Assembly: GCA_030390025.1 (NCBI GenBank)
Contig: CM059432.1
Coordinates: 49,478,001 to 49,542,000, forward strand
Length of the DNA stretch: 64,000 nt
Reading direction: 5' to 3'
Source of the DNA: Squalus acanthias
Lineage: Eukaryota
Below, piece by piece: positions 1-64,000 of this stretch (positions are counted from its first letter, which is position 1; the number at the start of each line of letters is the position of its first letter). The notes below the pieces were generated by a model that saw nothing but the letters and a program-made list of their open reading frames with translations, made no database searches and was not told where the DNA came from. The translations under genes and the position numbers were made by a program.

Positions 1-2299
1 TCACTAGTAAAAAAACCTTTTTTCAAGTGTTTCTGCACTTATCTCTGTTCTCAATCACCTTCAAAATAGTTGGCATCTTGTCTGATAGCTCTTTGGAGCA
101 GCTTTCCCTCTGGTTACCGGTTATCTATACAACTCACAAGTTGCTGCCCTTTGTCTTTGTTTACTGAAAACCCTAATGCTTGTTAAGTATATTGCAGCTT
201 CCTCTGACCTTTCCAAGGATTACTACTACCACTTCATGGTTCACTAGCAGGCGTTTGTGGAATGATTTTACTAAAAAATTCCCACAACAGGGTATTTTCT
301 TTAATCACGATGAAGACACACTGAAATTCATCTTCAGCAGTAATGCAAAATGGGCAATCGTAAATCGGCAGCCCGTTTTACACACAGCCCAATTTTCTTT
401 TCCAGTCAATTATTATTGCCCATTTTGTGGTACCCCCAGGCCCATTTCATCCCCAATGCTTCTCAGCTAAGTTAAATGTTTGAAAATTCTTCAGTTTAAT
501 TAGGAATCTGCTAAGTTGTCTTCGGTAAAATTATTTTACAGAGATGAGAGTCTTGTTCTCTTCTTCTCGCGTCCAATGTTTCCAGACAGTGAGCCACAGT
601 AAATATGGTCTTCCTGTTCCAAACAGTCCAGTACCTCAAGTTATAATCAAACAGTTCCAGATACTTCTAGTTTGAGCTTAATTTTAGCTAGCAAGATTTA
701 TTTTTTTCCCCAGTTAAATAGTGAACTTTACCTCAAAGTTTACTCCCTCATCACCATATCAACAACCTGATATATATCTGCCAGGCTATTTGTTTAATTG
801 GGTATTTAATGACTACAATAGCAGATTATAGAGATACTAATTCATTCATTATGTTTTCCTTTATCTTCGTAAGTACTGCTTCTGTGGAACATTTTATTGG
901 CAGTCGGGGAAGAATGTTCTTATCCCTCGTCATACCTCTCTTCTAGCATTGGCGCTCAGAAAATCACTAAGCTTTTGTGAACCTCACCTCTGTTAGTCTG
1001 CCGGTATTCAGATCCTTAAGTAAGAGTTTTAAAAGAGAAAATACATAGCAATGTTAGCGATATCATCCAGACTGGGTAGAACAACTTTAGCTAGAAGATT
1101 TATTACTCCCCAACATCAAGTGACTGGAAGTGTAATTCAGTTTTAATTTATGATATTTATATGGGGGAAAAACAAAGGTAAGCCATGAGACTCCACCAAC
1201 GGCAGAGTAGGTAGCTTCAAAAGAAATGTTAAATTGAATCTTTCCCTTGAGTTTAACAATTTGACGGTGTGTCACAGTGTTTACTCCACTATGTTAAAAG
1301 TTAATGCAAGCACCACACATTAACTTCTATGAAAAAATGCTTGGGATATATCTTTTTGCTTGGCATTCACTTGGATGTTGTGACACAAACATAAATAGCA
1401 TCGCACTGTTTTTGTGTGATGTTACTATGGCAATTACTATATGCACCTGTTCTCCATCCTCAGGTATGAAACTGGTGATTCTTTATTAATTGTCAAGATT
1501 TGGCTTGGCTGCTGTGCAGTAAGAAAACATTCAGCAGCATCAATGCACTTGAAATTGAATAACTTGACCACATATTGATGTACTTAAACGCTGTTTGTGA
1601 ATCTCTTTTCAGCCATCTTCAGATCAATTGCAAACTCACCAATAATGCTCAAATGCACTAACAATATGTTGTCTTCAAAGTAAAATCATATTCTGCAAAA
1701 GCCAATTTTGCTGGGCTGATTCAGAAATAATACTTTATACTACTGTGAATTTTAATACTACTCATACTTACAACAGTGTAAAAAATCAAACCAATAGGAT
1801 GCTTTGCAAAAAATGTTTAAAGTTCAAATTTTAAACAATTTCTACCTAATCAAAATCACAATATGTATTTTAAATCTGGGTTTACTAATCTTATGACAAC
1901 TGCAGTGTGACCCCCTTCCTCAGGCAGCGCACAGGATAAAGGCGTAAATTCACTAACCAGGACATCTAGAGGCAAGTTGAGCCAATGGCTTTCAAAGGGG
2001 CGAGAATGCTTTCTAAAAAAAAAGGTAAACCACACCTTTAATAATAAATCTTCTCTGTACTACCTGCAGAAAACAAAGAATGCTACTGGCCGACTTTCCT
2101 TCTAGATAGATGTAACTAGGTCAAAATGTAGTAACATTATTATTTCTCAAAACCTACTGGAAAAATCTTCCCTACCTTATCACTGAAAACCTAATGTTGA
2201 AGATGTAACGGTGTGAAATCATAGGATTCTCGCCAAACAAATGAGAATGCTCAGCAATCACCTTGCTTACAAAACATTTCGCTAGAACTTTCCAAACTT

Positions 2300-4900
2300 C
2301 TGCGTTAATAAACTGACTTATTATCCCTTTACCTGCCACATTCATTCCTTACAACGATCGAATTCTGGACAAGAGTGCTCCTTAATAGATACGTTTTACT
2401 CAATAACGGACAAAATGTCTTGCGAACACCCACTGAACGGCACTGTTCCCAATGAAATAATTTGTGATAAAAATGGAAACGTGCAATTCCTGTAGATGAC
2501 GAGCACTGTCTGAATGCACACATAGGTAACGTCAAACATTGCAATGTATCACTGTCGTATTGGGCACCAGACCACAGTTACTTACATTGTAGCAGCACCG
2601 TTAGAAACGACATGATGTACTGACTCCCCCTCACTGCTCCCAGAAGCTCTTCATCGGAAAGCATCTCACAAGTTCTAATCCACGCAATTTAATGAAAACA
2701 CATAAATATTCGCGCAATATTCGGCAGCAATACCGCAAACACGGATCTATGAACCGGGCAGATCAGAAATAACGCGACATTCTCTACAGTGCAATGGACC
2801 TGTTAGGCAGACTAGCCACTGAGGAAAGCATTAAATAACACACACGTTATTTACTTTATCAATATTTTATTCCCAGCTTTTCTGATGATAGTGATAGGGT
2901 TACAATATATTGGCCCTGAAGTAAATACCTGTGCTGAAGTGTCGATGTGCCTTCTGTGAACAGTATAACCAATAACGCACTTCATTTTCCCCTCAAGACC
3001 TTCCACAGCCATCCACAACTTTTTTTTTGGTTTTAATGATTAAAAAGTTTTCAACAACTGAAAAGCAGATTTGTTTTAATAAAAAAAAAACACAACCGTC
3101 TGAAATAACTGTACACATTTAGGAAAATGACTTCAAGAAAAAAGTGCCTTAACAACAAACTGCAAGAAAAGTTTCTCGTTAAAAAAATTGTAGAAAAGTC
3201 TGCAAAACACTTTGGTTGTTGTTGACAATGAAAACTTGCTTCAGGTCGTGCTTTTGGCGGCTTGTCACTTCAGCTCAACCAAGCGAAGCACACAGGTTGT
3301 GTCAATACCGGTATGGAAAAATACACCCAATAAAGCTTTGCAAATAGAAAGGAGCACAATAGAAGAGAGTTGCTTTTCTTTAAAAAAAAACTACGGCTAT
3401 GCATGCGTGTTAAAAAAATATTTTTTTTTTTGGATGGCGACAGTAACAAAAATGACAAAATATACACATAAAGCCAGTTCCTTTTGCCAATGCCGTCACT
3501 GACTTATCACTATACAGCATGCAAGAACTTATAAAATAGAATTTATAAACCATGCTTCGTCGGCTCAATTTCTTTCTTTTTAAAAAAAGTTAAAAAAGAA
3601 TTAAAATGACAAAAAGCACTGAAAAAATCCAGATAGAAAAAAAAACCTACTCACCGAGCGGGAAAAATTCAAGAGAGAAAAATACTGAAGTTTGTAATAT
3701 GGCGGTGGAAGAAGTAATGAAGCGCCCTCACCCTCAGGCAAAGGCACGTGATCCGAGAGAGCCTGCTGCCAGCAATGCCCAAAGGATGACAGAGCCACCA
3801 ATCCCCCCCAAATCAAGGCTCGTCCTTATTTATTTGTTTCAAACCAAGTCTGTTTAGACCGTTGTACGTTTGCTCCGGCGTTTTACACCCGCTCTGTCGC
3901 GCAGTAACGGCTGCAATCGGCGTCTCTCTTGGAAACTGAGCTGCGCATCCCTAAAAATGATATGGTGCAGTCCGCTGGGTTATTCGGAGACAGTGGGGGG
4001 AACAGAAGCGTGTTAGCCAGGGGAAATGGGGAGATGCTGCAACTCATTTTACCTTCGACAATTATTTTTTTTAATGGACCGTCCACCTGAAGCTTTAAAA
4101 TATTGGGAATTTTAGTTCGCCAGAGCGTTGCAAATCTGTCACACACCCACGTTATTTTTTTTGTCTTGGAGAAATCTCATTTGCAAGCCGAATATTTACT
4201 TATTAACTCGGTTTTAGTCGAAATACCCAAAATATTTACTGTTGGCTTTTTTCTTTACGTGGAAGTAATTAGCTGTGATTATGTCATGTGCAGTACAGTC
4301 ACCGAGGCAAGTGGTGACCATCTCTCCGGCTCGTGGAGCGTGTGTGCGCGGACTCGAAGCAAATAAACTGCGTTGTATTTTTGTTCATTTTGATCGGATT
4401 TTTAAAAAATAGGTTAAATAAACTGCTTGCTACACTCTGCCCCGTATTGCAAGTTTGTGGTGATCTAGAGCAAGCACATGGCACACGTACGGCAACCAAA
4501 ACGCTTTCTGCCAACAAAAAATGAACCATGTATGCATTAATATTAATGAATAATTCCGGGCAGCTTCCATTGTAAATCAAAGAAAACTTTCAAAGTCTCC
4601 AATTTAACTGTTTTGTCACAAGAACGTACAATCAAAACTATTAGGAATTTGTCATGCTCAGACCTACCTTTGAATCAGCATCGTATATCGTAACACAAAC
4701 ACTGGCACATAAATGCGCAATTTCAATAATATGAAAGTATTGTACAGGAGGTTATAATAGCACCGGTTTCATCAGTTTTCCTGTACAGCCTCGCCGTGAA
4801 TGAACCAAATATAACGAATTCATTAGATTCCGGACATGACAGGAATAACATGATTCTCATCACCTTTCCTCTATAACAGATGCACATTTATATTCTCTGG
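2300..4900 (-). promoter_or_regulatory. Putative promoter / alternative 5'-exon region of an unidentified minus-strand host gene
   Basis: No recognisable transposons, and CpGs are retained (e.g. 2710-2780, 3860-3950, 4325-4360). Minus-strand donor-like sites: AAG|GTAGGT (4668), TCG|GTGAGT (3655), AAT|GTAAGT (2586). Acceptor TTCTTTGTTTTCTGCAG| at 2064. YY1-like AATATGGCGG (~3696) and E-box CACGTG (~3745). Confidence 0.45.
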
Positions 4901-5414
4901 CTTTGTCACGCGCCCACCATCTCAGCTTAATATTATTAAGAATGTCTTATACAGATTGGTATATATATATATATATATTTATAAACCGATCAGGTTAGAC
5001 ATAATCTGCCCCAATCTTTTAATGTGCTCCCATCTTTGGCACATCTCCTACTTTCTCCAGACCCATTCACTTTTGGACGATTGATCACGAAGCACTCATT
5101 GACTTAAAAAAAAACTACCGCCGGCATATTTTTTTGAAACATTGAGGCGTACATTAAGTAAAAGTAGCTGAACTATTTATAGGTAATGGGAATTCTGATC
5201 ATAGAAAGGCATATAAAACAGTATATGTGGCTTTATGGCTGGAGAGACTATTAAAATATTAGGACTTATAAAAGTAGTGTCAATGGGAATTAGTATTTTA
5301 TGTAATAGTCGATCTTCCGTGGCACTGCACAGGGAAGTCTACCTAGAGAAGTCTTTAGGTGAGAGGGGCTTTGAGGACGGGGGGAATTGGACCAGGGTGC
5401 ACAGACCTAATTCA

Positions 5415-5568
5415 GTCCATATTTATAATGGAAAATGCTTATTGTAAATATGTCACACTGTAATTACGCCTTTCTGCCAGTGAGGTTGATGCAATGCCTC
5501 CACTGGTGAAACAGCGTAATTGTAGTGTGACAAGTTTACATAGGCACTTCACATTAAAAATTTGGACC
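5415..5568. mobile_element. ~155-bp palindromic MITE remnant
   Basis: Arms are imperfect reverse complements: gtccatattt...tgtcacactgtaattacgc / gcgtaattgtagtgtgaca...aaatttggac. Confidence 0.6.
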
Positions 5569-6834
5569 AAGGAATCTATATTGGAAAAAGTTGACATAAA
5601 ATGTTTGCAGATTTAAGATTATACATAGATATGTTTTAATAATAAGAATCTGCATACTGCATTCTCTTTACCTATATCTTGCTTTTTAACTAAGTAAAAC
5701 AAACTGGCATAAAATTGATTGCTGTGTATATAAATGTAGTGACATAGCTTTTGTGTGAGGAATACATTTTATTTTCTATCAGCTAATTTAGGTACTTAGA
5801 GGAAATAGTCAATTCAGATTGTGATGATAAAGAAAAACCTGATGATCATATTTGCAAGTATCAGAGAGTAGTCTTCTGTTTTTACATGGTACATTGTTGA
5901 TGGGAATGGACTCAATGGGCATGCTGGTCCCATCAGCACCTTTTTCTACCAACTTTATTAAACAGATCAGCACCATAGACAGCTAATTTGGAAACATACT
6001 GATCCCACTATTCTTACAAATCGTGCCTTTCACCATCCCCATGCCTACTAACACTATACAGGAGGTGAGGTCTGGGGTTATGTCTCCCTAGAAAACATTA
6101 CAATTTTTATATTAAGAATGGTGCATTCTGGTTCATTTTAAATATTTTTTTACTTCACTGTTGATCAATTTTTAAACTGAAAAAGCAAAAGTAATTGACA
6201 TTTGAGTGTATCCATATTCAACACATCAATCAGACCATCACTTCTCTAAAGATACTTGAACAGTCACTCTCCACAAAGGACCTCTTTTCCTATAACTCCT
6301 CCAGTTCACAGAAGCATTCACACCCTCCTTCCTCTACATCACAGAGGAACTCTACCTCTTCAAACAACCCTTATCTCCCAGTTCACAAAGATACTCTGCT
6401 TGATAATCTTTTCACTACTGATCCCAGTTGCAGCTCCTATCTGATGCTGCATTTTCACTCCGGGAGTGGACTCTGTGTTGTGGGTGGGAATTCTTCTGCC
6501 GCTTGTTGCTTCTGCTTCAGTACAGGAGCCTGTTCCCAGATTGAAGTAGCAGCAACAAGCACAAGTTCCAGTCAAGACGAGTGGTAAGAAGATCGGCTAG
6601 GAGTGCAGCAGCAATAGTTTTCCTAGTGCAGCATCTAATCCTGGGGCAGTGGATCAGCTGTTGCATCAAGAGTTCACCAATTTTCCACCTCAGGAAATTA
6701 AATGTGTACAGACCTGCATGCAATGCATATGTCTGGCTATGCCCCTGAAACAAACCCTTTCTTCCTTTCAAAAAAAGTCACCTGAACAGTGAGGCACTGA
6801 ACAATATATTCAGTGTTGTCTCTGATTATTGTTT

Positions 6835-8908
6835 TCCGTTCCCCCTGGTATGGCCCTCATCTTCGCTCCCTTAAGTCCAAGACTTGAATGGATATGGCGG
6901 ACAACTGGTTTAGCCATTTACCACCAGATCTGGCAGGACCACATGAAGCATTATCGGGTCCTACTCTCGTCTGCCAAAATTGCTCACTATTCCAGAATCA
7001 TTCTGGAATGCAAAGATAAACCCCAGCTCCTATTCTCTACTGCTAACCATCTTCTTAAACCCCTCTCCCCTGTCTCCTCCACCCTCACCTCTGAAAACAA
7101 GTGTGAGGAACTCATGGACTTCTTTGTCTCTAAGATTGAGACCATCCGTTCAGCTGCCTCTGCCACTTCCATTCCTTTCCCTAGCCCACCGGGCCAAACT
7201 TCTTCTAAGGTCCCCCCTGCCCTAGCCCTGATGTCACATCTTTCTCCATTTTCTCTCTGATCTCCCCTCATGACCTCTCCACGCTCATCTTGTCCATGAG
7301 ACCCACTTCCTGCTCCCTTGACCCTATTCCCACCAAATTGCTGACCACCCAACTTCCTTTTCTGGCTCCCATGTTAACTGATATTGTTAATGGTTCTCTC
7401 TCCTCAGGTACTGTCCCCCTCTCCCTCAAATCTGCTGTCATCACCCCCTCCTCAAAAAAAAACCCTTGACCCCTCCGTCCTTGCAAACTACCACCCCATC
7501 ACCAACCTCCCTTTCCTCTCCAAAGTCCTTGAACGTGTTGTCGCCTCCCAAATCCGTGCCCACCTTTCCTGCAATTCCATGTTTGAATTCCTCCAATCAG
7601 GTTTCCACCCTTGCCACAGTACCGAAATGGCTCTCATCAAATTCACAAATGACATCCTTTGTGACTGTGACAAAAGTAAACTATCCCTCCTCGTCCTTCT
7701 TGACTTGTCTGCAGCCTTTGACATGGTTGACCACTCCATCCTTCTCCAACGCCTCTCCACCATCGTCCAGCTGGGTGGGACTGCACTCGCCTGGTTCCAT
7801 TCTTATCTATCTAATCACCTGCAACAGCTTCTCTTCCCTCTCCCACATCGTTACATCTGGTGTCCCCCAAGGATCTATCCTTGGCCCACTCCTATTTCTC
7901 ATCTACATGTTGCTCCTTGGCGACATCATCCGAAAACACAGCGTCAGTTTCCACATGTACGCTGATGACACCCAGCTCTACCTCACTACCACTTCTCTCG
8001 ACCCCTCCATGGTCTCTAAATTGTCAGACTGCTTGTCCAACATCCAGTTCTGCAAGAGCAGAAATTTTCTCAAAGCCATTATTTTCGGTCCCCGCCACAA
8101 ACTCCGTTCCCTAGCCATTGACTCCATCCCTCTCCCTAACATCTTTCTAAGGCTGAACCACACTGTTCACAGCCTTGGGGTCATATTTGACATGGAAATG
8201 AGCTTCAGACCGCATATCCACAGCACAACTAAGACCGCCTATTTCCACCTCCGTAACATTGCCCGTCTCCACCCTTGCCTCAGCTCATCTGCCGCTGAAA
8301 CCCTCATCCATGCCTTTGCTACCTCTAGACTTGACTATTCCAATGCACTCCAGGCTGGCTTTCCGCATTCTACCCTACGTAAACTTGAGATCATCCAAAA
8401 CATGGCTGCCCGTGTCCCAACTTGCACCAAGTCCCGTTCACCCATCACCCCTATACTCGCTGACCTACATTGGCTCCCGGTTAAGCAACGCCTCGATTTC
8501 AAAATTCTCATCCTTGTTTTAAAATCCCTCCATGGCCTTGCCCCTCCCTATCTCTGTAATCTCCTTCAGCCCCACAACCCCCCAAGATATCTGCACTCCT
8601 CTAATTCTGCTCTCTTGAGCATCCCTGATTATAATCGCTCAACCATTGGTGACCGTGCCTTCTGTTGCCTAGGCCCTAAGCTCTGGAATTCCCTGCCTAA
8701 ACCTTTACGCTTCGCTGCCTCTCTTTCCTCCTTTAAGACGCTCCTTAAAACCTACCTCTTTGACCAAGCTTTTGGTCACCTGCCCTAATTTCTCCTTATG
8801 TGGCTCGGTGTCAATTTCTTTGGCTTTTAATGCTCCTGTGAAGTGCCTTGGGACGTTTTACTATGTTAAAGGTGCTATATAAATACAAGTTGTTGTTGTT
8901 ATTGTTGT
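6835..8908 (+). mobile_element. L2-clade LINE, 5'-truncated, frameshifted RT
   Basis: ORF fragments with LLDLSAAFD, SGVPQGSILGP, YADDTQLY and LHWLPV motifs. L2-type 3' end ccttgggacgttttactatgttaaaggtgctatataaatacaag(ttg)n. Confidence 0.92.
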
Positions 8909-9010
8909 GTTTTAAAAGATGCTGGGAGTAACCTTTTCAATACTGTAATCTATTGCGTTAAATATAATGAAATTCATGGAGTGCTTTACTTTTTTTTATC
9001 AATTAAAATG

Positions 9011-11932
9011 GGAGGTTTCCCTGAGACTGTGCACACCTGCAAAGGAAAATGCTTGATTTTCCTTCCATTAATTCAATTAAAAGGAAAATCAGGTAGGTTC
9101 CTTTAGAGGCATATAATCTGACGGGCCAATGTTCTGATATTCCTCCTCCCAGACAACAGACCTTCAACATCCAGGGGTATTCAATATTCAGGAAGGACAG
9201 GAAAAAGGAAAAGGAGGTGGGGTAGCATTGCTGGTTAAAGAGGAGATTAACACAATTGTAAGGAAGGATATTAGCTCTGATGATGTGGAATCTGTATGGG
9301 CAGAGCTGAGAAATACCAAGGGGCAGAAAACGTTAGTGGGAGTTGTATACAGACCCCCAAACAGTAATGCTGAGGTTGGGGATGGCATTAAATGGGAAAT
9401 TAGAGATGCATGCAATAAGGGCACAGCAGTTATCATGGGTGACTTTAATCTACATATAGATTAGGCTAACCAAATTAGTAACAATACTGTGGAGGAGGAA
9501 TTCCTAGAGTGTATACGGAATGGTTTCCTGGACCAATATGTCGAGGAACCAACTAGAGATCAGGCCATCTTAGACTGGGTATTATGTAATGAGAAAGGAT
9601 TAATTAGCAATCTTGTTGTGCGAGGCCCCTTGGGGAAGAGCGATCATAATATGATAGAATTCTTCATTAAAATGGAGAGTGAAGTAGTTGACTCAGAGAC
9701 TAGGGTCCTGAATTTAAATAAAGGAAACTACGATGGTATGAGGCACGAGTTGGTTAGGATGGATTGGGGAATGTTACTTAAAGGGTTGACGGTGGATAGG
9801 CAATGGCAAACATTTAAAGATCGCATGGATGAACTACAGAATTTGTTCATCCCTGTTTGGCATAAAAAATAAAACAAAAAAGGTGACTCAACCGTGGCTA
9901 ACAAGGGAAATTAGGGATAGCATAAGATCCAAGGAGAGGACATATAATTTGGCCAGAAAAAGCAGCAAACCTGAGGATTGGGAGCAGTTTAGGATTCAGC
10001 AAAGGAGGACAAAGGGATTAATTAAGAGGGGGAAAATAGATTATGAGAGTAAGCTTGCAGGGAACATAAAAACTGACTGTAAAAGCTTCTATAGATATGT
10101 GAAGAGAAAAAGATTGGTGAAGTCAAGCGTAGGTCCCTTGCAGTCAGAATCAGGGGAATTTATAATGGGGGACAAAGAAATGGCAGACCAATTAAATACA
10201 TACTTAGGTTCTGTCTTCACAAAGGAGGACACAAATAACCTCCCAGAGATGTTATAGGGTCTAATAAGAGGGAGGAATTGAATGAAATCAGTATTTGTAG
10301 GGAAATGGTGTTAGGGAAATTGATGGGATTGAAGGCCGATAAATCCCCAGGGCCTGATAATCTACATCCTAGGGTACTTAAAGAAGTGGCCCTAGAAATA
10401 GTAGATGCATTGCTGCTCATCTTCCAAAATTCTATAGACTCTGGAACAGTTCCCATGGATTGGAGGATAGATAATGTAACCCCACTATTTAAAAAAGGTG
10501 GTAGAGAGAAAACGGAGAATTATAGTCTGACATCAGTAGTGGGGAAAATGCTAGAGTCCATTATAAAAGATGTAATAGCAGAGCACTTGGAAAACAGTGA
10601 CAGGATCGGACAAAGTCAACATGGATTTACAAAAGGTAAATCATGCTTGACTAATCTACTGGAATTTTTTGAGTATGTAACTGGTAGAATAGAGAAGGGA
10701 GAACCAGTGGATGTGGTGTATTTGGACTTTCAGAAGGCTTTCGATAAGGTCCCGCATAAGAGATTAGCGTGCAAAGTTAAAGCACATGGGATTGGGGGTA
10801 AGGTACTGTATTGGATAGAGAACTGGTTGGCAGACAGGAAGCAAAGAGTTGGAATAAACGGGTCTTTTTCCGAGTGGCAGGCAGTGACTAGTGGGGTACT
10901 GCAGGGATCGGTGCTAGGACCCCAGCTATTCACAATATATATAAATGATCTAGACGAGGGAACTAGATGTAATATCTCCAAGTTTGCAGACGACACAAAG
11001 CTGGGTGGGCGTGTGTGCTGTGAGGAGGATGCAGAGAAACTCCAGTATGATTTGGACAGGTTGGGCAGATGCATGGCAAATGCAGTATAATGTGGATAAA
11101 TGCAAGGTTATCCACTTCGGCGGCAAAAACAGGAAGACAGATTATTATCTGAACGGCAATAGATTGGAAAAACGGGAAGTGCAACGAGACCTGGGTGTCC
11201 TTGTGCACCAGTCGCTGAAGGTAAGCATGCAGGTGCAGCAGGCGGTTAAGAAGGCAAATGGTATGTTGGCCTTCATAGCGAGAGGATTCGAGTACAGGAG
11301 CAAGGATGTCTTGCTGCAGTTGTACAGGGCCTTGGTGAGACCACACCTTGAGTATTGTGTGCAGTTTTGGTCACCTTATCTGAGGAAGGATGTTCTTGCC
11401 ATGGAGAGAGTGCCGCAAATTTTCACCAGACTGATACCTGGGATGGCAGGAATGACGTATGAGAAGAGATTGGGTCGATTAGGCTTATATTCGCTAGAGT
11501 TTAGAAGAATGAGAGGGGATCTCATTGAAACTTATAAAATTCTAACAGGACTAGACAGACTAGATGCAGGAAAGATGTTCCCGATGGCGGGGGAGTCCAG
11601 AACCAGGGGTCACTGTCTAAGGATAAGGGGTAAGCCATTTAGGACTAAGATGAGGAGGAATTTCTTCACCCAGAGAGTGGTGAACCTGTGGAATTCTCTA
11701 CCACACAAGACAGTTGAGGCCAATTCATTAAATATATTCATAAAGGAGTTAGATATATTTCTTAAGGCTAAAGGGATCAAGGGATATGGGGAGAAAGCAG
11801 GGACAGGGTACTGAATTTGGATGATCAGCCATGATCTCATTAAATGGCGGAACAGGCTCGAGGGGCCGAATGGCCTACTCCTGCTCCTATCTTCTATGTT
11901 TCTATGTTTCTATGACTCAGGAAAAATCCCCC
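9011..11932. mobile_element. Short palindromic MITE split by the CR1 insertion
   Basis: Left end ggaggtttccctgag (9012) matches ctcaggaaaaatcccc (~11916) beyond the CR1 tail. Palindromic core gattttcctt...aaggaaaatc at 9055-9090. Confidence 0.45.
9165..11914 (+). mobile_element. CR1 LINE, 5'-truncated within APE, ORF2 disrupted
   Basis: APE motifs (GVVYRPP, MGDFN, SDH) and RT motifs ([22 protein letters not shown]), broken by stops and frameshifts. 3' tail ctcctatcttctatgtttctatgtttctatg. Confidence 0.95.
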
Positions 11933-12371
11933 CTACGGGGTGTGTGCACCATCACCTCTTTCTGCAATAATTGCTTGCCCCTTTTTGGACAGAACATTTT
12001 CTGAAACTGATGTGACAAAATTAGTCAGTAAAACTGGAATTTTATTAGATCAGCAATAACTGAAACAATATTACCCTTGGCACCTATATTGCTCTTCCCT
12101 CCAAATTTATAATAACAGTGTGCGCTGATGATGGGGTAGTTGTTAATCATGTAATTTCTTTAGAGGGACATCTCAGACACACAAATGTTTAAATCAATAT
12201 AAAGATATTTTTCCTGGCAGTTTTCAGCTGCAATCATTTTCAATTTATAGTGCAGAGGAGTGCAGAAAGGTGAAGGGCTTATAAGCTCCAAGTCCTGGTA
12301 TGCTCTGTGAAAAAAGAGACTTCCTAACAATTATAAAAGTGTTGACAGATTATAGGTACAGATACATTGAG

Positions 12372-12490
12372 TTTGTCTACAGAACAAAAGTGACTGCACT
12401 TCAAAAGTAATTAATTGGTTGTGAAATGTTTTGGGACATCCTGATAATGTAATCAAGCATTACATAAATATAAGTGTCTTTTTTTTCTTT
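12372..12490 (+). repeat. Decayed L2-type / DeuSINE-like 3' tail fragment
   Basis: gtgactgcacttcaaaagtaattaattggttgtgaaatgttttgggacatcctga...ataaatataagt resembles the L2-derived SINE tail. Confidence 0.5.
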
Positions 12491-13804
12491 AATTAGCTAT
12501 GATGGATCTGGGAACCTGCATGAACTCAAGGCTCAGCTTCTCACGTGGATGCAGACCTCTAAATAATTATATTATTACAGGCATATAGCACAAAAAAGCT
12601 GTGGGCATTTTCCTACAGGAAGTGAAGCTGAGGAAAGATGTACTTTTTTCCTGCATATGGCCATTGGGTTTCCAAGTTGATGGGGTGAAGCGCATGCCAA
12701 GAGGTGGCACGCAGAATAATGCCAGCAGCACTGTCCAGAGAATGTGGTTACCATGGTGAAAAATAATTAACTGACCTCACTAGGAGGGGCAACATAGTTG
12801 TACTTAATGTAAGGTTATATATAGGCACTGCACCAACTATTGTAACCATGATCTCTTTCATCATAAGTATGAATTCTTTCACTTTTGCTCCACCTTCCCA
12901 TGAGTGCCCATGATGCTGCACAGTACACTCTGCAGCACCTCCCTTGCCCAGCAACTACCTCTATCAGCACAAGGGGGCACAGGGTTCCCTCAGCCAAGAC
13001 CTTTAATGGTCAACACCTGCAAGCTGCACATTTCTACAGAGTGCACATTCACACATGTGGTCAGGTGCTGGGGAATAGCTCTTGCAGCAGCAGAAGATGC
13101 CTGTCCTGCTGCATGCTCAGCTTCCTCTGAAGACTGACAAATCTCCAGGACCTGATGGTTTCCACCCCAGGGTTTTAAAGGAAGTGGGTGAGGAAATTGC
13201 AGATGCTTTAGCCTTAATCTTCCAAAGCTCTCTCGATTCAGGAATTTTCCCTTTAGATTGGAAAATTGTAAATGTATTTACGAAAGGTGAGAGGGAGAAA
13301 CCAGGAAATGATAGACCTGTTAGTCCAACATCTGTTGTGGGGAGGATATTAGAATCTATAATTAAGGACAGAGTGACTGAGCACTTCGAAAAATTTCAGC
13401 TGATTAGAGAGAGCCAACATGGATTTGTAAAGGGTAGATCATGTCTAACAAACCTAATTGAATTTTTTGAGAAACTAACTTAAGTAGTGGACAGAGGAAT
13501 GTCTATGGATGTAGTTTATATGGATTTCCAGAAGCATTCGATAAAGTTTCACATAAGAGACTAGTGTTTTATATAGCTTTAGCATAACTTCCTGGCTTTT
13601 CTACTCTCTGCCTCTAAGCCCAGGATCCTATATGCTTTATTAACTGCGTTGTTAACCTGTCCTGCCACCTTCAAAGATTTGTGCACAAGCCCCCCAGGTC
13701 TCTCTGCTCTTGCACCCCCTTTAAAATTCTACCATTTAGTGTGTATGGTCTCTCCTCATTCTTCCCACAAAAATGTATCATCTCACACTTCTCTGCATCT
13801 TATT

Positions 13805-14433
13805 GGCCCGAATCTGCGCCCTTACCTGAGGGCTCCCGGGACGCGCACAGTTCCGCTCCTGGGCCTCACCTTGAAGTGCGCAGGGCCCACGTATCCCAGA
13901 GGCGCATGTAGTTCGCAGCGTCCCTGGGATCACGTGGGCCATGGGGAGCCAATCACAGAAGGGAATCTCCCTTCAAACATTTGACAGGAAGGCCTGTCAA
14001 ATATATGAATGGAGATCAATGAAAAAACATAGTAAAACTTTAAATAAATTTAAAAAAAAAAAATCACATTTTTAAAATGGCTTGAAATTACAACAAATTA
14101 AGTATTTTAAACAAAAATTAATTTTTTGAAAAAAATAATTAAAGTTTTTTATGGGGCTAAAAATAAACTTACCTTTTTTTAAAAGTATTTTTAAATGATA
14201 AATCAGTGAAATTTTTTTTTTTTTTACTTTTTTTCAACTCTTATCCACCAGGCGTAAGAATTGTAAGGGTTTTCTGCGGGCGGAGTGTCTCCAAAAAGCG
14301 GAACTATCCACCCGTAGAGGCAGCCGAAGGATCTGTCAAGAGGATTCTTGACAGATTGGAAATGCCAGTTTTCAGTGCATGTGCTGTGCATGTGCAGCGC
14401 GTACCCACCCGTAGGGATCGGAATATCTGGGCC
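13805..14433. mobile_element. Harbinger-type MITE (AT-rich core family)
   Basis: Ends ggcccgaatct...atatctgggcc with 3-bp TSD ATT. Internal similarity to 46683-47233. Confidence 0.8.
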
Positions 14434-14697
14434 ATTGTGTCCGCCCATTCCACCAGCCTGTCTATGTCTTCTTGAAGTCAATTAATATGTTCCTCACTGT
14501 TTACGACTTGATAGATTAAGTGAGTGGGAAAAACTGTGACAGATGGATTTTAAAGCAGGTATGTGTGAGGTCACCCATTTTGGGCCAAAAAAGGATAGAT
14601 CCAAGTATTTTTTTTAAATGGTGAAAAGCTAGGAACAGTGCAGGTCCAAAGAGATTTAGGAGTCCATGTGCACAGATCGCTAAAATGTAGTGGTCAG

Positions 14698-14868
14698 CAA
14701 TGTTCCTGCTAAGCTGCGCGGCAGCACAGCCGCTCCGCAGTCTGAAGGCCCTGCACAGGCTGCTTGCCGGCTTTACAATGGAAAACTGCGCATGCACGGA
14801 AATTTGAATGGGCTGCACAGCCCGTTAAAGGGGCTGTGTACCTAAAAAATAAATTCGAGAGAACATTG
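14698..14868. mobile_element. hAT-type MITE (171 bp)
   Basis: TIR caatgttc...gaacattg with 8-bp TSD gtggtcag/gtggtcaa. It interrupts a CR1 RT sequence. Confidence 0.85.
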
Positions 14869-15627
14869 GTGGTCAAGTACAAAAAATAATCAAAAAGACT
14901 AATGGAATGTTAGCCTTTATATCTAGAGGGCTTAAATATAAAGGGAAGGAAGTTTTGCTACAGCTATACAAAGCCCTGGTTAGACCACATCTGGAATGCC
15001 ATGTACAGTTCTGGGCACCATACCTTAGAAAGGATATATTGGCCTTGGAAGAAGTGCAGCGCAGATTCACTAGAACGTTACCAAGGCTCCAAGGGTTGAG
15101 GAGAGATTACATAAACTAAGCTTGTATTCCCTGGAATATAGAAGGTTAAGGGATGATTTGATTGAGGTTTTTAGGATTTTGAAAGCAATTGATAGAGTAG
15201 ATAGAGAGAAACTTTTTCCACTGGTGGGGAGTCTAGGACAAGGGGACATAACCTTAAAATCAGAGCCATGCCATTCAAGAGAGAAGTTGGGAAACATTTC
15301 TTCACATAAAGGGTGGTAGAAGTGTGGACCTCTCTCCCATAAAAAGCAGTAGATGCTAGCTCAATTAATAATTTTAAATCTGAGATTGATAGACTTTGCT
15401 AGCCAAGGGTATTAAGGGATATGGAGCCAAGTTGGGTGGATGGAGTTAGGATACAGATCAGCCATTGAATGGTAGAACAGGCTTGAGGGGTAGAATGGCC
15501 TCCTCTGTTGTTATGTTCCTATGTTCCTCAGGCTCCTCAACCTTGTCCTCCAGCTGCTTATGATGAGAGCTCCTGCTGCATTTGGTCCATGTGAATGCCT
15601 CTTTCAATTACTATGTTATGAACCATG

Positions 15628-16460
15628 GGGGGTAATTTTGCCAATGGGGAGCTTTTGGAGGCAGGACTCCCACTTGTCGGGTTTCAGTCCTGCCTCCAAC
15701 AATTTCTGGCCAACCCACATTATTTTCCCTTGATTGACCTTGTTAAGCCCGCTCAACGGGCTTAGCAGGCCAATTAAGGGAAAGCCAGTTGCAGAGAATG
15801 TCAACGTATGACATTTCATCTGTCAAAAATTTTTAACAGATGAATTGTCATCGTTTGACAGCTCTGTGAAGCTGTCAAACACTGACATTCTCTGTAATTT
15901 GATGAGGTCTTGAATTCAAGACCTCATCAAACATCTTTCTTTTGCAGAAATGAGATGGTTGTTGCATCTGAGAATGCATCGGCCATCTGTCATCTCCAAC
16001 GCGGAGGTGCGAGACTCTCCGCATACCCACCGACTGAAGCCTGCAGGAAGAAACAAAGGTAAGTACACTTTTAATAACACTTTGCACTTACCTCAGATAC
16101 TCACCTCTCCATACTTGCACCCATGACTTACCTTCACAGCACACTTTTGCACTCCCCGACCCCCACAGACCCAGTACTCGCCTCGCTGACCTGGCGGGTT
16201 TCGGAGCCTTCGGGAAGTCCGCACTTGTGAGGGCAAAAAAGGGGTAATCCTATTCTCTGCCTGTTAACTACCTGTTAACAGGCAGTTAATAGGCTTTAAT
16301 CCCTTCCTGCCTCCAAAGAGACGAGACCCGGCGTGGGACGGCTACCCGCCTCCTGGCAAGATGGCATGGAGGTGGGTTGGGCACCCGTCCCCAAATTCTG
16401 CCATTTTCCCGGCAGTCCCGCCTCCATACCCGCCTCCCCAGGGCTGGCAAGATCGTGCCC
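15628..16460 (+). mobile_element. Non-autonomous Harbinger element
   Basis: 15-bp imperfect TIR gggggtaattttgcc / ggcaagatcgtgccc with TSD ATG. Colinear with 19236-20080. Confidence 0.8.
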
Positions 16461-16733
16461 ATGGATTAGAACACAATGAACTTGGAGACTTGTGCTGGGT
16501 TGTTTTGTGGGATGCCCTCTGACCTGTCTAGACGTTAGATGTGTGACTTTATCATGCCTATGCCTCTATAATGCATCTGATGGAGATGTCCACCTCTGTG
16601 TATCTGTGCAGGATGGCACATGGATTCAAAACAGCAGCAGGAATCCTTGACCACCCAGAATCCAACCCTTCACCAACTGGCATAAAATGAAAGAATTATG
16701 AGTGTGGCCTGAGAATTGGGCATTGACCTACAG

Positions 16734-17290
16734 AGGGGAATTTTAACCCCAAAAAGCAGGTTGGTTGTAGCCAGGTGGGAAGTTAAAGTGTTAAAAATCG
16801 GAATCCCGACCCCAACCCACCTCCAACCCGCCCACTTCCGGTTTTAACAGAGGCGGGACGGGGGCGCAGGCAGCCAACCCGCTCCCAGGAGACAGGTCGC
16901 CCTTTTAAATATTATAATGAGGCGGCCGTGCCTCAGATTTAACCACCATTTTAAAGTTAACAGTGGCTGTTTGGGTTTTACAGGCCTCGTGAAACCTGAC
17001 AGCTAATGGAAGGCGAGGATTACTGGATCCAGGAGGTAAGTGCTTTTACACTTGCCTCCTGGATCCAGTGTCCATGCCTCACCCACTCACCGCGATTGGA
17101 GACCCCCCCACAAGGCCTCCAATCCCCGCTCCCCAGGCCTCCGATTTCCCCCCACCACCCCGGCCTCCAATCGCCTTCCCCCCACCGCCCCCACCAATGA
17201 TCCTCAGGCCGCCCCCGATGTTTTTTGCCTCACCCACATGCTCCTCCGACCCCCCAGTGTTTTCTGCCTCCCCCCCCCACCGGGACACTT
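16734..17290. mobile_element. Harbinger-like MITE remnant (right boundary uncertain)
   Basis: Starts ggggaattttaaccc, followed by GC-rich subterminal cccgcc motifs like the other Harbinger MITEs here. Confidence 0.5.
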
Positions 17291-17513
17291 CTCTGTTGGG
17301 CTATATGGGTGTCATCAGCGATACCCTGAACTTTTCTGGAATCCTGCATCATGATAGAAACCTAGAACTCAGTCCTGCTGCTCCCTGCTGTTCATGGAAA
17401 ATGTAATGTAGCTGTTCGCTCTGTTAAGCAATGCAATCGTCACCTGTTTATGCTGCAATGCTCTTTTGACTGACTGAAGATGCTGATATCCCCAATGGCT
17501 CTGGAAAGATTCG

Positions 17514-18168
17514 GCCTAGAAATTGAATTGCGCCCGAATCGGGGCGTGATCCTGACACGCCTAACGAGGCTGACAGCGGGGCCATGGCAAATTGGTACGC
17601 TGGCCTCAAAAGGATAGTACCAGTGAGCTGCAGGCATCATTTGCTGCCCCAGAGGCAGTTTGCCAGTTACAGGGGCAAGGGGGTGGGGGTGGGGGGGGGT
17701 GGTGGTGGGGTGTTGCGGGGGTGGAGGGGTGGGCAGCGGGAGGTGCAGCAATATTGAACAGCTCAGATGTCAGCTTAGGAGAGTTTGGGGCAGGGGAAGG
17801 CAATTGGGACAAGGGTGAGCGGTGGCCGGCAGTGGCCTGTGGTTTTAATGTGGAGCCGGGAGGAGCATTCCTGCATCTCCTGGCTCTACCTACCTTTCGA
17901 GTGGCAGCCTCCAGCGATCCCTTTAAGGACCATTGATTTGGCTGCTGAGTGCCTGAAGAAACTGACTGCAGCATGCATGGTGCATGCTGTGGTTATTTGG
18001 CAAAGGGGCCTGAAACAGGCGTTAGGCACCCGATTTGCATATGCAATGGATCTAATTGCCAGTTTCATGACATTCCAAACTCCTTTACAACCAATCTATC
18101 TATTTATAAGATATATTTATTTCATTCATTATAATTTGAGAACCGTAAAAAAATTAAATTTCAGGCAC
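17514..18168. mobile_element. Harbinger-like MITE remnant
   Basis: Ends ggcctagaaattg...aaatttcaggc. Shares cctgaaacaggcgtt with 60860-61360. Confidence 0.5.
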
Positions 18169-19235
18169 AGGCCTTTGAAAATAATTCTGGCGCCCCACTT
18201 TAATTCTCTAGTCTGAGTCCTCAAGAACAAAATATTACGGATGATATTTCAAATGCGCTCTCCAAGTGTGTAGCCTTGCCCACTGGAAGCACATATCAGG
18301 GAATTATAGGCATGTTATCTGTGATCGGCCCTGTTGAATCATGATTTTAATCTCAGGGAGTCTCATTCTACTTTGCTCCAGTATCAGGTTGTGCTCCGAT
18401 TCCCAATTTAGGCTCCAATTACACTATGACTGTAATGCGAACCACTTCACATTAGCACTACGGTTGTAATGTAAGTGCATCCTTAAAGAACAAATGAAAG
18501 CGTTCTTTATCAACAGGTTGTTTCCTAGTCCATACTCAAGACTCCCATCTACACTTAAACTCTGACATACAACCATTACAGAAAGATGGTACTTATTTGC
18601 ACAGGAGTTTAAAGACAGTTTTCACAGTGCAGATAACTGTAGTTCTGTGAAAATTTAGTTGAGGATGTGAAGAATGGATGCACATCTTATGCAGCAGAGA
18701 TAATGTTCTTATGAGACAAGCTAACCTTGCATTATTCTTGTAAACTCAGAGGGCAAATTTAATTACAGCAATGAGCAACAGTCAGTTATGGTGCATAAGT
18801 GCATAATTATCACCATAATTATCATAATTACAACAGTAATAAAGTAATTACGCTTCATAATACTTTTATTTCTATTACAAAGCAATAGTGTATAACTATT
18901 ATATATAATATATGAATTATATCTCTGGGTATCATAATCTGTGAGGTGTACTTAATCAAAGCACTCTGCAAAACTTTCCAATCAGGAGGGAAAATGTGAA
19001 TGTTACCTGAATGCAAAGCATTCTTACTCGATTTACGGCAATGTCAATGCATATAGCACTTTATTTCACTCTATCATTTTGTTCTTTGAGATTCATCCCA
19101 TCAAGAACCAATAGATTCAAGAGAGACTAATACAAAAGCAAAATACTGCGGATGCTGGAAATCTGAAATAAAAACAGAAAATGCTGGAAATACTCAGCAG
19201 GTCAGGCAGCATCTGTGGAGAGAGAAACAGAGTTA

Positions 19236-20080
19236 GGGCTGGATTTTGTCAATGGGGATGTGATGGAGGCGGGACTCCCACTTTTTGGGTTGTAGTCCCG
19301 CCTCCATCGACTTGTGGCCAACCCACTTGATTTTCCCTTGATTGACCTTGTTGAGCCCACCCAGCAGGCTCAGCAGGCCAATTAAGGGCCACCTGGCAAC
19401 AGGTGACGTCACAGATTGACATTTCATCTGTCAAGAGCTTTTGACAGATGAAATATCCACATTTGACAGCTCCTTGAAGCTGTCAAACACTGACAATCTG
19501 TCCTCTAAGTTAATTCCTTCCTCTCAGGCTGATTTAGAGATCTCTGCAGAACAAAAAGCAGAGGCTGCAGCTTTTGACAGCTCACCGGCCATTCTGCTTT
19601 CTGTGCCGGTGAGATTTCTGACTCCCGAGACCTGAAGGGCTGACACCTGCAGGAGGAAGTTAAGGTAAGTAACACTTTTTTCCACACTTTACACTTACCT
19701 TACACACTTACCTCTGCACACATGCACCCATCACTCACCTGCCCACCGGACATATCGACCCCTCCAACCCCTGCAGACCCACGGTCCACCTCGCTAAAAC
19801 GGCGTGGTTCGGACCTGTCGGGAAGCCCACACTTCAGGGCTAAAAATAGGGACCGTGAAAAAAATTGCCTGTTAACTACCTGTTAACAGGCAATTTATTG
19901 GCACTAATCCCCTTCCCACCTTGGGGAGGTGGGTCCCAGCACAGGTTGGGTACCCGCCTCCTGTGAAACTGGCATGGAGGCGGGTTGGGGGCAGGATGGG
20001 TTTGGGACCCCCGAATCTGCAATTTTAACCCCCCACACGCCTCCAAACCCTGCCTCCACGGGTCAATGAAAATTCTGCCC
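19236..20080 (+). mobile_element. Non-autonomous Harbinger element inserted in the Penelope pseudo-LTR
   Basis: TIR gggctggatttt / aaaattctgccc with TSD TTA. The flanks rejoin to ...gaaacagagttaatgtttcagg. Confidence 0.88.
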
Positions 20081-20116
20081 TTAATGTTTCAGGTCAATGA
20101 CCCTTCGTCAGAACTG
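20081..20116 (-). ncRNA. Minimal hammerhead ribozyme core in the Penelope pseudo-LTR (disrupted)
   Basis: Minus strand reads CAGUU-CUGACGA-AGGGUCAUUGACCU-GAAAC-AUU-AA; the 3' arm continues at 19232 (CUCUG). Confidence 0.75.
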
Positions 20117-20216
20117 GAAAAAGCTGGAGATCGAATAGGTTTTTAAGCAAATGCAGGGGCAGGGAAAGAGGGGAGGGGAGGAAAGAACAAAAGGGAAGGT
20201 CTGTGATAGGATGGAA

Positions 20217-20411
20217 GGCAGGAGAGATTAAGAAACATTAAGAGATGGTGCAAGGCAAAAGGAGATGGTAATGGTACAAGTTAAGAAACAAAAGATGGCT
20301 CTAGATGTGAGGCAGGAGAGATTAAGAGACATTAAGAGACATTAAGAGATGGTGCAAGGCAAAAGGAGATGGTAATGGGACAAGTTAAGAAACAAAAGAT
20401 GGCTCTAGATG
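20217..20411. repeat. ~95-bp tandem duplication in the Penelope 3' UTR
   Basis: ggcaggagagattaag...gatggctctagatg occurs twice. Confidence 0.85.
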
Positions 20412-22465
20412 AAGTGTAAAAAATATAAAATAAAATGAATGGAAAAAAAAAGAATAGGGGCAGAGGTTATGGTCTGCAATTGTTGAAGTCTATGTTGAGT
20501 CCAGAAGGCTGTAAAGTGCCTAATCGAATGATGAGATGCTGTTCCTCGAGCTTACGTTGAGCTTCATTGGAACAGTGTAAGAGGCCGAGGACGGTGAGGT
20601 CTGAGTAGGAGTGGAGTGGAGAATTAAAGTGACAGGCGACCGGAAGCTCGGGGTCACCCTTAAAGACTGAACGGAGGTGTTCCGCAAAGCGGTCACCCAA
20701 TCTGCGTTTGGTCTCCCCAATGTAGAGGAGACCGCATTGTGAGCAGCGAATACAGTATACTAAATTGCAAGAAGTACAAGTAAATCGCTGTTTCACCTGG
20801 AAGGAGTGTTTGGGGCCTTGGACAGTGGGAAGGGTGGAGGTAAAAGGGCAGGTGTTGCATCTCCTGCACTTGCATGAGAAGGTGCCGGGCGAAGGGGAAG
20901 GGATGTTGGGGGTGATTGAGGAGTGGACCAGGGTGTCACAGAGGGAGCGGTCCCTTCAGAATGCTGAAAGGGGAGGTGAGGGGAAGATGTGTTTGGTGGT
21001 GGGACCACGCTGGAGGTGGCGGAAATGGCGGAGGATGATCCGTTGAATGTGGAGGCTAGTGGGGTGAAAGGTGAGGACAAGGGGAACTCTATCGTGGTTC
21101 CAGGAGGGAGGGGAAGGGGTGAGAGCAGGAGTGCGGGAAATAGAATGGACACGGTCAAGGGCCGTGTCAACCACAGTAGAGGGGAATCCTCGGTTGAGGA
21201 AAAAGGAAGACACGTCGGAAGCACTGGTATGGAAGATGGCATCATCAGAGCAGATGCGGCGGAGACGGAGAAACTGGGAGAATGGAATAGAGTTCTTACA
21301 GGAAGCGGGATGGGAGGAAGTGTAGTCCAGGTAGCTGTGGGAGTCAGTGGGCTTGTAGTGAATGTTTGTCGATAGCCTATCCCCAGAGATGGAGACAGAG
21401 AAGTCGAGGAAGGGAAGGGAAGAGTCGGAGATGAACCATGTGAAGGTGAGGGAAGGGTGGAAATTGGAAGCAAAGTGAATAAAATTTTCTAGTTCAGGGT
21501 GAGAGCAGGAAACAGCACCAATACAGTCAGCAATGTACCGGAAAAAGAGGTGAGGGAGGGGACCTGAGTAGGACTGGAACAAAGAATGTTCCACATATCC
21601 CATGAAAAGGCAGGCATAGCTGGGACCCAGGCGGGTTCCCATAGCAACACCTTTAATTTGGAGGAAGTGAGTGGAGTCAAAGGAGAAGTTGTGCAATATG
21701 AGAACAAGTTCAGCCAGGCAGCGCAGGGTGGTGGTGGATGGGGACTGGTTGGGCCTTTGTTCAAGGAAGAAGCGGAGCGCCCTCAGGCCATCCTGGTGGG
21801 GGATGGAGGTGTAGAGGGATTGGACGTCCATAGTGAAAAGGAGACGGTTGGGGCTAGGAATCTGCAAACTGTTAAAGTGACGGAGAGCGTCGGAAGAGTC
21901 GCGGATGTAGGTGGGAAGAGACTGGACAAGGGGAGAAAAAATAGAGTCGAGATAGGAAGAGATAAGTTCCGTGGGGCAAGAACAGGCTGAAACGATGGGT
22001 CTACCGGGGCAGTCCTGTTTGTGGATCTTGGGAAGGAGGTAGAAGCGGGCTGAGCGGGGTTAGGGAATGATGAGGTTGGCGGCCATGGAGGGAAGATTTC
22101 CAGAGGAGATGAGGTCAGTGACGGTCTTGGAAACGATGTCTTGATGTTCGGTAGTGGGGTCATGGTCCAGACGGAGGTAGGAGGAGGTGTCGGAGAGTTG
22201 GCGTTCAGTCTCCGCTCGGTAGAGGTCGGTTCGCCAAACAACAACAGCACCACCCTTGTCAGCAGGGTTAATGACAATAGGATTCAAGAGAGACCCTTGA
22301 ATTGCTGTCCCTAGCTGGAGCCAAATGTCCTAAAATTGCTTTTATCTTAGTCAATAATGGATCCCTGTATATCAGAGAAACTTACAGAACCACTGAATAC
22401 CCTGAAAAAGCACAATTCAACATAGCCCTCTCTTGTGACACTCTCTAGAAGAAAACAAAAATATT

Positions 22466-23209
22466 GGCCCAAAAATTAGTGCCGCTACGCGAGAGTACGC
22501 ACTGCGTACTCTCGCGTATTCTGTCTCCAATTGCCGGTTTTCTGCATGCACTGCGCATGCGCTGAAAACCGGCACTTGGTGAATGGAAAAGGGGGCGGGT
22601 CCTAGGTGAACCGCGTGCGCGCTACAGGCTGCGCGCACGCTGTGCACTTAGTGGTTTCAACGCGCAGGTAAGTACGGAAGATTCTACACATAAAAAAAGG
22701 AGGAGTAAGACCCACTTTTAACAAGGTAAGAAGTGAATTAAGTATTATTTTGAATTTTTTTTAACAGGTATATCTTTTTTAGAGACTTTAAAGACAGGTA
22801 AGTTTATTTTTATAACTTTTTAAAAGATTTTAAATTTTTTCAAAAATTTAATTTTTTATTTAAAATGGTTAATTTATTTAACTATACTTATTTTATTAAT
22901 GTGATGGGTTTTTTTTAAAATTTAATTGAGGTTTAGCGGTTCTTTTGGGGGGCTATAGTATTCATAACTTTCACAGCACTTATGTGAAAGTTATGAATGG
23001 AAGATGGTGTGCTGCCATTGGCTCTAACTGAGTCACGTGATCCCACAGCTCGCACGAATTAACTACGCTGGTGGGATACGCAAGCCCAGCACAGCAACTG
23101 TCCAGAACATCAAGTTCGTGTGAGCTGGAACTGAAAAAACCAACGCGCAGTGAGAGATCGCGGGGAGGCCTTACCCTTGCACGAAGGCTTCCTCACGAAT
23201 TTTTGGGCC
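22466..23209. mobile_element. Harbinger-type MITE (AT-rich core)
   Basis: Perfect 12-bp TIR ggcccaaaaatt / aatttttgggcc with TSD ATT. Confidence 0.88.
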
Positions 23210-23244
23210 ATTGTATCAGACTGATGGTTACTTCTTCCACACCA

Positions 23245-23450
23245 GACATCATTATGGCTTCTCTGACTGAGATTGCCAATTTAGTGGCAATTTATGACAA
23301 AGTATGGTCAAGTTTGTAAACCCATGGTCATCAGGACCTGTGTTGAATCTGCTCAGATATATTTAATGTACGACTTTTACAGCTGGCAGAGAGAGAAGAC
23401 TCTCATCTCATCACTATGGGATGGATGTTACTCCAGGTAACAGAAGTGAC
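23245..23450 (-). repeat. Old SINE-like repeat (second copy at ~34390-34720)
   Basis: ttatggcttctctgact...gttgaatctgctca is shared with 34530-34625. Confidence 0.5.
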
Positions 23451-24245
23451 ACTAGTCCAAATTGGACCAATCCTTTTTTCCTCCTCATTTCCATCAAGAA
23501 AGATCCTTTGATGGAAAACTGGACTGCCCTGTTTTGGAAAACTATCTTTAAGAAGAATACAGACATGGAAATATACGCTAGCCAGTATAGGTGTTGTAAA
23601 TTTCAGGTATGCACCTCCTTTATTTAATGTTGCACTGCTTATCAAGGATGCCAAACTGAGACTAGATGTAATGCATTATTTAACTACTTCTTTATTCGTA
23701 GGCTCTTACACCTTCAGTAGGCTCTACAAGCCTTCCATCCAACTGAATTATTTTTGAATAAGTGTTGGGTAAGGTAGTATTTGGATGGGATATTCAAGTT
23801 AAAATTCATGTTGTATTTAAACAGTCTTTTACATTGCAAAATGAATAGGATTTCTATTAAAGGCTGAACAGGCAATCTTTTCTCTTAAATGGAATGACAA
23901 ATTATGATCTCACACTCTTTCTCAGTACCCTTGGCCAAAAGTCTTTCCTGTTCTTTGCCATTAGTGGTATTTATCCTTTTCTGATATCCACCAACTTTGT
24001 TGCCTTTTTAGGAATGAAGTCCATATATAAACTGAGAACAAAGCCAATTTAACCTGATGGAACTGTCTACTCCTTTAGGAGATATTTTGTAGCTGGTAGA
24101 GTTTTATTTATTCTTCGTTGGCCATAACCTATGGGGCATCCACAGGGGATTAATTCAGTTGACTTTTGACTTACATTGTTGATATTTTAGAATTTCAGGT
24201 TCTGTTTTAACTTGAATTATGTCTATATTATGTTTAAGTGATGCT

Positions 24246-26475
24246 GGCCGCGATTTCGCCGACCGAGGCAGGTCCAGGGCGGCCTTGGTCGATGTCGTGG
24301 TCCCAGCCCGCTGCCTACTGCAGGCTGCACTATCAAAGTGATTTTACGTTAATAGGGTTTGTTAAGCTCGCCCTGTGAGGTTCCCGGCCAATTAAAAGGA
24401 AGTGGGTCTGATGACGTCATTTGATGTCGCGTCATCAGCTGGTTTCCTTAAAGGGGCCGTGTCCAAATTGATTTTGACAGTTCTGCTGTCAGTGTTCTAC
24501 AGCATTGAGGTGCTGCAAACATTGACAAGCACTGCACAAAGGTGCACGGCTGCACCCAGGCTTTCCCATAACTCCCTCCATATGCTTATGGAGGGAGTCA
24601 CAGCACGCAGGGAGGTTCTCTTCCCTTCCCATGGGTGGAAGAGACCTCCCCAGGAGATCAACGCAGCCTGGTTGCACATTGCACAGGAGGGCAGTCGTCA
24701 GGAGGACCAGGCTGCAGTGATGCAAACCTTTCAATGGTCTCAGTAGATCATGAAATGTTACTGCAAAGCCACACTCAACCTCATCCTGCTGTGCCACTCA
24801 TCACATCACATCACTCTGCCTTCCCTACCCTACTCTTGCACATCGTTACTCACACCAACTTACCTTGCACCTCCACCCATCCCTCTCTATCTACAGTATC
24901 ACTTCCCCATTTCACTCGCCACCCCTCACACTCAACCTCATCCTACTGCAAGCATACCAACTAACAACACACAATGGTAGGCACTTGGGTGATTTGGCCA
25001 ATGTTCATGTGAAGTTTCTGTTAAACATAGAAACATAGAAACTAGGAGCAGGAGTAGGCCATTCGGCCCGTCGAGCCTGCTCCACCATTCAATACGATCA
25101 TGGCTGATCATCCAAATCCAGTACCCTGTCCCTGCCCCCTCACACAGAATCCCCATCGAGCCTGCACCGACACATATCCCACCCTATCCCCGTAACCCCA
25201 TGTATTTAATTCCCCCTAACATATCCCATCCTATCCCTGTAACCCCACATATTTAATCCCCCCCCTAACACTAAGGGTCAATTTATCATAGCCAAATCAC
25301 CTAACCCGCACATTTTTGGACTGTGGGAGGAAACCGGAGCACCCGGAGGAAACCCACGCAGACACGGGGAGAATGTGCAAACTCCACACAGACAGTCACC
25401 CGAGGCCAGATTCGAACCCGGGTCTCTGGCGCTGTGAGGCACCAGTGCTAACCACTATGCCACCGTGTTGCCCATAATGTGGTGTCAAACATTGAAACCT
25501 TTATTTTCAGCACTTTGCGTTCTTGGATAGATTTGTGTGCACCGTTGGAAGTGGCTTAGTGAGTTGCAGTGAATGGTGAGACATAATGGTGCCTCCTGCA
25601 ATAGTGATGAGTGTGAAAGGAATGGCTTGGGCATCGTAGGGATGCTTTATGGTGATGGTGTGGGGCGGTGCCAACCTGGCACATCATGTGACATCCAGGG
25701 TGTACAGCATCAAGTGAAGTAAATCTGGCCATGGTGAGGCCATCCCTGTCGTCCCGGGCAGCAATGTGGTTGGGTGCTGATGCCCTGTGTCCTGCGCAGC
25801 ATCAATTGATTGAGGAGAAGGTTGGTGTTGTTGTTGTTGCTGCTGGTGTGCCCGGTGATGCTGGTGTTGGGGCAGATCTTGGTGGGATTCTTAGGACCAA
25901 GGTGAGATATTTTCAAGGGCAACGATGCTGATGGAATAAATGGCAGGTGAGGTTGAGATGACAGAAGTGATCTGTCAATGGTGAGAGAGGTTGTTTCAAT
26001 GAGGTGGCACTGGATAGAGAATTGGCTCCAAACACTTGCAACCTGCATAAAGCTCAATCTGTCTTCCAAATGCAGTAACCAACAATTTCTGAGCTTTGAA
26101 AGTGAACAGCTGTAACATGGGATCTTTTATACAACTTTGGCAGCTGTCAGGTCATGAGATAATTCAATGCTGAATCCATTCACGACATGCTGAGCTGACA
26201 TGTTCCCTGAACAGCGGGTAACCTGTGGGGAGCACGTAAAATTGAAATGTAGGCAAAGAATAACACTTAATTGGATGTTAACAATCCATTTAATGATGTC
26301 AATTACCTTCCCCGCCGCTTGGTGTCGGGTCTGCTCAGTGCTGACAGATCCGACAGCTGGGAGACTCGCGTGAAAGCAGGTTGACAGTGGGTTCCCTCCT
26401 TGCTGTCAATCTTTTCTATTTTGATAGTGGACCCGCCTCTGAATTCACCCTCTGAGCATTGGCAAAATTCAGCCC
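24246..26475 (+). mobile_element. Non-autonomous Harbinger with Myb/SANT-gene remnant; contains a SINE
   Basis: TIR ggccgcgatttcgcc / ggcaaaattcagccc. Remnant APRLSHNSLHMLMEGVTARREVLFP. Colinear with three other copies in the window. Confidence 0.85.
25024..25473 (-). mobile_element. tRNA-derived V-SINE (HE1-like) with CR1 3' tail
   Basis: Minus strand has A box gtggcatagtgg, B box gggttcgaatc, V-domain gtctgtgtggagtttgcacattctccccgtgtctgcgtgggtttcctccgggtgctccggtttcctccca, and a CR1 tail ending ttctatgtttctatg. Confidence 0.92.
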
Positions 26476-28471
26476 ACTATCTTTTTATCACTTGTATCTG
26501 GGATCCTTGTCTAACCTGTACTTCAATTTGCACCCCTATCAAGATGTGGAAACTTGTAGGAAATGTTAATTTATAATTTTATATGTCCACATTTTATATT
26601 ATGCTTGGTCATTTTAATTCTGATAAATGAACAGCTTGTGCAGGATAATATCAAATGTGATATTGAGCATTATATGTAATAATGATTCCTTACTGTATTT
26701 AACAGTAAACAGTTGCCAAATCAAAAATTCATGTTAACCTATATCCCTCTTTAGCCAAGATTGTATCATTGAGCTTCACTTTGTCAGTTTCTTCTTTAAA
26801 AAACTGAAACTTTATTTTAAGAATGATGTAAGTACCAACTGACCTCCCGTGGCATTGGTCATGGGTACTCGAGGGTCTGGAGCATGGTTGTGATTTTTAG
26901 CTACAAACCTAGCCTGTCCTCTTAAGGCTACTGCTTAAGTAGTACCTGTGGAAAAATAGTCTAAATAAGTCCTGAGGTCAATTAAAGTCCACTTGTTGTT
27001 GGTATTGGAAGCTTCTCTAGATTGGCAGCTGCTTGGTTCTTCTATTTGTTATCTCAACAACCTCTCCAAGTTATCTCAAGGGCATAAAATAGGGCAGGAA
27101 ATAAGTGGGTTTCTTTCCCTTTTTGCATAGCATTTTAAGATTGTTCATTTGTAACTGGTTAGTGTTTTATATAAACGGAAACATCTGAAGTGTGACAGAC
27201 ACTCAAAACTTTTATACATATTGATATATTGTGTTCACTCATGTCCAAATCCTGCTCGTGCAATGGTTTGCAAGCACACAAAGTTTAGTACTGAGTTGAA
27301 TTATTGATGCAGTTTTTCATTGTTTGAGATTATGATTTAATTAATGGAAACACCCTGACCATCCAGCATGCAAGATGTTTATGGTCATGAAGTTGTAATT
27401 AGAGGGAAGCAGAGAAGAAACTTTATGGGTTATTCTTCCTGCAGTGTGAATGCTGGTAGCTGGGGGAAATATGGGGATTGAATGGATGTTATCTTTCCTT
27501 ATTTCTGGTACTAAGGTGGGTGGAAGGTTTGAGTACTGGGCCATTAGAAAAGCTGCCTAAATGGCTCGGTGCTTGTCCAGCTCCAGGAATAGCCCATGTG
27601 TTATCACTTCAGATTGGTAAATGTCCTATAGATATTTTGTCCACGTTTATTGTGGAGGGTAATTGGGCTGTAATTGGGCTGTAATTGGAAGTACTCATTC
27701 ACAGCAAGTAGCAAAAAACTAAAATGTGTTCTTGAGGCCACAACCTCTACAACATTCATCTGAAATGGAGAGATGCAGCTCATGAATTCCTTGACAATGC
27801 AGTATGTTTGGTGTATTATTTTGTAATAGTCCTATTGCATTTTGCTGTATGTAGAGGTCCAAATTGAATGTCTCTACCTTATACTATTTTTGTCCAATAA
27901 ACTTATATAGTTACCATTATGGAATATTTTCAGAATTCAATTTCCTACTGGGGGTGTCAATGAAAGTCAATTTATGGAGAGTAGATGTGAGGGACGCTTT
28001 CATTCTCCATGCTGAGGCATGGATTTAAAGGGAGGTTGCATTTCAAGTAACTATCCCTTAGAACTCGGCGACTCAGTCAAAATGACTAAATAACAGTGAA
28101 GTGTAGAAGGCTGCAAACAGTCGATCTTTGCAGGATCAGCTATTTGCTTTTATGACTGCTGTAATTATTCTCCCTTTAATTTATTTGCTTAGAAGTATGC
28201 AAGGAACTTTCCTGAGTTTTTTTGTTCATAGTATCTAACTCTAGTAACAGCACATTCTTTAGCTGTTCTATGATGTGGATTAATGACCTTTGGTGCTGTC
28301 TGATTGGCATTTCCAGTGTAGGCCATTTTCATTTACATGAGAAACGTTGAGGCTTTCTGAGTGACTAACCTTCAACTAACCAGCTAACCTACCTTAATCC
28401 TTTCCTGATGGTGATTGATCTTTTCTGCATCTTCTTTTGATCAGTTTCTTTCCATTGGTCTTAAAGTGTAA

Positions 28472-29232
28472 GGGGTAAAAATTGAGTCGCGCCCCATTTG
28501 GGGCGCTAACCTCGCCGGGGCGCGACTTTTAGCGCCCCGAAAAAATTAGCGGCCCCGCGCCGGAACTTCAGTGGTTGCGCCCCAAGAGGGAAGCGGGGCG
28601 CAACTGGAAGCAGCCCGCATCCCTCTTGGGGCGCTGCGAGTGAATATCCTGGCGCTACGTGCCGCAGCGCCACGCGCTGCGGCACGTCGCGCCGCGGTAT
28701 TGCAGGCCTTCCTCCCCTTCTTAAAGGGGAGGGACCCTGCGCAGCGCGAACCGGGGCCCAGCTGGGCCCCCAGGGATCGGGAGTGCCAGCAAAAGAGCCC
28801 GGCACTCAAGAGAAGTGCCGGGCTCTTGGAGCGCAGCCGGCACTTCACGGTGGGGGGGCTTCACGGGGGCCGGGGGCAGGTGCTGGCAGGCGGCCAGCAA
28901 CAAAAATGGCCGCCTGCCACCTCCGCTTTAAATATCGCCGCCCCGGCCGCACGTACGCCTCCCTGAACCCGTCGGACATAGCATCTGGCGGTAAATCAGG
29001 GGGCACGACTGAAGATCACGGCCGGGGCGCGAGTGGGGTGCTGCGTACGGCGATGACGTCATCGCCGGCGGCGCAGCGCCACAGGGCGCTACCGGCTGCC
29101 GCCGCCGCTAACCTCCCACTAAATTTTTCGGGAGGCGTGGGCGGCGCTGTGCCCGGGCGTTAGCTGCTTTACGCCCCATTAGCGCCCTCTTAAGGCGCTA
29201 ACGGGAGGCGCAAGCAGCTGAATTTTTCCCCC
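28472..29232. mobile_element. Young, very CpG-rich Harbinger-type MITE
   Basis: TIR ggggtaaaaatt / aatttttccccc with TSD TAA. Dense undecayed CpGs. Confidence 0.88.
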
Positions 29233-29884
29233 TAACACTCTAGGAATTATTTGAGTTAGTTGAGTTAGACTGACAATAATGGAGGTCAGTTGAAAGGTCT
29301 TTTGCAGATCATTTCCTACATCTACTGTTGATTGCCTTTGCTGAAATTTGAGACAGAGGCTGAATCCCACAAAGATGTTTGTCTAAATTGGGCTGTTACC
29401 TATTTAATCCGATAAAATTTTCCTGCCACGGCACGGATTTGGCATTTTCCCAATCGTCTTGAAATGCATTTTGAGTATTATATTTCTTTTGCTCTTTTGT
29501 GCCCTACAACAGTTAATTGTTGTAAAAATCTCAATCACAAAAATAATCTATATATCCAACAATCACACTGTAATGGATAAATATGTACTACTTTTAAAGA
29601 TTAAAATTAGATGTTTCAATAATGCTTCTAGTACTAAAAGACCTTTTCAACTTTCCACATACAACATCCTCAGACAGGGCTTTGTCACAATTTTTTTGAA
29701 TGATCACTATTACAGAGAAGTAAAAGAGAAATAAAGCCAAATGAAGAACATTTCCTAATGCATAATATTCTCAAAACACTGTTTACAAAATGCTTTCATA
29801 TTCTATTTTAATTTTGGTGCAATTGGAATTCAAAACAAGTTAAGTTGATACCATGTGAAAATTGTTTAGGTTCCAAATACATTT

Positions 29885-30035
29885 GCCGGGGATTTCACAG
29901 GAGCTGCTCCTATTCTGCCATTGTAACTTTGCCGGAATTTCGGCAGAAACCCTGTTTGCACGTAAAGAGAGTTTCCGCTGCACTTCCGGTGAAGTGATGG
30001 CAGTGGAGCGGGAGCAGGTCGGAGGAAATTCCTGA
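29885..30035. mobile_element. ~150-bp palindromic MITE
   Basis: gccggggatttc...gaaattcctgac, with complementary inner arms (ctgctcc/ggagcag, ctgccat/atggcag). Confidence 0.7.
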
Positions 30036-30058
30036 CTATTATTTCCATCAGTGACAAT

Positions 30059-31874
30059 GGCTGGAATTTTGCCGGCGCTCAGAGGGCGGGTTTGGAGGTG
30101 TGTCCGCTGTCAAAATAGCAAAGATTGACAGCGGATAGGAAACCTGCTGTCAACCCGCCTCCACGCGAGTCTCCCGGGTATCGGGTCTGTCAGCGAAGAA
30201 CTGACCCCACACCAAGCAGCGGGGGAGATAATTGTGCTCATTAAATGGCTTGTTAAGAGCCAATTTAATGGTACTTTGAGATGTCTTTCCAATCTTACGT
30301 GCTCCCCCACGGGTTACCCGCTGCTCGGGGAACACGCTAGCTTACCCTGTCATGAGTTGAGTCTGCTCTGATGTATCTGATAAGCTGACAGCTGCAGAAG
30401 TGGTGTAAAGGATGCCATGTTGCAGATGGTCAGTTTCAGAGCACAGAAACTGTTGGTTACTGCATTTGTAATACATATAGATATTTCTTTAGCTTGTAAG
30501 TGTTTAGAGGCAACTGTATGTCCAGTGCCACCTCATTGGAACAACCTTTTTCACCATTGACAGATCGCTTCTGTCATCTCACCTGCAGCTGCCTTGTAGT
30601 GCAGCAACATCGGTGCCCTTGAAAAAATCAGACCTTGGTCCTCTGAATCCTTCCACGATCAGCCTCAACACCAATATCACCAGGCACACCAACATCACCA
30701 ACAACATCACCAACCTTCTCCGCCATCACCTGATGCTGCACAGGACACAGGGCATCAGCCCCTGACAACATTGCTGCCCGGGAGGCCAGCGATGGCATCA
30801 CCATGGCCAGATTTACTTCACTTGACGCTGTAAATCCTGGCTGCCACATGATGCGCCAGGTTGACACCATCCCAGACCAGCACCATAAAGCATCCGTTTA
30901 ATGTCCAAGCCATTCCATGCACACTCATCACTATAGCGGGGGTGGGGGGGGGGGGGGGGGGGCGGAGGAGGGGGGGGGAGTTATTTGCCAACATTCACTG
31001 GAACTCAGTAAGATACTTTTCAAGGTGCACACAGATCTGTCCAATAAGGGGAAGTGTTGAAAATATAGATTTCACTGTATGACAACTCATTACCAGAAAC
31101 TTCACATGGACGTTGGCTAAACCTCTCAAGTGCCTACCCTTGTGTGTTGTTAGTTGGTATGCTTGCAGTAGGATGAGGGTGAGTGGGAGGGGTGGCTAAT
31201 GAGATGGGGAAGTGATAATGTAGAGAGAGAGGGTTGGGTGGAGGTGCAAGGTAAGTTGGTGTGAGTAAGGATGTGCAGGAGAAGGGTATGGAAAGCAGAG
31301 TGATGGGGATGTGTTGCGTGGCACAGCAGAGTGAGTTTGAGTGTGGCTTTGCAGTAACGTTTCGTGATCCACTGAGATCATTGAAAGGTTGCCGCCACCG
31401 CAACCAGGGACCCTTGACGACATTCCTGCTTTTGCCCTCCTGTGCAATGTGCAACCAGGCTGCGTTGGTGTCCTGGGGAGGTCTCTTCCGCCCTTGGAAG
31501 GGAAGAGAACCTCCCTGCGTGCTGCGACTCCCTTCATAAGCATATGGAGGGAGTCATTGGAGAGCCTGGGTGTAAGCGTCAACCTTTGTGCAATGCTTGT
31601 CAATGTTTGCAGCATCTCAATGCTGTCAAACACTGACAGAACAACTGTCAAGCTCAATGTTCCCGTGGTCCCTTTAAGGAAACCGGCTGATGACGCATCA
31701 TCAAATGATGTCATCAGACCCGCTTCCTGTTAATTGGCCGGGAAGCCCGCAAGCCTTAACAAGGCCAATTAAGGGAATATGCCTTTGACAGAGCAGCTAC
31801 AGCCAGGATCGGGACTAAAACCTGGAAACGAGCTCTCCCGCCACCATCCCGACGCCGCTGAGAAAATCGCGGCC
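30059..31874 (-). mobile_element. Non-autonomous Harbinger with Myb/SANT remnant (inverted copy)
   Basis: TIR ggctggaatttt / aaaatcgcggcc with TSD AAT. Remnant TPRLSNDSLHMLMKGVAARREVLFP on the minus strand. Confidence 0.88.
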
Positions 31875-32429
31875 AATGTGGCTATTATTAGCCTTACTTA
31901 TCAATCTAATATTATAAAAATGGTGGAGGAGAAATTCGTGTGGCTTGTGCCACACGTTAACTCCAGGAGATGGCGCTAAAGTGCCTTTGACAGCTGTAAC
32001 AACAGCTGATGCCGGTTCCAGCACCGCATGCCATATCGGTGTTGCCGGTCGTGCTGCCGGTAACCTCGATCACTAGGGAGCTCGCTATGATGGAGATCGT
32101 GACGTCAGTGAGTGTGCAACGCTCACTAGACGCCCAATCTCACAACTTTGTTTTTAAAAATGTACTTATCGGCTGGAGAAAGCAACGTCAACTTCAGGTG
32201 GCGTGCAGCAGCAGGAAGCCGGCTCTAGCGATGCTATTTAAAGGGATCCTCACCAATCACTCACACCTGTCAGGGTTTTGCAGTTTGAGTGGCTGTGTGC
32301 TACTTCCTGCTACTGGAAGAGTTTTCCTTATTCATTCCAAGGTTCTTTGGTATCAGTGAGTGTTCTGGCAAATACAAAACTCCCTCATTATTTTTGAAAG
32401 GCTTCAAAGTACAACACTTGCTAAAAATA

Positions 32430-33040
32430 ACTCACTCACTTAATGTGCAGTTGATGTGCGACCACAGACAGCGAATCCTCAATGTCAATGCCCGCTATCC
32501 TGGCAGCAGCCACGATGCCTTCATCCTGTGTCAGACCGGTGTGCCAGCACTCTTCCAGCCACCACATCAAGCTCGAGGGTGGCTGCTCGGAGACAAGGGC
32601 TAGCCACTCTCCATCTGGCTCATGACTCCCCTCCGCAACCCCAATGCTCGTGCCCAGCACTCATATAATGAGAGCCATGCTGCCACCAGGAACATCATCA
32701 AGCAGACCATCGGCTTATTGAAGCAACGGTTCCGCTGCTTTGACCGCTCAGGAGGAGCCCTCCAGTACTGGCCAGAGCGGGTGTCCCATTTTGTGGTGGT
32801 CTGCTGCATGCTGTATAACATGGCCATCATGAGGGTGCAGCCCTTGCCAGCAGGGATTGTGAGATCACCTCAGGAGGGTGACGAGGCAGAGGCGGATGAG
32901 GATGAGGATGAAGAGGAGGATGATGAGGAAGAGGACGAGGAGGAGGAGGAGGAGGAACAGGAGGGAGGGAGGAGCCAGTGAGACAATCGGCCTTCCGGTC
33001 GGGCTGTCTGAGACCGGCTCATCAGACTGCGATTCAAATG
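32430..33040 (+). pseudogene. Harbinger (HARBI1-like) DDE transposase, C-terminal fragment
   Basis: HSLNVQLMCD..YPGSSHDAFIL..WLLGDKG*P..MTPLRNP..YNESHAATRNIIKQTIGLLKQRFRC..CCMLYN plus an acidic tail. One in-frame stop; N-terminus missing. Confidence 0.9.
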
Positions 33041-33393
33041 AATGAAACCCCAGATCCCCATTGCTCACCACATCCCCTTCATACCATCCCTGTCTCATGT
33101 CATATCACAGCATCCTCCTGGGCATGAAGGTGAAATGAGAGAGACCATAAAATATTCCAAACACTATTAATAAATGTATCTATAAATATATCATACATAT
33201 CACATGAATTCTAATAACTAATGACCCTTGTGCCTGCCATAGTTGAATAGCTGTCATTGTGTGCAAGGTGTGAGATGTGGGTGTGAGTGTCGCTAGGTAG
33301 AGATTGTTGGTGGGTGAGTGCTGGGGGTGTGGTACATTGAGCAGTGTGTGAAGCTTGTGGTGGTTTGTAGCATTTGTTGAAGCCTTCACTCAC

Positions 33394-33625
33394 CTTGACC
33401 ACCCGTGAGAGCACGTTAAACTTCCTCCTGCACTGGGTGTGGGACCTCGGAACCACAGTGCTGCCCGTGACGTGGTGTGCCATCTCCCTCCACATAGTCC
33501 GGCAGACTTCTGGCGAGGGCCTCCTGCCAGTTGGTACAGAACCTTCTCTCCACCGTTAAAACCAATGCCTCCAAACCTTCCTCAGAAAACTTTCGGGCTC
33601 TCTCCCTAGGGCGGCGATCTGCCAT
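33394..33625 (-). pseudogene. Harbinger Myb/SANT-like DNA-binding protein, exon 1 remnant
   Basis: MADRRPRERARKFSEEGLEALV..., then frameshifted WREMA..PRSHTQCRRKFNVLSRVVK, ending at donor AAG|GTGAGT. Confidence 0.8.
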
Positions 33626-34389
33626 CAGCATTTATAAATAAGTGCTCCTTCTCTTTGTCCTTCTTCTTATGGTTGTTGAGGCAGCTGCACACCCAACAAT
33701 GCTGAGAATGAGGTGCTGCAGCATCAATGAACCTCCCCTTTAAGTAGTGAAAAAAGCCGGTGGCAATCATTATTTTCATTTAGTCTACACCCGATATTGT
33801 TCCATATTTTCAGTGTAACGCCAATGAGCTTGGGTTTTTAGACGAGAATCATGACTGCAATCAATTTAATGAGGAGTGAGGATGAATTTTGTGTACAGTT
33901 TAGACGATTTTAAGCTGGTGCTACTTAACCATATTTAGTCTAAACACTGCCCATTCCGTGGCTACCTGTTGGTTACATTTTTCTTTTCCTGTCCAGCCCA
34001 CTTCAGGTGTCATAGTCAAATTTTTGTAGCACACAAAAGAATAAAGAAACAAAGGCAAGCATTGTACACAGCAGCCAAGTTTGTAAACTCTGAATAACTT
34101 TAGCAAATACACAGTAACAGAAAGAGAAATTTAGGATTATGACCTGCAGCCTTAAGAGCAATTAAACTTTGATCTTATCCAATGTTTATTTAAAGTAATA
34201 TCCATTGTTTATTTAAAAGTAATTAGACATGGTGGGGGATTCATTCCTGTGTTAGATTAAAGTGGCACTTGGATGGATCTCCAATTGAGAGGCAAGAATT
34301 TGAGGTGGAATCCAGATCTATCTTAACATTAGACAGTGTGATGCAACAATTCAGAAAGAAATGCCCTTGCAAATGGGGAAAGTTGGTAG

Positions 34390-34720
34390 CAGTTGGAACC
34401 CAGCGTCACCATGAATCACTCCCAGGTCAGACATAAAGAAAATCTCTCTTTATTCTGTCCTGACCCAAGTTCAGAACAATATCCCCTACTGCAACTGGGT
34501 GATTTAAAAAAAAATCCACACAAGTCATCTTTATGGCTTCTCTGACTCAGATGGCCAACAGTGCCAACTTATAGGCAGTTTTGTGGAATCCATGGCCATT
34601 AGGATATGGGTTGAATCTGCTCAAACTTATTTCATGTAGGATCTTTACAGCTGACAATGAGAGTAGACTTTTATCCCAACAACAGGGAGTGGATCTGAAT
34701 CCAGGTCATAGAGGTGAAAT
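34390..34720 (-). repeat. Old tRNA-derived SINE-like repeat
   Basis: Minus strand has a B-box-like head tttcacctctatgacctggattcagatcc. Body shared with 23245-23450. Confidence 0.5.
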
Positions 34721-34857
34721 TTCATCATAAACGTGTCCCCGAATAGGCAGGGATTCCAAAAAGGATTAATGATTGACACAAGGACAATTTTTTAAGAGTC
34801 AAAGTTTTCCTACTGCACTGTAAGTTATTAGAAAGTGTGGCTATTGCTTTGTTATTA

Positions 34858-37800
34858 TCATAGAATCATACAGCACAGAAGGAGGCCATTCACCCCACCG
34901 TGTCTGTGCTGGCTCTTTGAGGAGCTATCCAATTAGTCCGACTCCCCTGCGTTTTCACCATAGCCTTGCAAGTTTTGCCTTTTCAAGTATATATCCAATT
35001 CCCTTTTGACAGTTACTATTGAATCTGCTTCCACCACCTTTTCAGACAGCGCATTCCAGATCATAACAACTCGCTGCGTAAAAACATTTCTCCTCATCTC
35101 CCCCCTGGCTTTTTTGTCAATTATCTTCAATCCGTGGCCTCTGGTTACCGTTCCCTTGCCAGTGGAAACAGTTTCTCACTATCTACTCCATCAAAACCCC
35201 TTATAATTTTGAACGACTCTATTAAATCACCCCTTAACTGTCTCTACTCTAAGGAGAACAATCCCAGCTTCTCTAGTACCACTACGTAGCATAGTGGTAG
35301 TGTCACTGGGTTAGTAATCCAGAGGCCTGGACTAATGATCCAAAAAACGTGATTTCAAATCCCACCATGGCAGCTGGGGAATTTAAATTCAGTTAATTAA
35401 ATAAATCTGGAATAAAAAGCTAGTATCAGTAATGGTGACCATGAAACTGTCGGATTGTTGTAATAAACCCACCTGGTTCACTAATCTGCCATCCTTACCA
35501 GACCCACAGCAATGTGGTTGACTCTTAACTGCCCTCTGAAATGGCCTAGCAAGCCACTCAGTTGTAAGAAACCACTACAAAGCACAATAATAAGGATGGA
35601 CCATACGGACACGGCAACGGCACACCCAGCCCAGTTGACCATGCAAAGTCCTCCTCACCAACATCTGGGGACTTGTGCCAAAATTGGGAGAGCTGTCCCA
35701 CAGCAGTCAAGCCTGACATAGTCATATGCACAGAATCATACTTTTCAGCCAATGTCCCAAACTCCTCCATCATCATCACTGGCAGGACAGAACCACCAGG
35801 GGTGGTACACAGTCGGGAAGGAGTGGCCCTGGGAGTCCTCAACATTGACTCCGGACCCCATCAGGTCAAGCATGGGCAAGGAAACCTCCTGCTGATTACC
35901 ACCTACCGCCCTCCCTCAGCTGATGAATCAGTACTCCTCCATGTTGAACACTTCTTGGAAGAAGCACTGAGAGTAGCAAGGGGACAGAAGGTACTCTGGG
36001 TGGGGGACTTCAATGACCATCACCAAGAATGGCTCAGTAGCACCACTACTGGCCGAGTCCTGAAGGACTTAACTGCCAGTCTAGGCCTGCCACAGGTGGT
36101 GAAAGAACCAACACGAGAAGAAAAACCTGCTTGACCTCGTCCTTACCAATCGATCTGTCCATGACAGTATTGGTAGCAGTGACCACCGTGCAGTAATTGT
36201 GGACACGAAGTCCCGTCTTCACACTGAGGACACCCTCCGTTGTGTTGCACTACCACCATGCTAAATGGGATAGATTCAAAACAGGGCATCCAGTGGGGCA
36301 GCAGCAGAATTGTATTCCACCACAATCTGTAACCTCATGGCCTGGCATATCCCTCACGCTACCATTACCATCAAGCCAGGGAACCAACCCTGGTTCAATA
36401 AGGAGTGCAGAAGAGCATGCTAGGAGCAGCACCAGGCATACCTAAAAATGAGGTGCCAACCTGGGGAAGCTGCAACACAGGACTACATGCATGTTAAAAA
36501 GCGGAAGTAGCATGCTATAGACAGGGCTAAGTGATCCCACAATCAACGGATCAGATCAAAGCTCTGCAGTCCTGCCACATCCAGTTGTGAATGGTGGTGG
36601 ACCATTAAACAACTAATGGGAGGAAGAGGCTCCATGAATGTCCTCATCCTCAATGATGGTGGAGCCCAGCACGTGAGTGCAAAAGACAAGGCTGTGAAGC
36701 GTTTGCAACCATCTTCAGCCAGAAGTGCTGAGTGGATGATCCATATCGGCCTACTCCTGAGGTCCCCACCATCACAGAAGCCAGTCTTCAGCCAATTCGA
36801 TTCAAGAAACGGCTGAGCGCAGTGGATATAGCAAAGACTATGGGCCCCGACAACATCCCGGCTATCGTGCTGAAGACTTGTGCTCCAGAACTAGCCGCAC
36901 CTCTAGCCAAGCTGTTCCAGTACAGCTACAACACTGGCATCTATCCGACAATGTGGAAAACTGCCCAGATATGTCCTGTCCACAAAAAGCAGGACAAATC
37001 CAACCCAGCCAATTATCGCCCCATCAGTCTACTCTCAATCATCAGCAAAGTGATAGAAGGTGTCATCGACAGTGCTATCAAGTGGCACTTACTCACTAAT
37101 AACCTGCTCACTGATGCCCAGTTTGAGTTCCGCCAAGACCACTCGGCTCCCGAACTCATTACAGCCTTGGTCCAAACATTGACAAAGGAGCTGAATTCCA
37201 GAGGTGAGGTGAGAGTGACTGCCCTTGACATCAAGGCAGCATTTGACCGAGTGTGGCATCAAGGAACCCTAGTAAAACTGAAGTCAATGGGAATCGGGGG
37301 GAAAATGCTCCACTAGGCCCAACTATCGTCAGCTGCTTCATCAATGATCTTCTCTCCAATATAAGGTCAGAAATGGGGATGTTCGCTGATGACTGCACAG
37401 AGTTCAGCGGCATTCATAACTCCTCAGATAATGAAGCAGTCCATGCCCGCATGCAACAAGACCTGGATGACATTCAGGCTTGAGCTGATAAGTGGCAGGT
37501 AACATTCGTGCAACACAAGTGCCAGGCAATGACTATCTCCAACAAGCGAGAGTCTAACCACTGCCCCTTGACATTCAATGGCATTACCATCGCCGAATCC
37601 CCCACCATCAACATCCTGGGGGCCACCATTGACCAGAAACTTAACTGGACCAGCCACATAAATACTGTGGCACCAAGAGCAGGTCAGAGGCTGGGTATTC
37701 TGCAGCGAGTGTCTCACCTCCTGACTCCCCAAAGCCTTTCCACCATCTACAAGGCACAAGTAAGGAGTGTGATGGAATACTCACCACTTGCCTGGATGAG

Positions 37801-38405
37801 TGCAGCTCCAACAACACTCAAGAAGCTCGACACCATCCAGGACAAAGCAGCTCGCTTGATTGGCACCCCATCCACCACCTTAAACATTCACTCCCTCCAC
37901 CACCGGCGTACCATGGTTGCAGTGTGTACCATCTACAAGATGCACTGCAGCAACTCACCAAGGCTTCTTCGGCAGCACCTCCCAAACCCGCGACCTCTTC
38001 CACTTAGAAGGACAAGGGCATCAGGTGCATGGGAACACCACCACCTCCAAGTCACACACCATTCTGACTTTGAAGTATATCGCCGATCCTTCATCCTCGC
38101 TGGGTCAAAATCCTGGAAATCCCTCCCTAACAGCACTGTTGGAGTACCTTCACCACATGGACTGCAGCAGTTCAAGAATGCGGCTCACCACCACCTTCTC
38201 AAGGGCAATTAGGGATGGGCAATAAATGCTGGCCTTGCCAGTGACGCCCACATCCCATAAACGAATTAAAGAAAAACTGAAGTCCCTCATCCCTGGTGCT
38301 ATACTGCATCCTATCCAAGGCCTTGATATCCTTCCTAAAGTCTGGTGCCCAGAATTGGACACGATAATCTAACTGAGGCCTAACCAATGGTTTATAAAGG
38401 TTCAC
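34858..38405 (-). mobile_element. CR1 3' fragment (34858-35275 and 38275-38405) split by a LINE insertion
   Basis: Tail atcatagaatcatacagcacagaagg. RRNVFTQRVVMIWNAL and [15 protein letters not shown] pieces are colinear across the insert. Confidence 0.85.
35286..38270 (+). mobile_element. Single-ORF (APE-RT) CR1/L2-group LINE with a tRNA-like SINE-type 5' head; decayed
   Basis: A box tagcatagtgg (35287) and B-box-like atttcaaatccc (35352). APE starts ~35645 (KVLLTNIWGL..DIVICTES..YRPP..VGDFN). RT motifs ALDIKAAFD and FADDC. Tail aagggcaattagggatgggcaataaatgctggcc. Confidence 0.85.
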
Positions 38406-39325
38406 CATTGAAGTAGTGACAGTACAGTTTAATTATGTGTTGTGGCTGAAATCTAATTTTAAGAAGTATTCGTATTACGTTGTCTTTATTTTGAGTTTTG
38501 AAGCTAAACCTTCAATTAAAATAGAATCAATACTGCAATATAACAGATTCTAGCAGTGGTGAAAGTAGTAGAGTATTGCCAATACTCACAATTCTATGAA
38601 CGATTTTTTGATTTTACCTTATTGTTTTCATACACGTAATTGACAGCGGTAGGAGAGAAAGATAAATTGCCTCTCTTTTCCCCTTGAATCATGCACATTA
38701 AAACAATAATGCAAAATTAAAAAAATCACTATTGAAGTTGTGTGTGTTAGCATTAACTTGCAGCATGCAGCCATTGAATCTCTTTCCAGTTCAGTTGTAT
38801 TAAATCACACCTGTAAAATAAATATTAAAATCACTTAATTATTTTAACATTAATTCTGAATTATGTGACATTTGGAAATACTACTGAACTTATACCTGCT
38901 ATACATAGAAACAATTTTGTAAGGTCAACTTTCCTTATTAGGCTGAAAGTGGTGGCAGGACACCCTTATCTATATGTTAAGTGTGCTGTAGAGACAGAGA
39001 AATGCATGAGTCATCTTGTTGAAACAGTAATGTTGGTAATTAAGATTAATGTTCAAACTGGATTTGTGGAATAGTGGTCAAAACCACCATGAAAAATGTC
39101 CTCTCAGCTCATTGGAAAGAATGTCTTAAAAACTTTTATTCAGTTGGGCAAGCAAGCTTACCACAAGGTTGAGAAACCCCCAAAATGTTTACAATTCTTC
39201 CATGCTGCTTAATTAGATTTTCTGAGAGCGAGAAAGTTACACTGGCTATTTGTGCGACCACACGTTTTGATTATTGAACTTCATGTATCTATTCTGGAGT
39301 AGCCAGAATCTAAAGTAATATTTTA

Positions 39326-42283
39326 GGGCTGGATTTTACCAAGCTCGGCGGGACCATGGCGGGCGATGTCGGTGGCGGGTCTTGGCCTTGCTGCTGGCTC
39401 CATCCCGCTGTCCCAAATGATTTTCCCCTGATTGGGCTTCCCCAGCGAAATTCCCGGCCAATTAATAGGAAGCGGGTCTGATGACGTCATTTGATGTTAG
39501 AATTTTTTGAGGTTGTAACTAGCAGAATAGATAAAGGGGAACCAATGGATGTGTATTTGGATTTTCAGAAGGCATTGGATAAGGTGCCACACAAGAGGTT
39601 ATTAAACAAAATTAGGGCTCATGGGATTGGGGTAATATATTAGCATGGATTGAGGATTGGCGAACGAACAGAAAACAGAGTAGGAATAAACGGCTCATTT
39701 ATGGGTTGGTAGGCTGTAACTAGTGGGGTACCACAAGGATCAGTGCTTGGGCCTCAGCTATTCATAATCTACATCAATGATTTGGATGAGGGGACCAAAT
39801 GTAATATATCCAAGTTTGCTGATGATACAAAGCTGGGTGGGAATGTAAGTTGTGAGGAGGATGCAAGGAGGCGTCAAGGGGATATAGACAGGTTAAGTGA
39901 GTGGGCAAGAACATGGCAAATGGAATATAATGTGGAGAAATATGAAGTTAATCACTTTGGTAGGAAAAATAGAAAAGCAGAGTTTTTTAAATGGTGAGAG
40001 ATTGGGAAATGTTGGTGTTCAGAGGGACCTGGGTGTCCTTGTACACAAATCACTGAAAGTTAACATGCAGGTACAGCAAGCAATTAGGAAAGCAAATGGT
40101 ATGTTGGCCTTTATTACAAGAGGATTTGAGTATAAGAGTAAAGACGTCTTACTGCAATTATATAGGGATATAGGGCCCCAATGAGACCACACCTGGAGTA
40201 TTGTGTACAGTTTTGGTCTCCTTACCTAAGGAAGGATATACTTGCCACAGAGGGAGTGCAACAAAGGTTCACCAGACTGGTTCCTGGGATGGGGGGGGCG
40301 GGGGGGGGGGGATTGTCCTATGAGGACAGATTGAGTAGATTAGGCCTATATTCTCTAGAGTTTAGAAGAATGAGAGGTGATCTCATTGAAACAAACAAAA
40401 TTCTTACAGGGCTTGACAGGGGAGATGCAGGGAGGATGTTTCCCCTGGCTGGGGAGTCTAGAACCAGAGGTCACAGTCTCAGAATAAGGGGTCGGTCATT
40501 TAGGACTGAGATGAGGAGAAATTTCTTCATTCAGAGGGTGGTGAATCTTTGGAATTCTCTACCCCAGATGGCTGTGGAGGCTCAGTCGTTGAGTATATTC
40601 AAGACAGAGATCGATAGATTTTTGAATATTAAGGGAATCAAGGGATATGGGGATAGTGCAGGAAAGTGGAGATGAGGTAGAAGATCAGCCATGATCTTAC
40701 TGAATGGTGGAGCAGGCTCGAAGGGCCAAATGGCCTACTCCTGCTCCTATTTCTTATGTTCTTATGTTCCTTAAAGGGACCATGCGCAAATTTATTTTGA
40801 CATTTGTGCTCTCAGTGTTCTACAGCATTGAGGAGCTGCAAACACTGACAAGCATTGCACAGAGGTGCACGGATGCACCCAGGCTCTCCCATGACTCCCT
40901 CCATATGCTTATGGAGGGAGTCACAGCACGTAAGGAGGTTCTCTTGCCTTCCAATGGGCGGAAGAGACCTCTCCAGGAGACCAATGCAGCCTGGTTGCAC
41001 ATTGCACAGGAGGGCACAAGCACGGATGTCATCAGGAGGACCAGGCTGCAGTGACGCAAACCTTTCAATGATCTCAGTGGATCACGAAACGTTACTGCAA
41101 AGCCACACTCAACCTCATCCTGTTGTGCCTCTCATCACATCCCCATCTCTCTGCCTTCCCTACCCTACTCCTGCACATCTTTACTCACACCAACTTACCT
41201 TGCACCCATCCCTCTCTTTCTACATTATCACATCCCCATCTCACTAGCCACCCCTCACACTCACCATCATCCTAGTGCAATCATACCAACTGACAACACA
41301 CAACGGTAGGCACTTGAGTATTTCATGCAATATTCATGTAAAGTTTCGGTTAATGTGGTGTCAAACATTGAAACCTTTATTTTTAACACTTCGCGTTCTT
41401 GGACAGATTTGTGTGCACCTTTGGAAGTGGCTTAGTGAGTTGCAGTGAATGGTGAGGCATAACGGCACCCCCGCAATGGTGATGAGTGTGAAAGAAATGG
41501 CTTGGGCATCGTAGGGATGCTTTATGGTGATGGTGTGGGGTGGTGCCAACCTGGCGCATCATGTGGCAGCCAGGGTGTACAGCATCAAGTGAAGTAAACC
41601 TGGCCATGGTGATGCCATCCCTGGCCTCCTGGGCAGCAATGTGGTCGGGTGCTGATGCCCTGTGTCCTGTGCAGCATCAGTTAATTGCGGAGAAGGTTGG
41701 TGTTGTTTTTGGTGCTGCTGGTGTGCCTGGTGCTGGGACTGATCGTGGTGGGATTCTGAGGACCAAGGTGAGAGAGTATAAAGTGCACCCATGCTGATGG
41801 AATTGATGGCAGGTGAAGTTGAGATGACAGAAACTTTCTGTCAATGTTGGGAGAGGTAATGTTGTCAGGCTGGATGGAGACTTGTGTCAAGACTTGCAGC
41901 ATTCTGAATCTGTAGTGGAAATGCAGTTTAGAGAAGCTAGTGGCTAAGGGAAGATATCTGATTTAGCTGGGAGCTTTGACTTGACATTTGAAGCTGTCAA
42001 CTCATCAGCTCAAACAATGGCAAGTCACCCCCCACCTCAGCTTCACTGATGATGTCTAGGCACAGCAGGAAACCGGTGGGTGACCTGTCAAAATCAAAAA
42101 GCTGGGAAGAAAATGTTGTTAAGTGGCTGTAAACAAGCCACTAATGATTGTAATTGCATCCCCTGCCGCAATCACAAGCTACTAATGATTTTAATTGCCT
42201 CCCCCGACCCGCTGTCAAAAAACCCATTTTCGCATCCGACCCACCACCGATCGTGCCCGCTGACCCACTGACAAATTCCTCCC
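39326..42283 (+). mobile_element. Non-autonomous Harbinger with Myb/SANT remnant, containing a CR1
   Basis: TIR gggctggatttt / aaattcctccc with TSD TTA. Remnant APRLSHDSLHMLMEGVTARKEVLLP. Confidence 0.87.
39498..40767 (+). mobile_element. CR1 LINE, 5'-truncated (RT to 3' tail)
   Basis: [23 protein letters not shown] and tail tatttcttatgttcttatg. Confidence 0.93.
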
Positions 42284-42651
42284 TTAGTTTTTGCTCTTGG
42301 CATTCTATACTTGCACAGAAGGTTTAATAATGCCTTTTGATATAAATAGATCAAAAGCATTTTCCTTCCTATACTTTTGACCATGATCTATGGTTGTCGT
42401 CATTGGAGTAGAAAAAGAAATAAGACTCATCAAAAAAATCGTACAGAGATCAAAGACGGTTTATCAACTGCAAATATAGGCCTGCATTTTAACATATAAA
42501 AATATCATTTGGGTTGATTCTGAAAGACATCCGAATCAACATATTGAACAAGGGGATGGATCCATTGCCACTGAAAGGGGCAAGAACCAAATCCATTGAA
42601 TTAACCTTGAGGTAGTTTCAGGAAACAATTATTTCTCTGGGATGACAATAG

Positions 42652-43312
42652 GGGCTGGATTTTGATACTGGGGCGGGTTGGGGTCGTGTTATCCACTTTT
42701 CGTGTTATCCACCCAACTGCAATTGGATGTGGGAGATTGATGCGATTTTCACCTAATTGGGCAATTGAGTTCCAACATGTGGGAACCCATGAACCAATTA
42801 GTGTTTTCAGTCTGAAAGTCGCCTCTGATGATGTCATCATTGCTGCTGCATTGAAGGTCTGCAAAGACTGCCTGGCCTTTGCTGTGAGAGGACCTGGATG
42901 CAAAATGAGCAGCAGCAGCCCTAAGTCTGCTCCCAGATATTTTTGCACCACCACTCCCAGATATGTGTCCTCCTCATCCATCCATCCATCCATCCAGCCA
43001 GCCAGCCAGCCAGCCAGCCAAATGTGCTCCCGCCAGGTTTCACATTCGTGATTCAGAACAGGCGTGCTTCACATAGAAAAAGGGTTAAAATCACAAAGGC
43101 CTTTCAAAATGGCATTATAGAGGCAATTTAATGCTTGTTAAGGGCCTTAACAGCCTATCCCGCCTCTTTGAGGCGGGACGGAGTCGGGACCAGCAGACAC
43201 GATTTAATGAAAATTGCGTGGAGGCGGGCTTGTGCCCGCCCGCCAGTTTTCGCAATTTTAACCCCCCACACGCCTCCAAACCCACCTCCACGGGTCAATG
43301 AAAATCCAGCCC
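42652..43312. mobile_element. Harbinger-type MITE with internal (CCAT)n(CCAG)n
   Basis: Perfect 12-bp TIR gggctggatttt / aaaatccagccc. Right end nearly identical to 20020-20080. Confidence 0.85.
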
Positions 43313-44169
43313 ATGTTGTCTGTTTTCAGCTTATGCATTATGATACAAAAAAAACACTAATATTATTAAAGCTGCTTAAACATTAACAGACTTGGGAATA
43401 CCTTTATCATTATAATGTTAAATATAAACTATGAAATAAAATAATAAAAGTTAATAGCTAAAACAAAATGTAATACAAAAATAAAAACTGTTACTTGCAA
43501 TTTGCCCTTTTGTCTTTTTTTCCCTCCTGCTCCCTCTTTTCCATTCTCTCTCTGTTCTACCTTATCGTTTATTTTCCCCCAAATAATATACTCTATTCCA
43601 TCTATTCTAAGCTGCTTTTCTATTTATTTTTAACTTTAAAGCTTTTCACTTAATGTGACATCCATTTTGGACTTGGGAGCAACTTTAAAAAAAAACTTTC
43701 ATTGGCTAAAATCTGGGGTTGATTTTCATATGCTGCTGTAAGTCAGGTCTAAAGTGCTGATTCTACATTCAGATGCTCCCCGTTAGGAACAATGCTTGCA
43801 GGAAGCACTGGCGAGAAATTGTGGGCCCATATTATCTAAATTTCTGTGTAATAACTGTGAGCACTACTCCTCGCTGAAAATGGCCAGTCAGCGATTCAAC
43901 CCTTAATTAGTTTCGAACTGGTGCTGATCCCACTTGAATGGTAAAATGCTAATAGGCTCAAAATTCCAGTCCAGTCTACTTGCATAATTATACACAGATC
44001 TAGATGCAGACTTGGATAATATAAAAGAAGCACACTTTGGATTACCTGATGTACATAGAAAAGTACTAATATTTGTAGAAAAACTATTTGTATCCATCTG
44101 TACGTGTGTAAATTCACCAATAATAGATACCTTATACTGTGAAGTAGACTTGTGGTTATTTTGTTTTAT

Positions 44170-44242
44170 ATTCGTTCATGGGATGTGGGCGTTGCTGGCA
44201 TGGCCAGCATTTATTGCCCATCCCTAATTGCCCTCGAGAAGA
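44170..44242 (-). repeat. 3'-tail fragment of the 35286-38270 LINE/SINE family
   Basis: Reverse complement of ...agggcaattagggatgggcaataaatgctggcc...cccacatcccatgaacgaat. Confidence 0.8.
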
Positions 44243-44269
44243 TTATGGTACTACACTATCAACTCAAAG

Positions 44270-46090
44270 GTCATAAATTCAAATTCCACCATGGCAAGTT
44301 GTTAAATTATATTTAATAAATGACCATGAAAGTTGGTTCGCTAATGTCCTTCATGAAAGGAAACGTGCCACCATTACTTGACCTGGACTACATGTAACTC
44401 CAGTCCACACCATGGCTGCGATTTCGCCGACCGAGGCGGGTCCGGGGCGGCCGGGGTCGGTGTCCTTAAAGGGGCCAAGTCCAAATTGATCTTGACAATT
44501 CTGCTGTCAGTATTCTACGGCATTGAGGTGCTGCAAACACTGACAAGCACTGCACAAAGGTACATGTCTGCACCCAGGCTCTTCCATGACTCCCTCCATA
44601 TGCAGGGAAGTTCTCTTCCCTTCCCATAGACGGAAGAGACCTCCCCAAGAGATCAACGCAGCCTGGTTGCACATTGCACAGGAGGGCACAAGCAGGGATG
44701 TCATCAGGAGTACCAGGCTGCAGTGGCGCAAGCCTTTCAATGATCTGAGCAGATCATGAAACGTTACTGCCAAGCCACACTCATCACATCCACATCACTC
44801 TGCCTTCCCTACCCTACTCCTGCACATCTTTACTCACACCAACTTGCACCTCCACCCATCCCTCTCTATCTACATTATCACATCCCCATCTCACTAGTCA
44901 CCCCTCACACTCACCCTCATCCTAGTGCAATCATACCAACTAACAACACACAAGGGTAGGCATTTGGGTGGTTTAGCCAATGTTCATGTGAAGTTTCTGT
45001 TAATGTGTTGTCAAACATTGAAATCTATATTTTCAACACTTTATCTTATTGGACAGATCTGTGCTCACCTTTGGAAGTGTCTTACTGAGTTGTAGTGAAT
45101 GTTGAGACATAACTTCCCCCCACCCCAATTGTGAAGAGTGTGAAAGGAATGGCTTGGATATTGTAGGGATGTTTTATGGTGCTGGTGAGGGGTGGTGTCA
45201 ACCTGGCGCATCATGTGGCAGCCAGGATATACAGCATCAAGTGAAGTAAATCTGACCATGGTGATGCCATCACTGGCCTCCAGGGCAGCAATGTTGTCAG
45301 GTGCTGATGCCCTGTGTCCTGTGCAACATCAGGTGATTGCGGAGAAGGTTAGTATTGTTGTTGGTGATGTTGGTGTGCCTGGTGATGTTGGTGTTGGGGC
45401 TGATCGTGGAGGGATTCAGAGGACCGAGTTGAAATTTTTTCAAGGGCAATGATGTTGCTGGAATAGATGGCAGCTGAATTTGAGATGACAGAAGCGATCT
45501 GTCAATGGTGAGAGAGCTTGCTCCAAGGAGGTGACAGTGGATAGAGAGTTTACTCCAAACACTTCCAAACTGCATACAGCTCAAAATTGTCTTCCAAGTC
45601 CTGAAGGCTCAAGCTTCTGACATTGGAAAGTGACCAGCTGTGAAATGGTAGCTTTCATACCACTTTTGCAGCGGTCACCTATTCACAGCAATGGGGAGAC
45701 ATAGAGAACCCGACCTACTTACCTGGCGTGATCTCCAAACAACGTGAACCTCGTAAAAAAAGTGGTAAAATAGAAATAGGCTGGCAAAATAGTAGTTAAG
45801 AAGCAATTAACAAGCATTTAACTATCTTTAATGCCTCCCCTGCTGCTTGATGTCGCGTCTGTTGTGAAATCGCAGACCCGACACTTTGTAAACTTACATG
45901 AAGGCGGGTTCGGAGTGGCCTCCCAACCCGCTGTCAATCATTTCGATTTTGACAGCAGACCTGCCTCCGAACCCGCCCTCTGAGCGCCGGCAAAATCGCG
46001 GCCCATGATTCTTAATGTCCTCGGGGCAACTAGGGATAAGCAACAAATGCTGCCTTGTAAATGTTGTCCACATCCCAAGAACAAATTTTA
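44270..46090 (+). mobile_element. Decayed SINE (head + tail of the 35286 LINE), split by a Harbinger element
   Basis: ttcaaattccaccatggc...ggttcgctaat...ccagtccacac [insert] ttcttaatgtcctc ggggcaactagggataagcaacaaatgctg...cacatccca. Confidence 0.7.
44414..46003 (+). mobile_element. Non-autonomous Harbinger with Myb/SANT remnant
   Basis: TIR ggctgcgatttcgccg / cggcaaaatcgcggcc with TSD CAT. Confidence 0.88.
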
Positions 46091-46682
46091 AAAATCCTTA
46101 TCAAACATAGCACATCAGATCATTACTTTTGTCAATGCCCATCTTCTACCAGATTCAGAAGGACAAAACAGAACCTAACTCTAAATTTCACTTCATAACA
46201 CTATATAAGACTGCCAACTTTCATGTAATAATGTGCTGTATCTGCACACTTACTTAACAGTAGAAAAGAGCCGTCATTATCCTGGTAACACACAATATAT
46301 TATGTCTGACTAAAGTTGCTAATTCCAAGGCAGGAATTAACTTGGGCACTCCAAAGTGTAAATCAATGTAACGAGACACTGTTTTTTGGCAGGAATCCCA
46401 TTGAAAATGTGAAGTTAATTATTTCATTCCTTTGTAGGGCGATTAATTAATTATAAGCCGCTGAGTTGCAAAGGCAAATTAAGTGATTCACAAAAGTTGA
46501 CTGTAGACTAGTTTAAATGCAGTGCTTAATTGGTAATATCCTCCATGCTTCCACTACCCTTCAGATATTTAAGAACCCCCTAATTCAGACAACTTTGGAG
46601 ATAGGAAGGAAGACTGCAAATTCTGGAAATTGTAACTAAAAACAGGAATTGAATGAAATACACAGAAAAAGAAAGACAGATT

Positions 46683-47233
46683 GGCCCTGAATTTGCGGTC
46701 AGAGGCGAACCAGAAGAATACGAATATGAACCGGAAAAAAAATCCGAACATACCTGGTGTCTCCGGAGCTTCGGACTCTTCGGGTCCTTGGCCTGTGTAA
46801 AGGCCCTCGCATCCCAGGGGTGCAGGCAGTTCGCAAGCGTCCCTGGGATCATGTGGGCCTGGTCAACCAATCAAAAAGGGGGATTCCTATGATGCTTATG
46901 GGGATTCCATTTACGTACGTAATTAAGCAATTAAAATTTAATAACATGAAAAATAAATTTAAACATTTTAAAATGGGCCAAAATTTACCTAAACTAATTT
47001 TAAATGTATGTGTATGTTTTAATCATTTAAAAAAATATATTTTATCATTTATTTTAACTCTTACGCTGGTAAAAGCAGGCCTTACAAAGTGTTTTTGCAG
47101 CAGATGCAAAGGATCTGTCAATGCGAAACTTGACAGATTGCAATTACTGGGTTTTCGCGCATACGCAGCGCATGCAGAAACCTGGAACTGGCAGGGCCTT
47201 TCTGAAGGCTTCCGACAGCGTAATGTCAGGCCC
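46683..47233. mobile_element. Harbinger-type MITE (AT-rich core family)
   Basis: ggccctgaatttgcg...cgtaatgtcaggccc. Shares cgtccctgggatca(c/t)gtgggcc with 13805-14433. Confidence 0.75.
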
Positions 47234-48567
47234 ATAATGTTTCAAGTGAGAATCTTTGTCAGAGTTGAACAATCCCACCTCCCAGCAAAAATACATTTTC
47301 CATGATCTTCTCATTGATAGCAGTGGAAAGTGATCTACTAATGTTGGTGACTTAATTGCTTCTGCTATGTTCATATTTTCCTTATATCTGACCACTGGCA
47401 GGAATAAAATATTGGTGGGACTCAGGTACCACAGTAAACTTGTCAATAAGTGGATAATTAGAAGCATTACTGGCTGCCTGCCTGAATTTTCCTACTTTTT
47501 TTATTTTGGGCTATAGGCTTTGGATATTTAGCCAGATAGAAGCTAGCTTTACCTCTACAGCAACTAGACAACTGCTTTGCACAATGCAACAATTGTTCTG
47601 GCCTGGATTCACCTCCTCAGTGGCCAAAACTCTATGGTGGCCAATAAGGAAAATCTTAAAAGTAAACCAGAAATAACTTGCCTGAAGCCGCCCAGTTGCC
47701 TATTTCTGTCCATTACGGGTGAGCAACTGATTGCGGGATGCAAATGAGGCTTGGAAGTTAAAATAACCCGGGCCTCAAACTGATGACCTCCGGCAGGTTT
47801 GACCCTCACCCCTCCCCCGCCCACCCAAAACCCACTCCCAGTTAAAATGCCCTAAATGTCTTTGAGAGCGCCAATGAAGTTGGCAAAATGTTTCTGCATG
47901 AAGTTAAGCAGAAAAGGGAGGCACTTGTTGGTTCAGATTGATATAAACCACTAAGGAGAACAACACAACCATAGTCCCGATACTTGGGTAGCACCTAGGA
48001 GAAGCACGAGAATAGTGGAGCTCATCCTGTACAACATCAGAGAGATGCAGCTGTGTTGTTCATACTCTAGGGCTTAAGCAAGACCTCTATTTTTATGCTG
48101 GGAACACAACATAGAATCATAAGGCTAAAAATTCAGGGGCTTAACGCCACCCGTTACTGGCAAAAAATGCTGAAAAGAGGGCGGCCGCCGTTCTTTTGCT
48201 AGTTGGTGGTGGGTCCCTCGGCGTCCTCCATTTTCCCAGACCTGGTAGTGCTGCCGTTAAGAAGTATCATCCTGCAAAGAAAAATGAGGGTGTGGTGACG
48301 CACGCCGACTTAACGTCACCACGGCGAACTTGGCCCTTTGCGCTGAGTTCAGCGTTGGGTCCTAAGCACACCAGGTAAACCCAGCTTGCAAGCAGACTCA
48401 CAGAGGTGCTGTCAGCACCTCGTAAAGGGACACACACACATCTTTCAGGTAAGTTTGCATTTAAGCTTTTGGACTGTTTTTTTTTTATTTTACTGAAGTA
48501 ATGACTTGCTGCAATGCATGTTAAAAGTTTTTTTAAGTATGTAGGGAGTGCAAGGAGCACTGTTGGC

Positions 48568-48672
48568 AACATCCGTGGAGAGAGAAACAGAGTTCATGCC
48601 TCAGGTCAAGATGCTGCCTGACCTGCTGAGTATTTCCAGCATTTTATACTGTCATTTCAGATTTACTGCATC
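48568..48672. repeat. Penelope pseudo-LTR-derived inverted fragment
   Basis: gtggagagagaaacagagtt followed by gatgctgcctgacctgctgagtatttccagc, i.e. both orientations of 19140-19235. Confidence 0.7.
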
Positions 48673-49417
48673 AGCTCGTAGAGGCAAGAGGAAGACGCAG
48701 AAGAGGAAGAAACAGAAGAGGAAGAAGCCGAAGAGGAGGAAGCAGAAGAAGAGGAAACAGAAGGAAGGATGCAACCTAGACAGCCCCTTTCTGGCCGGGA
48801 TATCTGGGATGGAATCATCCTCCTGCGGTACCAGTGACCACAACCTCAATTCCCCTTTTAACATTAGTCCCACACCTTACCTTCCTTCTGTTACTGACCA
48901 TCACAGCGTCCTCTTGGCCACGATGCTGAAATAAAAGCCACCACAAAGCAAACTTTCCAATCCAACTTTATACATCTATCCATCCAATATGACATCAAGA
49001 AATCAGCCCATCACCCTTATGCATTCTCTTAGTGACTGTCTAATTGAAACATATAAAATTCTTAAGGGGCTTGACAGGGTTAATGCTGAGAAAATGTTTC
49101 CCCTGGCTGGGGAGTCTAAAACACGGGGTCACAGTCTCAGAATAAGGGGTCGGCCATTTAGGACTGAGATGAGGAGAAATTTCTTTACTCAAAGGGTTGT
49201 GAATCTTTGGAATTCTCTACCCCAGAGAGCTGTGGATGCTCAGTCGTTGAGTATATTCAAGACAGATTTCGATAAAATTTTGCGAACTAAGGGAATTAAG
49301 GGATGTGGGGATAGAAACATAGAAACATAGAAACATAGAAAATAGGTGCAGGAGTAGACCATTCGGTCCTTCGAGACTGCACCCCCATTCAATGCGTTCA
49401 TGGCTGAACATGCTACC

Positions 49418-52258
49418 TCAGTACCCCATTCCTGCTTTCTCACCATACCCCTTGATCCCCCTAGTTGTGACTATTATATCTAACTCCCTTTTGAATATAT
49501 TTAGCGAACTGGCCTCAACAACCTTCTGTGGTAGAGAATTCCACAGATTCACCACTCTCTGGATGAAGAAGTTCCTCCTCATCTCAGTCTTAAATGGCTT
49601 CCCCTTTATCCTTAGACTGTAACCCCTGGTTTTAGTTTTCCCTAACATTGGAAACATTCTGCCCGCATCTAATTTGTCTAAACCAGTCAGGATTTTAAAT
49701 GTCTCTATAAGATCCCCCCTCATTCTTCTGAACTCCAGAGGATACAAGTTCAGTTGATCCAGTCTTTCTTGATATGTCAGTCTGGCCATCCCAGGAATCA
49801 ATCTAGTGAACCTTCGTTGCACTCCCTCAATAGCAAGAATGTCCTTCCTCAAGTTAGGAGACCAAAACTGCACACAATACTCCAGGTGTGGCCTCACCAA
49901 GGCCCTGTACAACTGTAGCATCACCTCCCTACTCCTGTACTCAAATCCCCTTGCTATGAAGGCCATCATGCCATTTGCTTTCTTGACTGCCTGCTGCACT
50001 TGCCTTCCCACCTTCAGTGACTGATGTACCATGACGCCCAGGTCTCGTTGCACCTCCCCTTTCCCTAATCTGCCACCATTCAGGTAATAGTCTGCCTCCC
50101 TATTTTTACCACCAAAGTGGATAACCTCACATTTATCCACATTGTACTTCATCTGCCATACATTTGCCCATTCACCCAACCTGTCCAAGTCACTCTGTAG
50201 CCTCCTAGCATCCTCCTCATTGTTCACACTGCCTCCCAATTTAGTGTCATCCGCAAATTTGGAGATATTACAATTAATCCCTTCGTCCAAATCATTAATA
50301 TATAATGTAAACAGCTGGGGTCCCAGCACCGAACCCTGCGGTACCCCGCTGGTCACTGCCTGCCATTCTGAAAAGTACCCATTTACTCCTACTCTTTGTT
50401 TCCTGTGTGCCAACCAGTTCTCAATCCACGTCAACACATTACCCCCAATCCCATGTGCTTTAACTTTGCACACCAATCTCTTGTGTGGGACCTTGTCGAA
50501 GGCCTTCTGAAAGTCCAAATACACCACATCTACTGGTTCCCCCCCGTCCACTCTATTGGAAACATCCTCAAAAAATTCCAGAAGATTTGTCAAGCATGAT
50601 TTCCCTATCACAAATCCATGCTGACTTGGACCTATCATGTCGCCACTTTCCAAATGGTCTGTTATGACATCTTTAATAATTGATTCCATCATTTTACCCA
50701 CCACCGATGTCAGGCTGACCGGTCTATAATTCCCTGCTTTCTCCCTCCCTCCTTTTTTAAAAACAGGGGTTACATTAGCCACCCTCCACTCCTTCGGAAC
50801 TGATCCAGAGTCTAAGGAATGTTGGAAAATGATCGTCAATGCATCCACTATTTCCAAGGCCACCTCCTTAAGTACTCTGGGATGCAGACCATCAGGCCCT
50901 GGGGATTTATCAGCCTTCAGTCCCATCAATTTCTCCAACACCTTTTCCCGACTGATAAGGATTTCCCTCAGCTCCTCCCTCTTACCAGATCCTTTGATCT
51001 CTTTTATTTCCGGAAGGTTGTTTGTGTCCTCCACAGTAAACACCGAACCAAAGTAGTTGTTCAATTGATCTGCCATTTCTTTGTTCCCCATTATGACTTC
51101 CCCTGTTTCTGACTGCAGGGGACCTACGTTTGTTTTTACTAACCTCTTTCTTTTTACATATTTATAGAAGCTTTTGCAGTCCGTTTTAATGTTCTCCGCA
51201 AGCTTCCTTTCATATTTTATTTTCCCTGCCCTAATCAAACCCTTCGTCCTCCTCTGCTGAGTTTTAAAGTTCTCCCAGTCCCCAGGTTTGCTGCTACTTC
51301 TGGCCAATTTGTATGCCACTTCCTTGCTTTTAATACTATCCCTGATTTCCCTTGTTAGCCATGGTTGAGCCACCTTCCCTTTTTTATTTTTACGCCAGAC
51401 AGGGATGTACAATTGCTGTAGTTCATCCATGCGATCTCTAAATGTCTGCCATTGCCCTTCCACTGATAACCCCTTAAATATCGCTTGCCAATCTAACCTC
51501 GCCAATTCACGCCTCATACCCTCAAAGTTGCCCTTATTTAAGTTCTGGACCATGGTCTCTGAATTAACTGTTTCCTTCTCCATCCTAATGTAGAACTCCA
51601 CCATACTATGGTCACTCTTCCCCAAGGGGCCTCGCACCACAAGATTGCTGATTAGTCCTTCCTCATTACACAACACCCAGTCCAGGATGGCCTCTCCTCT
51701 AGTTGGTTCCTCAACATATTGGTTTAGGAAACCATCCCTTAAACACTCCAGGAAATCCTCCTCCACCGTATTGCTTCCAGTTTGAGTAGCCCAATCTATA
51801 TGCATATTAAAGTCACCCATGATAACTGCTGTGCCTTTTTTGCATGCACCTCCAATTTCCTGTTTCATACCCTCCCCCACCTCACTACTACTGTTTGGAG
51901 GTCTGTACACAACCCCCACTAATGTTTTCTGCCCTTTGGTGTTCTGCAGCTCAACCCATATTGATTCCACATCCTCCAAGCTAATGTCCTTCCTAGCTAT
52001 TGCATTAATCTCCTTTTTAACCAGCAATGCTACCCCACCCCCTTTTCCTTTTATTCTATCCTTCCTGAATGTTGAATACCCCTGGATATTCAGTTCCCAG
52101 CCTTGATTGTTCTGGAGCCACGTCTCTGTAATCCCAATCACATCATATCCGTTAACATCAATTTGCACAGTCAATTCATCCACCTTATTACGGATACTCC
52201 TTGCATTAAGACACAGAGCCTTTAGGCTTGTTTTATTAACACCCTTTGTCCTTTTAGA
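49418..52258 (-). CDS. CR1 ORF2p: APE endonuclease + reverse transcriptase (open from 52258; upstream frame reaches the ORF1 overlap through one TAG)
   Basis: [54 protein letters not shown]. No internal stops. No ATG between the TAG and the APE start. Confidence 0.93.
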   Translation of the reverse strand, partial: SKRTKGVNKTSLKALCLNARSIRNKVDELTVQIDVNGYDVIGITETWLQNNQGWELNIQGYSTFRKDRIKGKGGGVALLVKKEINAIARKDISLEDVESIWVELQNTKGQKTLVGVVYRPPNSSSEVGEGMKQEIGGACKKGTAVIMGDFNMHIDWATQTGSNTVEEDFLECLRDGFLNQYVEEPTRGEAILDWVLCNEEGLISNLVVRGPLGKSDHSMVEFYIRMEKETVNSETMVQNLNKGNFEGMRRELARLDWQAIFKGLSVEGQWQTFRDRMDELQQLYIPVWRKNKKGKVAQPWLTREIRDSIKSKEVAYKLARSSSKPGDWENFKTQQRRTKGLIRAGKIKYERKLAENIKTDCKSFYKYVKRKRLVKTNVGPLQSETGEVIMGNKEMADQLNNYFGSVFTVEDTNNLPEIKEIKGSGKREELREILISREKVLEKLMGLKADKSPGPDGLHPRVLKEVALEIVDALTIIFQHSLDSGSVPKEWRVANVTPVFKKGGREKAGNYRPVSLTSVVGKMMESIIKDVITDHLESGDMIGPSQHGFVIGKSCLTNLLEFFEDVSNRVDGGEPVDVVYLDFQKAFDKVPHKRLVCKVKAHGIGGNVLTWIENWLAHRKQRVGVNGYFSEWQAVTSGVPQGSVLGPQLFTLYINDLDEGINCNISKFADDTKLGGSVNNEEDARRLQSDLDRLGEWANVWQMKYNVDKCEVIHFGGKNREADYYLNGGRLGKGEVQRDLGVMVHQSLKVGRQVQQAVKKANGMMAFIARGFEYRSREVMLQLYRALVRPHLEYCVQFWSPNLRKDILAIEGVQRRFTRLIPGMARLTYQERLDQLNLYPLEFRRMRGDLIETFKILTGLDKLDAGRMFPMLGKTKTRGYSLRIKGKPFKTEMRRNFFIQRVVNLWNSLPQKVVEASSLNIFKRELDIIVTTRGIKGYGEKAGMGY

Positions 52259-52401
52259 CTATTGATTTAGTATGGCCCTTTGTGTTTCTTGCCTTTGTTT
52301 ACTTGGATTTCCCTTATTGTTTCTCACCCTTCTAACATTTGTTTCTGACTGCATATTACTTCCCCCTGTTTCGCTACATAGGTTCCCATTCCCCTGCCAT
52401 A

Positions 52402-53346
52402 TTAGTTTAAATCCTCCCGAACTGCCTTAGCAAATATTACCCCGAGGACATCGGTTCCAGTCCTGCCCAAGTGCAGACCGTCCCTTTTGTACAGGTCCCA
52501 CTTCCCCCAGAACTGGTTCCAATGCCTCAGGTATTTGAATCCCTCCCTCCTGCACCACTGCTCAAGCCACGTATTTAATCTTGCTATCCTGTTCATGCTA
52601 CTCTGATTAGCACGTGGCACTGGTAGCAACCCAGAGATTACTACCTTTGAGGTCCTACTTTTCAATTTAGCTCCTAGCTCCCTAAATTCTGCTTGTAGGA
52701 CCTCTTCCCACTTTTTACCTATATCGTTGGTACCTACATGCACCACGACAGCTGGCTCTTCACCCTCCCTTTCCAGAATGTTCTGCAGCCGCTCCGAGAC
52801 ATCCTTGACCCTTGCACCAGGGAGGCAACATACCATCCTGGAATCTCGGTTGCGGCCACAGAAACTCCTGTCTAATCCCCTTACAATTGAGTCCCCTATC
52901 ACTATAGCTCTACCACTCTTTTTCCCGCCCTGCTGTGCAGCAGAGCCAGCCATGGTGCCATGAACCTGGCTGCTGGTGCCTTCCCCTGGTAGGTCATTTC
53001 CCCCAACAGTATCCAAAACGGTATATCTGTTTTGGAGGGAGATGACCGCAGGGGACTCCTGCACTACCTTCCTGATATTGCCCTGCCTCTTGGTCACCCA
53101 TTTACTGTCTGACCTAGCCTTTACCCGCGGTGTGTTCAACTCACTAAATGAGTAATCCACAAAGTTCTCGGCATCATGGATGCTCCAGAGTGAGTCCATC
53201 CGCAGCTCCAGTGCCGCCATGCGGTCCGTCAGGAGCTGCAGCTGGACGCACTTCCTGCACACATAGTTGCCAGGGACACTGGAAGTGTCCCTGATTTCCC
53301 ACATAGCACAGGAGGAGCACGACACGGTTCCGAGATTTCCTGCCAT
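52402..53346 (-). CDS. CR1 ORF1p: N-terminal CxxC..CxxC zinc finger / coiled coil plus SGNH esterase domain (314 aa)
   Basis: CSSC..CRKC. SGNH blocks VIGDSIVRG, LPGA, HVGTND and DGLH. ATG in context gtcATGG. Confidence 0.92.
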   Translation of the reverse strand: MAGNLGTVSCSSCAMWEIRDTSSVPGNYVCRKCVQLQLLTDRMAALELRMDSLWSIHDAENFVDYSFSELNTPRVKARSDSKWVTKRQGNIRKVVQESPAVISLQNRYTVLDTVGGNDLPGEGTSSQVHGTMAGSAAQQGGKKSGRAIVIGDSIVRGLDRSFCGRNRDSRMVCCLPGARVKDVSERLQNILEREGEEPAVVVHVGTNDIGKKWEEVLQAEFRELGAKLKSRTSKVVISGLLPVPRANQSSMNRIARLNTWLEQWCRREGFKYLRHWNQFWGKWDLYKRDGLHLGRTGTDVLGVIFAKAVREDLN

Positions 53347-54992
53347 GACTTAACCCTTATATTACTTTATTAAGTTAAGTCCCTGAAAACAAAATATAAA
53401 TCGAACCTACCTTTTAAATTCCCTCTACCCCTAAAGGTTAGAGGAGGTGGGAGGGTGGGAGACACTACTAGTGTAGTGTCTCGGGTTTAGCAACAGCTCC
53501 ACCTATATACGGGTACCAATGAATTGGCCCCGCCCTCTGACTTTGACCCCTGCTGATTGATTAGAAAACTGGTTTCCACTGCCTGCTGTGCCAATTTACT
53601 GCTACTGCAGTGTAACCTTGTTTTACTCTTCTTAAACCAACAGAATCCCAAATATTTAACTTTTCCCCTTCACTTAAACTGCTTAAGTACTCTTATCAAG
53701 AATGCGGGAAGGTGGAGTTGAGGTAGAAGATCAGCCATGATCTTGTTGAATGGTGGAGCAGGCTTGAAGGGCCAAATGGCCTACTCCTGCTCCTATTTCT
53801 TATGTTCTTATGTTTTGTGTGTGCTTTTGCGTAACCTACTGATGTCACGCAGTGCTACCCCAATGGCTGCAGCATAGCTGATGGAAGGCTGCTGACTTTC
53901 AGTGGAGGGCACTGAAAATGGCCTTGCTGGTTGACCTTGAAGAGCTGGTGGCTAGGTGTGTCAAATCAAGTGACGATGTTTCTTCTTCTTCTTCTTCACT
54001 CTCCTCTCCCTGTTCTTGGTCAATCACTGACTGGGCAAGCTGCATTTCTTGGGTGTGTGAAATGAGGAAGGCACAAGGGTAGAGTTGTGGTAAAGTGAGG
54101 GTGGGAAAGCAAGAGGTGCATGCCAGAAGGAGGATAACATATGAGGATACCTGTATCTTGTATCCTTTCTGCCCTGCCGCTGGCCAAGGGCTCAGCCGTG
54201 CCCCTGCCAAGAATAGCTAGCACCGTCTCCTCCAAGGGGTGAGGTGAGGCTAGGAATTGGAGATGTGGCTCGTGATTGGTACAGATTGCTGGTAGGTAAG
54301 TGATTGGAGGGGCAGGGAGTCATGCATTGAGCAGTATGTGATGTTAGTGGTACAGTTGGTAGGAAACGGCTTTTGAAGATGCATTCTTGACCAGTGGTCT
54401 GAGGTCATGAAGCTTCTTTGGAAGTGATGTGGTCCCACATCCTTCTTCCTGGAGGGCCTCCTGGCCCCTGTGGGTAGAGGACCTCTCTTGCAGTGTTGGC
54501 CCCCTGCACAAAGCTGAAGTGATCCTTCCATGACCCTGTGTGCCCCTTCCCTGGCTTGCTGAGCCATTTGTGTTAGTGCTGAAGCACTTTTCCCATCTTT
54601 TGAGGTTTGGAAGGGAATTCAGCTTTAAGTGCTGAAGACTCCCATTTGGGACTTCTTTATAATGTTAATTTTTTTTAAAAGGCAGTAAGGGCTGAAAACT
54701 GCATTTTTCCAGCATTTAATTTTTATTATTTCTGAACGCATTGTCCTTTTAATTCATTGCCCTTTTAATTACCCATAATTCCTTGCAAACTCCACAGCCT
54801 CACTTCTCGATGCTGTTAGAAGCTGGACCGCTACTTCAGGATGGGAACTTTGACTTCCATGCCTGCACTAACGCCACCAGGAGTGCGTTACACAGTAAGT
54901 TGGTGCTGGGCTAAAAATGTTTAGCCCTCAGCGCGAATTTTTCTCTGGTAGCACTTCATCAATTTTCAGCGCCTATTAACCTGAGTTGCCGG

Positions 54993-55195
54993 TGACAAAT
55001 TTTTCCTTCTCTAGTATATATCCAATCTCCTTTTGAAAGTTACTACTGAATCTGCTTCCACCACCCTTTCCAGCAGTGCATGCCAGATCATAACAACTCG
55101 CTGTGTTAAAAAGAAAATCTCCTTATCTCCCCTCTAATTTTTTTTGCTAATAACCTTAAATCTATGTCCTCTGGCTTCCAACTCTCCTGCCAGTG
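54993..55195 (-). mobile_element. CR1 3' fragment
   Basis: Similar to 34985-35165. Confidence 0.75.
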
Positions 55196-55519
55196 ATAAT
55201 GCTTTCACATGCTTCTTGTTTTGCCTGTGGAACTTTCTTGCAGGCTGTTTCATTGCGTAAAATTTGTCCTTTTTAATTTAGAAACTCAAACATAGAATTA
55301 TGCATTACTTGCTGAACGAGGGTTTTTGGCACATGCATTAAGCTGAGAGAAATCTGTGGTCTGTCTGTTGGTGACTGCAGTGTTATTTTTTTTCATGTCT
55401 CTCTGAGGCCCTACAATCCACTGGGGTAAAATTCATATGCCGTCTATCCTTCTTATAGTCATCTCTAGCTATATATATTTTGATTCTAAAAAATAAACAC
55501 GCTTTTTAAATAAAGGGCT

Positions 55520-56160
55520 ATGAAATTACTCAATTTTTTTGCATTTCTGGGGCTGTATTTCAACTTCAATTTGCAAGGTGCATTCTGGGGTGGGATGGGT
55601 TTCTGCCCATTAATGGCAACAATCCAAGCAACCTTGCAGGATTGGTGTAATATCACCAATGATGCTGCCTGGGCATGCATTCATCAGATAACTGACACAC
55701 TTTTCAGACGAGCTGGAGAGTATTTATTCAGTTTGGCATGACAGCAAGGCAACAGCATGATGGGTCCATCCAGTTTTATCATGTTGCTGGGTTCCCCAAA
55801 GTATAGGGTGCAACAGATCCTACATAATCCTAAAGCATTAAAAGCTCCCACAGTTAACCCTTTCAACTTTCTTAATAGGAAGTGGTATTACTCACTGAAC
55901 ATCCAGATTACGTGTGACCAGATGCAAAGAAACCTTCACATGAATGTCAAATTTGCTGGAAATTGCCTTGATTCCTTTGTCTTCAGAAATTCTGCCCTAT
56001 CTGAGCAGTTGAAGCTGACGGGATTGCTTGTGGATAGCAAGTTGTATCCCTAGCTGCCATGGATAATGCCCCCTTTAAGAGGTGCAAGAACAACAGCTGA
56101 GGAGTTCTATATCAAGGCACATATCTCTACCAGAATTGGAATAGTGAACCATTAGGGTCT
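55520..56160 (+). pseudogene. Highly decayed Harbinger transposase fragment
   Basis: FLNRKWYYSLNIQITCD..FAGNCLDSFVF..DSKLYP*LPWIMPPL..AHISTR. Confidence 0.75.
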
Positions 56161-56161
56161 C

Positions 56162-57160
56162 TTAAAGGAGGTCGGGAGCCGAGTGGTCTTGGCGGAACCC
56201 AAACTGGGCATCTGTGAGCAGGTTATTGGTGAGTAAGTGCCGCTTGACAGCACTGTCGATGACTCCTTCCATCACTTTGCTGATGATTGAGTGTAGACTG
56301 ATGCGGCGGTAATTGGCCGGGTTGGATTTGTCCTGCTTTTTGTAGACAGCACATACCTGGGCAGTTTTCCACATTGTCGGATAGATGCCAGTGTTGTAGC
56401 TGTACTGGAACAGCTTGGCTAGAGGCGTGGCTAGTTCTGGAGCACAAGTTTCCAGCACGATAGCTGGGATGTTGTTGGGGCCCAGAGCCTTTGCTGTATC
56501 CAGCGTGCTCAGCCGTTTCTTGATATCACGTGGAGTGAATCGAATTGGCTGAAGACTGGCTTCTGTGATGGTGGTGACCTCAGGAGTAGGCCGATATAGA
56601 TCATCCACTTGGCACTTCTGGCTGAAGATGGTTGCAAATACTTCAGCCTTGTCTTTTGCACTCACGTGCTGGGCTCCACCATCATTGAGGATGGGGATAT
56701 TCATGGAGCCTCCTCCCATTAGTTGTTTAATGGTCCACAACCATTCACGACTGGATGTGGCAGGACTGCAGAGCTTTGATCTGATCCGTTGATTGTGGGA
56801 TCGCTTAGCCCTGTCTATAGCATGCTGCTTCCGCTTTTTAGAATGCATGTAGTCCTGTGTTGCAGCTTCCCCAGGTTGGCACCTCATTTTTAGGTACGCC
56901 TGGTGCTGCTCCTGGCATGCTTTTCTACACTCCTTATTGAACCAGGGTTGGTCCCCTGGCTTGATGGTAATGGTAGAGTGAGGGATATTCCGGGCCATGA
57001 GGTTACAGATTGTGGTGGAATACAATTCTGCTGCTGCTGATGGCCCACAGTGCCTCATGGATGCCCAGTTTTGAGCTGCTAGATCTGTTCTGAATCTATC
57101 CCATTTAGCACGGTGGTAGTGCCACACAACACGATGGAGGGTGTCCTCAGTGTGAAGACA
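56162..57160 (-). mobile_element. Internal fragment of the 35286-38270 LINE family (open 321-codon segment)
   Basis: QPWFNKECR, GPNNIPAIVL, ANYRRISL, QFGFR. Closely similar to 36220-37160. Confidence 0.9.
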
Positions 57161-57979
57161 TGACAGTCAACCAGAAGCTTCCGCAAAATCTAGATAAGAA
57201 TGCTGATAAAACCCAAAATGTAACAACCCCTACCCTCTCAAGAAAAATAAATAGATCCTTCGTACTTTATGTAAGATTTTGACTGCATAAACAAACACTT
57301 TCTAAGCCTATTTAAAGTCTTCACTTAACGTGCTTTCCAATCATCTTCCTAATCAGTCTTAAGGTTTTGACAATTCTACAATAATCGATTTAGATGGAAT
57401 TTTATAGTTATCTTATAGTTATCCTATTCTCTCATTTTATATCTCTATTTAATATTTGTTCTTTTCTATTTGCTTTGGAACAGCACATTCAGTTCAGCTG
57501 TTAAGGGTTATAATCAACAATCAGATCGCTTTGTTTAATCTGAATGCCGTTAATGGGAAGCGTTAGGTTCCAAGCATTTTATCTTTTAATGGAAAGTATG
57601 CTCCACTGAATTATCCCATTGTCCTTAAATGTCAAAAAGAGAGACAACTGCAAACTGTACCAATGTCTTCCTCTGTGATTTAGAACTACTGCTTTTTTGA
57701 GAGGAGAAGATTTGTGTAGAACTGCCCTGATGTGATATTATGAAGCTCTGTTCCATTAGCCTTGTGCTTGGATATGGTGGGCCGTGGTCACTTCTTCCTA
57801 TTCATCAGGTCACATCAGGGAAGTTCAATATAATGGGGGTGATTGCCTTGGGGATCCTACCATTCATCTACCATAACATCGGCAGAAGAGCCATAGAAAC
57901 CTCAAGAAAAATATTGTAAATGATATTCTGTGGTACTCTACGATGAGTGGCTCATGTCCTGATCCCTCAATGTCTTCTA

Positions 57980-58165
57980 TTAGCTACAAGGCTTAAGTCA
58001 GAAGTGTGATGAAATACTACTCTAGATGGGTGCAACCCCAATAACACTCAAAAATCTCGACATTATCCAGGGCAAAAGCAGTTCACTTAACTAGCGCTGC
58101 TGCGACAGAAGTCAATATCCACTCCCTCCAGCACTGGTGAACTGTGGCTCCAATATGTAACATCT
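57980..58165 (+). repeat. Old fragment of the same LINE family (RT C-terminal region)
   Basis: ctacaaggc...gtgtgatgaaatac...acactcaa...tccagggcaaaagcag aligns with 37748-37940. Confidence 0.65.
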
Positions 58166-58471
58166 GCCTGTATACTCTGGTGTGGGGATACCGGCAAGTG
58201 TGTGCTTTGTGCTTATGGTGCAGCCTCAACAGCCTACCGCCCTCCCAACCCCTCTATTGCCCTTCCTCTTTTTCCAAGAAGCAAAGTTAGGAGGGGTGGT
58301 GGTGGTGGTGGGGTGCGGGCAAAGTACCAATGGCATGTCTTTGTGCCTTGACCAAAAAAGGAGAGAGTAATTGGCACCCCCACGCTAATGGCACAAAGGC
58401 AAATGACAACATAGATGGCAACAGCAAAAACAAAACAAAAATGACACTGTAACTGTACAGCTATAAGTTTT

Positions 58472-59103
58472 GAGGTCGATATTAACCCTACTCGCCTAGT
58501 GTTTGGACAGTTAAAATGAGCAGGTTTTTTTACCTGTTCAGATCACGACCATTTCAGACTGTTTGAGATGTTAACCTGCAGTGTTTAGCAGTCGGATGAG
58601 ATGCCAGTCTAAAGCAGATGGGAGCCTTATAAATTGATGCAAATCAGAGTCCTATTACATCAATAGGAATCTGATGCAATTTGCTGTGGCTTTCCCCTAG
58701 GCAGAAACAGATCTGCAGCTGGTCTGAAGATCGAAGAAACCCTTCTGGCAAGTCTAAAACTATCCTTTGGTGAAAGGAGGAGCAGGAGTACTTCTCCTGG
58801 CCTCTGTCCTTGACATCCCCCTTCCCTCCTGCAAGATCCTCCCGAACCCTCCCTGCCACTTATCTAGAAATCGGTGGGCAGCCAAGGGCTTGCCAATCTT
58901 CACCTGTCAATCTCTGCTCTACACCCTCTTCACGCCCGTTCTGGGTGGAATGAGACATTTAAGTGAGGGCTGGGAATTAAAATAGCCCAGGCTTGAAATT
59001 TAGGCCATTGAGTGGTTTTGCACTCACTTGACCCCCTCCCCCCACCCACACCCACCCCCTGCCCCTCAACTGCCTGAAGCCTGCTCTGGGTTAAAATCAA
59101 CCT
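58472..59103. mobile_element. Harbinger-type MITE, decayed
   Basis: TIR gaggtcgatattaaccc / gggttaaaatcaacctt. Confidence 0.65.
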
Positions 59104-60859
59104 TGAAAGCTACGGTAAGGGTACCAGATCAATGAATGGAGGGAAAGGACCTTGTAGAGGCTCTGCTCCCTCCAATTCGGGCCCACCACTTACCCGCTGA
59201 AGGCTTCAGTCTCTTCCAAAGTTATTAATGGGAGCTTTGAAGCAGTGTTTGGGGTTCTTCAGTACTTTAAATGATGCATCCACCTCTTTCTTGTGTTGCT
59301 GCGGTATTCTTGTTGCAGCACTGGCATGCTCCCGCCCGCTGGGAACCTGCTGTGGATAGGAAATAATGCCTGACCCAAGGAAATGGGTTGGTGGATTCAG
59401 AGGGACAGGCACATGTAATGTCCTGCTGGAACTCTGCCCATAAGTGAAGAATCCTGCCCAATGTTTTCCATTGTAGAGAGCAGCTAATTACTTATTTGAA
59501 GAGAACATAACCCTTTTACTTACAAGAGAATGCACAAGGAATTTCATAATATCAGATCAGTCTTAACTCGTGATTTAAACAGCCAAGGAGTTTTTTGAAT
59601 GTTAATGATTATCTCACAATCTGATGACATGAAAAATCAACTAAAAACACATAAGCTTCTTAGATTTTTATAGAATTTTAGGCAACAGAAAACAGAGTGA
59701 CATCATGATCTGGTTCAAAAAGTGCCAACAATCTCTCCACCGCAATCAGTGGCTGCTTACACTAAGTGAATAATGTTCACCTCAGAGAAATCAAATCTAG
59801 ATCTGAAAAGAGCAGCAGTGGAGGTGAGGTAGGGATAGAGGTGGGACATTTTGCAGAGGAGGACATAAAGCAGTTTTACTGATGGTTTAGATGTGGGGTT
59901 TGTAACTCAACTTTGGGTTGAACAGTACACCAAGGTTTAGGATGGCCTGATTCAGACTGGGCAAGTAGCTGGAGAGTGGGAAGGAATCTCTGGCAAAGGA
60001 GCAAAGTTTATGACGGGGGCCAGATAGTATTCGCAATATTCAGTTGGAGGAAACATTAACTCATCCACAACTTAAACTTTTAAAAGATGTAAAACTTTTT
60101 ATTCTGAGATGCAGTGAAGTTAATTAGACAGGAAAGGTTCCCTTTATCATCTGGGTCTTGTTTTTATTAATATATTCATATAGAGGGTGACTTGGTATCT
60201 GCCAGATAAAATATGTAAATTATTTTTCCACAGAAAAGTTTAAATTGAAAATTCCTAGGTGTTGATTCAGAACACGGCAGTAACATAGTGTAATAATAAT
60301 GAGTTCATTGTGCATATTTGACTAAGCAATTGGAAAACATCATTAGTATTGCTTCATGATGCATAGTAATCTATCAGTAAGGTTTAAACACTCATTTTAT
60401 ATTGGAAATTCTGTCATGTATAAAAAATCTATTAAACATATTGCCTTAAGTCTGTCAGCAGTAATAAGGTCTGATTCAACTGTGACTTATGGCACTTGAT
60501 GGTGTAAGAGGTTTCAAATATATGAATGCAGAGATTTTTTTAAACTGCGAAACACAGGTCCTTAGTGCAGGTTGAAAATAGTAGGAGGGAAGTTGAGGTA
60601 AATCAAGAAGTGAGATAATTATTAGTTAACTAGGTCTGCCCTTTATTAATTTGCTAAAAAGGTGTTTTTAATTCATTATGTGTGTTTAACTTATATCAAA
60701 CATGGAGTATTACAGTAACATTTCTAAAATAACTTTGTCCCTTAGAGTTCACTTTTTCACTTGTCAGTAGCAGAGAAGTAAAATACAGTCTGAATGTATG
60801 CCCTTTCTCATTATCCAGTAACTGATAAATGCAGTAATTAATAAAGTGATAAACACATA

Positions 60860-61360
60860 GAGGTAGAAATTGGGCCTTGTTGCGCCCATTTTACAAGTGT
60901 AAAACGTGCACAGCGAGGTCCAATTTTGAGGATCGACATCCTGTGCTCCAAAGACACCTGAAAAACATCCAGGCAAAATTGGGTCAGGCCATTTTTCAGC
61001 TGACCCAGGCAATTGCCTAAAACAGGCGTTGAACCCTTTCAGAAGCTGGATATCACAGACCAGAGCAGGTGTATGGCCTGCTAAACTCATGGCCTAAGCA
61101 ATGGTCGCCAATAAAAGGTAAGATTTAAAAATATATGTATTTTTTAAAAACATTGCTATGGAGCCAGGAGGAGCAGGAATGCTGCTCCAACTCTGCAGTC
61201 ATCCAATCTCCACCTCAGTTGGCGCTACACCCCAGCCCTCTCCCGGAAATGATTGAAATGAGGCCCGAGGCCCAATTTTGGGCCAGCCTGGTTGTGGTGT
61301 ATGCTGCTGGTGCAGCACCAATTCTGGGTCCAAAAGTGGGCACAGACTAATTTCTGCCCC
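60860..61360. mobile_element. Harbinger-type MITE
   Basis: TIR gaggtagaaattgg / ctaatttctgcccc with TSD ATA. Confidence 0.75.
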
Positions 61361-61480
61361 ATAGGCCTAAAAATTGTTCAGCTGTCCTGGTCAAGTCCCA
61401 TGATAACATTGGCAGGAATCCAGCAGAGTGGCTGCAAATTCTACCGGTACCTAGAATTGCCAGATCCCAGATGAAATTCC

Positions 61481-64000
61481 AACGGTCTACACCTGTGCAA
61501 AGATGGAACTGATGTTCTCGGGGTAATTTTTGATAAAGCAGTTTGGGAGCATTTAAACTAGTATGGCAGGGGGCTAGAAACCTATGTAGTGAAATAGAGG
61601 AAAGTGAAAGGCAGACAGAAATAAATGGTAAAAGGGTGAGGAACAAAAAACAAAGGGCCAAACCAATTCATAAAAAATGTGAGCATAAAAAAAGCCTGAG
61701 GGTTTTATACCTTAATGCGAGAAGCATCAGGAACAAGGTAGATGAATTAGCTGTGGAAATAGAGGTTAATAATTATGATCTAATTGGGATTACGGAAACA
61801 TGGTTGCAGGGTGAGCAGGGCTGGGAGCTTAACATACAGGGGTATTCAGTATTTAGGAAGGATCGACAAAAAAGAAAGGGAGGAGGGGTAGCATTGCTGG
61901 TAAAAGAAGGGATAAATGCAATTGAAAGGAAGGATATTAACTCAGTTAATACAGAATCTATATGGGTGGAGCTAAGAAATAGCGAGGGGCGAAAAACATT
62001 AATAGGAGTGGTATATAGGCCTCCAAATAGTAAAATAGAGGTTGGGGAGGGCATCACGAGGGAAATTAGAGAAGCGTGCAATAAGAGCACAGCTGTCATC
62101 ATAGGTGACTTTAACTTACATATAGATTGGAATAGCCTAATCAGTAAAAATAATGAGGAGGAGGAATTCCTTGAGTGTTTAAGGGATGGTTATCTGGATC
62201 AATATGTCGAGGAACCAACTCGGGAACAGGCTATATTGGACTGGGTACTGTGCAATGAGAAGGGACTAATTAGTAATCTTGTTGTACGGGGACCCTTGGG
62301 TCAGAGCGATCATAACATGATCGATTTCTCACTCGAAATGGAGAGCGAAGAAATTGACTCAGATACTAAGGTCCTGAATTTAAACAAGGGGAATTATGAT
62401 GCCATTAGACGGGAACTGAGTAGGTCTGATTGGACAACGTTCCTGGGAGGACTGGAGGTAGATAAACAATGGCAAGCATTTAAAGATAGAATGACAAAAT
62501 TGCAAAAATTGTTTATACCAATCTGGCATAAAAGGAAATCTAAAAAGGTGACTCAACCGTGGATAACAGGGGAAATTAGAGACAGCATAAAATCCAAAGA
62601 TAGGGCGTATAAAATAGCCAAAAAAAGCGCCAGAGCGGAAGATTGGGAACAGTTTAAGATAGAGCAAAGGAGGACAAAGGGCTTAATCAAGAGGGGCAAA
62701 ATAGCTTACGAAAGCAAGCTGGCGGAAAATATAAAAACTAACTCCAAAAGCTTTTATAAGTATATCAAGAGGAAAAGACTGGTGAAAACCAAAGTTGGCC
62801 CATTGCAGTCAGATACGGGGGAATATATAACGGGAAATAAAGAAATGGCAGACCAACTAAATGCATACTTTGGGTCAGTCTTTACGAAGGAAGACACAAA
62901 AAACCTCCCTGGGATATCGGGAAAAATAGGGACATTTGCAAAGGAGGAACTGACGCAAGTCAATATCTCTAAGGATATGGTGTTAAGGAAGCTAAAGGGA
63001 TTGAAGGCGGACAAATCCCCAGGGCCTGATAACATGCATCCTAGGGTGCTGAAGGAGGTGGCCCTAGAGATAGCGGATGCACTAAGTATGATTTTTCAGA
63101 ATTCATTAGACTCGGGAACAGTGCCCATGGATTGGAGGGTAGCTAACGTTACCCCACTATTCAAAAAGGGGGGTAGGGAAAAAGCAGGTAATTACAGACC
63201 TGTAAGCCTTACATCAGTTGTGGGCAAAATGCTGGAGTCCATCATTAAGGATGAAATAGCGGAGCACTTAGCAAATGGGGACAGGATAGGACAGAGTCAA
63301 CATGGATTTACAAAGGGTAAATCGTGCTTGACTAATCTATTGGAATTTTTTGAGGGAGTAACTGGTAAAATAGATGGGGGAGAGCCAGTAGATGTGGTGT
63401 ACCTGGACTTCCAAAAGGCCTTCGATAAGGTCCCACATAAAAGATTAGCAGGGAAAATTGAAGCTCATGGGATAAAGGGGAAAGTATTGACGTGGATAGA
63501 GAACTGGCTGTCAGATAGAAAACAGAGAGTTGGAATAAACGGCTCATTTTCTGAATGGCAGGCAGTAACAAGTGGGGTACCACAGGGATCTGTCCTGGGT
63601 CCCCAGCTGTTCACAATTTACATTAATGACCTGAATCAGGGAGTCGGATGCAACATTTCCAAATTTGCAGACGACACTAAACTAGGAGGGGGGGTGGGCT
63701 CAGAGGAGGAGACCAGGAAGCTCCAGAGCGATTTGGACAGACTGGGTGATTGGGCGGATAAATGGCAGATGCACTATAATGTGGACAAGTGCGAAGTTAT
63801 CCACCTTGGGTGCAGGAACGGGAGGGCAAATTATTATTTAAATGGCAATAAATTGGGAGAGGGGGAAGTACAGAGAGACCTGGGTGTTCTTGTACACCAG
63901 TCACTGAAGGCGAGCATGCAGGTGCAACAGGCGGTCAAGAAGGCAAACGGTATGCTGGCCTTCATAGCAAAAGGGTTGGAATACAGGAACAGGGATACCT
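61481..64000 (+). mobile_element. CR1 LINE, 5'-truncated in the last part of ORF1, runs off the window
   Basis: ORF1 C-terminus NGLHLCKDGTDVLGVIFDKAVWEHLN* (61481-61561) followed by an uninterrupted ORF2. Confidence 0.95.
61537..64000 (+). CDS. CR1 ORF2p (APE-RT), stop-free to the window end; absent from the supplied ORF track
   Basis: Translated by hand with no stops: [53 protein letters not shown]. First in-frame ATG is at 62317. Confidence 0.92.

Follow-up and report, generated by a model that had tools for sequence, protein, structure and literature searches.

We propose that the junction between ORF1 and ORF2 of the CR1 LINEs described here is probably a programmed -1 ribosomal frameshift site, at which a minority of ribosomes would pass from an esterase-encoding ORF1 into an ORF2 encoding an APE endonuclease and a reverse transcriptase (RT). 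As far as sequence can speak to this, each prediction of a -1 site that could be tested agrees with what is found: the phase of the slippery heptamer is right, ORF2 occupies an open -1 frame, the heptamer is conserved at synonymous positions and ORF2 has no conserved AUG. An earlier note on this DNA had suggested that these elements make an esterase-APE-RT fusion by -1 slippage, and that reading is now supported by phase, by reading frames, by conservation across 16 lineages and by the lack of a conserved AUG.

Results

The ORF1/ORF2 junction in the window

The window, by which we mean the whole 64,000-nt stretch analysed, contains one CR1 copy of a family here called A, on the minus strand, and a second copy, of family B, on the plus strand (Table 1). 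Translation of the minus strand gives the 3′ end of the family A ORF1 as ...GAG GAT TTA AAC TAA, bearing out the claim that a heptamer T_TTA_AAC stands in X_XXY_YYZ phase just before the ORF1 stop. Read in the -1 frame, the junction becomes TTT AAA CTA ATA TGG CAG GGG, which is the frame of the APE and RT ORF; the placing of ORF2 in this frame, with a TAA upstream and an overlap of 22 nt, is upheld by the position of that TAA and by Pfam matches to both ORF2 domains. The first ATG past the ORF1 stop (52400-52398) is indeed in the third frame and, in family A, closes after 8 codons.

Absent from the earlier note's account is an ORF2-frame stop that is private to the window copy. Of 30 near-identical genomic loci compared, only the window's own has a stop codon at 52261-52259, the 29 others having none, and assembled contigs of four sequencing runs that span 52261/52262 all differ from the window sequence there. 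Contigs of two runs (X7 and X4, assembled and guessed to be RNA) span the junction without a joint, and no variant in assembled contigs falls within 52379-52422 among the 40 of 68 listed; since all four runs consist of assembled contigs and three are only guessed to be RNA, neither expression nor slippage can be read from them. A search for sequencing runs recorded as RNA gave none that contains this stretch.

Table 1. Features of the two CR1 copies in the window.
Feature	Position	Strand	Remarks
CR1 ORF1, family A	52402..53346	-	314 codons and stop; ATG 53346-53344; N-terminal Cys-rich motif, SGNH/GDSL esterase, end ...E-D-L-N
Slippery heptamer T_TTA_AAC	52405..52411	-	X_XXY_YYZ phase; TTA and AAC are ORF1 codons
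ORF1 stop TAA	52402..52404	-	immediately 3′ of heptamer
TAA closing the -1 (ORF2) frame upstream	52427..52429	-	overlap 22 nt
ORF2 frame (-1 relative to ORF1)	49418..52426	-	linker, APE endonuclease, reverse transcriptase; stop 49420-49418
G-rich tract GGCAGGGGAATGGG	52385..52398	-	GGGG run 52394-52391 begins 10 nt past heptamer; candidate 3′ stimulator
Variable basic linker, -1 frame	52214..52401	-	shift site to first APE motif (..CLNARS)
Sole in-frame linker ATG, family A	52352..52354	-	20th codon after heptamer start; not conserved
TAG stop in ORF2 frame	52259..52261	-	private to window copy
8-nt microsatellite	49311..49345	-	4.5 copies; ends element, about 75 nt past ORF2 stop
5′-truncated family B copy, heptamer TTTAAAC and TAG stop	61552..61561	+	heptamer 61552-61558, stop 61559-61561
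GGGGG run, family B copy	61569..61573	+	10 nt past heptamer
Family B ORF2 frame	61537..63999	+	open from 22 nt before ORF1 stop to window end; no ATG ahead of APE motif

Identity and activity of the elements

ORF1 matches the GDSL/SGNH esterase family (Pfam PF13472, E=1.8e-13), and ORF2 matches both the APE (PF03372, E=5e-14) and RT (PF00078, E=7e-33) families. The element ends in a short 8-nt microsatellite in place of poly(A), which we take to be a mark of CR1. An octamer repeat is mentioned in the abstract of PMC2612034, and passages of PMC13343379 give esterase ORF1s as the sole type found in vertebrate CR1 and L2, chondrichthyan L2 being without an ORF1. Taken together, the APE and RT domains of ORF2, the esterase ORF1, the 3′ microsatellite and the names of homologues identify the element, on sequence characters, as a CR1-clade LINE.

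Both window families look recently active, judging from their copies in the genome. We found 759 candidate copies of family A and 308 of family B; all 40 scored copies of family A are 99-100% identical, and 39 of 40 scored copies of family B show 100% identity across 219 nt. Open frames in both ORF1 and the sampled portion of ORF2 occur at 5 of 30 family A loci and 8 of 30 family B loci.

The family B copy has the heptamer in phase, the 22-nt overlap and the downstream motif, all as in family A, and its post-stop ATG is likewise in the third frame, closing after 4 codons. The shared heptamer, overlap and downstream motif had been pointed out before for the copy at 61481+, there described as diverged, and they stand. 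The two window copies are, however, not very diverged where it matters: identity is 85% both in ORF1 and over the junction. A 21-nt junction pattern matches twice in the window and not once in 100 shuffles. Given the 85% identity, agreement between the two copies counts for little by itself, and the case for conservation rests on further lineages. Within the linker, at +75..+165, families A and B share only 33-50% identity.

Conservation of the heptamer across CR1 lineages

We compared 16 lineage representatives: nine subfamilies (A to I) of this 3.7-Gb genome, retrieved with foreign ORF1 queries, and seven metagenome contigs (m81, m82, m83, m85, m87, m91 and m95) with ORF1 identities of 25-42%. 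All lineages share descent, and because m85, m87 and m91 are close relatives from one sample, the 16 are nearer to 12 independent groups. (T/G)TTAAAC with a directly abutting stop occurs in 16 of 16; the base ahead of TTAAAC is T in 15, the remaining one reading G_TTA_AAC. The stop itself is TAA in 5 lineages, TAG in 10 and TGA in 1, so what is constrained is "a stop here", a constraint at the level of translation. Counted by column over 13 lineages, the heptamer and the first two letters of the stop agree in 12-13 of 13, against 4-10 of 13 for most flanking columns.

The earlier note had made its reading depend on the heptamer being conserved in the CR1 family, and conserved beyond amino-acid need. 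It is kept in every representative, and the outcome that would have counted against the reading, non-conservation, did not occur; codon shares and the codon ahead of the Leu carry the second part. In these elements TTA makes up 14-20% of Leu codons and AAC about 40% of Asn codons, and T takes about 23% of third positions. The codon preceding the Leu encodes D, H, A, G or S, yet its third base is T: of 55 homologues with a terminal LN, a residue without an NNT codon stands at -3 in just 3, compared with 29 of 55 at -4 and a background of 20%. On this evidence the heptamer is kept at synonymous positions, beyond what the amino acids need, amid unrelated neighbouring codons.

A C-terminus ...LN is found in 52 of 66 complete ORF1 homologues, and the LN-ending ones include named shark, ray, skate, chimaera, coelacanth and tortoise proteins (a comparison of protein C-termini only, not of DNA). 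Certain teleost elements, whose ORF1 ends ...LRTI, provide a natural contrast. The 22-nt overlap is common to lineages A, B, C, E and m81, and in 9 of 12 lineages a stop closes the -1 frame between 10 and 22 nt ahead of the end of ORF1; with that frame closed so shortly upstream, entry to it must be at the heptamer.

All six metagenome loci with an APE match have the APE domain downstream in the -1 frame. The junction is present in 8 of the 35 metagenome loci, the ORF1 end lies beyond the sequence in 14, and 13 end differently with no APE behind them; these last are probably, for that reason, other GDSL proteins. Searching a genome-contig collection returned 8 bacterial GDSL genes, and a viral-contig collection gave no match. 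A search for longer proteins gave 5 matches, one of them a stingray gene model that reads through a fused junction. Catfish gene models were rejected as fusions, their domain order being different and their appearance that of joined neighbours.

The linker and the start of ORF2

Between the shift site and the APE domain lies a linker of variable length (33-88 codons). Its -1 frame is free of stops in 14 of 15 representatives, whereas either of the other frames contains 1-12. Seven of the 14 stop-free linkers lack Met altogether. In family B no Met precedes the APE motif at any of 30 loci; the family A linker ATG is absent from family B (30/30 loci) and from lineages D, E, G, I, m81 and m95, and such linker Met positions as exist are not homologous between lineages. 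To judge from these sequences, ORF2 has no conserved AUG.

No start codon in the ORF2 frame overlaps or touches the ORF1 stop in any of the 16 lineages. We rejected the post-stop ATG as a start for ORF2, it being in the wrong frame and not conserved: C, D, E, F, G, H and the seven metagenome representatives lack it, and the only further example, in lineage I (TAGCATGG), is also in the third frame.

The downstream G tract

In 14 of 16 lineages a run of at least 4 G begins exactly 10 nt past the heptamer, where the background frequency is 3%. A -1 site of this type would be expected to have a stimulatory hairpin or pseudoknot some 5-9 nt downstream; when 13 lineages were folded, no shared hairpin or pseudoknot was predicted in the 110 nt past the heptamer (energy z-scores -1.6 to +1.2), and the idea of a pseudoknot was dropped because the linker is purine-rich and almost without C runs. 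A two-layer G-quadruplex appears in the minimum-energy fold of only 4 of the 13 lineages; a motif of four GG tracts is present in 10 of 16, the lineages without it being A, B, C, H, m81 and m85. The G run could work by forming a two-layer G-quadruplex or, placed much as the C-rich motif of PRRSV is, by binding a protein that acts as a roadblock. Natural G-quadruplex stimulators of frameshifting were, in the words of a passage of PMC5009743, "anticipated", with none known in nature in 2016. By eye, GGGA-like words flank the site in the shark lineages, whereas m81, m85 and m87 have none upstream of it.

Discussion

Proposed mechanism and alternatives

We suggest that most ribosomes on the bicistronic RNA would terminate at the ORF1 stop and release the esterase ORF1p, and that a minority, with tRNA-Leu on UUA and tRNA-Asn on AAC, would slip back one base, re-pair to UUU and AAA and proceed at CUA in the -1 frame, through the variable basic linker and into APE and RT. 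The product, in family A, would be an ORF1-ORF2 fusion of about 1,309 aa, which may be the working form of ORF2p and would be, by analogy, the LINE counterpart of retroviral Gag-Pol. Across the shift site its predicted sequence passes from ...D-L-N, the end of ORF1, directly to L-I-W-Q-G.... Slippage may be stimulated by the adjacent stop together with the G run at +10. The invariable abutting stop goes beyond what classical -1 frameshifting requires, and would suit a termination-dependent mechanism as well.

In such a termination-dependent shift, ORF1p would be released, and the post-termination ribosome would slide back onto AAA/UUU and resume at CUA without an initiator, giving a separate ORF2p that starts in the linker. 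Post-termination migration of ribosomes of this kind has been described in vitro. This would explain why the stop abuts the heptamer in 16 of 16 lineages and why there is no conserved AUG, and it would accord with SART1 and human L1, where, according to passages of PMC2881922 and PMC3708506, translation of ORF2 depends on translation and termination of ORF1. We nevertheless consider it unlikely, as the synonymous T before TTA, kept in 15 of 16 lineages, suits the re-pairing of two tRNAs in an elongating ribosome and would not be needed by a single deacylated P-site tRNA. We also found no described LINE or virus that uses such a route in cells, no start codon overlaps the stop, and the post-stop ATGs (A, B and I) are all in the third frame. 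An independent start for ORF2, whether by an IRES, by leaky scanning, at a non-AUG codon or on a subgenomic RNA with TTTAAA as a TATA-like box, and with the heptamer kept for some other cis function, seems to us very unlikely. Nothing would oblige a promoter or packaging element to follow ORF1 codon phase in 16 of 16 lineages or to tolerate only those changes that preserve a stop, nor would the linker need to be open from the heptamer onwards, as it is in 14 of 15 representatives. It is true that the region is purine-rich and unstructured, like some entry sites, and that family A and six other lineages (7/14) do have a linker Met; the other 7 of 14 have none, however, and Met positions are non-homologous. 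The unbroken passage across the junction of contigs from two runs, which are guessed to be RNA, argues weakly against such a start too.

The frame could also be changed in the nucleic acid itself, by polymerase or RT slippage on a homopolymer beside the heptamer, so that RNAs or copies would already be fused. Lineages D, E and F have runs of G7 to G17 immediately ahead of TTTAAAC, and a sample of 23 copies of lineage E comprises 9 with G8, 12 with G9 (fused) and 2 with G10, the lengths occurring on both sequence backgrounds; the spans at 40 places measure 260 nt in 24, 261 in 12, 262 in 3 and 264 in 1, and there are fused genomic copies with open frames of 1,290, 1,270 and 1,192 aa. We consider this highly improbable, since A, B, C and m81 to m95 keep the heptamer with no homopolymer of at least 5 bases in the last 30 nt ahead of the ORF1 stop. 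Differences in G-run length may also be in part assembly errors; they are independent of sequence background, and no fused lineage has been shown to have multiplied. We had considered the lineage with one extra G as proof of a working fusion and rejected it: with G8, G9 and G10 occurring on both backgrounds, fused copies either arise repeatedly or are assembly noise, and they are silent on function.

Going beyond the junction itself, the -1 frameshift reading can be extended to a broader proposal, which we hold tentatively and at somewhat short of an even chance: that CR1s have made their RT only as a fusion, through a U_UUA_AAC -1 shift, since before the split of cartilaginous and bony vertebrates; and that this shift is driven by the adjacent stop and the G tract 10 nt downstream instead of a pseudoknot, the tract being either the first natural G-quadruplex stimulator or the site of a trans-acting protein, possibly ORF1p.

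Significance

How the ORF2 of LINEs is translated is an acknowledged open question, the mechanism being "not clear" in a passage of PMC3708506. The CR1 group is described in part of PMC13343379 as the dominant retrotransposon of most vertebrate species, making up 22-34% of shark and ray genomes. A full-text search of an article library gave no report of CR1 frameshifting, in agreement with the earlier note, which knew of no such demonstration; older accounts, such as those that first described CR1 in chicken and turtle, may mention the frame relation. With a slip site fixed in position and phase over very distant CR1 lineages, the question becomes reducible to a reporter test, and the product predicted is a definite one, a fusion protein of about 150 kDa. 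If CR1 RT is made only as a fusion, both cis-preference and a low ratio of ORF2p to ORF1p in a LINE would have a physical basis. The G tract, at its fixed distance of 10 nt, is a candidate for a new kind of frameshift stimulator. There are also consequences for annotation, as CR1 ORF2 is often without an AUG, so that gene finders truncate it or mis-join it. Some public proteins that are pieces of CR1 ORF1 bear names such as "hydroxyacid oxidase 2".

Comparison with known systems

In the shift site itself there is a likeness to ORF1a/1b of coronaviruses (IBV, SARS-type), which have the same heptamer in the same phase, and where the polymerase is reached by shifted ribosomes alone. In coronaviruses an H-type pseudoknot lies a few nt downstream of the shift site. 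CR1, in contrast, has no predicted hairpin or pseudoknot, has a conserved adjacent stop and a G run at +10, and is a LINE. A passage of PMC5009743 places U_UUA_AAC among the shiftiest heptamers for mammalian ribosomes and gives it as the IBV site, in line with its earlier description as a coronavirus slippery site; the same source gives G_TTA_AAC, the form found in the one exceptional CR1 lineage, as the shift site of equine arteritis virus.

For the two putative stimulators there are viral parallels, again from passages of PMC5009743. At the PRRSV nsp2 site, frameshifting is stimulated by a motif that binds protein and lies 11 nt 3′ of the slippery sequence. That motif is C-rich and the CR1 run is G-rich; the two would be alike as unstructured, sequence-specific elements at 11 and 10 nt, a likeness drawn from spacing only, and the CR1 run is not known to bind a protein. 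In pea enation mosaic virus, at G_GAU_UUU(_UGG_UAG), a nearby 0-frame stop is needed for the -1 shift and any stop serves (PMC5009743), which matches the variation among TAA, TAG and TGA in CR1. The virus differs in being a plant virus, in its heptamer and in having the stop 3 nt past the heptamer, where in CR1 it is directly adjacent.

The organisation of the proposed products recalls gag-pol of retroviruses and LTR elements, in which an abundant accessory protein is made together with a rare RT-bearing fusion, as we propose for CR1, and in which gag has a heptamer close to its 3′ end and pol follows in the -1 frame, as ORF2 does relative to ORF1. Pol is in the -1 frame in 28 of 51 animal LTR elements in a count from a passage of PMC5009743. 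CR1 ORF1p is, however, an esterase protein and not a capsid, and the CR1 stop abuts the slip site; having no protease, CR1 would also have to use its fusion uncleaved.

Among LINEs, the Dictyostelium elements TRE5-A and TRE3-A, which are of APE type, are described as having a -1 shift between their ORFs, so that a shift in this position is not new in principle; as far as a one-sentence description of them allows comparison with CR1, they belong to another clade and kingdom and their ORF1 is not an esterase. SART1, with its UAAUG coupling, and human L1 face the same problem as CR1, in that ORF2 must be translated from a bicistronic RNA, and passages of PMC3894237, PMC2881922 and PMC3708506 describe this as dependent on translation of ORF1. 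These two studied LINE cases re-initiate and make a separate ORF2p. CR1 would differ from both, having no start codon at the ORF1 stop and an ORF2 that follows a canonical slip site in the -1 frame.

Organisation of the ORF1-ORF2 junction in the window

By Pfam, ORF1 of the family A CR1 copy encodes a GDSL/SGNH esterase, and the long ORF that follows encodes an APE endonuclease and a reverse transcriptase; the esterase ORF1 and the 8-nt microsatellite that ends the element fit a LINE of the CR1 clade. Translation of the window confirmed the layout proposed in the earlier note, with the slippery heptamer in ORF1 phase, the APE-RT frame at -1 relative to ORF1 and an overlap of 22 nt, the -1 frame being closed upstream by a TAA at that distance from the ORF1 stop. 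The ATG behind this stop is, as had also been claimed, in the third frame and only 8 codons long.

Features of the junction and its surroundings (window coordinates)
Feature	Position	Strand	Remarks
Family A ORF1	52402-53346	minus	ATG at 53346; 314 codons; end GAG GAT TTA AAC TAA
Stop closing the -1 frame	52427-52429		
Heptamer T_TTA_AAC	52411-52405	minus	X_XXY_YYZ phase of ORF1; stop codon directly 3'
Base missing in one contig	52351		inside the linker
Private stop, ORF2 frame	52261-52259	minus	
Swap of two neighbouring bases	52259-52262		
8-nt microsatellite	49311-49345		ends the family A element
Purine-rich tandem repeat	48686-48763		15-nt unit, 5.2 copies
Family B copy	61481+		5'-truncated

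The tandem repeat lies outside the element, about 550 nt past its 3' end. The private stop in the ORF2 frame of the window copy, overlooked in the earlier note, is absent from 29/29 other near-identical family A copies, and all covering contigs from four sequencing runs differ from the window there; it arises from the base swap, seen in no other copy or contig. In run X7 (guessed to be RNA of the same organism), the single 1,179-nt contig that spans the whole stretch compared lacks one linker base, which would alter the ORF2 frame of that copy.

The family B copy has the same layout as family A, as the earlier note had stated, but as a diverged witness it says little, ORF1 being 85% identical between the two. 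In the 3.7-Gb S. acanthias genome, candidate copies of the junction number 759 for family A (40/40 scored were 99-100% identical) and 308 for family B (39/40 scored were 100% identical over 219 nt); ORF1 and the sampled part of ORF2 (537-549 codons) are both open in 5/30 family A and 8/30 family B loci. Thus both families are young. Identity between representative loci of each (L009 and L033) is also 85% at the junction, so that a shared heptamer is expected by descent, and the two window copies by themselves would prove little for its conservation. Over the first 1.5 kb of ORF2 identity is 69%; this contrast with ORF1 suggests different histories of the two ORFs; modules may, for instance, have been exchanged in or close to the conserved junction.

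Conservation of the heptamer and of the stop beside it

A protein search with ORF1 gave 131 matches, and 55 of the 120 listed end in LN (52 of the 66 with a complete C-terminus). Names among these LN-ending homologues include sawshark, houndshark, catshark, zebra shark, sawfish, several rays and skates, elephant shark, coelacanth and tortoise; catfish and other teleost homologues have a different C-terminus, ...LRTI. Some CR1 ORF1 sequences stand in public records under misleading names (P0010, P0029, P0121 and P0070/P0071: 'SGNH/GDSL hydrolase [Pseudomonas aeruginosa]', on a 4-kb contig, '40S ribosomal protein S24 isoform X2', 'hydroxyacid oxidase 2 isoform X1' and 'transmembrane protein 204'), which suggests contamination, or a LINE absorbed into a gene model.

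Foreign homologues with 37-52% identity to the window ORF1 (P0044, P0017, P0066 and later the tortoise protein P0064) served as genome queries, and stretches of at most 501 nt were read at hand-picked places: 20 of the 375 listed for the first three queries, six of these picked because their open frames were long, plus 20 among the 129 listed for P0064. This gave seven additional S. acanthias subfamilies, C to I. TTTAAAC was present in 16/20 of the first set; the other four, each a lone copy that had decayed or been rearranged, show TTTGAAC, loss of one T, loss of 4 nt and a larger deletion. In the P0064 set heptamer and stop were intact in 17/20, with TTTGAAC in one and a mutated stop in two. 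Metagenome contigs, scanned with an ORF1 alignment, yielded 35 loci, in 14 of which the ORF1 end lies beyond the available sequence. (T/G)TTAAAC plus stop closes ORF1 in eight, which include all six loci with an APE domain behind ORF1, in the -1 frame in 6/6. A further 13 were rejected as CR1, being probably other GDSL proteins, with no APE behind.

With one representative for each of 16 lineages (subfamilies A to I and metagenome contigs m81, m82, m83, m85, m87, m91 and m95), TTAAAC with a stop directly 3' was kept among these CR1 relatives in 16/16, synonymous sites included. T precedes TTA in 15; the exception, G_TTA_AAC, is listed for equine arteritis virus in the part of a recoding review covered here (PMC5009743). 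The stop itself varies (TAG in 10, TAA in five, TGA in one). Across 13 lineages, agreement is 12-13/13 in the columns that hold the heptamer and the stop's first two letters, and 4-10/13 in most flanking columns. In these elements Leu is encoded by TTA in 14-20% of cases and Asn by AAC in about 40%, and T stands at about 23% of third codon positions; the codon before Leu encodes D, H, A, G or S, yet ends in T. A residue without an NNT codon occurs at -3 in 3/55 LN-ending homologues and at -4 in 29/55 (background 20%). Conservation of the heptamer thus exceeds what the amino acids require.

In A, B, C, E and m81 alike, the stop that closes the -1 frame upstream sits 22 nt before that of ORF1, although the ORF1 residues at this place differ; it might protect against early shifting or simply result from the ORF1 codons.

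Entry into the ORF2 frame

From the heptamer to the first APE motif there is a linker of 33-88 codons that can hardly be aligned, with 33-50% identity between A and B at +75 to +165. Its -1 frame has no stop in 14/15 representatives, the exception being the decayed copy m85, against 1-12 in each of the other frames. The linker lacks Met in seven of these 14 (B, D, E, G, I, m81 and m95), and the linker Mets of the remaining lineages sit at unrelated places; Met before the catalytic N-terminal APE motif was absent in 30/30 family B loci. Upstream, a stop 10-22 nt ahead of that of ORF1 closes the -1 frame in 9/12 lineages, and in five the distance is exactly 22 nt. Taken together, the open linker, the lack of a conserved Met and the upstream closure indicate that entry of ribosomes into the -1 frame must take place at the heptamer or a few codons from it, and that no AUG serves for it.

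How the two frames may be joined

The best reading, and in our view a probable one, is that the junction is a programmed -1 frameshift site, for which the comparative evidence is strong and the product is predicted. A share of ribosomes would slip tandemly by -1, from UUA to UUU and from AAC to AAA, giving in family A a predicted fusion of 314 + 995 residues (from coordinates). The earlier note's proposal of an ORF1-ORF2 fusion is thereby supported at the comparative level. The main rival is a shift after termination, by which free ORF2p would be made; the stop that invariably adjoins the heptamer speaks for it, but the conserved T before TTA argues for two-tRNA re-pairing, that is, for an elongating ribosome, and we regard this rival as unlikely. 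Independent ORF2 initiation, or an internal promoter, would fail to explain the phase, the restriction of changes in the stop to other stop codons and the open linker, and is less likely still.

Least probable, and very much so, is slippage at the nucleic-acid level that fuses the ORFs. Runs of 7-17 G directly precede the heptamer in D, E and F (L072-L079, L116-L135), with lengths that vary between near-identical copies (among 23 sampled copies of lineage E, nine have G8, 12 have G9 and two have G10), and a single additional G puts ORF1 and ORF2 into one frame. Many genomic copies are indeed fused: ORF1 frames longer than 330 aa occur at about 19/123, 4/127 and 2/125 places in three foreign-query searches, and three fused copies have open frames of 1,290, 1,270 and 1,192 aa. 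Such G runs are, however, absent from A, B, C and all metagenome lineages, and G8, G9 and G10 occur on both sequence backgrounds, so that fusions either recur or are assembly noise; the length variation may be real slippage or homopolymer error of the assembly. The 1,270-aa frame belongs to a lineage D copy (L070, G000:C14:54879090-54879590) fused by loss of 4 bases across the heptamer end and stop. The stingray gene model P0121 also reads a fused junction, ...GGFKL..., and shows, at the level of sequence, these -1-frame words in another species.

The downstream G run and comparison with known systems

In 14/16 lineages a run of at least 4 G begins precisely 10 nt past the heptamer; the two remaining lineages have it at 8 and 7 nt (background 3% for such a run in an 8-nt slot). 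It encodes Gly in the ORF2 frame, the first Gly codon being GGG in 13/13 sequences by eye; elsewhere in these elements GGG makes up 36-45% of Gly codons. RNA folding gave no hairpin common to the lineages downstream of the heptamer (z-scores -1.6 to +1.2). A two-layer G-quadruplex is in the minimum-energy fold of 4/13 lineages, and a four-GG-tract motif occurs in 10/16 (background 6%), though not in A and B themselves.

The earlier note's view that frameshifting is not yet shown for CR1 agrees with our full-text literature search, which covered the more recent CR1 papers and returned no such report. 'Frameshift' and 'overlap' are absent from the main text of two recent CR1 surveys (PMC13343379, PMC4316615) and two ORF1 papers (PMC4120745, PMC3905857). 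In the 12 of 18 places covered in the recoding review (PMC5009743), HeT-A gag, TART and L1 are named among non-LTR elements and CR1 is not. Reviews of LINE translation (PMC3894237, where the word 'frameshift' is absent, and passages of PMC2881922 and PMC3708506) present coupling for SART1 and re-initiation for L1, and regard the mechanism in general as not clear. Dictyostelium TRE5-A and TRE3-A, according to a review legend, need a -1 frameshift for ORF2. New here is a canonical slip site in a family of LINEs for which the literature searched describes none, with an unusual context of conserved stop and G tract.

The invariable adjacent stop is a feature that classical frameshifting does not explain, and it may be a stimulator, as may the G run. 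In the parts of PMC5009743 covered here, the pea enation mosaic virus site needs a nearby 0-frame stop, and any stop works; PRRSV has, in place of a structure, a protein complex that binds 11 nt 3' of its shift site; and G-quadruplexes, whose natural use was not then known (Atkins 2016), stimulate frameshifting in synthetic constructs.

Follow-up and report, generated by a model that had tools for sequence, protein, structure and literature searches.

How the second open reading frame of a LINE comes to be translated is, according to PMC3894237, still an open question, and the cases that have been worked out are mainly those of L1 and SART1 (PMC2881922). In human L1 and in SART1, the latter with a UAAUG stop–start arrangement, ORF2 of a bicistronic RNA depends on the translation of ORF1 and is made as a free ORF2p; both elements have an AUG at the ORF2 start. 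CR1 is a dominant LINE in birds (PMC2734521), and vertebrate CR1s whose ORF1 carries a zinc-finger/leucine-zipper and an esterase are classified as CR1 subgroup 7, type IVB (PMC4120745); descriptions of these elements take the products of ORF1 and ORF2 to be two distinct proteins, of about 36 and 95 kDa, respectively, in chicken (PMC2734521). In the portions of PMC4120745 and PMC2734521 that were covered, the CR1 descriptions mention neither a frameshift nor a fusion. The TRE5-A and TRE3-A elements of Dictyostelium are two-ORF APE-type LINEs for which a −1 frameshift is stated to be necessary for ORF2 (PMC5911963), and they thus provide a precedent for such a mechanism among non-LTR elements; they differ in belonging to another element family and an amoebal host, and according to PMC5006619 the TRE ORF1 proteins bear no likeness to ORF1s from elsewhere. 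A full-text search, outside which lie the first publications on CR1 of chicken and turtle and the Repbase notes, which may mention an overlap, found no paper proposing frameshifting in CR1, and the covered part of PMC5009743 makes no mention of CR1.

The window analysed here, a stretch of 64,000 nucleotides of the Squalus acanthias genome, ends within a CR1 copy that begins at position 61482 and in which the ORF1 and ORF2 frames meet at a slippery heptamer (Table 1). In common with subgroup 7 its family has the ORF1 Cys motifs and SGNH esterase, an ORF2 with APE and RT, the frequent 5' truncation and the short tandem-repeat 3' tail. The clade name itself, which we take to be CR1, draws on similarity to unnamed or hypothetical ORF2 proteins of birds, turtles and rays and on general features of CR1 elements. 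ORF2 runs on to a stop at window-equivalent position 64503, 503 bases past the window end, so that the frame counts 983 codons from the heptamer; a 3' UTR follows and ends in the tandem-repeat tail, and there is no LTR. Pfam places Exo_endo_phos on ORF2 residues 55–254 and the reverse transcriptase on residues 541–751. The copy is 99.8% identical (median; minimum 99.2%, over 1.7 kb) to its 29 best-matching siblings, in which the ORF1 remnant extends to a 315-aa ORF1; the closest named ORF1 homologues include a sawshark entry (73%), an ORF1 alignment shows an invariant Cys pair, resembling a zinc-finger motif, together with the esterase residues, and Pfam Lipase_GDSL_2 matches the full ORF1 homologue of the window's other CR1. 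The 61482 copy, which has kept only the last 25 ORF1 codons, is not translatable through ORF1, and the mechanism proposed below therefore applies to its full-length siblings.

Table 1. Features of the two CR1 copies in the window (window positions)
Feature	Position	Strand	Basis or remark
Young CR1 LINE copy, 5'-truncated, continuing past the window end	61482..64000	+	sequence, siblings
ORF1 remnant: last 25 codons and stop; SGNH/GDSL esterase C-terminus, ending L-N-stop	61484..61561	+	
TGA TAA, closing the −1 (ORF2) frame five codons 5' of the heptamer	61531..61536	+	
Slippery heptamer T_TTA_AAC, in X_XXY_YYZ phase relative to ORF1	61552..61558	+	
ORF1 stop TAG	61559..61561	+	stop codon here in 86/90 copies compared
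K/R/E-rich linker, stop-free in the −1 frame only	61562..61695	+	sequence
Conserved unstructured G-rich motif, candidate stimulator; G-run at 61569–61573	61564..61578	+	
CTG, first Leu of the APE domain; near-cognate start candidate in a rival model	61696..61698	+	
APE endonuclease domain, complete set of catalytic motifs, starting at 61708 (YLN), 61792 (TETW), 62014 (YRPP), 62104 (GDFN), 62236 (LDW) and 62305 (SDH)	61696..62313	+	Pfam, motifs
First in-frame ATG, 3' of SDH	62317..62319	+	sequence
Reverse transcriptase domain	63172..63804	+	Pfam RVT_1, E=2.9e-31
Other CR1, different subfamily, full 314-aa ORF1	49418..53349	−	
Other CR1: heptamer	52405..52411	−	
Other CR1: ORF1 stop	52402..52404	−	
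Other CR1: family-wide linker ATG	52352..52354	−	
Other CR1: copy-specific linker TAG	52259..52261	−	

A preliminary description had given exactly these coordinates for the TGATAA, the TTTAAAC, the TAG and the first in-frame ATG, and had noted an ORF2 frame open to the end of the window, as is the case (61537–63999). It had further held that the first in-frame ATG follows the final APE motif and that a functional ORF2p consequently needs recoding or a non-AUG start. Both statements stand: every APE motif lies 5' of this ATG, which is codon 256, and the linker AUG is absent family-wide. That an AUG was merely lost in the 61482 copy is ruled out by its siblings, by copies sampled blind to the linker and by a genome-wide count. 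Linker Met occurs in none of 30 near-identical copies (the 61482 copy and 29 siblings chosen by similarity) and a linker ATG in none of 6 subfamily copies taken without regard to the linker; at the likeliest AUG site this family has AGG where the window's other CR1 has ATG, and among 2,220 genome-wide matches to the surrounding 30-mer (either base allowed) 2 carry ATG. The first ATG sits at the position equivalent to 62317 in 28 of the 30 copies, and in 2 of the 30 a stop precedes the ATG. The linker of the 61482 copy holds four ATGs, all of them out of frame, and in the −1 frame there is none between the TGATAA and the heptamer. At the Met frequency of this ORF2, a run of 255 codons free of Met has P = 0.002–0.012, and the 54 codons before the first catalytic motif, which are the stretch that counts, have P = 0.28–0.39, so that the missing AUG is a matter of functional constraint and not of statistical rarity. 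As support for frameshifting, the use to which the preliminary description had put it, the missing AUG goes part of the way: AUG-dependent reinitiation is excluded, while AUG-independent initiation of the L1 type is left standing and the absence is specific to the subfamily. Unlike L1 and SART1, the element has no in-frame AUG near the ORF1 stop (the ATG at 61563 is out of the ORF2 frame, which speaks against stop–start of the SART1 type) and has a fixed slippery heptamer. The DxExNPGP motif of 2A/StopGo, in the form given in the covered part of PMC3894237, is absent from the linker translations.

The junction was compared across copies sampled with a degenerate pattern for the ORF1 esterase motif 80 nt 5' of the site, which matched 17,658 places genome-wide. 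The 90 copies analysed are the first 90 of 100 matches listed, all on one contig; clustering them at 88% identity gives 12 clusters, two of them intermingled, which do not equal 12 independent lineages. TTTAAAC is exact in 84 of the 90 copies and reads TTTAAAT in 3 more. Genome-wide the exact heptamer is present at 22,208 of 23,736 sites (93.6%), where a site may encode x-Leu-Asn-stop by whichever synonymous codons and is located by the downstream motif. The heptamer is in phase with the upstream ORF1, as X_XXY_YYZ, and its first T is fixed while the amino acid encoded by the codon to which it belongs is Gly, Asp or His. Within this genome, 6 of 18 third positions 5' of the heptamer likewise do not vary, and five of these belong to the last 10 codons. 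Since the upstream nucleotides are conserved as well, the invariance of the heptamer may in part reflect shared ancestry; the fixed third positions at ORF1 codons −10 to −4 may also represent a 5' signal element or a recent exchange between subfamilies. Subfamilies C, F and L have a run of at least eight G in ORF1 just 5' of the heptamer, a hotspot of indels by which ORF1 is often disrupted in the genomic copies.

Downstream of the heptamer the three frames behave very differently. The APE start could be located in 87 copies and is in the −1 frame in 74; the 13 with APE in other frames are read as copy-specific indels, and in 3 more copies no start was located. Between heptamer and APE, the 74 in-frame copies together have 1 stop in the −1 frame, 274 in the 0 frame and 377 in the +1 frame; the linker is open in 73 of them in the −1 frame and in none in either other frame, and the suggestion that it is stop-free as though translated thus holds well beyond the copy for which it was made. 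Linkers range from 45 to 66 codons and stay in the same frame, so the indels that separate the subfamilies have kept the frame. On the 5' side, closure of the −1 frame five codons before the heptamer is the majority state in 10 of the 12 clusters (C and F being the exceptions), and in most clusters no ATG lies in the −1 frame between this closure and the heptamer, which confines entry into the −1 frame to the heptamer region.

A linker ATG is present in 45 of the 74 in-frame copies and absent from 29. These AUGs lie at non-homologous positions in different subfamilies (codons 20, 24, 44, 45 and about 53), and where they occur the −1 frame is also open across the 19–52 codons 5' of them; they consequently do not explain the open −1 frame. 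By lineage, linkers free of AUG are found in 6/6 copies of E, 6/6 of F, 4/5 of G, 2/3 of J and 1/1 of L. The APE tree retained 33 of the 74 copies, leaving out those with stops or short reads and with clusters I, J and K absent, and in it E, F, G and L occupy separate branches, J not being included. Taken by lineage, an AUG before the APE domain is missing from this and four others, fixed in four and mixed in two, and the first Met of the AUG-less families is at unrelated codons (61, 75, 167, 179 and 256). From the heptamer onward the −1 frame is under purifying selection, and translation appears to enter it at or just around the heptamer. The evidential weight lies in three features taken together: the heptamer is conserved, stops are avoided in one frame specifically, and the −1 frame is shut a short way ahead of the heptamer.

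The search for a downstream stimulator combined nested folding, duplex scans and alignment folding. In 13 representatives, windows of 45, 70 and 110 nt after the stop showed no 3' structure beyond that of shuffled sequences (z-scores −1.4 to +1.8), and a folded alignment of 10 copies yielded zero consensus pairs; a local stimulatory structure was rejected on these two counts, and the stem-loop or pseudoknot that canonical sites carry 5–9 nt downstream was not found. The duplex scans gave no long-range pairing partner common to all subfamilies: a strong partner for the G-rich motif some 550 nt upstream is present in A, B, F and one G copy and missing from C, D, E and J. A two-tier G-quadruplex of marginal energy is predicted in 6 of the 13 representatives, this family not among them, and was not counted. 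Conservation resides in a linear motif that reads CAG GGG xxx GGG in the −1 frame; its synonymous positions are nearly fixed, which points to a G-run acting at the RNA level. The G-run begins 11 nt 3' of the heptamer, and the motif is a candidate stimulator. Two viral cases described in the covered part of PMC5009743 serve as precedents and not as tests of the CR1 site: −1 shifting in pea enation mosaic virus is strongly influenced, and enhanced, by a stop close to the site, and in PRRSV, an arterivirus, a linear motif 11 nt downstream of the shift site is bound by protein (PMC5009743). The likeness to PRRSV, where a linear homopolymer-rich motif at 11 nt takes the place of RNA structure, is an analogy only, the CR1 motif being G-rich and not C-rich.

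The layout, the slip phase and their conservation are observed, as is the fact that this subfamily and several others have no AUG ahead of the endonuclease. Judged from these sequence features, ORF2 is probably translated by programmed −1 frameshifting at U_UUA_AAC, which would yield an ORF1p–ORF2p fusion. U_UUA_AAC is the shift site of IBV. It is listed in the covered part of PMC5009743 among the most shift-prone heptamers. Most ribosomes would halt at the ORF1 stop and release an ORF1p of about 35 kDa, while a minor fraction would slip back by one base with tRNA-Leu and tRNA-Asn (UUA AAC to UUU AAA), bypass the stop and continue from ...EHLN into LVWQG..., producing an ORF1p–linker–endonuclease–RT fusion some 1,296 aa long. 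Slippage is probably of low efficiency, and help for it would come from the stop next to the site, the linear G-run or both, and not from a pseudoknot; since a LINE requires ORF1p in large and ORF2p in small numbers, a low rate would be fitting. The linker AUGs of other subfamilies would then be ordinary internal Met codons or an optional second route, and frameshifting and reinitiation could coexist. The arrangement resembles retroviral gag–pol and coronavirus 1a/1b junctions in heptamer and phase, in the enzymes encoded in the −1 frame and in the stop that soon follows the site, and gag–pol also in the structural protein upstream of it; CR1 is unlike both in that no downstream pseudoknot or stem-loop was found, in the lack of a protease for the fusion and in being a non-LTR element. 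The junction is a real and deeply conserved feature, and the element most likely works in the manner of gag–pol −1 shifting, although no structured stimulator of the kind that canonical sites have was found.

The strongest competitor, though an unlikely one, is reinitiation or leaky initiation independent of AUG in the manner of L1, or at a linker AUG, giving a free ORF2p from the first APE Leu (CTG in this family) or from the linker. An AUG-independent start of ORF2 is the favoured model for mammalian LINEs in the covered parts of PMC5009743 and PMC2881922. The first APE Leu is CTG or TTG in all AUG-less lineages, with an A at −3 in this family, and CTA or TTA in three of the four lineages with a fixed AUG; both observations are post hoc, and the base rate of CTG or TTG is 47%. 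The 45 copies with a linker ATG and the failure to find a stimulatory structure downstream also speak for it. Initiation of this kind, however, leaves unexplained why the heptamer is fixed across vertebrates and why the linker 5' of any AUG or CTG is stop-free in the −1 frame only; moreover, ribosomes moving from the ORF1 stop to the CTG in this family would meet the four out-of-frame ATGs, and no near-cognate codon close to the ORF1 stop is conserved in the compared copies.

Joining of the frames at the RNA level, whether the ORF2 frame is reached by a splice out of the 5' UTR or ORF1 or by transcriptional slippage that adds one base at T/A runs, is considerably less probable. Stork gene models, which are predictions, do splice upstream exons into the ORF2 frame. 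In this genome, two raw RNA-seq runs (2,066 and 3,622 reads) and two contig sets cover the junction, with reads from both strands that are possibly intronic; for the stretch from 61482 onward and at a 3% threshold, the reads of the two raw runs contain no splice joint and no indel in the heptamer, and many loose read ends, which leave some room for joining, were not displayed in the comparison. Neither a conserved AG nor a polypyrimidine tract is present in the few open codons upstream, and the T/A runs are just three bases long, which disfavours slippage.

Slightly less probable again is an endonuclease-less RT starting at the Met at 62317, or an ORF2p borrowed in trans from the AUG-bearing subfamilies. 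Such donors are abundant in the same genome, yet the AUG-less families have kept intact APE motifs and an open frame and place their first Met at unrelated positions; this family numbers at least 2,220 copies, and the constraints on linker and heptamer would stay unexplained. The least credible reading gives the conserved stretch another role, as a motif in RNA or DNA or as the C-terminus of a protein, with its slippery form a coincidence: the conservation reaching some 10 codons upstream in this genome and an esterase fold that may require L-N fit it, but L-N dictates neither TTA, AAC nor the preceding T, and an ORF2 that would be free to take any frame is in −1 in every subfamily whose APE start was located and in the metagenomic element described next.

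Beyond this genome, the junction recurs in a distant CR1 on a metagenome contig (L152), the one CR1 of this clade among the 12 loci returned by the metagenome search, whose ORF1 is 42% identical to a turtle ORF1. Its junction reads CAT TTA AAC TAG with a G-run at the same spacing, followed by an open, AUG-less −1 linker running into YLNARS, and of the 12 codons 5' of the site nearly all differ from the majority codon in the shark. Among 105 ORF1 matches examined, 67 carry the C-terminal motif and 55 of these end in L-N, including named rays, coelacanth, a mormyrid fish (a teleost), frogs and a tortoise; among more distant esterase ORF1s (50%-cluster representatives) 46 of 103 do so, which limits the signal to one clade. 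From the other side, 21 of 100 ORF2 gene models with a recognisable APE start have F-K-L in the ORF2 frame 5' of APE, 20 from stork and 1 from a ray, the bird and ray evidence being protein gene models and not DNA. Over as many as 15 codons the stork peptide could be the −1 reading of an ORF1 tail ending RALN, and two ORF1 matches with upstream frameshifts likewise read through as F-K-L. Taken together, the L-N-stop and F-K-L readings force T TTA AAY plus a stop. Many bird and turtle ORF2 models begin at a linker Met. The search for longer fused ORF1–ORF2 proteins gave 1 unrelated match among 7,998 scored candidates, which is weak evidence either way; a search of viral contigs gave no matches, and one of genome contigs weak esterase matches only.

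It is possible, and put forward tentatively, that the esterase-type CR1s of jawed vertebrates share one ancestral −1 cassette made up of U_UUA_AAC, the stop next to it and, 11 nt 3', a G-run that lacks structure. Such a cassette would need no pseudoknot, acting through termination that is slow and a protein that binds the G-run, and the CR1 replicase would be a Gag-Pol-like fusion tethered into the particle by its ORF1p part. The cassette would extend to sharks, rays and birds, and probably to turtles, frogs, coelacanth and some teleosts, and the protein might be a host G-run binder or ORF1p itself acting as feedback. The elements concerned are abundant, with at least 17,658 ORF1 ends in this genome. 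If the conserved frameshift is real, the CR1 replicase would be redefined as an ORF1p–ORF2p fusion, the database ORF2 models that start at inconsistent Mets or within the endonuclease would be explained, and the criteria for an intact CR1 as well as the design of retrotransposition constructs would change; a natural −1 site lacking an evident structured stimulator would also be added to those described.

The window's other CR1 belongs to a subfamily in which all 30 near-identical copies compared have ATG as linker codon 20. Its siblings carry CAT AAG or CAA AAG where it has the linker TAG, which is therefore copy-specific, and ORF2 of the family accordingly does not start with the ORF listed from 52258. 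A third near-match to the junction, TTTAAACTAG at 46508–46517, was set aside, having no G-rich motif after it and no CR1 context by eye. Further retroelement fragments lie at 7391–8788 (+), 20956–22059 (−), 37484–38212 (+), 56162–57166 (−) and 10239–11814 (+); by eye these five comprise RT pieces like those of L2, Penelope-like and other LINEs and a 5'-truncated, frameshifted CR1, and Pfam RVT_1 matches three of the four RT-bearing window fragments scanned.

UGA-CUA is a readthrough context. In a distant esterase-ORF1 element (L153:804-1744) ORF1 ends TGA CTA and an APE-like domain (Pfam E=0.007) follows in the same frame, also preceded by an in-frame Met; readthrough of the stop may therefore yield the same fusion in related LINEs. 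Two CR1 proteins (P0010 and P0250) are deposited under bacterial names, Pseudomonas aeruginosa and Carnobacterium maltaromaticum, on short contigs, and are probably host contamination.
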